From: Copranaerobaculum intestinale | GTDB taxonomy: Bacteria; Bacillota_I; Bacilli_A; Erysipelotrichales; Erysipelotrichaceae | Reading direction: 5' to 3' | Assembly: GCF_009831105.1 (NCBI RefSeq) | Contig: NZ_WUUQ01000002.1 | Coordinates: 660,001-692,000, forward strand | DNA length: 32,000 nucleotides | Part shown: positions 1 to 32,000 of the stretch, one piece after another | Position numbering within the stretch: position 1 is the stretch's first letter | Layout of the letters: each line of letters begins with the position of its first letter | Translations under genes and position numbers: made by a program | Notes under the pieces: model-generated | The model's input: the letters and a program-made list of their open reading frames with translations, nothing else | Told to the model about the DNA's origin: nothing | Database searches by the model: none

Positions 1-1113
1 TGCCTTACCGATATCATGAAGCAGACCAGCCCGTTTTGCCAGGGTCTGATTCAATCCCAGCTCAGCTGCCATCATACCAGTTAAATTCGCTACTTCCATA
101 CAGTGCTGAAGCGCATTTTGTCCATATGAATAACGATACTTTAAGCGGCCGATCAGCTTGATGATCTCACGATCCATCTTGCCAAGTCCCAGCTTGAATA
201 CGGTATCTTCTCCGACCTTCAGCATATTCGCATTAATTTCCTTGCGGATCTTATTGACCACTTCTTCAATACGTCCTGGCTGGATCCGGCCGTCTTTAAT
301 TAAATGTTCCAGGGCCAGGCGCGCCACCTCACGGCGGATCGGATCAAAGCAGGATACCGTGATCGTTTCCGGTGTATCATCAATGATCAAATCGACGCCG
401 GTAGCCTGTTCAATGGCCTTGATATTACGTCCTTCACGGCCGATGATCCGGCCCTTCATTTCTTCGCTAGGCAGACTTACCACGGAAACAGTACGTTCCA
501 CCGCTTCATCCTGCGACATGCGCTGAATTGATAAAGCAACGATATTGCGCGCTTTTTCATCGGCAATGCTCTTTGCTTCCTCTTCCCGTTCCTTGATGTA
601 AGTAGCTGTTTCTGCCGCCATGCGCTCTTCCGTGATCGCAAACAATTCCTGTTTAGCCTCATTGGAAGTCATCTTCGCTACGCGCTCCAGTTCTTCTACC
701 TGCACATCGATTTTTGCCTGTAATTCCTTTTCTTTCTGCTCCAGCTTAGTCAGTTTATCGCTCAGCTGTACATTTTTGGCTTCTATTTGATTTTCTTTTG
801 TAGTCAAAGCCTCATCTCTGAAATTCAAATTATCTTCGCGGCGCAACAGCTTATTTTCCATATCGGTAATTTCCTGTTTACGTTCTTTAATTTCCTTTTC
901 CGCTGCAATTTTTAATTCATGAGTTTGTGTACGGCCGTCTAGGATTGCCTGTTTCACAATCGTATCTGCTTTTGCCTCTGTCTCTTTCAAAAGCAGTGAC
1001 GCCTTTTGCTGATCTTTATTTAAACCTGCTTTGGAGAGAACGATCATAACGATCACTCCAATGGCAAGACCTGCTAAGCCAGACAAAAAGATTATGATTA
1101 TACTATTATTCAT
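1..1113 (-). CDS. rny: Ribonuclease Y, N-terminal 371 codons; the C-terminus lies beyond the left window edge
   Basis: Hand translation of the minus strand from ATG at 1113-1111 gives [28 protein letters not shown] (membrane anchor), a long charged coiled-coil, the KH motif [17 protein letters not shown], and ends in the HD motif [10 protein letters not shown] at bases 30-1. GGAGGA RBS at 1124-1119. Not in the ORF track because no stop lies in the window. Downstream of recA, as in B. subtilis. Confidence 0.92.
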
Positions 1114-1263
1114 AATCATCCTCCATTCGTCTTATTAAGGAAATTTATATTCCCTGATAATCATAACATAATTTGCGATCTCTGCACAATCATTATTCCC
1201 ATTTTATACCGATATCAATAGGTTTTTTTATCCTTTTTGACAGTACTGACATGGATTCAGCAC

Positions 1264-1290
1264 AAAATAAAAACCGGAATTTGATCCGGT
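1264..1290 (-). terminator. Rho-independent terminator of recA
   Basis: Minus strand reads TAA-ACCGGA-TCAAAT-TCCGGT-TTTTATTTT directly after the recA stop codon. Confidence 0.75.
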
Positions 1291-2316
1291 TTATGCTGGA
1301 GCAGTGAGCAATTCACGAATTTTAGCATCAATCAGCTCAACCAACTCAGGGTTGCCCTTCAGGAAAGCCTTCGCCGCTTCCCGGCCCTGTCCGATTTTCT
1401 CGCCGTTATATGAGAACCAAGCACCGCTTTTCATGATGATATCATGATCAACAGCCATATCAAGCACTTCTCCGATGTATGAAATACCCTCACCATACAT
1501 AATTTCAATCGAAGCTACCTTGAACGGCGGTGCTACCTTATTTTTCACAACTTTCACATTGACTTTGTTACCGATGATTTCAGTTCCGTTTTTAATTGCT
1601 TCGGAACGGCGGATATCCAAGCGAACGGAAGCATAGAACTTCAATGCACGACCACCCGGAGTAGTTTCCGGACTGCCGTACATCACGCCTACTTTCTCAC
1701 GCAGCTGATTGATGAAAATAGCCGTACATTCACTACGATTCATAACACCGGAGAGCTTACGCATCGCTTTGGACATCAAACGAGCCTGCAGCCCCACATG
1801 AGCATCGCTCATTTCGCCGTCAAGCTCGGCCTGCGGTACCAAGGCCGCAACAGAATCCACGACAACCAGATCAATGGCCCCGCTCTTAATCAGCATTTCG
1901 GTAATTTCCAGCGCCTGTTCACCACTGTCCGGCTGGGACAGAATCAGCTCATCAATATCCACCCCGAGATTTTTCGCGTAATTGGGATCAATGGCATTTT
2001 CCGCATCAATAAAGGCTGCCCGGCCGCCGCGCTTCTGCACTTCGGCAATTGCATGCAGCGCCAAGGTTGTCTTACCACTGGACTCAGGACCATAGATTTC
2101 AATGATACGACCTTTCGGATAACCGCCGATTCCCAACGCATCATCAATTTTGATGGAGCCGGAGGAGATGGCATCGATATCGACAGCAGCCCGATCCCCC
2201 AATTTCATGATGGAACCTTTCCCATACTGTTTTTCGATTTGCTTGATCGCATCATCAAGCAGCTGATTTCGTTTTACCAATTCCTTATCCTCTGCTGTTT
2301 TCTTTTCTGTAGCCAT
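1291..2316 (-). CDS. recA: Recombinase RecA
   Basis: Walker A motif [16 protein letters not shown] and a RecA-typical sequence throughout. Start placed at the second ATG (MATEKK), 7 nt after GAAGGAGA; the ATG at 2322 abuts the RBS. Confidence 0.97.
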
Positions 2317-2361
2317 ACACATTCTCCTTCCCTTTCCTATACGTATAACCCTTCAAAAATC

Positions 2362-2820
2362 CTATTTCTGAAGAAATTTTTTAACCTGCTCTGCCATTTC
2401 TTCCACACACTTCATGCGTATTTCATTACGAGAACCATGCATTTGCAGGGTAAAGGTGACGGCTCGATCACCATCGGCAACCGCACCGCATACCATACCG
2501 GCCGGTTTGCCTTCCAGCACATCCGGACCGGCGTTTCCGCTGACGGAAACACAGAGATCACATCCCAGCAAAACCCGGGCTTTCACTGCCATCTGCAAAG
2601 CGGTCTCCTCGGACACGACCCCATACCGTTTTATCACATCGGTATCAACCTTCACCAAATCCGTTTTCACCGCCGTCTGATAAGTAACAATGGCCCCTCG
2701 CAGCACCTTGGAGGCACCGGGCATTGAGGCGAGGGTACTGGCAAACAGTCCGGCGGTCATACTTTCACAGGAACCGATCGTATAGCCAAGTTCCTTCAGC
2801 AATGTGAATAGTTCTTCCAT
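2362..2820 (-). CDS. cinA: CinA C-terminal domain only (PncC-type nicotinamide-nucleotide amidase), 152 aa
   Basis: MEELFTLLKELGYTIGSCESMTAGLFAS... matches the CinA/PncC C-terminal domain. There is no N-terminal MoCF-binding domain. The ATG overlaps the pgsA stop (TAATG). Position between pgsA and recA matches B. subtilis. Confidence 0.85.
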   Translation of the reverse strand: MEELFTLLKELGYTIGSCESMTAGLFASTLASMPGASKVLRGAIVTYQTAVKTDLVKVDTDVIKRYGVVSEETALQMAVKARVLLGCDLCVSVSGNAGPDVLEGKPAGMVCGAVADGDRAVTFTLQMHGSRNEIRMKCVEEMAEQVKKFLQK

Positions 2821-3413
2821 TATTTGCTCTCCAGAATAATATCTTTCAGCTGCATGAAATAACTGATACCGGAGATCACACTGACAATCGTTGCCAGCCA
2901 TAAAAAGAAGTCAGCCATTGGAAAGCGCATCAATTCAAACGGCAGATTATTCAGCAAAAACAATAGAATCGCCGTCATCTGGGTCACTGTTTTGATCTTT
3001 CCCAACATCCCCGCGGCTACGACCACGCCCTTGGAGCTGGCATTCATTCGCAGTCCGTCAACGATGACATCGCGCCAAATCATGATCAATACCGGCACTA
3101 CCGGCATGATTGAAGACGCCGCAAACAGTATCAGCATCGTATTTACCAATAATTTATCAGCGATCGGATCCATGAATTTGCCAAGTGATGTTACCAGATT
3201 ATGCTTACGCGCCAGATAACCATCCAGAAAATCCGTAAAAGAAGCCAGTGCGAAAAGCACCAGCACAATAATATTTGTTAAACGAAGCGATACAAATCCG
3301 ATTTGATATTCCGGAATGACAATTTGAAACTGCGCATAAGGAAAAATATAAATCAGCGCAATGACCGGCACCAAAGCGATTCGCAGCAGCGTTAATTTAT
3401 TCGGTACATTCAT
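2820..3413 (-). CDS. pgsA: CDP-diacylglycerol--glycerol-3-phosphate 3-phosphatidyltransferase
   Basis: CDP-alcohol phosphatidyltransferase motif DFLDGYLARKHNLVTSLGKFMDPIADK; polytopic membrane protein. Confidence 0.93.
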   Translation of the reverse strand: MNVPNKLTLLRIALVPVIALIYIFPYAQFQIVIPEYQIGFVSLRLTNIIVLVLFALASFTDFLDGYLARKHNLVTSLGKFMDPIADKLLVNTMLILFAASSIMPVVPVLIMIWRDVIVDGLRMNASSKGVVVAAGMLGKIKTVTQMTAILLFLLNNLPFELMRFPMADFFLWLATIVSVISGISYFMQLKDIILESK

Positions 3414-3416
3414 TTT

Positions 3417-4322
3417 CTACTGCCCCTTTTCATCAAAATACAAATTCGCCGGACTCGGATTGCCGGTAACCGTACTGTCTAATTTCACAGCAGTACCGTT
3501 GATTTTAATTTCATGTGCAGTCATATTGCCATAACGCAGCATGATCTGGGAACCGGCCTTAAAGGCAGTCTTATAGGTTGCCGTCTCTCCACTCTTATAT
3601 ATTTTGGAAGCAGGCTCGCCCTGCTGAACATTATCCAGGCTCAAAGCAAACCACACATCGGACTGAAAGGTCAATTCCATTGTCAGCTCATCGCCGTCCT
3701 TTAGTCCTGAAACCTCGAAATGATAGCCATCCGTCGTCTGCTTAATGGTTACCGCGTCGGCTTTTGGCTTAGCATCGTCAGGCTTGTCCTCTTTATCCTT
3801 TTCCTCGGGCTTCGGTTTTTCAACAACCGGTGCTGAATTGTCTTTGGGTGCATCACTTTTGCCAAGCTGGGGGAAGATATAAATAACGGCCAATACCAGA
3901 CACACAGCAATAACCGCTAGGATACCGATTAATGTAATCAAGGAGAAATCCGGCTTATGATGCTTTTTCACGCCCTTGATTGAAGCAGTCTGCATCGGCT
4001 TACTGATCGATTTCGCATTCTTGGCAACATTTGCTTCTATCTGTTCATGATCCTTCGCTACCTGCATCGTAAAGGTGGCGGTATAGTCATTTATCGACTC
4101 CTGAAGCATCGGTTTAATTTCATCAAAATCAATTCCCAGCACATCGCAATAGGAGCGTAAAAAATATCGAAGATAAGAAAGATCATCCTTAAAATAAGAG
4201 ATATCGCCTTCTTCGATGGCATGTATATATTTAATGGTCAGACGTGTTTTTGCTGATATTTCTTCTACGGTAAACCCTTTTTCCAGACGTTTTTCTTTTA
4301 ACAAGTTTCCGATTTTTTCCAT
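3417..4322 (-). CDS. rodZ: RodZ-like cytoskeleton protein (XRE-type HTH, one TM helix, C-terminal beta domain)
   Basis: N-terminal HTH LKEKRLEKGFTVEEISAKTRLTIKYIHAIEEGD, TM segment LITLIGILAVIAVCLVLAVIYIF, and a K/E/P/D-rich linker. Start at MEKIGN, 7 nt after GAGGTG. Same position as ymfM/rodZ in B. subtilis. Confidence 0.85.
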   Translation of the reverse strand: MEKIGNLLKEKRLEKGFTVEEISAKTRLTIKYIHAIEEGDISYFKDDLSYLRYFLRSYCDVLGIDFDEIKPMLQESINDYTATFTMQVAKDHEQIEANVAKNAKSISKPMQTASIKGVKKHHKPDFSLITLIGILAVIAVCLVLAVIYIFPQLGKSDAPKDNSAPVVEKPKPEEKDKEDKPDDAKPKADAVTIKQTTDGYHFEVSGLKDGDELTMELTFQSDVWFALSLDNVQQGEPASKIYKSGETATYKTAFKAGSQIMLRYGNMTAHEIKINGTAVKLDSTVTGNPSPANLYFDEKGQ

Positions 4323-4380
4323 AGTACACCTCATTAGAATCTATTATTTATTATTATACCAATCTAAACAGAATATGTAA

Positions 4381-4411
4381 ATTATAAAAGGGGAAATCAT
4401 ATGTTTCCCCT
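4381..4411 (-). terminator. Rho-independent terminator following rnpB
   Basis: Minus strand AGGGGAAA-CATATGA-TTTCCCCT followed by TTTATAATTT. Confidence 0.7.
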
Positions 4412-4413
4412 TA

Positions 4414-4775
4414 CTTTCACACGTTATAAGCCATGTTCTGTACTTCCCGCTCAGGAAGTGGCAGCCATTTATCTACATATTGCTATGTCCCGGAGTTCTT
4501 TTCGGTTCAATCCTCCAGGTTCCCCTACCAAATTTGGGTTTCTCGCTTGCGGGGTTTACCCGTTCCATCTGCACAGTTTCCCATGCAGCTCGTCTCTGTG
4601 GCACTTTTACAGAAGTGTTTCCTTAGTGAATCACCTTAGGATAGCTTCGGCCGTCAGGCTTTCGCCTGCCTGGACTTATCGTTTGATCCAGCGCAAACAC
4701 TACCGTCATCACAGACGGTGCGAGCATGGACTTTCCTCTAGCTGATATCAGCCAGCGACTGCCAACGTGTTGTAA
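4414..4775 (-). ncRNA. rnpB: RNase P RNA, type B (Bacillus-like); ends are accurate to about 10 nt
   Basis: The minus strand carries the universal and type B blocks GAGGAAAGTCCATGCTCGCAC, AAAGTGCCACAGAGACGA, GGAACGGGTAAACCCCGCAAGCGAGAAACCCAAATTTGGTAGGGGAACC and ACAGAACATGGCTTATAACGTGTG. The P1 helix pairs ACACGTT with AACGTGT. Next to gpsB, as in B. subtilis. Confidence 0.95.
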
Positions 4776-4778
4776 ATA

Positions 4779-5099
4779 TTACTGATTGCTTTTCTTGAAT
4801 ACTTCGTTTTCCAGCCGGGACAACCGTTTCAGGATATCCACCTGGCTGCCCTGCGGCAGTTCCCCATTAACAGCATTCTTACCTTCCAGCTCTACAATTT
4901 TAGCCTTTAAGGCATTGATCTGACGTTCATATTCATTCAAATGACTTCCCAGCTCAGCAATCGCCTCATTATACTGCTGATAATCAGCCATTACCAAATC
5001 GAGAAACTCATCCACTTCAACAGAGGAATAGCCCTTGAAATCCACATTGAACTGTTTATCCAGAATTTCTTCCACTGTCAATTTATAGCGTTTTTCCAT
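4779..5099 (-). CDS. gpsB: Cell-cycle protein GpsB (DivIVA-domain), 106 aa
   Basis: MEKRYKLTVEEILDKQFNVDFKGYSSVEVDEFLD is the DivIVA/GpsB N-terminal domain, followed by a coiled-coil tail. Start at the internal ATG after AGGTGA; the longer track ORF (to 5246) has no RBS and runs into the recU start. Confidence 0.9.
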   Translation of the reverse strand: MEKRYKLTVEEILDKQFNVDFKGYSSVEVDEFLDLVMADYQQYNEAIAELGSHLNEYERQINALKAKIVELEGKNAVNGELPQGSQVDILKRLSRLENEVFKKSNQ

Positions 5100-5123
5100 T
5101 TCTATTTCACCTGCCACACGTAT

Positions 5124-5152
5124 AGTATCACAAAAATCATGTGAAAAAGCAA
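5124..5152 (-). promoter_or_regulatory. Putative sigma-A promoter of gpsB
   Basis: Minus strand TTGCTT, 17 nt, then TGtGATACT (extended -10), about 25 nt upstream of the gpsB ATG. Confidence 0.4.
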
Positions 5153-5183
5153 GCGAAAAAAACGATGAACTTACGGGCATTAG

Positions 5184-5212
5184 TGGAAATATAAAAGAAA
5201 ATTGTTTATAAT
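5184..5212 (+). promoter_or_regulatory. Putative sigma-A promoter of recU-ponA
   Basis: TGGAAA, 17 nt, TATAAT, lying 18 nt upstream of the recU ATG with an AAAGGGTGA RBS. Confidence 0.45.
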
Positions 5213-5229
5213 AGGGAAAGGGTGATGCT

Positions 5230-5823
5230 ATGATCGGATATCCCAATAAGAAAAGCCCTGCTATTAAGCAGAGCTCCCCTACTACTTATCAGGGGCGAGG
5301 CATGAGCTTAGAACACGATCTCAATATCAGCAATACATATTATCGAGAAGTGAAACGGGCACTGATTCATAAAAAGCCGACGCCGGTGCAGGTGGTAAGA
5401 GTGGATTATCCCAGCCGTAACTGTGCTAAAATTGTAGAGGCGTATTACAAAACGCCCAGTACAACGGATTATAATGGCATTTACCGCGGACGGGCGATTG
5501 ACTTTGAAGCGAAAGAGACAAAGCAGAAAACGCTGTTTCCCATGAAGTATATTCATGAACATCAGATACATCATCTGGAACAGGTGCTGTATCACGGCGG
5601 CATTGGCTTTGTGATCATTCGCTTTATTCATTACAATGAGACGTATGTACTCGATGCCCAGATCATGATTGACTGCTATCGTGATGAAAACCGTAAATCC
5701 ATCACCTATCAAGAGGTGAAAAAACAGGGTCTGTTGATTCGTGAGGGACTCACTCCTCGTCTTCGTTATTTAGATGCTGTCGACGAGCTGTATTTCAAGG
5801 AGGCTAACAACCATGAACGATAA
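5230..5823 (+). CDS. recU: Holliday-junction resolvase RecU
   Basis: RecU-typical sequence (PTPVQVVRVDYP, DYNGIYRGRAIDFEAKET, HLEQV). Overlaps the downstream PBP1 gene, as in the conserved recU-ponA operon. Confidence 0.92.
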   Translation: MIGYPNKKSPAIKQSSPTTYQGRGMSLEHDLNISNTYYREVKRALIHKKPTPVQVVRVDYPSRNCAKIVEAYYKTPSTTDYNGIYRGRAIDFEAKETKQKTLFPMKYIHEHQIHHLEQVLYHGGIGFVIIRFIHYNETYVLDAQIMIDCYRDENRKSITYQEVKKQGLLIREGLTPRLRYLDAVDELYFKEANNHER

Positions 5824-8500
5824 GAAAAAAATAAAAAATGATAAGACAAAGGCACCTCGCAAGCGGATGTCAAAGCGCCGCATTCTCAACTCCGTGGTAA
5901 TCGTATTTTTATCACTGGTGCTGATCGGCGGTGTGACAACCTTTTTCATTTTAAATCAGGTCATCAATGATGCTCCTGCTTTGGATGCGAGTTCTTTAAA
6001 ATCCGGAGAAGCTACTCAATTATATGATAAGGATGGAAAAGCCTTTACTTCACTGGGTAATGAAAATCGAAAAAACATTAAATATGAGGATCTGCCCCAG
6101 AGTGTTATCGATGCATTTCTGTCGATCGAAGATTCCCGTTTCTTTGAACATAATGGATTTGATCTTCCCCGCTTTATGAAAGCGGCAATGGAAAACCTGT
6201 CGGCTGGTAATTTGGGACAGGGCGGCTCCACTTTGACCATGCAGCTGATTGATAACGCAATCATGACAAAGCTGGAAAAAACAGATCCGGCAACCTCATC
6301 AATAAAAAAGATCGAGCGTAAAATTCAGGAAATCTGGCTGAGCTTGAAGCTTGAAAAGGATTCTTCCAAACAAGAAATTATGGTCGATTATCTGAATAAA
6401 GTAAACTTCGGTAACGCCGCCCGCGGTATTCAGCGCGGTGCCGAATACTATTTCGGCAAGGACGTACAGGATCTGACCCTTTCTGAATCTGCCTTTTTGG
6501 CCGGGGTCATCAATGCTCCTAATACATACAACCCGTATAAGAGCGCTGTCTATAACTATACGACCAAAGATTGGACCGATCATTACCAATTGGCGGAGCA
6601 GCGCCGCAACCAAACTTTAAAGCTGATGAACTATCATGGCTTCATAACCGATGAAGAATACAAATTAGCAAAATCAACGAAGCTGGCATTCCAGCTGAAC
6701 GGCGAAAAAACGTTTAACACAGATCCTTATCAGGGTTATATCGATACCGTACAAAAAGAAGTCCTAGAGTTGACAAACGGCAAGGTGGACATCAATACCG
6801 GCGGATATAAAGTATATACCGGTATGGACCTTGGAGCGCAGGAGCTGGCTGATTCTATTTTAAACGGTACCGCTGACATCAATTATCCGGATGATTCCTA
6901 TTTCCAGACCGGCTTTACCCTGATGAATAATCAGACCGGTGAGATTATCGCTGTCGGAGCCGGACGTAACTATACCGGCGATGAGCGGACAAACTACGCA
7001 AATGATATGCGGCAGCCTGGTTCCAGCATCAAGCCGCTGCTGGATTATGCTCCTACCTTTGATTACCTAGGCTGGGCAACATCCATGACACTGGAAGATA
7101 CGCCGATGACGTATCGCGGGACCAATATTCCATTATATAACTACAGCCGTACCAATGTCGGAGACGTGACAATGGGCGATGCGGTTGCTCACTCTCTCAA
7201 CACCACGGCAATGCAGTCACTCGAAGAGCTTGTCGATAAAGTCGGGGTTGAAAAAATGCAGCAACTGATGATCGATATGGGCTTTGATAAAGATATTGTT
7301 AAGGATTTCGATCTCGGTTATTCAATCGGCGGTTCCAATATGCAGACGACAACCAAGCAAATGGCTGGTGCCTACTCCATCTTTGCCAATGGCGGTAAGT
7401 ACATTACTCCGCATACGGTACGCAAAGTTGTGGATACCAAAACCGGAAAAGTGGTTGCCGAAACCGATTATGCAAATAAAACAAAACAGGTCATCTCCGG
7501 TGATGCAGCCTTCATGATGTCGGATCTGCTGAAAAACGCGGTTGACGGCAACTGGAACAACCTGCTTCAAATTCTGCGCAGCAACTATCCGGTTTATGCT
7601 AAGAGTGGTACCAGTGACTGGGGTACGGAAGGCTCTGTTTATGGAATCCCTACCGCCGCCATGAAAGATAAATGGATCTGTGCCTACACCAGCAACTATA
7701 CGATAGCGACCTGGGCAGGTTATGAAAATAAAGTAAGTGATCCGGCTTCCATTAATTATGTAACCGATGCGGTGATGAATATGAACGTGCCGGGACAGAT
7801 ATCTCATAAGATGCTTGACTATATGTCGACCCAAACGAATCTTTCGGCGATTCAACAGCCGAGCACAGTTACAAAAATCACGCATATCAAGGGCTTGTAT
7901 CCGTATACTGCCGCTCCGGAAGGAACTCCTTCGGACATGCTGATCACCGGATACATCCGTTCTAAATTTGCGAAACTGGCAAGTGCTCCAAGTGCCGATC
8001 AATTATCAGCTCCAAGCAGCTTTACCGCAAAATTGACCGACAGCACTTCCGATACATTAGAATTAAAGTTTGCGGCGTATCCGGATGCGGATAAACTAAA
8101 AGAGGGATCGCACACGAAAACCTTTACCCGCAATGGCATCAAATGGTCCGGACATGCCTTCTATGATCCGACCGATTTGTTTGGCCGTGTCATGTATAAA
8201 GTAGATGTTACGATTGACGGATCAAAAGTAGGAACCTACTCCTTCGATAAAGAATCCGCTACACAAACAATTCCGATACCTGCTGGCAAAACCGCTAAGG
8301 TCTGCGGCTATTACGGATATAAAAATACGACTAACGGACAAAGCAGTTCAGTTTGTGTGAACGTAACCAGGGATGCAGATACTGAGGAACCTGATCCTAC
8401 ACCAGACCCTGATCCAAATCCAAATCCGGATGACAACACCAATCAAAATGGCAAAACATTATACAATGTGTTCACCTATCTCTATAAGCGAATCAGTTAA
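5813..8500 (+). CDS. ponA: Class A penicillin-binding protein PBP1A/1B (bifunctional glycosyltransferase/transpeptidase) with a long C-terminal extension
   Basis: GT51 motifs EDSRFFEHNGFD and GGSTLTMQL. Transpeptidase motifs SSIKP (SxxK), HSLN (SxN) and KSGT (KTG-like). N-terminal TM anchor. Start at MNDKKK, after AGGAGG. Confidence 0.95.
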   Translation: MNDKKKIKNDKTKAPRKRMSKRRILNSVVIVFLSLVLIGGVTTFFILNQVINDAPALDASSLKSGEATQLYDKDGKAFTSLGNENRKNIKYEDLPQSVIDAFLSIEDSRFFEHNGFDLPRFMKAAMENLSAGNLGQGGSTLTMQLIDNAIMTKLEKTDPATSSIKKIERKIQEIWLSLKLEKDSSKQEIMVDYLNKVNFGNAARGIQRGAEYYFGKDVQDLTLSESAFLAGVINAPNTYNPYKSAVYNYTTKDWTDHYQLAEQRRNQTLKLMNYHGFITDEEYKLAKSTKLAFQLNGEKTFNTDPYQGYIDTVQKEVLELTNGKVDINTGGYKVYTGMDLGAQELADSILNGTADINYPDDSYFQTGFTLMNNQTGEIIAVGAGRNYTGDERTNYANDMRQPGSSIKPLLDYAPTFDYLGWATSMTLEDTPMTYRGTNIPLYNYSRTNVGDVTMGDAVAHSLNTTAMQSLEELVDKVGVEKMQQLMIDMGFDKDIVKDFDLGYSIGGSNMQTTTKQMAGAYSIFANGGKYITPHTVRKVVDTKTGKVVAETDYANKTKQVISGDAAFMMSDLLKNAVDGNWNNLLQILRSNYPVYAKSGTSDWGTEGSVYGIPTAAMKDKWICAYTSNYTIATWAGYENKVSDPASINYVTDAVMNMNVPGQISHKMLDYMSTQTNLSAIQQPSTVTKITHIKGLYPYTAAPEGTPSDMLITGYIRSKFAKLASAPSADQLSAPSSFTAKLTDSTSDTLELKFAAYPDADKLKEGSHTKTFTRNGIKWSGHAFYDPTDLFGRVMYKVDVTIDGSKVGTYSFDKESATQTIPIPAGKTAKVCGYYGYKNTTNGQSSSVCVNVTRDADTEEPDPTPDPDPNPNPDDNTNQNGKTLYNVFTYLYKRIS

Positions 8501-8555
8501 TTAAAAAACACGCAGTTTATCCATGATATGCAATCAGAATTCATATCACCGATAG

Positions 8556-8580
8556 CTGCTTTTTTTTACCGCAAAAGCAG
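8556..8580. other. Stem-loop in the ponA/nth convergent spacer (possible ponA terminator, no clean U-tract)
   Basis: CTGCTTTT-TTTTACCGC-AAAAGCAG. Confidence 0.3.
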
Positions 8581-8585
8581 AAGAT

Positions 8586-8612
8586 TAAAAAAGGACAGAT
8601 TGTTTCTGTCCC
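8586..8612 (-). terminator. Rho-independent terminator of nth
   Basis: Minus strand GGACAGA-AACAA-TCTGTCC followed by TTTTTTAATC, 6 nt after the nth stop. Confidence 0.75.
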
Positions 8613-8617
8613 ATCTA

Positions 8618-9262
8618 TCAGCCTTTTGTCTTACGGTATGCTTCCAGTTTATCTTTCTTGCAGAAGGAGACAAACGGACAGCCTTCACACTGAGGATTTC
8701 TGGCAGTACACATATATCGTCCAAAAAAGATGAACAGATGATGCGCACGGTTCCAACGTTCACGCTTGATCTTGCGCTTCAGCTTTGTTTCCACTGTTTC
8801 TACGCTATCCTGTACTTTGGCAAGACCCAACCGTTTGGATATGCGCTCTACATGTGTATCCACAGCCAGTGCCGGGATATCAAACCAGACACTGCGAACA
8901 ACATTCGCCGTTTTGCGTCCTACCCCGGAAAGCGACGTCAGATCTTTCATGCTGCTAGGCACCTCACCCTGAAAATGTTCCATTAAAGACTGAGCCAGTC
9001 CGATGATCATTCGAGATTTATTATGATAGAGGCCGATTGTTTTAATATATCCCTCCACCGCTTTTACATCTGCCATAGCCATCGTGCCTGCATCCGGGTA
9101 TCGTTCAAACAGAGCTGGTGTAACCCGATTTACAGACTGATCCGTTGTTTGGGCAGATAATACCACCGCTACAATTAATTGAAAAGCATTTTGATGATAC
9201 AGTTCACATTCCGCGTTTGGAAAGCGTTCCTCCAGAAGATCCAGAATTTCATCCGTTGTCAT
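8618..9262 (-). CDS. nth: Endonuclease III (DNA glycosylase/AP lyase)
   Basis: HhH-GPD motif LTSLSGVGRKTANVV and 4Fe-4S cluster loop CTARNPQCEGCPFVSFC. Start at MTTDEIL, overlapping the dnaD stop (TAATG). Confidence 0.94.
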   Translation of the reverse strand: MTTDEILDLLEERFPNAECELYHQNAFQLIVAVVLSAQTTDQSVNRVTPALFERYPDAGTMAMADVKAVEGYIKTIGLYHNKSRMIIGLAQSLMEHFQGEVPSSMKDLTSLSGVGRKTANVVRSVWFDIPALAVDTHVERISKRLGLAKVQDSVETVETKLKRKIKRERWNRAHHLFIFFGRYMCTARNPQCEGCPFVSFCKKDKLEAYRKTKG

Positions 9263-9801
9263 TATCGTTCCCCCCGTTCCAATTGTTCTGCGTTTAATCC
9301 CCGCCGTTTCCATTCCGCTAAGATGCGGTCAATATAATCAAGACTGCGCGTATTGTATAAATCCGCTTCCCGCAGCGCGTATTCAATCATGGCCTGTTCA
9401 TACGTCTGCATCCATTCTGCAATGCGCTGCATTTCAACTGATGACAGTGGTCTTGCAAACACCGACTCGAACATATCGAACAATGATTCACTGATGGTGA
9501 CAGAAGGTTTCCTTTGTTCTTCAAAAATTCCGTCGATTGAAAATTCAATCGTTCCCTGCTGATAAAGAATTTGTAAGTATCCCTTATTTACCAGGGTTGA
9601 GAGTAATTCATCCACTTCCTGATCATCAATCTTCAGCTTGGCCGCCAGCACGGCATGTGAAATAATTAAGCGGTGCTCATTCATAAAATCAATCAATAGG
9701 AGAATCATGCCCTCCTGTGCTGTCAAGGTTAATGATTCAAAACGATCCAGCAAAAAATCCCTGCGATTGACAAAACGCTGGGTCCACCATTTCTCACTCA
9801 T
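9262..9801 (-). CDS. dnaD: DnaD-domain replication initiation / membrane attachment protein
   Basis: Winged-helix N-terminal part plus the C-terminal DnaD/DnaB-2 motif SLDYIDRILAEWKRRGL. The dnaD-nth pairing matches B. subtilis. Confidence 0.85.
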   Translation of the reverse strand: MSEKWWTQRFVNRRDFLLDRFESLTLTAQEGMILLLIDFMNEHRLIISHAVLAAKLKIDDQEVDELLSTLVNKGYLQILYQQGTIEFSIDGIFEEQRKPSVTISESLFDMFESVFARPLSSVEMQRIAEWMQTYEQAMIEYALREADLYNTRSLDYIDRILAEWKRRGLNAEQLERGER

Positions 9802-10253
9802 ACCGTTTCCTCCCGATAATACACCTGCTTCAAGGAATCAAAATCATAATATACCGTTTGATGCTTCCCTGTCACGATATATACGGCATTCTTATAGCCA
9901 TATCCCAATGTCACCTTTGCCTCTTTCAGCTGATATGTATCTATGGCTTTTTGCATTGCTTCCTCACGTCGGTCTTTCTTGATACTGCGTTTCATCAGCA
10001 GCTTACCATCCTGATCAAACCAGTAATCGTAATTGCTGCTGTGACCACTGTAGGTCACATAATGAAAAGCATGGCGCTCTACCGCCTCAATGTTCTTATA
10101 GTCCTGCGCGATCTTAACTTTGACAGCGGCAATATCTTTTTCATATTTCTGATTCGGACCGGTGATAAATACTGATATTTCAACAATCAGCACTCCCGCC
10201 AAAATCAGCAGTAAAAGCAATGTTACAACTATATTTCGCATGCGGCTATGCAT
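9798..10253 (-). CDS. Membrane-anchored YpmB/TseB-like (PepSY-type) protein
   Basis: N-terminal TM IVVTLLLLLILAGVLIVEISVFI followed by a small extracytoplasmic alpha/beta domain. ypmB occupies the same region in B. subtilis. Start at the ATG 5 nt after GAGGTG (the GTG at 10259 lies inside the RBS). ATGA overlap with dnaD. Confidence 0.55.
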   Translation of the reverse strand: MHSRMRNIVVTLLLLLILAGVLIVEISVFITGPNQKYEKDIAAVKVKIAQDYKNIEAVERHAFHYVTYSGHSSNYDYWFDQDGKLLMKRSIKKDRREEAMQKAIDTYQLKEAKVTLGYGYKNAVYIVTGKHQTVYYDFDSLKQVYYREETV

Positions 10254-10333
10254 ATACACACCTCAATTTCCATTTTATTATACAACATTTCACTGCATAT
10301 GTATCATAAAATACTTACCTGTTTCTACCCCTA

Positions 10334-10357
10334 AGAAAAAAGTCCCTGACGGACTTA
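10334..10357 (-). terminator. Rho-independent terminator after mtnN
   Basis: Minus strand AAGTCC-GTCAG-GGACTT followed by TTTTTC; overlaps the mtnN stop. Confidence 0.7.
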
Positions 10358-11041
10358 TTCAAAATTCATTACCGCGCACTCTACAAAAGCGGCTGATCGT
10401 TTCGATGCGATATCGGCGTACTGAAGAAAATCCATATGAGAATTTTCATGGCAGGCAACGTCGGATAAAGAGCGAACCACTACAAACGGACAGTGATAAT
10501 GGTTTGCAACCTGGGCGATCGCTCCGGCTTCCATTTCACAGCACATCGCTTTGGGATAAAGTCTTTGTATCCGATCCATCTGCTCACCAGCTGTAATAAA
10601 GCGATCACCACTGGCGATCAGTCCGATGAACACCTCATGCGCTTCCTCCTGAATCGCTTTTTGAACCATCTCCACCAGCTTTGCATCAGCCTTAAAATAC
10701 ATGCCGATACCAGTTTCACCATCAAGTGCTGATGTATCGAAATCATGCTGAACTACCTGTTCACCGATTACAATATCCAGGATATGTTCTTCCGGCCGGA
10801 TTCCTCCGGCGGTTCCAATGTTGATGATTGAATCAATCGCAAAATGCTCCAGCAGTATGGTTGTGGACATCGCTGCGTAACCTTTTCCCACCCCGCTCAT
10901 CATCAATACAACATCACGGCCAGCTAAGCTACCAAGCGTAAATGAAATACCGCTGATGATCTGCCGCTCGGATTTTTGCATACGCATTTCCAATGCATCT
11001 CTTTCTAGTTCCATCGCCGCAATGATTCCAATCATACTCAT
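10355..11041 (-). CDS. mtnN: 5'-methylthioadenosine/S-adenosylhomocysteine nucleosidase
   Basis: MIGIIAAMELE, SGVGKGYAA, INIGTAGG and EMEAGAIAQV are typical of the PNP_UDP_1 MtnN family. ATGA overlap with the upstream methyltransferase. Confidence 0.92.
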   Translation of the reverse strand: MSMIGIIAAMELERDALEMRMQKSERQIISGISFTLGSLAGRDVVLMMSGVGKGYAAMSTTILLEHFAIDSIINIGTAGGIRPEEHILDIVIGEQVVQHDFDTSALDGETGIGMYFKADAKLVEMVQKAIQEEAHEVFIGLIASGDRFITAGEQMDRIQRLYPKAMCCEMEAGAIAQVANHYHCPFVVVRSLSDVACHENSHMDFLQYADIASKRSAAFVECAVMNFE

Positions 11042-11745
11042 TTCTCCTTTTTCGCAAGATAAAAATATTTCTCTCCCGGCTGAATCCCAGGCTTTTTAAA
11101 ATCGGTCATGACCTTCCAAGAAAAACCGCATTCCTCCAGCTGCTCCTTTAAAAAAGAAGGGGCAAAGACTCTCTGGATATGCTGTTCATGATGGGTAACC
11201 CCGTTTTCATCAAAAAACAGAAAGTTTTGATAGAGCCGATCCTCCTGTGCGAGAATACTCCACTCATACTGTACCTCATGCAGCGATCCCTCTTCCAGAT
11301 ATTCATCTTCAAATTCTTTCAGCCGATCCAATGAATGCGTATCAAAAATAAAACAGCCTCCTGGCTTCAATGCCTGGTAAGCATTATGAAAAAAAGCGTA
11401 TACCTGTTCATCTTCAAGCAGATAGTTGAAGCTGTCACACAGACAGATCACACCATCATACAATTCATTCACTTCAGCCGGAGCACACATATCCTGTATC
11501 TGCCAATGAACCAGTTCACTTCCCGGTTTGGCTCGTGCGCTTTGAAGCATCGCTTCACTAATATCCCCTGCTGTGACAGCATACCCATCCTTTGCCAGGG
11601 CGATTGCCATATCACCGCTGCCGCACGCATATTCCAGAATCGATCCAGCGTTAATCTGCTTTTTGATTTCATTCTTCCAGAACAGTGTAGTTTCTTCATC
11701 ACCGACCAGCTCGTCATAATAAACGGCCAGCGCCTGATACATCAT
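11038..11745 (-). CDS. Class I SAM-dependent methyltransferase (YqeM-like)
   Basis: SAM motif I ILEYACGSGDMA. Position after rsfS matches yqeM in B. subtilis. Confidence 0.85.
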   Translation of the reverse strand: MMYQALAVYYDELVGDEETTLFWKNEIKKQINAGSILEYACGSGDMAIALAKDGYAVTAGDISEAMLQSARAKPGSELVHWQIQDMCAPAEVNELYDGVICLCDSFNYLLEDEQVYAFFHNAYQALKPGGCFIFDTHSLDRLKEFEDEYLEEGSLHEVQYEWSILAQEDRLYQNFLFFDENGVTHHEQHIQRVFAPSFLKEQLEECGFSWKVMTDFKKPGIQPGEKYFYLAKKEK

Positions 11746-12077
11746 AGAGCTTCTAATCGCGGAACATCGGCATACAGCTTTTCTAAGCCATAATGCTCCC
11801 GTTCCTCTTCCAAAAATACATGGACCACGACATCATGCAGATCGACCAGCACCCAGCGGCTTTCTCTTGTTCCCTCAATGGCTCGAAGATCATAGCCCGC
11901 TTCCTTTGCGCTGTCTACGACATGATCGGCCAACGCCCATACCTGTCGCTGATTGGATGCGCTCGCAATCACGACATATTCCATGTATGGATTGATCTCA
12001 CGAAAATCGTATACCGTGATGCGGTTGGCCTTTTTCTCATCCAATGCATGTACTGCTTTTTTTAAAATTTCATTCAT
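11742..12077 (-). CDS. rsfS: Ribosome silencing factor RsfS
   Basis: RsfS/YqeL-like sequence (DYVVIASASNQRQVWALADHV, WVLVDLHDVVVHVF). Start at MNEILKK, 9 nt after AAAGGAGA. Confidence 0.92.
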   Translation of the reverse strand: MNEILKKAVHALDEKKANRITVYDFREINPYMEYVVIASASNQRQVWALADHVVDSAKEAGYDLRAIEGTRESRWVLVDLHDVVVHVFLEEEREHYGLEKLYADVPRLEAL

Positions 12078-13113
12078 GTACTGCAATCTCCTTTTTATGC
12101 TCTTGTTCGATATATGCCTGCTGCTGTCGCTTAACTTCCTGATAGCCCAGCCTCAGGTTATGTTTACACAATTCAATTTCCCGGCTGCTGTCATAGCCGC
12201 GGCCTCGTTCCAGCTTATCCGCCGCAAACAGAATCATTGCCAGCTTAGTGGAATCACTGCCCAGCACATGCCAGCGAATTGCATACGTTATTTCACGATC
12301 ATTTATTTGATAATAGCGTTTCACATAACGGGATGCAATAAAACCATGCCAGATTGCCGGAGCGCTGTTAAGCCACTGCGGTTCCATATGACGCATCCAT
12401 ATTCTGGCTTTTTCATAAGGCCATTCCTTACATACATCATGCAGAATACCAGCCAGATAAGCTTGTCTAGTATCCAAGCCATGAACCGCTGCCAGCTCCA
12501 CACACAGCTCGGCAACCCGTTTTGAATGGGAAAAGCGTTTCTCACTCATCGTATGCGAAACGATCTCATCCATATACAAGCCATGTTCACCGATATAGCG
12601 CCGTACCGAATACGGCAGAATCGACAGCTCATTGGATCGCGCCATCGTACTGCTGATGGGCATTGGCTTCATCGTCATCTGCTGAATGGGAAAATCATGC
12701 TTGGTAATATTAGTTTGATCCCCGCGGGGATATACGCATATTGAAACAAGCCGAGCAAGTGTTTCAATATCCTTCCATTGTGCCAGCTGAGCTTCCTGAT
12801 CACTTCCGATCAACCAGTAAAATGTATGCTGGGGATAACGCCGAATTAATTCCTGTACCGTATCAATCGTGTAGGAAGCACCGCCGCGCTCCAGCTCCAG
12901 CGTAGATAACCGCATATGACGGTAAGGAGCGATCGCCAAGCGGATCATCGCTGCCCGATGATGATTCTCGCTGAGAGAACGATTTTTCAAAGGCGTTTGT
13001 GCCGTAGGCATGAACCATACTTCATCCGCAAATTGCTTCCTTGCACATTTTGCGATTTGCAGATGGGCCTTATGAATCGGATCAAAGCTTCCTCCCAGTA
13101 TTGCGATCCGCAT
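12070..13113 (-). CDS. nadD: Single-ORF fusion: nicotinate-nucleotide adenylyltransferase (NadD) plus YqeK HD-domain phosphohydrolase
   Basis: N-terminal half: MRIAILGGSFDPIHKAHL (HxGH nucleotidyltransferase motif) through YIGEHGLY. This runs straight into MDEIVSHTMSEKRFSHSKRVAELCVELA...AGILHDVCKE (YqeK HD motif) with no stop codon. Confidence 0.9.
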   Translation of the reverse strand: MRIAILGGSFDPIHKAHLQIAKCARKQFADEVWFMPTAQTPLKNRSLSENHHRAAMIRLAIAPYRHMRLSTLELERGGASYTIDTVQELIRRYPQHTFYWLIGSDQEAQLAQWKDIETLARLVSICVYPRGDQTNITKHDFPIQQMTMKPMPISSTMARSNELSILPYSVRRYIGEHGLYMDEIVSHTMSEKRFSHSKRVAELCVELAAVHGLDTRQAYLAGILHDVCKEWPYEKARIWMRHMEPQWLNSAPAIWHGFIASRYVKRYYQINDREITYAIRWHVLGSDSTKLAMILFAADKLERGRGYDSSREIELCKHNLRLGYQEVKRQQQAYIEQEHKKEIAVHE

Positions 13114-13114
13114 A

Positions 13115-13399
13115 TCAAAGCCCCAGTTTGTTTTTATCAGAACGGCGATACAGCACCAGCGTACGGCCGATGATCTGGACAATGTCGCTGTGCGTTGCGC
13201 TAGCCAAATCCAAAGCTGCCTCCTGTACGGAAATCGGACACGTTTTCAAAAGTGAAAGCTTTACTAGCTCGTGCGCTTCCAGCGAATCATCGAGAGTTTT
13301 GATTAAGTTTTCACGAATTCCATCTTTACCTACCTGAAACAACGCCTTTAATCCATGCGCCATACTGCGCAGTGTTTTCTTTTCTTGTTTAGTTAACAT
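13115..13399 (-). CDS. yhbY: YhbY/YqeI CRM-domain RNA-binding protein
   Basis: LTKQEKKTLRSMAHGLKALFQVGKDGI is the CRS1/YhbY motif. Start at MLTKQ, overlapping the yqeH stop (TGATG). Confidence 0.9.
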   Translation of the reverse strand: MLTKQEKKTLRSMAHGLKALFQVGKDGIRENLIKTLDDSLEAHELVKLSLLKTCPISVQEAALDLASATHSDIVQIIGRTLVLYRRSDKNKLGL

Positions 13400-14478
13400 C
13401 ACATCATCGCCTTTCTGCATGTCACATGGACATCCTTATGTACGTAAACTCGCAATCCCTTTACTTGACCGCTGATGCAAAACCAGCCAAGACCATGGAT
13501 CACTATATCGATTTTATCTGAATGCTTGGGAAAATTGTAAGCCTTCATCTCCCGGAAGTTTTCATTTAAACTCGGTGAGAGAAGCTCATGTAAATGCTGT
13601 TCCCACAGCCCATCAGCTTTTTCCTGCTTGGATCGGTGCATCGGTAAACTATCCGCAAAATATCCGACACAGCTGACAGCCTCACAGCCGAACAGATCCA
13701 GCCGTGCCAATCCGCCCACTGACAGCGTTTGATCACCGCGCAGCTGATAGACACGGGCTTTTAAAGCCCGCTGTGGAATGACCGTTTTCAGCCATTCATC
13801 ATCAACATGGGTCAACAAGCTGTCATTTCGCGTTAATCCGGGAGTATCGTAAATACAGTAATCTCCCATTGACAACTCATTGAAATCCAGGGTCGTCCCC
13901 GGATGACGTGATGTCGTCAGATGCTGATTGGGAATAAGCGCATTCAGCAAAGTGCTTTTACCGGCATTTGCCATCCCCATGATAACCACATCACGACCGT
14001 TTCGATATCGCTCAATTGCTTCCTTAACCGCATCCAATGAACCATTATAATCAGCAAACGCATGCTTCACCAGATCACCGCAAATGACAATACCATCTAC
14101 CGTGAGATCATTTTCTTTTAATCGCTGAATCAAAAATCGGCTCAGCTTTTCATTTCCCAGCGTATCGGGAAGCAGATCCCGTTTGGTCGCAACCAGGATA
14201 ATATCTTTTCCGCGCAGCCTTCGATTCATACCGCTGATCAAATTTGCTTCCAAGTCAAACAAATCAACAACCCACACTACCAGCGCATCCAGCTGTTCGA
14301 TTTTTTCCAGTACCGCATCCGTATCAATGCCCTGTTTCATAGAAATCATGACATCATCATAATGAGTTATGCGAAAACATCGCTGACAGAAGTCCTTTTT
14401 CAAATCTGGTGTATAGCCGATCGCTCGCTTATCCGTATCCTGAAGCACTACTCCGCATCCTTTACAGCGTCTCATCAT
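13399..14478 (-). CDS. yqeH: Ribosome biogenesis GTPase YqeH (circularly permuted)
   Basis: N-terminal zinc knuckle CKGCG...CQRCF. Permuted GTPase motifs TKRD, GMANAGKSTLLN and DTPG. Start at ATGATG after GAGGTG. Confidence 0.93.
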   Translation of the reverse strand: MMRRCKGCGVVLQDTDKRAIGYTPDLKKDFCQRCFRITHYDDVMISMKQGIDTDAVLEKIEQLDALVVWVVDLFDLEANLISGMNRRLRGKDIILVATKRDLLPDTLGNEKLSRFLIQRLKENDLTVDGIVICGDLVKHAFADYNGSLDAVKEAIERYRNGRDVVIMGMANAGKSTLLNALIPNQHLTTSRHPGTTLDFNELSMGDYCIYDTPGLTRNDSLLTHVDDEWLKTVIPQRALKARVYQLRGDQTLSVGGLARLDLFGCEAVSCVGYFADSLPMHRSKQEKADGLWEQHLHELLSPSLNENFREMKAYNFPKHSDKIDIVIHGLGWFCISGQVKGLRVYVHKDVHVTCRKAMM

Positions 14479-14995
14479 CAAATTCACCTCGTATTAACAA
14501 TTCCTTATGTTCTAACAGCCGATAGATCAAGTTTTCAAACAGCCGGTTGATCTTCGTCCATTTCAGATCACGGGTCACCACCGGCTTACTGAGAATCGTA
14601 TAAAAATGTGCCAGATTACCACCCAGCATATCTGTCAGCAACTGATCACCTAGAACCGCGACCTCATCCCTTGATAATTTAAAATCCTTTAGAATCTGGT
14701 GATACTGCTTCTGAAACGGCTTTTTGGCAAAGGGATAATAAGGGATTCCCAAGGGTTTCGCAAATACCTTTACCCGTTCTTCTACATTGTTGGATACCAG
14801 AGCCATCAAAATACCATGCTCCTTCATTTTTTCAACAAAAGCAAAAACAGCCTCATCCGGATCGGCAACATCATGAGGCACCAGGGTATTATCTATATCA
14901 CAGACCAGCAGCTTAATATGGTGCTGCTTTAAATAGTCTGGGTTCAGCAGTTGATAACTGCTGATATATAACTTCGGATAAAACCATTTCAACAA
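14462..14995 (-). CDS. yqeG: YqeG-family HAD-IIIA phosphatase
   Basis: HAD motif I LLVCDIDNTLV and GDQLLTDM. Start assigned to TTG at 14995, 9 nt after GGGAGGA. The GTG-initiated extension to 15076 has no RBS and no family counterpart. Confidence 0.85.
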   Translation of the reverse strand: MLKWFYPKLYISSYQLLNPDYLKQHHIKLLVCDIDNTLVPHDVADPDEAVFAFVEKMKEHGILMALVSNNVEERVKVFAKPLGIPYYPFAKKPFQKQYHQILKDFKLSRDEVAVLGDQLLTDMLGGNLAHFYTILSKPVVTRDLKWTKINRLFENLIYRLLEHKELLIRGEFDDETL

Positions 14996-15091
14996 TCTTG
15001 TATTCCTCCCATTTCTATTGCCTATTTTACCATATTTAAGGGGATAAATACCAGTAACTGTATTGACAGCTTTCACATTTCTTTTATGGAA

Positions 15092-15127
15092 TTAAAAACA
15101 GCCTTACCTCTACAGTATGGCTGTTTG
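15092..15127 (-). terminator. Rho-independent terminator of the amidohydrolase gene
   Basis: Minus strand AAACAGCC-loop-GGCTGTTT followed by TTAATTCC. Confidence 0.65.
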
Positions 15128-15147
15128 AAAATGATTGAAAATCCAGC

Positions 15148-16428
15148 TTATAGAAATTTATCGAGCTCTCGCTCAATTTCCGGAACTTTTTTTATCCGAG
15201 GATGGTCTATGATCCTACCGCCTGCCACAACCATATCGATTGTTCGTAATGCCTTCAGATCTTCCAGTGGATTTTCCGCGGTCACGATCAAGTCAGCACA
15301 TTTGCCAATCTCAATCGAACCGGTAATAGCAGCAATCCCGGCAATTTGGGCATTGATCAGCGTTGCCGTATGCAAAGCAAACGCATTGGAAACATGACAG
15401 AACTTATGATAGTAAACAAGCTCTCTCCACATATCATAATGAGTTACATACGGACATCCGGTATCCGTACCCAAGCCAACCGGTATATTATTTTTCAGAC
15501 AAGCCTTCGCACATTCGATGATGCCCTCAAAAACGATATTGCCATTATACTGTTCCAGCTTTGACGCATGTGAGATTGAACGATCAAACAGCGCATATGG
15601 AAGGGCGGGAGACAGTGTCGCTACTTGACATGCATGACGTTCTTGAAACAGTTTCAGGATCGTTTCATCCGGCTTTGCCCCGTGTTCGATCGTATCTACG
15701 CCATTTTCCAAAGCAACGCGTACCCCTTCCGGACTTTCGACATGTGCCGCCACCTGTAACCCCAGCCGATGTGCTTCCTCACAGGCTGCCTTCACATATG
15801 CCGGCGGCATTTTCAATACTCCCGGTTCCCCCTTCGCTTTCGCATCCAGTACCCCTCCGGTGATCATCAGCTTTATCAAATCCGGGCGGTCATTAGCAAT
15901 CTTGTTTACATATGCACGCGCTTCCTTCGGACTGTTCGCAACATAAGCCAGCGATCCAGCCATATGACCATCCGGTACTGAAATCGCATAGTTACTGGCG
16001 AGGATGCGCGGCCCAATCATCCGTCCCGATGCGATCTTATCACGGATTTTTGTATCATAATCCTTAGCCCCGCCGACCGTACGAATCGTCGTTACTCCAC
16101 TCATTAATTCCATTTTCGCATACTTTTCGCAAATCTTTTTGATTGCGATCAATACAATCGGATTTTTCGCAAGTTTTTTAATGCGTTCACCATTATCCTG
16201 CCCCTCTTTCAATGGCTTTCCGCTGCCCGGCAGATGCACATGTAAATTAATCAGTCCCGGCATGAGGTATTTTCCCTTTAGATCGACAAATTCATACCCG
16301 CTGATGTCTGTCCCCTTATCAACGATATCAACGATTTTTTCATGTTCAATCAATACGATCATATCTTTTTTGGGTTCCATGTTTAGCGTGCCGTCAAGTA
16401 TGATCCCATTCCCATAAGCATATTTCAT
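15148..16428 (-). CDS. Metal-dependent amidohydrolase-superfamily hydrolase (substrate unknown)
   Basis: PGLINLHVHLPG (HxH metal ligands), a later AAHVES / IEHG, and a TIM-barrel-sized protein of 426 aa. Confidence 0.8.
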   Translation of the reverse strand: MKYAYGNGIILDGTLNMEPKKDMIVLIEHEKIVDIVDKGTDISGYEFVDLKGKYLMPGLINLHVHLPGSGKPLKEGQDNGERIKKLAKNPIVLIAIKKICEKYAKMELMSGVTTIRTVGGAKDYDTKIRDKIASGRMIGPRILASNYAISVPDGHMAGSLAYVANSPKEARAYVNKIANDRPDLIKLMITGGVLDAKAKGEPGVLKMPPAYVKAACEEAHRLGLQVAAHVESPEGVRVALENGVDTIEHGAKPDETILKLFQERHACQVATLSPALPYALFDRSISHASKLEQYNGNIVFEGIIECAKACLKNNIPVGLGTDTGCPYVTHYDMWRELVYYHKFCHVSNAFALHTATLINAQIAGIAAITGSIEIGKCADLIVTAENPLEDLKALRTIDMVVAGGRIIDHPRIKKVPEIERELDKFL

Positions 16429-16457
16429 TCTGATATCCTCCTAGCTTCATTATCCAT

Positions 16458-16486
16458 ATTGTAATCCCAATTCGAAAGGGTTTCAA
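16458..16486 (-). promoter_or_regulatory. Putative sigma-A promoter of the amidohydrolase gene
   Basis: Minus strand TTGAAA, 17 nt, TACAAT, about 30 nt upstream of the AGGAGG-ATG. Confidence 0.55.
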
Positions 16487-16567
16487 TATAACAGAACAAA
16501 GGAATTCAAATCTGAATAATCAACTATACTTTTTTGTGATAAACTATTATTTGAAAAGGAGAAGCTT

Positions 16568-17611
16568 ATGATACCTATTAATCGTGAATATTTATTAGAC
16601 ATAATGAAGCAGCTAATCGATACGCCTAGTCCGGTCAGCTACAGCGAACAAATCATGCCGTTAATGGAGGCTCTGGCAAAGAATCTTGGCTATGAGCTAA
16701 CCTATGACCGCAAGCACACGGCCTATATCACCCTGGATGGTGAGGATAATTCGCATACGATATGCGTTGGTGCTCACCTCGATACATTAGGACTGATCGT
16801 TCGTCATATCAACGCTGATGGAACCATTGCCACCCGCAATTTAGGCGGTATCAATTATGCCAATCTGGAGGGTGAAAGTGTTACAGTCATCACCAGAGAG
16901 AACCAAACCTTCACCGGTTTGCTCGCCTGCACCTCCCATTCTACCCATGTGTTTGACGATGCCCGCACGCTGATTCGAGATGAAAACACTGTGATCATCA
17001 CTTTGGACGAACCAATCACTTGTGCGCAGGATGTGCGCAGACTTGGTATTGAACACGGTGATATCATCTGGCTGGAGCCGCATTTTCAGGTTACGAAAAG
17101 CGGTTATGTAAAATCTCGATTCATTGATGATAAAGCAGCGGTTGCGGCTGTCTTTGCCGGACTGGACTATTTGAAGCAAAATCAGTTAAAACCACATTAC
17201 CGCACAATACTCGCATTTCCGATGTTTGAGGAAATCGGACACGGTGGCGCCGTTGTGCCTGATGAGGCAGAATCCTACGTAGCCCTTGACATCGGTCTGA
17301 TCGGGCCTGATTATAACAGTGATGAATTCACCATTTCCATCTGCGCAAAAGATAATTATACCCCCTATGATCGTGCCCTCACCACACATCTGATCAAGCT
17401 CGCAAAGGCTGAGAAGATTCGTTATTGTGTAGATATTTTCTATCGTTACGGCACTGATGCCAGCGCTGCTCTGCGCTCCGGCAATAACCTCTATGCGGCA
17501 GCCTTCGGCATGGCTTGCTATGGAAGTCATGGAATGGAGCGCTGTCATGTTAGTGCGATTGAGAATACCGCCCGTTTATTTATATCCTATCTGCTTGATC
17601 CAATTTTCTAG
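16568..17611 (+). CDS. M42-family metalloaminopeptidase (PepA/YsdC/FrvX-like)
   Basis: Metal-ligand pattern GAHLDTLG, DDKAAV, FEEIGHGGA, LDIG and YGSHGMERCH. 347 aa. AAAGGAGAAG RBS. Confidence 0.85.
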   Translation: MIPINREYLLDIMKQLIDTPSPVSYSEQIMPLMEALAKNLGYELTYDRKHTAYITLDGEDNSHTICVGAHLDTLGLIVRHINADGTIATRNLGGINYANLEGESVTVITRENQTFTGLLACTSHSTHVFDDARTLIRDENTVIITLDEPITCAQDVRRLGIEHGDIIWLEPHFQVTKSGYVKSRFIDDKAAVAAVFAGLDYLKQNQLKPHYRTILAFPMFEEIGHGGAVVPDEAESYVALDIGLIGPDYNSDEFTISICAKDNYTPYDRALTTHLIKLAKAEKIRYCVDIFYRYGTDASAALRSGNNLYAAAFGMACYGSHGMERCHVSAIENTARLFISYLLDPIF

Positions 17612-17635
17612 GAGCGCTAAATGCTCCTTTTTTTA
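17611..17635 (+). terminator. Rho-independent terminator of the M42 peptidase gene
   Basis: GGAGC-GCTAAAT-GCTCC followed by TTTTTTTAT. Confidence 0.8.
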
Positions 17636-17681
17636 TTGACATGATTTTTAGAATATTTACATATACATAGGTTAGGTGATC

Positions 17682-18386
17682 ATGATGTTTACTACAATCT
17701 TTGAAGTTTTGGCCAATGCCCTGTGCTTTGTCGGATATATTCGCAGCAATTCTTTCCAGCAGCCGCTCAGCAAGGAAGATGAGGCAAAGTATCTTGCCTT
17801 GCTTCCCGAGCATGATGAAGAAGCGCGTAATATGCTGATTGAACACAACCTGCGGCTGGTTGCACACATTGTAAAAAAATACGATATTAAACGCGAGCAG
17901 ACAGAAGATCTAATCAGCATTGGAACGATCGGTTTGATCAAAGCTATCGATTCCTTTAAGCCTGAAAAAGGCCATAAATTAACTACCTATGCATCACGCT
18001 GCATTGAAAATGAAATATTGATGTACCTTCGCTCCTCCAAAAATTATTTTCAGAATGTATCTTTAAATGAACCGATTGCGACGGATAAGGACGGCAGTGA
18101 AATCACCCTGATCGATGCAATCAGCGCTCCGGAGGATAAATCGGTCATTGAAAACATGATTCTTGAGGATAATATCAAAAAGCTGAAAACCTATATCTAC
18201 GTATTGGATTCACGAGAACTGGAAATCATTACGAAACGCTTCGGACTATTCAATCAGCGGGAACAAACACAGCGAGAAATTGCCAAGGAGCTGCATATTT
18301 CCCGTTCCTATGTATCCAGGATTGAAAAACGCGCTTTTATGAAAATTTACCGCGAATTCAAAAAAGCTGAAAAAAAAGATGCCTAA
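17682..18386 (+). CDS. sigK: Sporulation sigma factor pro-sigma-K, uninterrupted
   Basis: Near-identical blocks to B. subtilis SigK: FQQPLSKEDEAKYL, ARNMLIEHNLRLVAHIVKKY, EDLISIGTIGLIKAI, YASRCIENEILMYLR, QREIAKELHISRSYVSRIEKRAFMKIYREF. Hydrophobic pro-sequence of about 20 aa, MMFTTIFEVLANALCFVGY. The start could be 17682 or 17685. Confidence 0.9.
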   Translation: MMFTTIFEVLANALCFVGYIRSNSFQQPLSKEDEAKYLALLPEHDEEARNMLIEHNLRLVAHIVKKYDIKREQTEDLISIGTIGLIKAIDSFKPEKGHKLTTYASRCIENEILMYLRSSKNYFQNVSLNEPIATDKDGSEITLIDAISAPEDKSVIENMILEDNIKKLKTYIYVLDSRELEIITKRFGLFNQREQTQREIAKELHISRSYVSRIEKRAFMKIYREFKKAEKKDA

Positions 18387-18397
18387 GCATCTTTTTT
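18371..18397. terminator. Bidirectional terminator shared by convergent sigK and purC
   Basis: AAAAAAAGATGC-CTAA-GCATCTTTTTT, with A/T runs on both sides; overlaps both stop codons. Confidence 0.75.
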
Positions 18398-19080
18398 CAT
18401 GACCCAAGGATCATCGCAGTCAGATCCATCGGTTCAACATACTTTCCGTCCTTATAGACACGCATATTTCCGGAAGCAATCTCATCAATTAAAATAACAT
18501 TCTCTCCATTATATCCGTATTCAAATTTAATATCATACAGATCTAGGCCTTTTTCTTTTAAATCATCAGCGACAATTTTAGTAATAGCCAAAGTCATGGC
18601 CTTCACTTTTTCATACTGCTCCTCATTCATGACCTGAAGAATGGCTAGTGCATCCTTGGATACGATCGGATCACCCAGATCATCATTCTTGAAGGTCATT
18701 TCCACAAAGCCGCCGGGCAGCTCAGCACCTTCCTTAATATATTCCCCATAACGACGGAAAAAGCTTCCGACAGCACGATAACGGCAGATTACTTCTAAGC
18801 CATGACCAAACGGTGTTGCTTTCAGCACTTCCATGGTTGCGTCATCAACATCAGCACTTACATAATGAGTCTTAATGCCGGCCGCATTGATTTTCTCAAA
18901 AAAATGAATACTTGTTTTGAGGTTTTCTTTACCGATACCTTCAATGCTTAAACCGACTGTATTGGCACCCGGATCAAATTTACCGTTTTCTCCGGTAACA
19001 TCATCCTTGAACTTCAGCAGGCAATTGCCGTTTGGCAAAGCGTAGACCGTTTTCGTTTTACCTTCGTATACTTTTTCCAT
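18397..19080 (-). CDS. purC: Phosphoribosylaminoimidazole-succinocarboxamide (SAICAR) synthase
   Basis: [13 protein letters not shown]..., the short PurC type. Start at MEKVYEG after GGAGGA. Confidence 0.9.
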
Positions 19081-19169
19081 GTTATCCTCCATATGTAAAA
19101 ATTTACACGCCTATTGTATCACAGGATATTCTTCAAGCATAGATTTTTTTAACCCTTGATTCGTTTTTT

Positions 19170-20207
19170 TTACTGTAAACGGTTACCCGAAAGAACGCAT
19201 GCTTCCCCATGATTTTTTCGATCACGATTGTCAATTTGAAAGGATCGGCGCGCTGGATTCCCCTCACACCGCAGGATTTCGTTATTTAATGTATCATAGA
19301 TCACCGACCAGACAGTATCTTTGCCAGCAGCTCGATCATACTGACATAAAAAGCCATGCTTACCCGATAATACCTCCCTGCCATATGCTTGAAGCGCGGA
19401 CGCGGGGATGTTACGCAAAGCCTCGATTGCCGTTTCATATCGAAGATCAGAGTACCAGTCATCAATTGAGGTATTTCGTTTTTGTTTCAAGACCTTACTG
19501 TGGAAAGCATTGACCGCAGCTAAGCAATCCGGCTCCTCTAGCACGATCATGGATTCACAATCACATTCCACAACAGCACCATGCCCCGATCCATCGATCA
19601 TCGTAAGCGTTTGGGCAGAAGCAATCGGCAGTAATTTCAGTTGTTCCAGCGCTTCCTTCGTACTGCGACAGCGCTCCAGCAAATATCGTACCAACATGCC
19701 CGCATTAAGTCCTGGTTTGATCATTTCCGGATAAACCGATGTCAAGCCGATCGCGAATCGCTGTTCATTCATGCCATCCTCGATTTCCACAAACGCTGTC
19801 GTATTGCCCTGAAAAGAAAAGCAATCATCTAATTGATATATTACATTCGCATACAAGTTTTCTAATGAAGTCAAAAAATCACTGTTGCGGCACAGCAGAT
19901 ACGCATTGTCGTTCTTCATGATCATACAAGTGCATTTATGCTTCGGCTGGATACAGTACATGCTATATAACACTGCTGTCAATGACTCATAGGTGATCCT
20001 CTGTCCGTCAGCTATTCCCTGTATTTCCGCCACCACATTAGGACAATACCGCTGATAAAACGGATCACAGGCAGCCGCGAATTTTCTTCGTTGTTCATCC
20101 AGGTCAAAGGGAACCTGCTCCAGCAGCCTGATGCCATGATCAAATATTTGCCTGCCCCATTTAAAGCCCGCTTCATAGGGCTTACCTTTCATGTGTAAAT
20201 GAACCAT
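19170..20207 (-). CDS. Peptidase C45 / acyl-CoA:6-aminopenicillanic-acid acyltransferase-like Ntn hydrolase
   Basis: 345 aa with a candidate internal self-processing nucleophile in KHKCTCMIMKND around residue 102, followed by LLCRNSDF. Good AAGGAG RBS. Confidence 0.7.
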   Translation of the reverse strand: MVHLHMKGKPYEAGFKWGRQIFDHGIRLLEQVPFDLDEQRRKFAAACDPFYQRYCPNVVAEIQGIADGQRITYESLTAVLYSMYCIQPKHKCTCMIMKNDNAYLLCRNSDFLTSLENLYANVIYQLDDCFSFQGNTTAFVEIEDGMNEQRFAIGLTSVYPEMIKPGLNAGMLVRYLLERCRSTKEALEQLKLLPIASAQTLTMIDGSGHGAVVECDCESMIVLEEPDCLAAVNAFHSKVLKQKRNTSIDDWYSDLRYETAIEALRNIPASALQAYGREVLSGKHGFLCQYDRAAGKDTVWSVIYDTLNNEILRCEGNPARRSFQIDNRDRKNHGEACVLSGNRLQ

Positions 20208-20229
20208 ATGTAAACACTCCTTTTTCCAG

Positions 20230-20245
20230 GAGTTACCGGTAACTC
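20230..20245. promoter_or_regulatory. Perfect 16-bp palindrome, candidate operator at the C45 gene transcription start
   Basis: GAGTTACCGGTAACTC is its own reverse complement. It sits between the predicted -10 (20252-20257) and the RBS. Confidence 0.45.
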
Positions 20246-20251
20246 TAATAC

Positions 20252-20280
20252 AACATAACCCGATAAAAATTTCCTGTCAA
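20252..20280 (-). promoter_or_regulatory. Putative sigma-A promoter of the C45 hydrolase gene
   Basis: Minus strand TTGACA, 17 nt, TATGTT. Confidence 0.55.
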
Positions 20281-20556
20281 TGCAAAATCGTATGTAAATT
20301 TAATCATATTTTTCTTTCATTTTTATCATAAAAAGCTCCCGGTTTCTAATATAAAGCAAGGTCTCAAAACCCGGTTAAAGGATTGTAAGGTTAAGAATGA
20401 CGGCCCTTAACCATCCTCGAAATGATTGACCGCGGGAACCTTCTTGATACTTAAACACATCACATGAAACGGAAACTGTATCCATTCAACCTTAGATTAA
20501 ATATCGATTACATAAAACATATACAATCTCAAAAATAAAATATCCAATATCAGCCC

Positions 20557-20584
20557 TTTACAAATTCTCATATCGTTGTATATT
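20557..20584 (+). promoter_or_regulatory. Putative sigma-A promoter of azlCD
   Basis: TTTACA, 16 nt, TATATT (TG directly upstream), about 28 nt before the ATG, with an AAAAGGGGA RBS. Confidence 0.4.
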
Positions 20585-20612
20585 TATACGTAATAAAAAG
20601 GGGATTTTACTT

Positions 20613-21305
20613 ATGAATAAACAGGAATGGATCAAAGCATTCAAGGCTGCTTTTCCATACACCGTGCCGGTTTTGACCGGATTTCTGGTGTTGGGTATGG
20701 CATATGGCATTCTGATGCAGACAAAGGGATACGGCACTGGATGGTCGGTGCTGATGAGTGCTGTCGCGTTCTGCGGCAGTATGCAATTTGTGGCAATTAC
20801 TTTATTGACGGCGGTTTTTGATCCGCTGCAGGCATTTTTACTGAGTATTATGGTAAATGCCCGTCATCTTTTTTATGGTCTTTCCATGCTTTCAAAATAC
20901 AAAGGTATGGGCAAAGTCCGTCCCTTCCTGATTTATACGCTGTGTGATGAAACCTTTTCAATCAGTTATGGAATCACGCCCCCAGCTGATGTTTCCCCTC
21001 GCTGCTTCTATCTCGGGATCTCGCTCATGAATTATCTGTACTGGGTGCTCGGTACCTTCCTAGGCGGAACCGTTGGTTCCTTTCTGCACTTTGACACAAC
21101 CGGTCTGGATTTTGTTTTGACTGCTCTATTTCTTGTATTGTTTCTGGAACAGTTTTATAAACAGGAGAATCGCAGCACTGCAATCATGGGACTGTTCGCC
21201 TCCGCTGTCTGTCTGCTCATCTTCGGCAGTGCCAACATGGTCATTCCGTCCATGATCCTAATTTTGTTGATTCTGCTGGCTGAAAGGAAACGCATATGCA
21301 GTTGA
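20613..21305 (+). CDS. azlC: AzlC-family branched-chain amino acid exporter, large subunit
   Basis: 230-aa polytopic membrane protein with AzlC-like sequence; overlaps the downstream small AzlD partner. Confidence 0.85.
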   Translation: MNKQEWIKAFKAAFPYTVPVLTGFLVLGMAYGILMQTKGYGTGWSVLMSAVAFCGSMQFVAITLLTAVFDPLQAFLLSIMVNARHLFYGLSMLSKYKGMGKVRPFLIYTLCDETFSISYGITPPADVSPRCFYLGISLMNYLYWVLGTFLGGTVGSFLHFDTTGLDFVLTALFLVLFLEQFYKQENRSTAIMGLFASAVCLLIFGSANMVIPSMILILLILLAERKRICS

Positions 21306-21625
21306 ATACAGTTGAAACACTGATAACGATCGCAGCGATTGCGTTAGGTACCATGCTTACCCGATTCCTTCCCTTTCTATTATTTCCCGATCATCATCGG
21401 CCACCCGATACCATCCGTTATTTAGGAAGAACGCTGCCGCCGGCCATGATGGGATTGCTGATTATTTACTGCCTGCGCGATGTCTCCTTTGTTTCCATGC
21501 CCTATGGCATACCCGAACTGCTTTCTATTACTGTCATCGTGGTGCTGCATTCATGGAAACGCAATGTTTTGCTGAGCATCAGCGTCGGTACTGCTTTATA
21601 CATGCTCCTGCTTCACTTATTTTAA
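21296..21625 (+). CDS. azlD: AzlD-family branched-chain amino acid transport protein, small subunit
   Basis: 109 aa with about 3-4 TM helices; 10-nt overlap with azlC, the canonical azlCD arrangement. Confidence 0.85.
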   Translation: MQLNTVETLITIAAIALGTMLTRFLPFLLFPDHHRPPDTIRYLGRTLPPAMMGLLIIYCLRDVSFVSMPYGIPELLSITVIVVLHSWKRNVLLSISVGTALYMLLLHLF

Positions 21626-21630
21626 AGAAA

Positions 21631-21652
21631 AACATCCGGTTTTCCGGATGTT
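21631..21652. terminator. Terminator hairpin between convergent azlD and the 349-aa gene (clean U-tract on the minus strand only)
   Basis: AACATCCGG-TTTT-CCGGATGTT. The minus strand continues TTTTCTTTAAAAT. Confidence 0.7.
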
Positions 21653-22700
21653 AAGCAGTAAAACTTTTATAAAACAGCTCAAGGGCTGTTTTTTCATTGA
21701 TGCGCTTCAACGCTTGTAAAAACAACGGCTTATCAAAGATAGCAAAATCAATATAACAGTGTTTGGTTCCGATACCGCTGCCGATTGTCCGGGCAATTCC
21801 AAGCGGATACAACAGTTCATGCAGTTCCTTTTCAATCTGTGCATTGCGTATGGCACTGGCTTCACTCTCATCTTTGCGATCATAATAGCAGTAGCCGTAT
21901 TCCCCGCCTTTATCCTGAAAATCACGACAGCTGTCCTGTTCTTGATTTTGAAGCTCTTCAAATAAAATCGGATTGCTGGTGGCAAGAATCGTAATATCCT
22001 TGCGTAGTCCCATGGCCTTTACTTCTTCATTCAGCTTGTATACGGAATAGATAACGGTTGGATCACTGTAGGAAGTCCAATCCTGATCAATGACAATATC
22101 GCAGATATCTTCATAAAAATTAGGAAGCAGAACCACATTTTCATGATCGATCGGCGCTTCCAGAATCCGCAAGGAAGCGATGCGCGCCTCCAGCTCCAGT
22201 TCCCCGATGAAAAGCTCCAGAAGATAGCGGGCAATATCATATTGACGGACTTCATCCATGCTCTTGAAGGCTTCACAATACATTTGCACATGCATTGCTT
22301 TCATATTTGTATCAATATCATAATAGATTTTAAAATCAACCGGTGTATACTGTTGACCCTTGATGTTTAAAACGGTATGCATCGCCCGCTCACTGAGCGG
22401 CTGACGAAAAGCATTGATGATCCATTCGTCCACGATTGTATGCGGTGCTTCCTTTTTCAAGCATGCGCAGATATATTGCGCGGTTTTATTCATGCCCGTA
22501 TCAAAAGTCAGTTCATAAAAGCCGTTGTCAGCCAATTCTACCTCACATTTGCATCCGGCGATCAGCATTAGCTGATCATTCAAGGTATCTAAAAGCACTT
22601 TCAGCGCTTCTCGATCCTCATTGCGGATTGCTTTCTGCAGATCTTTATGTATGGCCTCAAATTCTTCCCAAAAAGCCTTTACCATCTGTTTATTTGTCAT
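21651..22700 (-). CDS. Hypothetical cytoplasmic protein, 349 aa, family not recognised
   Basis: Long ORF with no TM helix or signal peptide. Start assigned to MTNKQMVKAFWEEF, overlapping the GNAT gene end by 11 nt. Confidence 0.6.
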   Translation of the reverse strand: MTNKQMVKAFWEEFEAIHKDLQKAIRNEDREALKVLLDTLNDQLMLIAGCKCEVELADNGFYELTFDTGMNKTAQYICACLKKEAPHTIVDEWIINAFRQPLSERAMHTVLNIKGQQYTPVDFKIYYDIDTNMKAMHVQMYCEAFKSMDEVRQYDIARYLLELFIGELELEARIASLRILEAPIDHENVVLLPNFYEDICDIVIDQDWTSYSDPTVIYSVYKLNEEVKAMGLRKDITILATSNPILFEELQNQEQDSCRDFQDKGGEYGYCYYDRKDESEASAIRNAQIEKELHELLYPLGIARTIGSGIGTKHCYIDFAIFDKPLFLQALKRINEKTALELFYKSFTA

Positions 22701-23331
22701 TCGCTGTCTCCTCCCTGCAACGTCTGAGCATACAGTACTGTGATATTTTGAATCCATCATGCGTAATTGTTTTTACCAGAGCAAATCCAAATCGCTCATA
22801 ATATTCTACATTGGACAGCTCATGAGTTTCCAATGTAATATCCATATGCTCCTCATCAGCACGTACAATCAGCTCCTCTACCAATTTTCGTGCATAGCCC
22901 ATTCTTCGGCTGTCTTGGCAGGTGCACAGCAGATCCAGATGATAATACTGCCGCATTTTAAAATCCTTTACCCAGGCGCTGGTAAACATCCCGTAACAGC
23001 GCAATGCATGAAAGGCATCCTCAAAGCTTTTAAAGCGGAAAAGCAAGCTGAGCAGTCCTGCATTCAGCCGCAGCATCGACCAGATGTATGATGCGGCATG
23101 CCATAAACGGCTGTCATACGCGATCAAAATGCTATGCACCGCCATACTGTCCGCATACATGTGACAATACGGAGCAATGGCTTTGATGTAAAGCCGAAAA
23201 AATTGAAGCATGACAGCCATTCTGGTATTTTGATTGGGAAATGCTACCTCATAAAGCCGATCCTCATAAAAACCGGCAGCAAGAAGCTCATGAAGCTCTG
23301 CTATTTCCGGCTTACTCAGCGCATAACTCAT
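22690..23331 (-). CDS. GNAT-family N-acetyltransferase
   Basis: Acetyl-CoA binding core LLCTCQDSRRMGYARKLVEELI ... YYERFGFALV. ATGA overlap with the upstream oxidoreductase. Confidence 0.8.
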   Translation of the reverse strand: MSYALSKPEIAELHELLAAGFYEDRLYEVAFPNQNTRMAVMLQFFRLYIKAIAPYCHMYADSMAVHSILIAYDSRLWHAASYIWSMLRLNAGLLSLLFRFKSFEDAFHALRCYGMFTSAWVKDFKMRQYYHLDLLCTCQDSRRMGYARKLVEELIVRADEEHMDITLETHELSNVEYYERFGFALVKTITHDGFKISQYCMLRRCREETANDK

Positions 23332-24284
23332 GCATCCACGCTCGCTTCCATCAGCTTCAGCATCAATGTGCTTTTTGCGCTTGACCAGATATCACTTTCT
23401 TTTTCACCATGCAGAATCAAATCCGCAAAATGAGCAATCTCATATCGGAACTCCGCTTTGTCGTGAAGCTCCTCATACAGCTCTTCCTGTCCATCCTCAT
23501 AACAATAAGCGCGCTCCGCCTTCCAGAAGTCCGGCACATAAATATGGCCTTTGGTTCCATAAATCATTGCATCGTTACGGGTATCTACGCCTATTCCACC
23601 ACGTACGCTGGCCATGACTCCATCCTCATAGCGAAGCAATAGCTGGGTAATTTCATCGACACCGCTTGCTCCATCGAGATGCATCGCCTTTGCTTCAACG
23701 ATCTTAGCCGATCTAAGATGCATCGTATAGGCCAATGGATAACAGCCTACGTCAAACATCCCCCCGCCGCTGTATTGCTTTTGAAAGACCCAGTGATTCA
23801 TATCATCATGCGGAAACAAATAGCTGTAGCTCGCTTCCATATATTTGATGTCGCCGATTCTGCCATCCTCCAGCCAGCTTTTGACATGCTTGGTAACCGG
23901 CAGAAATACGGCTTTCATCGCTTCCATTAGGACACATTTCTGTTCCTTTGCATAGGCATATGCGATTTCCGCCTGTTTATGATTCAGCATAAACGGTTTT
24001 TCACAAATCACATGCTTATGATGCTTCAATGCTTCCATTACCAAATCAAAGTGCGTATGGGGCGGGGTCGCAATATAGACCGCATCCACCTGCTCACTGG
24101 AAAACAGCGCTTCATAACTGGTAAATACAAACGGTATTTGATATTCATCCGCATAGCGCAGAGCTTTTTGTTGATCGCGGGATGCGACAGCGGCCAGCTC
24201 GGCTTGGGGAACATGACGAAGCCCCTTCACAAAACGATGTGAAATTGTTCCGGGACCAATAATTCCAAATTTTACACACTGCAT
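23328..24284 (-). CDS. Gfo/Idh/MocA-family NAD(P)-dependent oxidoreductase
   Basis: Rossmann start MQCVKFGIIGPGTISHRF and the EKP motif VICEKPF. Start at the ATG 5 nt after GAGGTGA. Confidence 0.88.
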   Translation of the reverse strand: MQCVKFGIIGPGTISHRFVKGLRHVPQAELAAVASRDQQKALRYADEYQIPFVFTSYEALFSSEQVDAVYIATPPHTHFDLVMEALKHHKHVICEKPFMLNHKQAEIAYAYAKEQKCVLMEAMKAVFLPVTKHVKSWLEDGRIGDIKYMEASYSYLFPHDDMNHWVFQKQYSGGGMFDVGCYPLAYTMHLRSAKIVEAKAMHLDGASGVDEITQLLLRYEDGVMASVRGGIGVDTRNDAMIYGTKGHIYVPDFWKAERAYCYEDGQEELYEELHDKAEFRYEIAHFADLILHGEKESDIWSSAKSTLMLKLMEASVDA

Positions 24285-24306
24285 GTTCGTCACCTCTCGG
24301 TAACAT

Positions 24307-24340
24307 ATTATATCATGAAAGTATCTTTTATCCTATAAAA
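24307..24340 (-). promoter_or_regulatory. Putative extended -10 promoter of the oxidoreductase-GNAT-unknown operon
   Basis: Minus strand TGaTATAAT (24315-24307); weak -35. Confidence 0.4.
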
Positions 24341-24372
24341 AAGGGAACTTCAGCCGTTAACCAGCCGTTCCC
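24336..24372 (-). terminator. Terminator of the spoIIA operon
   Basis: Minus strand GGGAAC-18 nt loop-GTTCCC followed by TTTTTTAT; the stem overlaps the last sigF codons. Confidence 0.55.
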
Positions 24373-25072
24373 TCAGTTTCTTCAATATTTTCTTTTCCAA
24401 GCGGCTCACCTGCACCTGTGAGACACCCAGTTTTTTAGCGATCTCCTCTTGCTTCAGCCCCAGTTCATAGCGATAGTATAGTAGCGTTTGATCTCGCTGA
24501 TCCAGCGTTTTCATCTCCTTGCGAAGCGACATCGTCATCAGCAGCTGCTGCTCGTTGCTGGTGCCGACCTTATCCTCAAGATGGACGGCACTGCCGTCAC
24601 TTTCATAAATTGGCTCATCAAAGGAATAGATAAATTGATTTGCTTCAAATGCCAGAATCACATCACTGACTTCAATCTGCATAGCATCGGCAATTTCCTG
24701 ATAGGTCACTTCCCGTCCCTGCTGCTGAATCAGTTTATCCTTGACCTTCAGCATCTGCAAATAGCCCTCTTTTAAGGAACGGGATATCCGCATGCTTCCA
24801 TCATCGCGGAAGAACCGCTTGATCTCACCCATGATGATCGGCACCGCATAGGTTGAAAATTTCACCTGATAGCTCATATCAAAGTTATTCAGTGCTTTCA
24901 TCAAACCGATGCATCCAATCTGAAACAGATCCTCACGCGATACATTGCCGCGTGAAAACCGCTTAATGATTGCATAGATCAGCGGTGCATTCTGATTCAC
25001 AAACAGTTCCTTGGCCGTTTCGTCACCTGCTTTTACTTTCGCAATCAGTTCTTCATTGCTGAGTGCTTTCAT
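24350..25072 (-). CDS. sigF: Forespore sigma factor sigma-F (SpoIIAC)
   Basis: Sigma-70 group 3 regions (DLFQIGCIGLMKALNNFD, YAVPIIMGEIKRFFRDD, QEEIAKKLGVSQVQVSRLEKK). Third gene after spoIIAA-spoIIAB. Confidence 0.9.
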   Translation of the reverse strand: MKALSNEELIAKVKAGDETAKELFVNQNAPLIYAIIKRFSRGNVSREDLFQIGCIGLMKALNNFDMSYQVKFSTYAVPIIMGEIKRFFRDDGSMRISRSLKEGYLQMLKVKDKLIQQQGREVTYQEIADAMQIEVSDVILAFEANQFIYSFDEPIYESDGSAVHLEDKVGTSNEQQLLMTMSLRKEMKTLDQRDQTLLYYRYELGLKQEEIAKKLGVSQVQVSRLEKKILKKLRERLVNG

Positions 25073-25496
25073 GCGTTCCGTGCAGTTTCTTTGTCATTTC
25101 CAGCTTGGTGCCCTTACCAATCCCGCTGGTGATATGGAATTCATCGGCAAAGGTATCCATAATCGTCATGCCCATACCGCTTCGTTCCAAATGCTCCTTG
25201 GTCGTAAACAGCGGCTGCATTGCCTGATCAATATCGGCAATACCACACCCTTCATCCTCAACCAGAATATGAATCGTGCGCTGATCATCATACTCCAGCT
25301 TCAGCGTGATGATTCCCTCCTGATTTTGTTCATACCCATGGATCATCGCATTCACAACCGCTTCTGCGATGATCGTTTTAATCTCCATGATCTCATCCAC
25401 GCTTGGATTCAGCGGCATTAAAAAAGCAACTGCACTCGTGCGTGCAAACGCTTCATTTTCCAGTCTGCTGGGAAATGTTAATGTCATGTTATTCAT
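25053..25496 (-). CDS. spoIIAB: Anti-sigma-F factor / serine kinase SpoIIAB
   Basis: GHKL N-box EAVVNAMIHGY, G-boxes DEGCGI and SGMGMT. 147 aa. Confidence 0.93.
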   Translation of the reverse strand: MNNMTLTFPSRLENEAFARTSAVAFLMPLNPSVDEIMEIKTIIAEAVVNAMIHGYEQNQEGIITLKLEYDDQRTIHILVEDEGCGIADIDQAMQPLFTTKEHLERSGMGMTIMDTFADEFHITSGIGKGTKLEMTKKLHGTHESTQQ

Positions 25497-25810
25497 AGTT
25501 TAACCCCGTTCCTTTCATGCTTCATAATCTGAAAGATACCTGACATGTGAAACAATGTCTGATTGGTTCTGGACAGATTGCAGATAATCAGCTCACTGTT
25601 CATCTTCCGCAGCTGCTTATAGCGTGCCAGCACAAAACCGATGCCGGTACTGTCCACAAAGGTAACGCCTTCAAAATCAAGCTTTACCTGCCGCGGCTTG
25701 TATTCATCGATCAAGGCTATACAGATATCCTTTAATCTGCTCACCGTCAGGTTATCCAGATCACCATAAAAATAAAAATACAGTGTTCCGTCAATATACT
25801 GATGTTTCAT
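25493..25810 (-). CDS. spoIIAA: Anti-anti-sigma factor SpoIIAA (STAS domain)
   Basis: STAS fold with the phospho-acceptor context FVDSTGIGFVL. GGAGGG RBS. ATGA overlap with spoIIAB. Confidence 0.92.
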   Translation of the reverse strand: MKHQYIDGTLYFYFYGDLDNLTVSRLKDICIALIDEYKPRQVKLDFEGVTFVDSTGIGFVLARYKQLRKMNSELIICNLSRTNQTLFHMSGIFQIMKHERNGVKL

Positions 25811-25863
25811 TGAAATCCCTCCGTTTGTTCATCTTATCATGAATTATTTCTCATATGGTCCGA

Positions 25864-25890
25864 TTCGACAAAGGTAGAAAAAAACCGACA
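25864..25890 (-). promoter_or_regulatory. Spo0A-box-like motifs upstream of spoIIAA
   Basis: The minus strand reads TTGTCGG (25890-25884) and TGTCGAA (25870-25864). The second is an exact 0A box (TGNCGAA), 54-60 nt upstream of the spoIIAA ATG. Confidence 0.4.
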
Positions 25891-25917
25891 AAAAAAGCGC
25901 ATGCCGCTGCATACGCT
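25889..25917 (-). terminator. Rho-independent terminator of dacF
   Basis: Minus strand AGCGTATGC-AGCG-GCATGCGCT followed by TTTTTTGTC; overlaps the dacF stop. Confidence 0.7.
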
Positions 25918-27079
25918 AAAACAGACTCTGATTCCATGACTGCATGAGAATATCCATATAGTCTAACGGCTCCACCCCATGATCCGCATACAGCTGCTCA
26001 TGAATCACATAGCCGTCATCCATTTGAATCGTGATCGTAGCAATCACTTCTCCCTTCTGATAGGGAGGGTTTTCCTTAGTAATCTTTATTTCCCGACTTT
26101 TCTCTTTTGGCTCACTGCCTTTTTGAAACACATAGATCAGATCATTCTTGGTTTTTAAATTTACCTCTTTGGGTTTTCCGTTTGCGACCTTGCGTTTTTC
26201 AATCACCGTATCGGCCGGAATTAATACTCCTTGAGAAAATTGAGAAAATCCATAATCCAACATCTGCTTCGTTTCGGCATTGCGCACTTTGCTGGACGGC
26301 TCACCCATCACCACCGAAATAAGTCGAAGATTATCTTTTTTTGCGGTTACCGTAATACAGCTCAGCGCTTCCTGCGTAAATCCGGTTTTTAAGCCATCGA
26401 CTCCGTCATATTGTTTTAAGAGCTTATTGGTATTGACCAGCCAAAATTTCTTGTCGCTGTCTTCTCGGATATAAGAATCATAGGTTGATGTTATTTTTAG
26501 CAGTTCATCGCCGCCTTCCTGAATTAAGGCCCTGGCAATTTTAGCCATATCCTCGGCACAAGAATAGTGCTTAGGGTCATGCAGACCGGTTGTATTGACA
26601 AAGTGGGTATTTGATAAATGCAAATCATTTGCCTTGTCGTTCATCATCTGCACAAAATGATCGTGTGTACCGCCAACCTTTTCCGCCATCGCAACCATTG
26701 CATCATTCGCACTCGCTATGCAAATGGATTTCACCATATCCTTGACGCTCATGGTTTCATTGACTTCTAAAAAAACCTGCGATCCGCCCATGGACGCCGC
26801 GAGCTCACTGGTCGTCACGGTATCATCCCACTTCAGCTTATTATCATTAAGCGCTTCAAAAATAAGCAGCAGCCCCATCATTTTTGTCATGGACGCGGGA
26901 AACAGTTTTTCCTTTTCATTCTTTTTAAAGATTTCTTTACCGCTTGTATACTCCATTAAGTATGCGCCCTTGGCACTTTTTGCCAGATCGATATCGGCCT
27001 TGGACTCGCCATGAATTGTCCATCCCATCATCGCGGTACTCATGACCAGCGCAAGCATTACCGTCAATATTTTCTTCAT
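25916..27079 (-). CDS. dacF: D-alanyl-D-alanine carboxypeptidase (PBP5*-type, DacF-like)
   Basis: Signal peptide, then SMTKMM (SxxK), SANDA (SxN) and KTGFT (KTG). Directly upstream of spoIIAA, as dacF is in B. subtilis. Confidence 0.9.
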   Translation of the reverse strand: MKKILTVMLALVMSTAMMGWTIHGESKADIDLAKSAKGAYLMEYTSGKEIFKKNEKEKLFPASMTKMMGLLLIFEALNDNKLKWDDTVTTSELAASMGGSQVFLEVNETMSVKDMVKSICIASANDAMVAMAEKVGGTHDHFVQMMNDKANDLHLSNTHFVNTTGLHDPKHYSCAEDMAKIARALIQEGGDELLKITSTYDSYIREDSDKKFWLVNTNKLLKQYDGVDGLKTGFTQEALSCITVTAKKDNLRLISVVMGEPSSKVRNAETKQMLDYGFSQFSQGVLIPADTVIEKRKVANGKPKEVNLKTKNDLIYVFQKGSEPKEKSREIKITKENPPYQKGEVIATITIQMDDGYVIHEQLYADHGVEPLDYMDILMQSWNQSLF

Positions 27080-27300
27080 CTTTATCTACCTCAGTAGAGT
27101 TTATGAAGACTTTTTATCACTTATACATAAATATCCATGAATTCGACTGCTTTTTTATTTTATCGACTATCATACTGCACTGGTTTTAATATATAATTTA
27201 TATGATAGATTTCATGAATGCTATTGAAAATATTAAATAAATCCTCTGCTTTCAATAAGTTATTTGTAAATTTAGCACGATAGCTGTTTTAACATATTCA

Positions 27301-27332
27301 GAAAAAAGCAGTCCTTATCATAGCGGACCGCT
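27301..27332 (-). terminator. Rho-independent terminator of the ureohydrolase gene
   Basis: Minus strand AGCGGTCC-GCTATGATAA-GGACTGCT (one G-U pair) followed by TTTTTTC. Confidence 0.7.
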
Positions 27333-27340
27333 TTTGATAT

Positions 27341-28336
27341 TTATTTGTTCAGCTGGCGTTTTTTTGTATAGAAACAGATAAAATCCAAAATAATCTGAGC
27401 TGCATACAGCGATGTTTGACCAGCATGATCGTATGGCGGAGATACCTCGGATAGATCAAATCCAACAACCTGTCCCTTACCGACAACAGCATAGATAAGA
27501 TCGCTTACTTCTTCATACAGCAAGCCGCCTGGCTGTGGCGATCCCGTACCCGGACAAAGTGACGGATCTAATCCGTCAATATCCACTGTGATGTAATAGT
27601 ATTTTGCTTCTGGTATTTTATTGATAATTGCTTCCATGCCTTCTTTGCGCAGCTGCGGCGTAGTGATCAGCGTACTGCCATAGGCTCTTGCTTCTTCAAA
27701 ATCTTCTCTGCCACTGCTGCCGAGTCCTCTTAAACCAATCTGCATCATTTTACCAACATGCTTTAATTCTGAAGCACGGCGCATCGGCGAACTATGCGAA
27801 TACTTGAATTCACCATAGGACTTTGTCCAGTCCAGATGGGCATCAAATTGAATCACGCATATATCCTCATACATGTCGAAGGCACGCATCACCGGAATGG
27901 TTGTCGTATGATCACCGCCGATGACCACCGGTACCGCGCCGGTACTGATAATTTTACGTACCGCCGATTCACAGTTATCAAAGGTTTGTTCATAGCTGCA
28001 CGGAGATACATCAACATCACCGCAGTCGATGATTCGTTCACCCTGATCCATGAAATACATATCCTTCACCGGATCATATAGACCGTATAATCCGTCACAA
28101 TAAATGGTTGATGCTTCTCTTACACCCCTTGGCCCAAATCGCGCGCCGCTCTTTGCGGATGCTCCGATATCATAGGGGAAGCCCAGTATCGCGATATCGT
28201 ATCCTGGTTCCAGCTGATCCAAAGACGGACAGATTTCAGTCTTCATAAAGGATGAAATACCGGTAAAGGGAAGATTAAAAAAATTGCTGGGATTCGTTGT
28301 GAAATTGACGTTGGCATTCTTATTGGAGCTATTCAT
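27341..28336 (-). CDS. speB: Arginase-family ureohydrolase (agmatinase/guanidino-acid hydrolase-like)
   Basis: Mn-ligand motifs GGDHTTT, FDAHLDW and VDIDGLDP. GGAGGAG RBS. The substrate cannot be assigned from sequence, so the symbol is tentative. Confidence 0.85.
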   Translation of the reverse strand: MNSSNKNANVNFTTNPSNFFNLPFTGISSFMKTEICPSLDQLEPGYDIAILGFPYDIGASAKSGARFGPRGVREASTIYCDGLYGLYDPVKDMYFMDQGERIIDCGDVDVSPCSYEQTFDNCESAVRKIISTGAVPVVIGGDHTTTIPVMRAFDMYEDICVIQFDAHLDWTKSYGEFKYSHSSPMRRASELKHVGKMMQIGLRGLGSSGREDFEEARAYGSTLITTPQLRKEGMEAIINKIPEAKYYYITVDIDGLDPSLCPGTGSPQPGGLLYEEVSDLIYAVVGKGQVVGFDLSEVSPPYDHAGQTSLYAAQIILDFICFYTKKRQLNK

Positions 28337-28371
28337 GTTAAACTCCTCCTTCCTAAGCTGATGATAGATAT

Positions 28372-28380
28372 ATTATAACA
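28372..28380 (-). promoter_or_regulatory. Extended -10 element (TGtTATAAT) upstream of the ureohydrolase gene
   Basis: Minus strand TGTTATAAT, 36 nt upstream of the ATG. Weak -35. No terminator is seen between this gene and the upstream 836-aa gene. Confidence 0.45.
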
Positions 28381-28415
28381 GAATTCTAAATATATCTGCT
28401 GGATGTTTTCCGTTA

Positions 28416-30926
28416 TCATTCAGCCATAACCAAATTCATAGCAAGACCCTCGTTTATTTCTTGAAACTCCCAAATAATAGTTTGATTGTTTTTAGGTACA
28501 ACCAACTGTTTCACAAACGGTACACAATTTTCTTCAAGGTATTTTTGTTCCAACGATTTGGTTCCATAGCGCCGAATAAAATAAGTGATGAAGGAGATCA
28601 AAATTCCGGCGATGGTACAAATCCATCCGATCCCCGGCAAAAGCGAAACAAATGCAAAGGAACCGATAATCGTTGGTAAAAATGTACTGATGAAAGCAAA
28701 CCCGATGGTTGCTACCATCGCAATGCCATTTACAATTCCATTGATGACATTGAAAGCAGTAAGCCATCCTGCATAACCATATTTTGCCACATCGCTGACG
28801 ATATCGCACACACATACAGAAAAAGCAAAAGCACTCATTAAACCACCGCAAAATTTCATCATTTTCGGCATTTCTTCCGAACTTTTCATAACACGTTCCC
28901 AAAACCCTTTACCTTCATTTGTCATAACATCAAGCTCTTGACTTTTCAGCGCCTGCGTGCCTTTTACAGAACCGGAACTGCTGCTGGAAAATTCTGACAT
29001 CGCTTCGATGGATGTGCTATTCTTACACCAATTTCCATAAGCCTCATATCCGTTATTGAATATATCAACGATGCTGTATGAGAAGCTGAGGACTGCCGAT
29101 GCCTGTTGAGAACTGCTCATTTCATCCCAGTTAACAAAGGTACTGATACTATTCCATATCATAAGACCCTGCGTAAGCATCAGCGCAGCGACACGAATTC
29201 CAATTCTAATCTTCGGGTGAGTTTTATAGAAATCATCAAGGCATTGAAATATTGTTCGATCCATTTCACCGGACACCCATATTTCAAACTCCAGTAAGGC
29301 TGCGGCAATATACGGGTAATAGTCTTCAGGTACCGTGATGATCTTATTTTTAAGCGCCTCGTCAATTGCATTCTTCAGATCCTGAAGCTCCGGCGTTAAA
29401 GTCTGCTCACCATAAATCCGTTTGATCAACTGCTTTGCCGCTAGCCCATAATATTGGTGGCGCTGATCTTCATTCATAACAATATCGGTCATGGTATCGG
29501 TCATGGTTTTATTCATCACGCAGCGATTCAATAAATGATAATATAGATCACTGCCCAGTGAAGTCAGATAGACCGTCGGCTCATCATGATCACTCATGCA
29601 TAATGGACTGTTTTGAGGATTCACCATTTGTATACACTTATCCGGATACAGATAATTCAATAATATAACAAGATGCTGTAACCGCGATTGAATATCATGC
29701 GTGTACTCATCCAGCATTAGTCTGGCCAGTTCTTCATATAAAGCATAATCATGTACCTGAAACGCCCATTTCTTAGCTTCTGATAAATACGGTTTAATTT
29801 CAGGAATGCTTTGAAAATATACCATTCCATATAAGCGATCAGTCAGTTTTTGATAAGCCGGTTCATTACAAAAAGAAGTGGCCTCATGGCCATTATAATA
29901 TCCATCCAATCGTTCTTTATGGAATTCTATATCTTTAATCAAATAAGAGTATTCATAATCTCCAGCCGCCAAAATAGAGCTAAGACAGGCTTCATAATAA
30001 TGACCGACCAAAAGTGTTTTCACATCCGGATTCGCATCTACAAAATCAACCATTTCCTGTGTGATATCCGAACCGATATGGGGGCGGTCGGGATTTCCGA
30101 TATATGTTATCTGATCATCATCGATGTAGTAAAGCATTAAATTATGCAAATAGCTGGAAAAGTTTGTATTAACTGCTTCAACATTTGGCATCGGCACCAT
30201 AAATAGACTTTCTACATAAAGCGGCGTCTTTTCGTTTAGATATGTAATCCGCTGGTCGTCAAATACTGTGGGCATAGCTTCCCCTGCCGAATGAATCTGC
30301 CTGCGGATTTGCCGCTCCCGCTCACTCATCACATAGCTTCCGCTTACGCGCATACTCGCTGATTCGATAAAGCTGGCTTCCTCCGAATGCCAGGCACTGC
30401 CATACATTGACATAAGGTCATCAGCAAGTGTAACATCATAGAACGAAAAGTTTTGATATCCTTCTAATCCATCAAACATCGTTCCCTGAATATGAAGGCT
30501 ATTCCCTTTCCCCTCACAAAGATGGCTATATGCTAGATTTACATTCGAATGAAGCAAGTGCAGCTCCATCGTTTCAATGAGGCTTCCGTTCTCCATGCGG
30601 CTGCCAAGACATAATTCATATTCTTGTTGCTGCTGATCATCTGTAAATGTCATGATATATTTAGAATCACATGATGCTTTAAATACATGAACTCCGGTTT
30701 GATCGAGAAGTACACCACCCAACAAACGTGAATGATTCAAAGATACAATCCGTCCACAGCGCTGATATGCCGGCTGATCCCAATAGAGGGAGTCCTCCTT
30801 GACGATCGTTGATACCGGCATTTGATCGATATAAACCGTCTGATTGATACATGCCATTGCGAATGGAACATGCTCATCATCGGAATAGATCGTTAGGTCA
30901 TAGCATACATTCGAATTCCATTTCAT
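28416..30926 (-). CDS. Orphan 836-aa protein: large soluble N-terminal region plus C-terminal glycine-rich multi-helix hydrophobic module
   Basis: Uninterrupted ORF. No signal peptide (MKWNSNVCYDLTIYSDDEHV). No Walker, HExxH or other catalytic signature that I recognise. Hydrophobic segments are IRIGIRVAALMLTQGLMIWNSISTFV and then FCGGLMSAFAFSVCVCDIV...GWLTAFNVINGIVNGIAMVATIGFAFISTFLPTIIGSFAFVSLLPGIGWICTIAGILISFITYF. The ATG at 30926 lies 1 nt after the upstream stop (TGAtATG). Confidence 0.8.
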   Translation of the reverse strand: MKWNSNVCYDLTIYSDDEHVPFAMACINQTVYIDQMPVSTIVKEDSLYWDQPAYQRCGRIVSLNHSRLLGGVLLDQTGVHVFKASCDSKYIMTFTDDQQQQEYELCLGSRMENGSLIETMELHLLHSNVNLAYSHLCEGKGNSLHIQGTMFDGLEGYQNFSFYDVTLADDLMSMYGSAWHSEEASFIESASMRVSGSYVMSERERQIRRQIHSAGEAMPTVFDDQRITYLNEKTPLYVESLFMVPMPNVEAVNTNFSSYLHNLMLYYIDDDQITYIGNPDRPHIGSDITQEMVDFVDANPDVKTLLVGHYYEACLSSILAAGDYEYSYLIKDIEFHKERLDGYYNGHEATSFCNEPAYQKLTDRLYGMVYFQSIPEIKPYLSEAKKWAFQVHDYALYEELARLMLDEYTHDIQSRLQHLVILLNYLYPDKCIQMVNPQNSPLCMSDHDEPTVYLTSLGSDLYYHLLNRCVMNKTMTDTMTDIVMNEDQRHQYYGLAAKQLIKRIYGEQTLTPELQDLKNAIDEALKNKIITVPEDYYPYIAAALLEFEIWVSGEMDRTIFQCLDDFYKTHPKIRIGIRVAALMLTQGLMIWNSISTFVNWDEMSSSQQASAVLSFSYSIVDIFNNGYEAYGNWCKNSTSIEAMSEFSSSSSGSVKGTQALKSQELDVMTNEGKGFWERVMKSSEEMPKMMKFCGGLMSAFAFSVCVCDIVSDVAKYGYAGWLTAFNVINGIVNGIAMVATIGFAFISTFLPTIIGSFAFVSLLPGIGWICTIAGILISFITYFIRRYGTKSLEQKYLEENCVPFVKQLVVPKNNQTIIWEFQEINEGLAMNLVMAE

Positions 30927-30927
30927 A

Positions 30928-31956
30928 TCAGTTTTTCCCTTCCATTTCCACAAGTATTTCTGTGATCATATGCTTAGCGGATTCACCAAGCAGAGCTTCC
31001 CATAACGAAACCTGAGTGAGCAGCTTATCAATGACCGCATGTCGTTCAGCTTCTGCCAGATCAGCGATCCTTCGCTTCAAATAAGCAAGTGTAAGCTGTG
31101 GATATGCCAGCAGGCAGGGATAACCATTTGCATAGTAAGAATGAAAGCCGTCATAAACATGAAGATCGTAGCAACAGGCATGCTTTGTATTTTCTGTGAT
31201 GTGTATCCGTTCTACCACAACTTCATGCGGTTTCCCTTGATCATCAAGCTTGATAATACGATCACCTATTTTCAAAGTCTTTACTTGAAATTCCGGACAG
31301 ATCATATTGGTGGCTGCCGGCTGTGGTGCACACCAGCCCCGCTGGGTCATGATCGCATGATCCAAAGACATAAACGGAATATCCTCATTGACCGCGTATA
31401 GAAATGCAACCTGATGATTTTGGACCAATTCATCAGAAAGATAGGACTCACTTCCCTGTACATTTAATATCATATCATTCTTGCTTGTGCATTCGATTGG
31501 CACACATGTCCCATTCTTCAATCGTATTAGCGTACCAGCCAGCACACAGCCACCGCTTTCCTTTTTGTAACAGCCGTTGGCATCACCCGTGCTTTTGACC
31601 CACGCAACTGCTGCTTCACCATAAAAATGTTCATCATAGGCTCGCCTCGTGATAACTTCACCGCCGCCATATGCTTGATAAGCATCATGATGAACCGTTC
31701 TACAGCTTTCACTGTAGCGCTTGACATCTTGATTCATGGTTTTATAGATTGACATATCTTTTCCCAATTCATTGACAAATAATGTTGGCCAGTCATAATC
31801 CTTCAGATATTCATCCAGTTGATATACTTTACAAAAATTCGCATCGAACATTTTCCAATTTTCAAGAACTCGATCAGCAGCTGCATCATTGTGACAGTGC
31901 AGCATCAATAATAACACTTTAAAACGCCATATTTTGGTAATATCCGATTTATACAT
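30928..31956 (-). CDS. Hint (Hedgehog/intein-like) autoprocessing-domain protein; N-terminus uncertain
   Basis: Residues about 137-283 carry Hint blocks: A = GG|CVLAGTLIRLKNG, B = SLDH, LKIGDRII, and F/G = YDLHVYDGFHSYYANGYP. The ATG at 31956 has no SD, and the frame stays open to base 32000. Confidence 0.75.
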   Translation of the reverse strand: MYKSDITKIWRFKVLLLMLHCHNDAAADRVLENWKMFDANFCKVYQLDEYLKDYDWPTLFVNELGKDMSIYKTMNQDVKRYSESCRTVHHDAYQAYGGGEVITRRAYDEHFYGEAAVAWVKSTGDANGCYKKESGGCVLAGTLIRLKNGTCVPIECTSKNDMILNVQGSESYLSDELVQNHQVAFLYAVNEDIPFMSLDHAIMTQRGWCAPQPAATNMICPEFQVKTLKIGDRIIKLDDQGKPHEVVVERIHITENTKHACCYDLHVYDGFHSYYANGYPCLLAYPQLTLAYLKRRIADLAEAERHAVIDKLLTQVSLWEALLGESAKHMITEILVEMEGKN

Positions 31957-31959
31957 ATT

Positions 31960-31986
31960 AAAAAATAAACGCTGCGAGATTGCAGC
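31960..31986 (-). terminator. Terminator-like hairpin immediately upstream of the Hint gene ATG
   Basis: Minus strand GCTGC-AATCTC-GCAGC followed by GTTTATTTTTTAAT then ATG. A +1-frame TGA (31990-31988) precedes it, consistent with the end of an upstream gene. The stem is only 5 bp. Confidence 0.4.
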
Positions 31987-32000
31987 CTCAAACGACGGAT

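Follow-up and report, generated by a model that had tools for sequence, protein, structure and literature searches.

At the end of the window (the whole 32,000-nucleotide stretch of DNA analysed here) lie two open reading frames, A and B, both on the minus strand and 1 nt apart (Table 1). The TGA stop codon of gene A (30930-30928) is followed by one base and then by the ATG of gene B (30926-30924), and the pair is neighboured by an arginase-family gene, dacF and the spoIIAA/AB/sigF genes. A preliminary description of this DNA had noted two same-strand ORFs with a single-nucleotide gap, their position beside the dacF-spoIIA block and a possible extension past base 32000. All three points hold, the last inasmuch as the frame of gene A is open to the window edge. 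By extrapolation, gene A starts outside the window at about position 32391; its full-length version (98% identical) encodes 487 aa in native contig L001 (8536-9999). Since the frame runs open to base 32000 and the native gene encodes 487 aa, the 342-aa upstream ORF described earlier is an artefact of the window edge. Of the flanks that had been assigned to its Hint domain, the ~55-aa helical tail stands, whereas the ~136-aa N-terminal region is really 281 aa long and belongs to a gene that leaves the window.

Table 1. Features of the gene pair in window coordinates
Feature	Position	Strand	Basis
Gene A, 3' part (residues ~131-487 and stop)	30928..32000	(-)	frame open to base 32000
A N-domain, in-window part (residues ~131-281), predicted released piece	31549..32000	(-)	A_Nterm profile, model
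Gly281 and Cys282 codons (ggc tgt), predicted autocleavage junction	31546..31551	(-)	sequence
A Hint domain (residues 282-~430)	31102..31548	(-)	motifs, Foldseek, profile matches
His345 codon	31359-31357	(-)	sequence
A helical tail (residues 431-487)	30931..31101	(-)	helices 431-483 in model
SD-like GGAAGGG, 10 nt upstream	30937-30943	(-)	sequence
TGAtATG stop/start junction, 1-nt spacer	30924..30930	(-)	sequence
Gene B (836 aa)	28416..30926	(-)	ORF, relatives, AF2 model
B N-terminal all-beta domain (residues 9-198)	30333..30902	(-)	~15 strands, pLDDT ~90
B helical domain (residues 200-623)	29058..30329	(-)	model; pLDDT >90 up to residue ~440
B Ser-rich disordered linker (residues 624-683)	28878..29057	(-)	pLDDT <50
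B C-terminal membrane module	28563..28865	(-)	hydropathy, model, conservation
B conserved post-membrane segment (residues 789-812): RRYGTKSLEQKYLEENCVPFVKQL..P	28491..28562	(-)	alignment

Protein A is composed of a helical N-terminal domain (N-domain, 281 aa), a Hint domain and a helical tail (55 aa). Its predicted model is weak beyond the Hint domain (mean pLDDT 58, N-domain largely <50), so that the helical fold of the N-domain is of low confidence; the A_Nterm profile is nevertheless conserved among split and fused relatives, with E-values down to 1e-17. A hydrophobic N-terminus was sought in all A and fused members and none was found. The tail, charged and amphipathic, does not resemble the SRR of Hedgehog proteins. 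Over its first ~30 residues it can be aligned with the region behind the Hint domain in the fusion proteins, and its profile is kept in all split forms; it is presumed to correspond to the linker between Hint and B in the fused relatives and to act as a docking element for B.

The AF2 model of protein B has a mean pLDDT of 76 and a pTM of 0.64. The N-terminal beta domain, which is duplicated in the L026-type partner, gives weak barrel-like matches only against the PDB (TbpB, LolA and lipocalin, TM <0.35). The helical domain is the best-conserved soluble part of B, with distant relatives matching mainly residues 225-435, and had no match in PDB or BFVD; for B overall, no PDB or viral fold match was found. 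The linker that follows aligns poorly and varies in length among relatives. The membrane module consists of three long hydrophobic helices (688-716, 720-749 and 757-788) with an invariant Asp712 and an LPGIGW kink, and a fragment (P0013) is 48% identical to B across it. Beyond the helices, K790, L792, Y796, C801-V805, L808 and P811 are invariant in close relatives, F804 and P811 nearly so over 37 sequences. All B members have the C-terminal hydrophobic cluster and none has a signal peptide, in agreement with the earlier account of an 836-aa protein that has no signal peptide and ends in hydrophobic helices (~residues 688-788). The charge pattern is compatible with an N-in/C-in arrangement, and B is probably anchored via its conserved C-terminal helical module, with both ends in the cytoplasm. 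If each of the three long helices of the model spans the membrane, the number of crossings is odd, which we count against the explanation preferred below.

Fused, split and Hint-less relatives

B had been taken for an orphan, a view that must be given up: an exhaustive HMMER search among 1.84 billion representatives returned 48 relatives. The family is rare, with full-length identities of 35-38% in other phyla, and these relatives had been missed by a word-indexed search. About 20 of the 48 are single chains with N-domain, Hint domain and B in this order (~1240-1510 aa), carrying the A N-domain (E to 1e-17), an A-type Hint domain (E 1e-35 to 1e-60) and the full B, and the window pair is therefore the split form of a fused protein. 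A few shorter relatives fuse only Hint and B. Downstream of every relative of A (33-38% identity) comes a B gene that overlaps or abuts it, while the surroundings are otherwise unrelated, and this bears out the proposed pairing; the overlap is 4 nt in three split pairs (L003, L005 and L009) and 14 nt in two others (L004 and L039). No conserved third gene was found beside the pair. In a third form, B is accompanied by a Hint-less N-domain gene, the two being separate and in reversed order. Such stand-alone N-domain genes are found at L016, L038 and L042, and at L016 and on the Vibrio plasmid p337 the Hint-less N-domain ends at the junction-aligned position, with B alongside, which speaks for two proteins as the mature state. 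The L016 protein bears a lipoprotein-type signal peptide (lipobox); those of L042 and L038 (a 279-aa gene) have no signal peptide. Paralogue arrays are present at L038 and L022, the former with multiple A-type genes per B.

Hosts include Bacillota, Desulfovibrio (Desulfobacterota), a Vibrio plasmid and Methanomassiliicoccus, a methanogenic gut archaeon, and this patchy, cross-domain distribution is consistent with horizontal transfer. The ~15 independent neighbourhoods inspected contain mostly housekeeping genes. Only two are mobile contexts: a conjugative element, in which a fused copy is cargo beside AbiEii, anti-restriction and ArdC genes, and a mobilizable Vibrio plasmid, on which a copy lies near a DEAD-box helicase and an IS3 element. 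As the same parts occur fused in other bacteria and in a gut archaeon, the three parts are a real, rare and undescribed module, and the data support the A-B pair as a conserved functional unit. In line with the preliminary description, Pfam, NCBIfam, PADLOC, PHROGs, the PDB and the literature consulted yielded no characterised system in which the two are paired.

The Hint domain and its predicted cleavage junction

Curated models miss the Hint domain of A. No Hint match was obtained for the window protein at E<=1 in Pfam, NCBIfam or PADLOC, and it stays below the gathering thresholds of PF01079, PF13403, PF07591, PF14623, PF05203 and PF14890; its relatives reach sub-threshold scores only (Hom_end_hint 17-20 bits, cutoff 32; Hint_2 18-19 bits, cutoff 28). 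The domain, which had been recognised from the letters, is nonetheless confirmed by motifs and fold comparison. It contains Cys282 (within GGCVLAGT), a block B of the form S342-x-x-H345 (here S342-L-D-H345), Asp409 and a Y-x-ANGYPCL motif. The best Foldseek match of its model is BIL2 (6y75; TM (target) 0.74-0.77, E 2.8e-5), followed by the gp41-1, Prp8 and DnaB inteins, Vint (8r2c) and Hedgehog (1at0), all with probability 1.0, and its sequence profile matches PI-SceI, the Prp8 intein, BIL2 and Shh.

Among the members, 23 have an N-extein of 191 aa or longer; each of them retains Cys1 and the block-B His, and 22 also retain Gly(-1). The three members with an N-extein of at most 30 aa, in contrast, have each lost Cys1, or both Gly(-1) and His; this 3-versus-23 association was counted without regard to phylogenetic non-independence. 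At the other end of the domain, the last residue is variable across the family (N/A/S/G/D/T; Ala in the window protein) and position +1 is occupied by Tyr in 24 of 26 members and in none by Cys, Ser or Thr. The residues for C-terminal cleavage are thus not conserved, and the Gly|Cys junction pattern (Gly-Gly|Cys in the window) fits cleavage at the N-terminal side only. Since the catalytic residues track the N-domain and a terminal Asn and +1 nucleophile are absent, the Hint domain most likely, as judged from these sequence patterns, cuts the N-domain off at Gly281|Cys282. Hint domains can also be inactive.

A proposed mechanism and its alternatives

We think it fairly probable that the locus is the split form of a rare, horizontally spread and self-contained module of N-domain, Hint autoprocessing domain and membrane protein B, in which the Hint domain acts as a single-turnover cis-protease. 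The helical N-domain measures ~280 aa and B ~840 aa. Architecture, conserved pairing and fusion, Hint fold and catalytic-residue pattern are directly shown; cleavage, docking, topology and role are inferred. In the proposed model, A and B are co-produced by coupled translation and the Hint domain and helical tail of A dock on B, a link that is covalent in many relatives; we infer this docking from two observations, the fusions and the coupling. Cys282 would then attack the Gly281 carbonyl in an N-S acyl shift assisted by His345, and the Gly281 thioester would be resolved, in the simplest case by hydrolysis. This would free a ~31-kDa N-domain, while the Hint-tail piece would stay behind on B at the cytoplasmic side of the membrane. 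The Hint domain would accordingly bring the N-domain to its membrane partner and then detach it, and on this view it would be no intein and would not serve to release a toxin. The lipoprotein signal at L016, which would put the N-domain beyond the cytoplasm, speaks against a model confined to that compartment. As to role, our best guess, put forward tentatively, is a conflict or mobile-element-associated membrane function.

The same cleavage chemistry would be compatible with a more specific reading, an anti-phage/abortive-infection or other conflict system in which a large cytosolic sensor region of B would govern its membrane-disrupting C-terminal helices and Hint autoproteolysis, by removing the N-domain, would be the switch that un-cages B. 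The patchy, cross-domain spread consistent with horizontal transfer, the conjugative-element copy near AbiEii/ArdC, the Vibrio plasmid copy and the paralogue arrays at L038 and L022 all point in this direction, as does the membrane module, which is the best-conserved part and has the invariant Asp and Gly/Pro motifs. However, PADLOC-DB v2 gave no match for A, B, full-length A or four relatives, and PHROGs none; a search for phage or viral copies of the module found none, and inspection of the ~15 contexts, most of them housekeeping and devoid of defence genes, revealed no recurrent defence-island or prophage location. Hint cleavage is normally constitutive and single-turnover and would therefore make a poor infection-triggered switch. 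In the split form cleavage cannot release B, as B is already a separate protein, and variants with a Hint-less B and an N-only gene occur. We consider this reading unlikely. The autoproteolytically activated membrane effector, toxin or defence module envisaged initially thus finds no support, given that defence-island, prophage, immunity-gene and PADLOC signals are all missing; what the data bear out of the proposed two-gene system is the conserved unit.

Instead of being hydrolysed, the Gly281 thioester could be attacked by a lipid head-group or protein amine held by B, in a Hedgehog/BUBL-like acyl transfer. If so, the ~31-kDa N-domain would become covalently tagged to the membrane or a target without ATP, in gut bacteria and archaea. 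The Gly|Cys junction (Gly-Gly|Cys in the window) is as in Hedgehog and ubiquitin-like BIL substrates, and the nearest structure is BIL2 of BUBL, which transfers its own N-extein to lysines (PMC8616854, section 2.4). Hedgehog cholesterol transfer requires a helix-loop-helix region directly after the Hint domain (PMC7242414), and in the present module the Hint domain precedes a helical tail and, after that, a membrane protein; the A tail is, however, charged and amphipathic, unlike the hydrophobic SRR. The first domain of B is a beta-barrel with faint LolA/lipocalin-like matches, but these remain at TM <0.35. At L016 the lipobox suggests that the N-domain is lipid-anchored by another route, which would suit such a function, and the N-only variants of L042 and L038 have neither thioester nor signal peptide, so that covalent transfer is not essential to the family. 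Overall, we judge acyl transfer to be improbable.

A polymorphic-toxin-type locus, in which a PT-HINT frees a C-terminal toxin and B is the toxin or immunity protein, is very improbable. Bacterial polymorphic-toxin HINT domains are thought to release C-terminal toxin domains (PMC3417536); B indeed lies C-terminal to Hint in the fused relatives, and the multiple A-type genes per B at L038 resemble cassette arrays. Yet the N-terminus has no secretion/trafficking domain or signal peptide (Pfam, hydrophobicity), PF07591 is unmatched, just a 55-aa tail follows Hint in the split form, and the family does not conserve the terminal Asn, which the window protein lacks. Furthermore, there is no conserved small downstream immunity gene, and B is conserved over its full length and not hypervariable. 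Finally, a genuine (mini-)intein, a selfish element splicing the N-domain to B, is refuted in spite of the Hint fold, Cys1, block-B His and a block F/G-like 'YDL...H.Y.ANG' motif: with Tyr at +1 in 24/26 and Cys, Ser or Thr in none, transesterification cannot take place, the terminal residue is variable with no conserved Asn, a homing endonuclease is absent, the split forms have a stop codon and 55-aa tail between Hint and B, and no relative lacks Hint and runs straight from the N-domain into B.

Significance and comparison with known systems

To our knowledge, few Hint domains of prokaryotes have been assigned a job unless they belong to inteins or polymorphic toxins, and the roles of the released N-domain and of B would add a new use of Hint chemistry. 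The family is a natural experiment, in which the parts are fused, split or Hint-less and the catalytic residues are retained where an N-domain is present, and the module appears to have moved among Bacillota, Desulfobacterota, a Vibrio plasmid and a methanogenic archaeon. Its Hint domain is paired with a membrane protein of ~840 aa for which no relative in sequence or fold is detectable outside its own family. Three new families, labelled 'hypothetical' in databases, are defined (the N-domain, the Hint subfamily and B). Should the thioester be transferred and not hydrolysed, the module might become a prokaryotic model for Hedgehog-like lipidation or conjugation.

With abortive-infection-type effectors, B shares an architecture in which ~690 soluble residues lead into a conserved module of hydrophobic helices; in contrast to them, it has no PADLOC homology, defence-island context or recognisable sensor/signalling domain and is obligatorily associated with a Hint protein. 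Class 1 inteins (gp41-1, Prp8, PI-SceI) have the same fold and block A, B and F motifs, whereas the module has no +1 nucleophile, conserved His-Asn, endonuclease or insertion into a conserved host protein, and splicing is chemically excluded for it. PT-HINT systems (PF07591, e.g. MafB-type) likewise combine a bacterial Hint domain as autoproteolytic release module with horizontally mobile genes. They differ in their N-terminal secretion domain, C-terminal toxin domain and immunity gene, none of which the module has, and it is N-terminal and not C-terminal cleavage that its sequences conserve, with PF07591 unmatched.

The order of elements in Hedgehog/Hog proteins, namely cargo, Gly|Cys, Hint and a helical, membrane-engaging post-Hint segment, with cleavage at the N-terminal side only (here predicted), recurs in the module. 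The latter is prokaryotic, presumably cytoplasmic given that it has no signal peptide, and includes Hint-less variants, and in place of a ~60-aa hydrophobic SRR it has a charged tail and a huge separate or fused membrane protein. BIL domains, including BIL2 of Tetrahymena BUBL1 (PDB 6y75/6tmm), are the best structural match to the Hint domain of A and have in common with it an N-terminal Cys, a block-B His, no canonical splicing and N-extein release via a thioester, which for A is predicted. Sequence identity to them is only ~14-15%, the A Hint domain falls short of Pfam Hint models and the terminal Asn is not conserved. The flanks differ as well: BIL domains are bordered by ubiquitin-like or secreted hypervariable proteins, the Hint domain described here by a 280-aa helical domain and an 840-aa membrane protein.

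Organization of the gene pair and its natural variants

Genes A, encoding the Hint-domain protein, and B, encoding its membrane partner, both lie on the minus strand, where the stop codon of A (TGA, 30930-30928) is separated by one base from the start codon of B (ATG, 30926-30924). An SD-like GGAAGGG lies 10 nt ahead of this start codon. The reading frame of A is still open at base 32000, and on the native contig of another strain (locus L001) B is preceded by a 487-aa gene that is 98% identical to the part of A within the window; the ‘342-aa’ upstream ORF is thus a window-edge artefact. With A complete at 487 aa, the region preceding the Hint domain spans 281 aa and not approximately 136 aa, as first proposed. 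In the databases, A (WP_160625320.1) carries the UniRef label ‘Hint domain-containing protein’ and B (WP_160625319.1) is annotated as ‘hypothetical protein’.

The pair is followed by an arginase-family gene, dacF and spoIIAA/AB/sigF, and in L001 A is preceded by pdp and a terminator, a 12-bp hairpin with a T-run (L001 8373-8404). Between B and the arginase-family gene, 80 nt further downstream (window 28337-28415), no terminator-like hairpin was found; a TTATAAT box lies ahead of the arginase-family gene. The pair is probably transcribed from a promoter of its own, and readthrough from B into the arginase-family gene may occur. With a GC content of 0.41, against 0.42-0.47 in its flanks, the pair does not stand out clearly as foreign, and within-species dN/dS values of ~0.1-0.2 stem from only 5-14 differences, too few to use.

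A B gene comes directly after each A relative, with an overlap of 4 or 14 nt or little space between the two. This adjacency is seen in Desulfovibrio, Desulfovibrionaceae MAGs and several metagenomic contigs, in which the other genes are unrelated. Searching A sub-profiles against B relatives uncovered fusions: approximately 20 B relatives are single chains of ~1240-1510 aa with the order N-domain (residues 1-281 in A), A-type Hint and full B, one of them from the archaeon Ca. Methanomassiliicoccus intestinalis, with the A N-domain detected at E to 1e-17 and the A-type Hint at E 1e-35 to 1e-60. In a few chains of ~1100-1290 aa, Hint and B are present but no N-domain was detected. Over its first ~30 residues, the A tail can be aligned with the stretch that follows Hint in the fusions, consistent with simple gene fission. 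In a third, Hint-less arrangement, found in locus L016 and on the Vibrio coralliilyticus plasmid p337, the gene after B encodes only the N-domain and ends at the position aligned with the Gly/Cys junction. A third conserved gene beside the module was not found, most apparent shared neighbours being shadow ORFs that overlap the module. Three independent lines, namely adjacency, fusion and the Hint-less form, hence indicate that A and B form a unit, and the conserved, undescribed two-gene system of the preliminary description is borne out, and is strengthened by the natural fusions.

Several loci add detail to these arrangements. In L016, the B-only gene (414-2933) is followed by the stand-alone Hint-less N-domain gene (3090-4211, 373 aa), whose product has a signal peptide of the lipoprotein type at its N-terminus (MLKNSKFLISFLCSTLLLSC/SS); this sequence would place the N-domain outside the cytoplasm in that one variant, and no signal peptide was found in the other family members. 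On p337 (L042 6956-10499, NZ_CP031474.1), a mobilizable MOBF megaplasmid, an 869-aa B-like gene precedes a 290-aa Hint-less N-domain gene, with a DEAD/DEAH helicase, an HTH regulator and an IS3 transposase nearby. Three A-type genes precede a single B gene in L038 (1793-8571; GCA_001559865.1, GC 0.29), in the order 506-aa full A, 279-aa N-domain-only gene stopping just before the junction, 512-aa full A and B, an array that could represent paralogue expansion or a decaying copy. L022 (344-5494) and L024 (348-3818) encode Hint-B proteins (1143-1157 aa) that lack the N-domain and have Cys1 replaced by Gly; in L022 a second gene in tandem, with N-domain and intact Hint, runs off the contig. A more divergent branch is found on nine metagenomic contigs (L026-L035, ~7005-11806 in each), where a protein with a family-type Hint and an N-terminal region unmatched by the N-domain profile is encoded by a gene overlapping that of a 1080-aa partner, which has a duplicated beta-domain and the same C-terminal hydrophobic module.

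Fold of the Hint domain and predicted structure of B

Scans of A and B against Pfam, NCBIfam and PADLOC gave nothing significant, and scans against these and PHROGs that covered A, B, full-length A and the fused relatives gave only sub-threshold Hint/AXH matches and one DUF2853. The latter (PF11015, E 1e-15) occupies residues 10-107 of the 1508-aa fused protein P0029, as an extra N-terminal domain ahead of the N-domain. The Hint domain of A belongs to a subfamily that scores below the thresholds of the curated models. Five A-family sequences share an invariant G-C junction (GGC or SGC), an S-x-x-H motif and the motif ‘YDL..DG..SY.ANGYPCL’. In an AlphaFold2 model built from their alignment (pLDDT 58 overall), residues 282-430 (pLDDT 65-87) match BIL2 of Tetrahymena BUBL1 in Foldseek (6y75, TM 0.74-0.77, E 3e-5), with the gp41-1, Prp8 and DnaB inteins, Vint and Hedgehog HhC ranking next; each of these matches has a probability of 1.0. 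A 37-sequence family profile matched PI-SceI, the Prp8 intein, BIL2 and Sonic hedgehog, through its Hint portion only. The predicted structure and these profile matches confirm the Hint fold that had been recognized in A.

In a word-indexed protein search, neither B itself nor a profile of four B sequences retrieved anything beyond the query's own cluster. This was a failure of sensitivity and no proof of orphan status, as the collection searched does contain relatives with 35-38% identity. At this identity B can be aligned end to end with the genes lying downstream of A relatives, and an exhaustive HMMER search of 1.84 billion representatives retrieved 48 B relatives at E<=1e-3, eight of them at E<=1e-30. 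The B family is thus real, if very rare, which contradicts the earlier description of B as an orphan. The initial observation holds for the most part and needs correcting on two points: the window cuts A short, and B has relatives.

The 37-sequence alignment yielded a usable model of B with pLDDT 76 and pTM 0.64, exceeding pLDDT 90 for most of residues 10-440.

Position of gene B and predicted domains of its product
Feature	Position	Strand	Length	Remark
Gene B	28416-30926	-	836 aa	
All-beta domain	residues 9-198			model
Large helical domain	residues 200-623			model
Disordered Ser-rich linker	residues 624-683			model
Three hydrophobic helices	residues 688-788		~30 residues each	model; short conserved segment after

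The membrane module is the most conserved part of B, with an invariant Asp712, an LPGIGW kink and a CVPFV motif, and the charge distribution would fit both ends being cytoplasmic, though the three helices of the model would cross the membrane an odd number of times if each spans it. In the 37-sequence alignment, conservation falls mainly on Gly, Pro and aromatic residues, and no catalytic signature is seen. Sequence searches of the PDB with profiles A1, A2 and A3 gave no match in the B part, and Foldseek of the B model against PDB and viral structures gave none at E<=1e-3, only the first domain producing faint barrel matches (TbpB, LolA and lipocalin).

Genomic settings of the module

The genes around the module differ in each lineage. 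Those in the window organism are housekeeping and sporulation genes, whereas Desulfovibrio and Methanomassiliicoccus have uptake genes of the Fe/B12 type at this place; elsewhere the neighbours include pabB, TspO/VanZ, a beta-CASP nuclease, AKR, OEP, YfhO and others. The only real shared neighbour is a Fec/Btu-type ABC importer in the Desulfovibrio and Methanomassiliicoccus contexts, which is probably a coincidence, since such clusters are common in these organisms. Its genes (Peripla_BP_2, FecCD, ABC_tran) are found immediately upstream of the module (L003 3728-9871, L009, L013 1-3206, L018 and L020), and next to them Desulfovibrio also has a TonB-dependent receptor and Methanomassiliicoccus has CobN.

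The fused relative P0018 is cargo on a conjugative element (L011 1-20122), where nearby genes encode a relaxase, a NikA-like protein, AbiEii, ParA, an integrase, an anti-restriction protein, RdgC, a topoisomerase, ArdC, an S26 peptidase and a VirD4/TraG coupling protein. The module had been suggested to act as a defence or toxin effector. No phage or viral copies were found (two viral-contig matches are generic Hint fragments), PADLOC and PHROGs gave no matches, and no immunity-like partner gene was found near the module, so the module may have such a role, but its patchy horizontal spread lends this reading no more than generic support. Gene-neighbourhood analysis upheld the co-occurrence of the pair but gave no defence-island or prophage context, the conjugative element and the plasmid being the only mobile settings.

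A model for Hint-mediated release of the N-domain

Of the 26 family Hint domains compared, all 23 that have an N-extein (the segment preceding the Hint domain) of >=191 aa retain Cys1 and the block-B His, and 22 of these 23 retain Gly(-1). In the three members with <=30 pre-Hint residues, Cys1 is lost (P0016, P0020) or Gly(-1) and His are lost (P0026). Asn is the final Hint residue in only ~60% of members, A having Ala there, and the +1 residue is Tyr. The +1 Tyr and the variable terminal residue chemically exclude splicing, and with it an intein reading, and C-terminal cleavage is not conserved. Selection thus appears to act only on the N-S acyl shift at Gly281/Cys282, and only with an N-domain to remove. 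The Hint-less variants show the mature state to be a free N-domain plus B.

Single-turnover cis-cleavage would be the most economical mechanism. The N-domain would be made tethered to the membrane partner B, covalently in fused forms and presumably via the tail in split forms, and would then be released; cleavage, docking and hydrolysis are steps that we infer. As a prediction, N-terminal Hint autocleavage beside a membrane partner is well supported by the comparative evidence. Hint autoprocessing itself is known; new here are the novel cargo and the novel membrane partner of the autoprocessing protein, and a literature search found no description of such a Hint-membrane-partner system.

The role attributed to HINT domains in polymorphic toxins is the release of C-terminal toxins (PMC3417536). 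A and B do not match this pattern, and a polymorphic-toxin reading was rejected as secretion, toxin and immunity features are absent. Non-hydrolytic resolution of a Hint thioester has two precedents: BIL2 of BUBL moves its N-extein to lysines (PMC8616854), and Hedgehog moves its own to cholesterol with the help of a helical region that immediately follows Hint (PMC7242414).

Follow-up and report, generated by a model that had tools for sequence, protein, structure and literature searches.

A bacterial Hint domain with conserved N-terminal catalytic residues, no terminal His-Asn pair and a linked membrane protein

A Hint protein of Copranaerobaculum intestinale has the fold and homology of BIL domains, conserves the residues of the N-terminal reaction, has lost the terminal His-Asn pair and is genetically linked to a large membrane protein. 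Because Cys1 and the block-B His are near-invariant in its family and the His-Asn pair is lost, the best reading is N-terminal thioester chemistry without splicing. On the strength of these conserved residues we predict cleavage at the Gly/Cys junction and consider this outcome likely. The reaction would probably take place at the cytoplasmic face of the membrane and would control something there.

Results

Extent of the gene and its product

The window, a 32,000-nucleotide stretch of C. intestinale contig NZ_WUUQ01000002.1, holds the 3' part of the Hint-protein gene on the minus strand: codons 132-487 and the TGA stop (30928-32000). The gene runs past the window end, so the ATG at 31956 that the initial annotation had taken as the start is not the start. 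The full-length product has 487 residues and is identical to C. intestinale WP_160625320.1; the complete gene is called at 8536-9999 in locus L008, and the part encoded in the window is identical to protein P0157 over 356 aa (100%). Consequently, the N-terminal part measures 281 aa and 32.2 kDa, not the roughly 136 aa and 15 kDa first proposed, while the proposed size of the second fragment, 23 kDa, stands. On the 487-residue numbering used here, the residues previously called C137 and H200 are Cys282 and His345.

Codon differences between the window and locus L008 comprise nine synonymous and four non-synonymous changes, and Cys282, His345 and Ala429 are unchanged in 9/9 species-level variants; together, these patterns are counted as a sign of selection. 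A promoter and terminator scan of the window gave nothing above shuffled expectation. The UniProt name of the protein is already 'Hint domain-containing', and the bare presence of a Hint domain is not new.

Fold and ancestry of the Hint domain

The Hint domain spans Cys282-Leu428 (31108-31548, minus strand). In the AlphaFold2 model of the protein (mean pLDDT 87.5), the best Foldseek match in the PDB is BIL2 (6y75; E 2e-7, target TM 0.77), and further top matches include the C. thermocellum BIL 2lwy, the gp41-1, Prp8 and GyrA inteins and Vint; all of the top 21 matches listed are Hint-fold proteins at probability 1.00. Profile-profile comparison agrees: with a query profile built from 31 family members, hhalign aligns residues 279-426 to canonical C...TAEH...HN BIL-like units at a probability of 99.9% (E 2.9e-32). 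These reference units are matches from this analysis, called A-type-like by their features, and are distinct from the original BIL-A alignment. They score about 60 bits each when searched with the family profile (hmmsearch), which retrieves tandem units above the Pfam gathering scores of Hint, Vint, Hom_end_hint, Hint_2, PT-HINT and Intein_splicing. We conclude that the domain derives from a His-Asn, A-type-like BIL lineage and has lost the His-Asn.

Single-sequence and library searches are blind to this relationship. No Hint-clan model of Pfam matches the window protein at E<=10, so the Pfam Hint-model check proposed in the initial annotation is negative here. Of five close homologues, two match Hom_end_hint, at no better than E 0.0026. 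The sole Pfam match is AXH (E 0.022, sub-threshold); an identity as an AXH (ataxin-1) domain was rejected, the match being traced to cross-talk with Hint. NCBIfam gives no match to the Hint protein, and phmmer finds none in the PDB for its single sequence. The Hint fold of this protein is visible only through structure and profile-profile comparison, and it is by those methods, not by Pfam, that the initial claim of a true Hint domain holds.

N-terminal catalytic residues

The predicted scissile junction is Gly280-Gly281/Cys282 (31546-31554, minus strand; codons GGT GGC TGT). Reading on from 31554-31546, Gly-Gly-Cys is followed by block A, VLAGTLIRLKNG, and the junction aligns with its G/C counterparts in the VMA1 intein and Sonic hedgehog. 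Block B is Ser342-Leu-Asp-His345 (SLDH; 31357-31368, minus strand), which aligns to the TAEH of the BIL-like units. Downstream of SLDH lie blocks F/G, YDLHVYDGFHSYYANGYPC, and the domain then ends without a His-Asn pair. The initial annotation had described each of these blocks, including SLDH as block B, and had assigned the cysteine and the block-B His to the N-S acyl shift; all are found as it placed them.

Conservation was counted across 117 tail-type relatives, taken as representatives with pairwise identity <=50%. Cys1 is present in 116/117, as is the block-B His, although the rest of the Hint domain diverges to ~20-25% identity within the family. The Ser/Thr of block B is present in 108/117 and Thr287 in 109/117. 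Gly at position -1 occurs in 99/117 tail-type relatives, as against 9/54 tandem units. At the block-F Asp conservation is only moderate, with D in 61/117 relatives and G in 38/117. Cys426, the cysteine of 'YPC', was considered as a +1 or second nucleophile and rejected, as the position holds Cys in only 47/117 relatives and Val in 57/117.

Loss of the terminal His-Asn and the helical tail

By alignment, the domain ends at Leu428, two residues past 'YPC' (coordinate 31108), and the canonical His-Asn falls on Leu427-Leu428. As first reported, then, there is no terminal HN[CST]. In 100/117 relatives an Asn occupies the next position, one residue after the canonical Asn, within the motif N-Y-P; here that residue is Ala429 (Leu427-Leu428-Ala429, 31105-31113, minus strand). 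A few relatives carry H-x-N, for example ANGYLVHLNYP. The family Asn has been lost several times, among split and fused forms alike; kept in only 100/117 and repeatedly lost, it is far less constrained than the Cys and the His. Residues 427-431 read L-L-A-Y-P, leaving no Asn, Gln or Asp available for cyclisation. Since the His-Asn pair is Leu-Leu and the nearby family Asn is Ala, this protein cannot, as judged from its residues, cyclise an Asn, which excludes both splicing and C-terminal cleavage, in line with the initial view that splicing could not be completed.

Beyond the domain, a C-terminal tail of ~58 aa (residues 429-487; 30931-31107, minus strand) begins with a YP..T motif and continues into four short helices, which span 435-485 in the AF2 model. 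The motif is strongly conserved: Y430 in 110/117 relatives, P431 in 116/117 and T434 in 113/117. This near-invariant N-Y-P..T motif could reflect an ancestral C-terminal reaction since lost in this protein. The tail accompanies every Hint domain of this type, including relatives in dynamin operons that have no partner gene. In a hydropathy scan it is weakly hydrophobic at most.

The N-terminal cargo

The cargo domain, of which the window holds residues 132-281 (31549-31998, minus strand), is all-alpha to about residue 227 in the AF2 model and has no family in Pfam or NCBIfam. Most of its conserved positions hold Trp, Tyr, Phe or Gly, and none that is invariant looks catalytic. A long beta-hairpin (230-257) and a helix (259-271) follow, carrying a conserved YGE...W motif (31579-31704, minus strand; AF2 model and profile matches). 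This hairpin-helix piece, with its invariant W264, accompanies the Hint domain in all architectures of the family, and in relatives with other N-termini the profile matches begin at positions 238-290. A flexible linker of ~10-35 residues lies ahead of the junction. Across the family the N-termini vary, while Hint and tail remain constant. One relative, P0058, has the N-domain only and looks like a truncated ORF that stops short of the junction. An N-terminal hydrophobic segment or signal peptide was looked for in the Hint protein, and none was found.

A linked membrane protein

Directly downstream lies the gene of an 836-aa partner (28416-30926, minus strand), identical to WP_160625319.1 and without a match in Pfam, NCBIfam or PADLOC. 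The partner comprises a beta-rich N-terminal domain (~1-200), a helical domain (~200-430), and then helical and transmembrane regions. Its hydrophobic C-terminal region (residues ~689-785; 28572-28862, minus strand), with ~3-4 transmembrane helices by hydropathy scan, is its most conserved part across the family, and most fused relatives also have hydrophobic C-terminal segments. None of the partner's Lys, Cys or Ser residues is invariant. Fold searches against the PDB and viral structures gave no significant match to it, only weak local TbpB/hemophilin-like and NINJ1-like similarity.

The arrangement of the gene junction (30924-30943, minus strand) suggests that the two genes are translationally coupled, because GGAAGGG (30943-30937) is followed by the TGA of the Hint gene (30930-28), a single base, and the ATG of the partner (30926-24). 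The 1-nt gap recurs in loci L008 and L009, and the stop and start codons overlap in other loci. The partner gene is directly downstream in 8/8 independent loci checked, from different phyla, and partner and Hint protein are fused in 33/152 representatives. The initial annotation raised as a possibility a link to the membrane protein encoded downstream; this adjacency and the 33 gene fusions strongly support it.

Genomic setting and distribution

Related Hint-tail modules stand last in dynamin-GTPase operons, where the partner gene is absent. Relatives also occur in Desulfovibrionaceae and in unrelated gene contexts. A sporulation role, considered for the neighbouring spoIIA operon, was rejected given those relatives and contexts, and a defence-island setting was rejected because the flanking genes are housekeeping or envelope genes. 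PADLOC gave no match for the Hint protein, the partner, the fused form or the dynamin-operon form, and a search of viral contigs, phage genomes and plasmids returned just one single BIL unit, from Aeromonas. Every full-length match to the family profile contains the Hint domain, and 14 'spliced' query sequences with the Hint domain removed retrieved Hint-containing proteins only, in a low-sensitivity search. Literature on this family, on Hint domains with dynamin and on bacterial ninjurin-like proteins was searched for and none was found.

Discussion

Proposed mechanism

The conserved residues suggest how the protein may work. It would be a cytoplasmic protein in three parts: a 281-aa cargo ending in a linker and Gly-Gly, the Hint domain Cys282-Leu428, and the ~58-aa tail. 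In the predicted reaction, Cys282, aided by His345 of SLDH, would attack the carbonyl of Gly281; the resulting N-S acyl shift would convert the Gly281-Cys282 bond to a thioester. With Leu-Leu in place of His-Asn and Ala in place of the family Asn, no succinimide, C-terminal cleavage or splicing would be expected. The sole exit from the thioester would be through an outside nucleophile, by default water or a thiol, and the 32-kDa cargo would be split from a 23-kDa fragment of Hint and tail. This fragment may then act together with the 836-aa membrane protein translated alongside it; in many relatives the two are fused into one protein. Because Hint and tail are tied to a membrane partner, processing probably occurs at the cytoplasmic face of the membrane, where it may control something.

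Comparison with known Hint systems

A-type BIL domains have His-Asn at their end and no +1 nucleophile, and they undergo either splicing or cleavage at both ends (Amitai 2003 and Dassa 2004, summarised in PMC4031507; structure 2LWY). The initial annotation had cited them as precedent for a Hint domain without a terminal Asn, which they are not, since they do have His-Asn (PMC4031507). They and the tandem C...TAEH...HNK units (P0008, P0089, P0093 and an Aeromonas ORF in L014) are nonetheless the closest sequence relatives. The alignment to these A-type-like units runs without gaps through blocks A, B and F and reaches into G (...YYANGY). Shared features are the N-terminal Cys, T/S-x-x-H, the motifs LY.IN and GW, and the lack of a +1 nucleophile; in fold, too, 2LWY ranks with the top matches. 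The differences lie at the edges and in the setting: His-Asn there is Leu-Leu here; the tandem units have neither the N/A-Y-P..T motif nor the helical tail, and their -1 residue is mostly Ser where here it is Gly; and A-type BILs are repeats in giant or secreted proteins, whereas the present protein is cytoplasmic and has a membrane partner of its own.

Two further classes uncouple cleavage from splicing: B-type BILs, whose block G is unlike that of inteins (PMC4031507), and the pretoxin-HINT (PF07591) of polymorphic toxins (PMC3482391). The Hint domain here keeps A-type block G similarity (...YYANGY) up to the His-Asn position, and this retained motif argues against membership of the B-type. 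The window protein has no PF07591 match, and a 58-aa helical tail follows its Hint domain, not a toxin domain.

In contrast to inteins, there is no C-terminal Asn with a Cys, Ser or Thr at +1; the aligned residues are Leu427, Leu428 and Ala429. In engineered inteins, an Asn-to-Ala change at the terminal position prevents C-terminal cleavage, so that a reactive thioester persists at the N-terminal junction. By analogy, this natural protein may be in the same state, the difference being that it is conserved at species level, has a partner gene, and carries the Ala one residue past the canonical Asn.

The Hedgehog parallel drawn in the initial annotation is upheld for the junction and architecture and fails for relatedness. 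On paper, the Gly/Cys junction, the thioester step by Cys and T-x-x-H, and the missing terminal Asn are shared. A further likeness, in architecture only, is the ~60-aa C-terminal region (SRR/ARR) that always accompanies the Hint domain of Hog proteins behind diverse N-terminal domains (PMC2362128). Hedgehog proteins are secreted; the protein here is bacterial and has no signal peptide, and an adduct on it is hypothetical. No Hedgehog structure is among the top 50 Foldseek matches, and the Shh junction region matches marginally (E 0.037). The best structural match is BIL2 of Tetrahymena BUBL (PDB 6Y75/6TMM; E 2e-7, TMt 0.77), which uses its N-terminal thioester to transfer the domain ahead of it onto a nucleophile (PMC8616854). 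BIL2 differs in that it keeps a terminal Asn (the crystallised mutant is N143A), has ubiquitin-like flanks, and shares 15% identity with the Hint domain here.

Alternative readings

These parallels bear on whether the thioester is hydrolysed or ligated. In ligation of the Hedgehog/Hog or BUBL kind, the Gly281 thioester would be resolved by a nucleophile recruited through the tail or the partner: a lipid head group or hydroxyl, or a Lys in the partner or in some other protein. Covalent anchoring of the cargo would then need no ATP. Consistent with this, variable N-terminal domains, a Hint domain without Asn and a conserved ~60-aa C-terminal region form a Hog-like layout (PMC2362128), and BUBL BIL2 transfers the ubiquitin-like domain on its N-terminal side to lysines (PMC8616854); the enrichment of -1 Gly, the flexible linker ahead of the junction, and the tethering of the Hint fragment to a membrane protein also fit. 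However, the nucleophile is purely hypothetical, and an invariant Lys, Cys or Ser is missing from the partner. The tail lacks strong hydrophobicity and occurs without the partner too, in dynamin operons, and Hedgehog is absent among the close structural or sequence matches. We regard ligation as possible but unlikely.

That the Hint fold breaks no bond at all, serving as a scaffold or binding module between cargo and tail, is improbable. Hint-related folds without processing do exist, the ataxin-1 AXH model cross-matches this domain, Pfam Hint models miss the protein, and the C-terminal catalytic pair is gone; yet the near-invariance of Cys1 and the block-B His in a domain that otherwise falls to ~20-25% identity is hard to explain without catalysis. 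Very improbable, finally, is an element that still excises itself, by C-terminal cleavage or by BIL-type splicing of cargo to tail. The parent lineage, with His-Asn ends and no +1 nucleophile, does so (PMC4031507), and most relatives have an Asn one residue past the canonical position, a few with H-x-N; this protein, however, has nothing to cyclise at 427-431, the 'spliced' queries found no Hint-less host allele in a search of low sensitivity, and the Hint domain has diverged along with its flanks, unlike a mobile insert. N-terminal thioester chemistry without splicing thus remains the favoured reading.

Implications

Hint chemistry underlies inteins, Hedgehog maturation and common protein-engineering tools. 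The family described here is a natural, widespread bacterial Hint form under strong selection on the N-terminal thioester step alone, with a C-terminal helical tail always attached. It is tied to a large membrane protein; a sister branch is tied to bacterial dynamins instead. If hydrolysis is the only outcome, the protein would be another self-cleaving BIL variant of modest importance. If cleavage or ligation does take place, the two genes would constitute a new membrane-associated system under autoprocessing control and a tractable bacterial model of Hog-like transfer reactions. A more speculative proposal, which we hold to be doubtful, is that Hint and tail form a bacterial cytoplasmic counterpart of Hog: the Gly281 thioester would ligate the 281-aa cargo, without ATP, to a lipid or a partner residue, and the same module would be reused in dynamin-GTPase operons. 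Were this so, it would represent a previously unrecognised bacterial chemistry of protein lipidation or conjugation, and possibly a prokaryotic root of Hog-type processing.

Identification of the Hint domain

Three independent lines of evidence, namely profile search, profile-profile alignment and structure, settle that the minus-strand feature at window 31108-31548 is a Hint domain. Codons 31554-31546 read GGT GGC TGT (Gly-Gly-Cys) and are followed by VLAGTLIRLKNG, and the SLDH and YDLHVYDGFHSYYANGYPC motifs lie within the domain. The Hint blocks and the Gly-Gly-Cys junction described in the initial annotation are borne out by the codons, the profile alignment and the AlphaFold2 fold. A profile of five homologues, run against 1.84 billion cluster representatives, retrieved 2111 proteins at E<=1e-3. 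These include tandem-domain proteins that exceed the Pfam gathering scores of Hint, Vint, Hom_end_hint, Hint_2, PT-HINT and Intein_splicing, and whose domains are canonical units: SCF(V/I)AGT ... TAEHP ... TYYANGYLVHNK. When a 31-sequence profile of the window family was aligned to these units with hhalign, residues 279-426 matched with a probability of 99.9% (E 2.9e-32). The AlphaFold2 model of the 487-aa protein has a mean pLDDT of 87.5, and its top 21 PDB matches are all Hint proteins. The best is Tetrahymena BIL2, a bacterial intein-like (BIL) domain (6y75; E 2e-7, target TM 0.77); the others include the C. thermocellum BIL (2lwy), the gp41-1, Prp8, GyrA and DnaB inteins, and a Vint domain.

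The Pfam search first proposed as a check was negative on the window protein itself, returning no Hint-clan model at E<=10 and a sole match to AXH (E 0.022); Hom_end_hint reached E 0.0026 in two close homologues. AXH (PF08517, ataxin-1/HBP1) repeatedly cross-matches Hint domains, scoring as high as 126 bits against proteins with tandem BIL units, and ataxin-1 AXH structures are among the marginal PDB sequence matches to the same region. An AXH identity was rejected as cross-talk, and an AXH match in a bacterial protein can signal a Hint domain.

Gene extent and protein architecture

The open reading frame was listed from ATG 31956 (342 aa), and the frame stays open past it to the window edge at 32000. 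The nearest database homologue (P0001) is 98% identical and 487 aa long, with 145 extra residues upstream, and same-species contigs carry the gene in full (L008 8536-9999). All 356 residues encoded in the window match WP_160625320.1 of Copranaerobaculum intestinale (Erysipelotrichaceae) exactly. Numbered on the complete protein, C137 and H200 of the initial annotation become Cys282 and His345. ATG 31956 is internal; the real start lies ~390 nt outside the window, so that sizes estimated from the window alone are too small. The N-terminal fragment, initially put at about 136 aa, is 281 aa (32 kDa), and cleavage at Gly281|Cys282 is predicted to yield fragments of 32.2 and 23.3 kDa.

In the AlphaFold2 model, helices span residues 3-227 and are followed by a long beta-hairpin (230-257), a helix with a conserved YGE...W motif (259-271), a flexible polar linker (272-281; ~10 to 35 residues in relatives), the Hint domain (282-428), and a tail of four short helices (435-485). 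The N-terminal domain, or cargo, has no match in Pfam or NCBIfam. Trp, Tyr, Phe and Gly make up most of the conserved positions listed for it, and it is therefore not enzyme-like in appearance.

Across the family, the constant unit comprises hairpin-helix, linker, G|C, Hint and tail, while the part upstream is variable. One branch, of ~920-1010 aa proteins, places the same Hint and tail (ANGYPCLLNYP) behind an unrelated ~700-aa N-terminus. Two loci of this branch were examined (L006 266-6627 and L007 643-8886), on an Oscillospiraceae MAG and on a metagenome contig also carrying a Mu-type transposase gene. In each, an operon for 2-3 dynamin-family GTPases ends in the overlapping gene of the Hint protein (938-972 aa) and has no gene for the membrane partner described below. 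This arrangement indicates that the tail belongs to the Hint domain and not to the partner. In a 1060-aa relative (P0079), the region ahead of cargo, Hint and tail holds a hydrophobic segment and weakly matches the tetraspanin family (E 2.7e-6, below cut-off). A low-power search for Hint-less alleles returned only Hint-containing proteins.

Many other proteins, some giant, carry 2-7 head-to-tail BIL-like units (P0008, 1757 aa; P0025, 4119 aa; P0073, P0077, P0092 and others), each starting with Cys and ending in His-Asn-Lys (SCF.AGT...TAEHP...ANGYLVHNK). An Aeromonas caviae ORF (L014 3863-4573) combines a signal-peptide-like start, one BIL-like unit and a Gly/Ser-rich tail.

The C-terminal end of the Hint domain

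The hmmsearch and hhalign alignments of the window protein with canonical units are ungapped through '...YYANGY', after which canonical units continue L-V-H-N-K and the window protein P-C-L-L-A-Y-P. The canonical His and Asn align to Leu427 and Leu428, the latter at 31108, in agreement with the reported lack of a terminal His-Asn. At the canonical position, His-Asn is absent from every member of the tail-bearing family. Instead, an N-Y-P-x-x-T motif begins one residue after the canonical Asn (Asn in 100 of 117 tail-bearing relatives, Tyr in 110, Pro in 116, Thr in 113); distant members read ANGYLVHLNYP, which resembles His-Asn with one residue inserted. The family Asn has been lost repeatedly (to Ala, Ser, Asp, Thr, Gly, Pro or Ile), in split and fused forms alike, and is Ala in the window protein and all nine variants of its species-level cluster. 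Whatever the family Asn does, the window protein is without any C-terminal residue able to cyclise, and the earlier view that only N-terminal chemistry is possible holds. Set against this repeated loss, the first Hint residue (Cys1) and the block-B His are each retained in 116/117 representatives, which marks the N-terminal chemistry as the strongly selected part.

The membrane partner and its linkage

The partner gene (28416-30926, minus strand; 836 aa, identical to WP_160625319.1) starts one base past the Hint-gene TGA, with GGAAGGG ahead. Its product has no family match in Pfam, NCBIfam or PADLOC. In the AlphaFold model, which is of moderate confidence only (pLDDT 65.5), a beta-rich N-terminal domain precedes a helical domain that is predicted well (~200-430); the C-terminal half is helical and of low confidence. 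Hydropathy places ~3-4 transmembrane helices at residues ~689-785, the best-conserved partner region across the family.

Fold searches with the model gave no significant match. Foldseek aligned ~100 residues with NINJ1 (9bia; probability 1.00, TM 0.65, but E 0.5). This stretch is likely the transmembrane helices themselves (window 28572-28862) and serves as a lead only, the model being low-confidence there and helical hairpins matching easily. Residues 1-200 (window ~30330-30926) show a weak likeness to the beta-barrel and handle domains of TbpB and hemophilin (E 8e-3 to 3e-2, low TM).

The initial annotation's suggested link to the downstream membrane protein is upheld by gene order. A partner homologue lies directly downstream of the Hint gene in eight independent loci, and in most of them the stop codon of the one gene overlaps the start codon of the next. 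The loci come from a Gram-negative-type metagenome contig (L001), two Desulfovibrionaceae MAGs (L003, L004), Blautia (L005) and four other metagenome contigs (L002, L010, L011, L013), whose Hint proteins include members 21-27% identical to P0001. In 33/152 listed representatives the two proteins are fused (~1150-1500 aa; cargo, Hint, tail, partner). The pairing is not accidental.

Genomic setting

The flanks of the pair vary between loci and consist of housekeeping or envelope genes; a defence-island setting was rejected on this basis. Here, the neighbours of the pair are a pyrimidine-nucleoside phosphorylase gene on one side, beyond the window, and on the other an arginase-family gene, dacF and the spoIIAA-spoIIAB-sigF operon. 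Window 1291-27079, which includes these last genes, is ordinary chromosome: recA (no intein), a class A PBP, a yqeH-like GTPase, a nadD-like gene, an M42 peptidase, SAICAR synthetase and azlCD. A HipA_C kinase gene follows the partner gene at a distance of ~560 nt in one divergent locus (L011 11022-12206; L012 6137-7321, a contig with the same arrangement that may be from the same organism). The G+C content of the two-gene cassette (window 28001-32000) is 0.40-0.42, against 0.42-0.47 in the rest of the window, and the cassette is found in unrelated phyla, between differing flanks. Horizontal acquisition would agree with both observations.

Proposed mechanism

By established Hint chemistry (PMC4031507), Cys282 and His345 would turn the Gly281-Cys282 bond into a thioester that, without Asn, could be resolved only by an external nucleophile. 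The cargo would then be freed from the Hint-tail fragment, which would stay with the membrane partner. Judged from the residues present, N-terminal cleavage is the probable outcome. A BIL that still excises itself is disfavoured by Leu-Leu-Ala at the domain end, and a non-catalytic scaffold by the near-invariant Cys and His.

Transfer of the cargo to a lipid or lysine would suit the Hog-like architecture (that of Hedgehog autoprocessing modules), the flexible linker ahead of the junction and the enrichment of Gly at -1 (99/117, vs 9/54 in tandem units); BIL2, the best structural match, is itself a conjugating BIL (PMC8616854). Hydrolysis or thiolysis is somewhat more likely than such specific transfer.

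Relationship to known systems

Hog proteins join Hint plus SRR/ARR to diverse N-termini, and the Hint-tail family is arranged alike (PMC2362128). The Hedgehog comparison made at the outset stands as regards architecture and chemistry, but does not extend to membership of the family. A-type BILs, initially cited as precedent for a missing terminal Asn, do have His-Asn and cleave C-terminally or splice, in contrast to the window domain; they are its ancestors.

The Hint domain itself is already known through its automatic UniProt name ('Hint domain-containing protein' in UniRef; 'hypothetical protein' at NCBI). In the literature library searched, no paper on the Hint-tail family was found, and cargo, tail and partner have no curated models. 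The novelty is best summed up as a Hint domain of BIL descent that has no Asn and comes with its own dedicated tail and a membrane partner.
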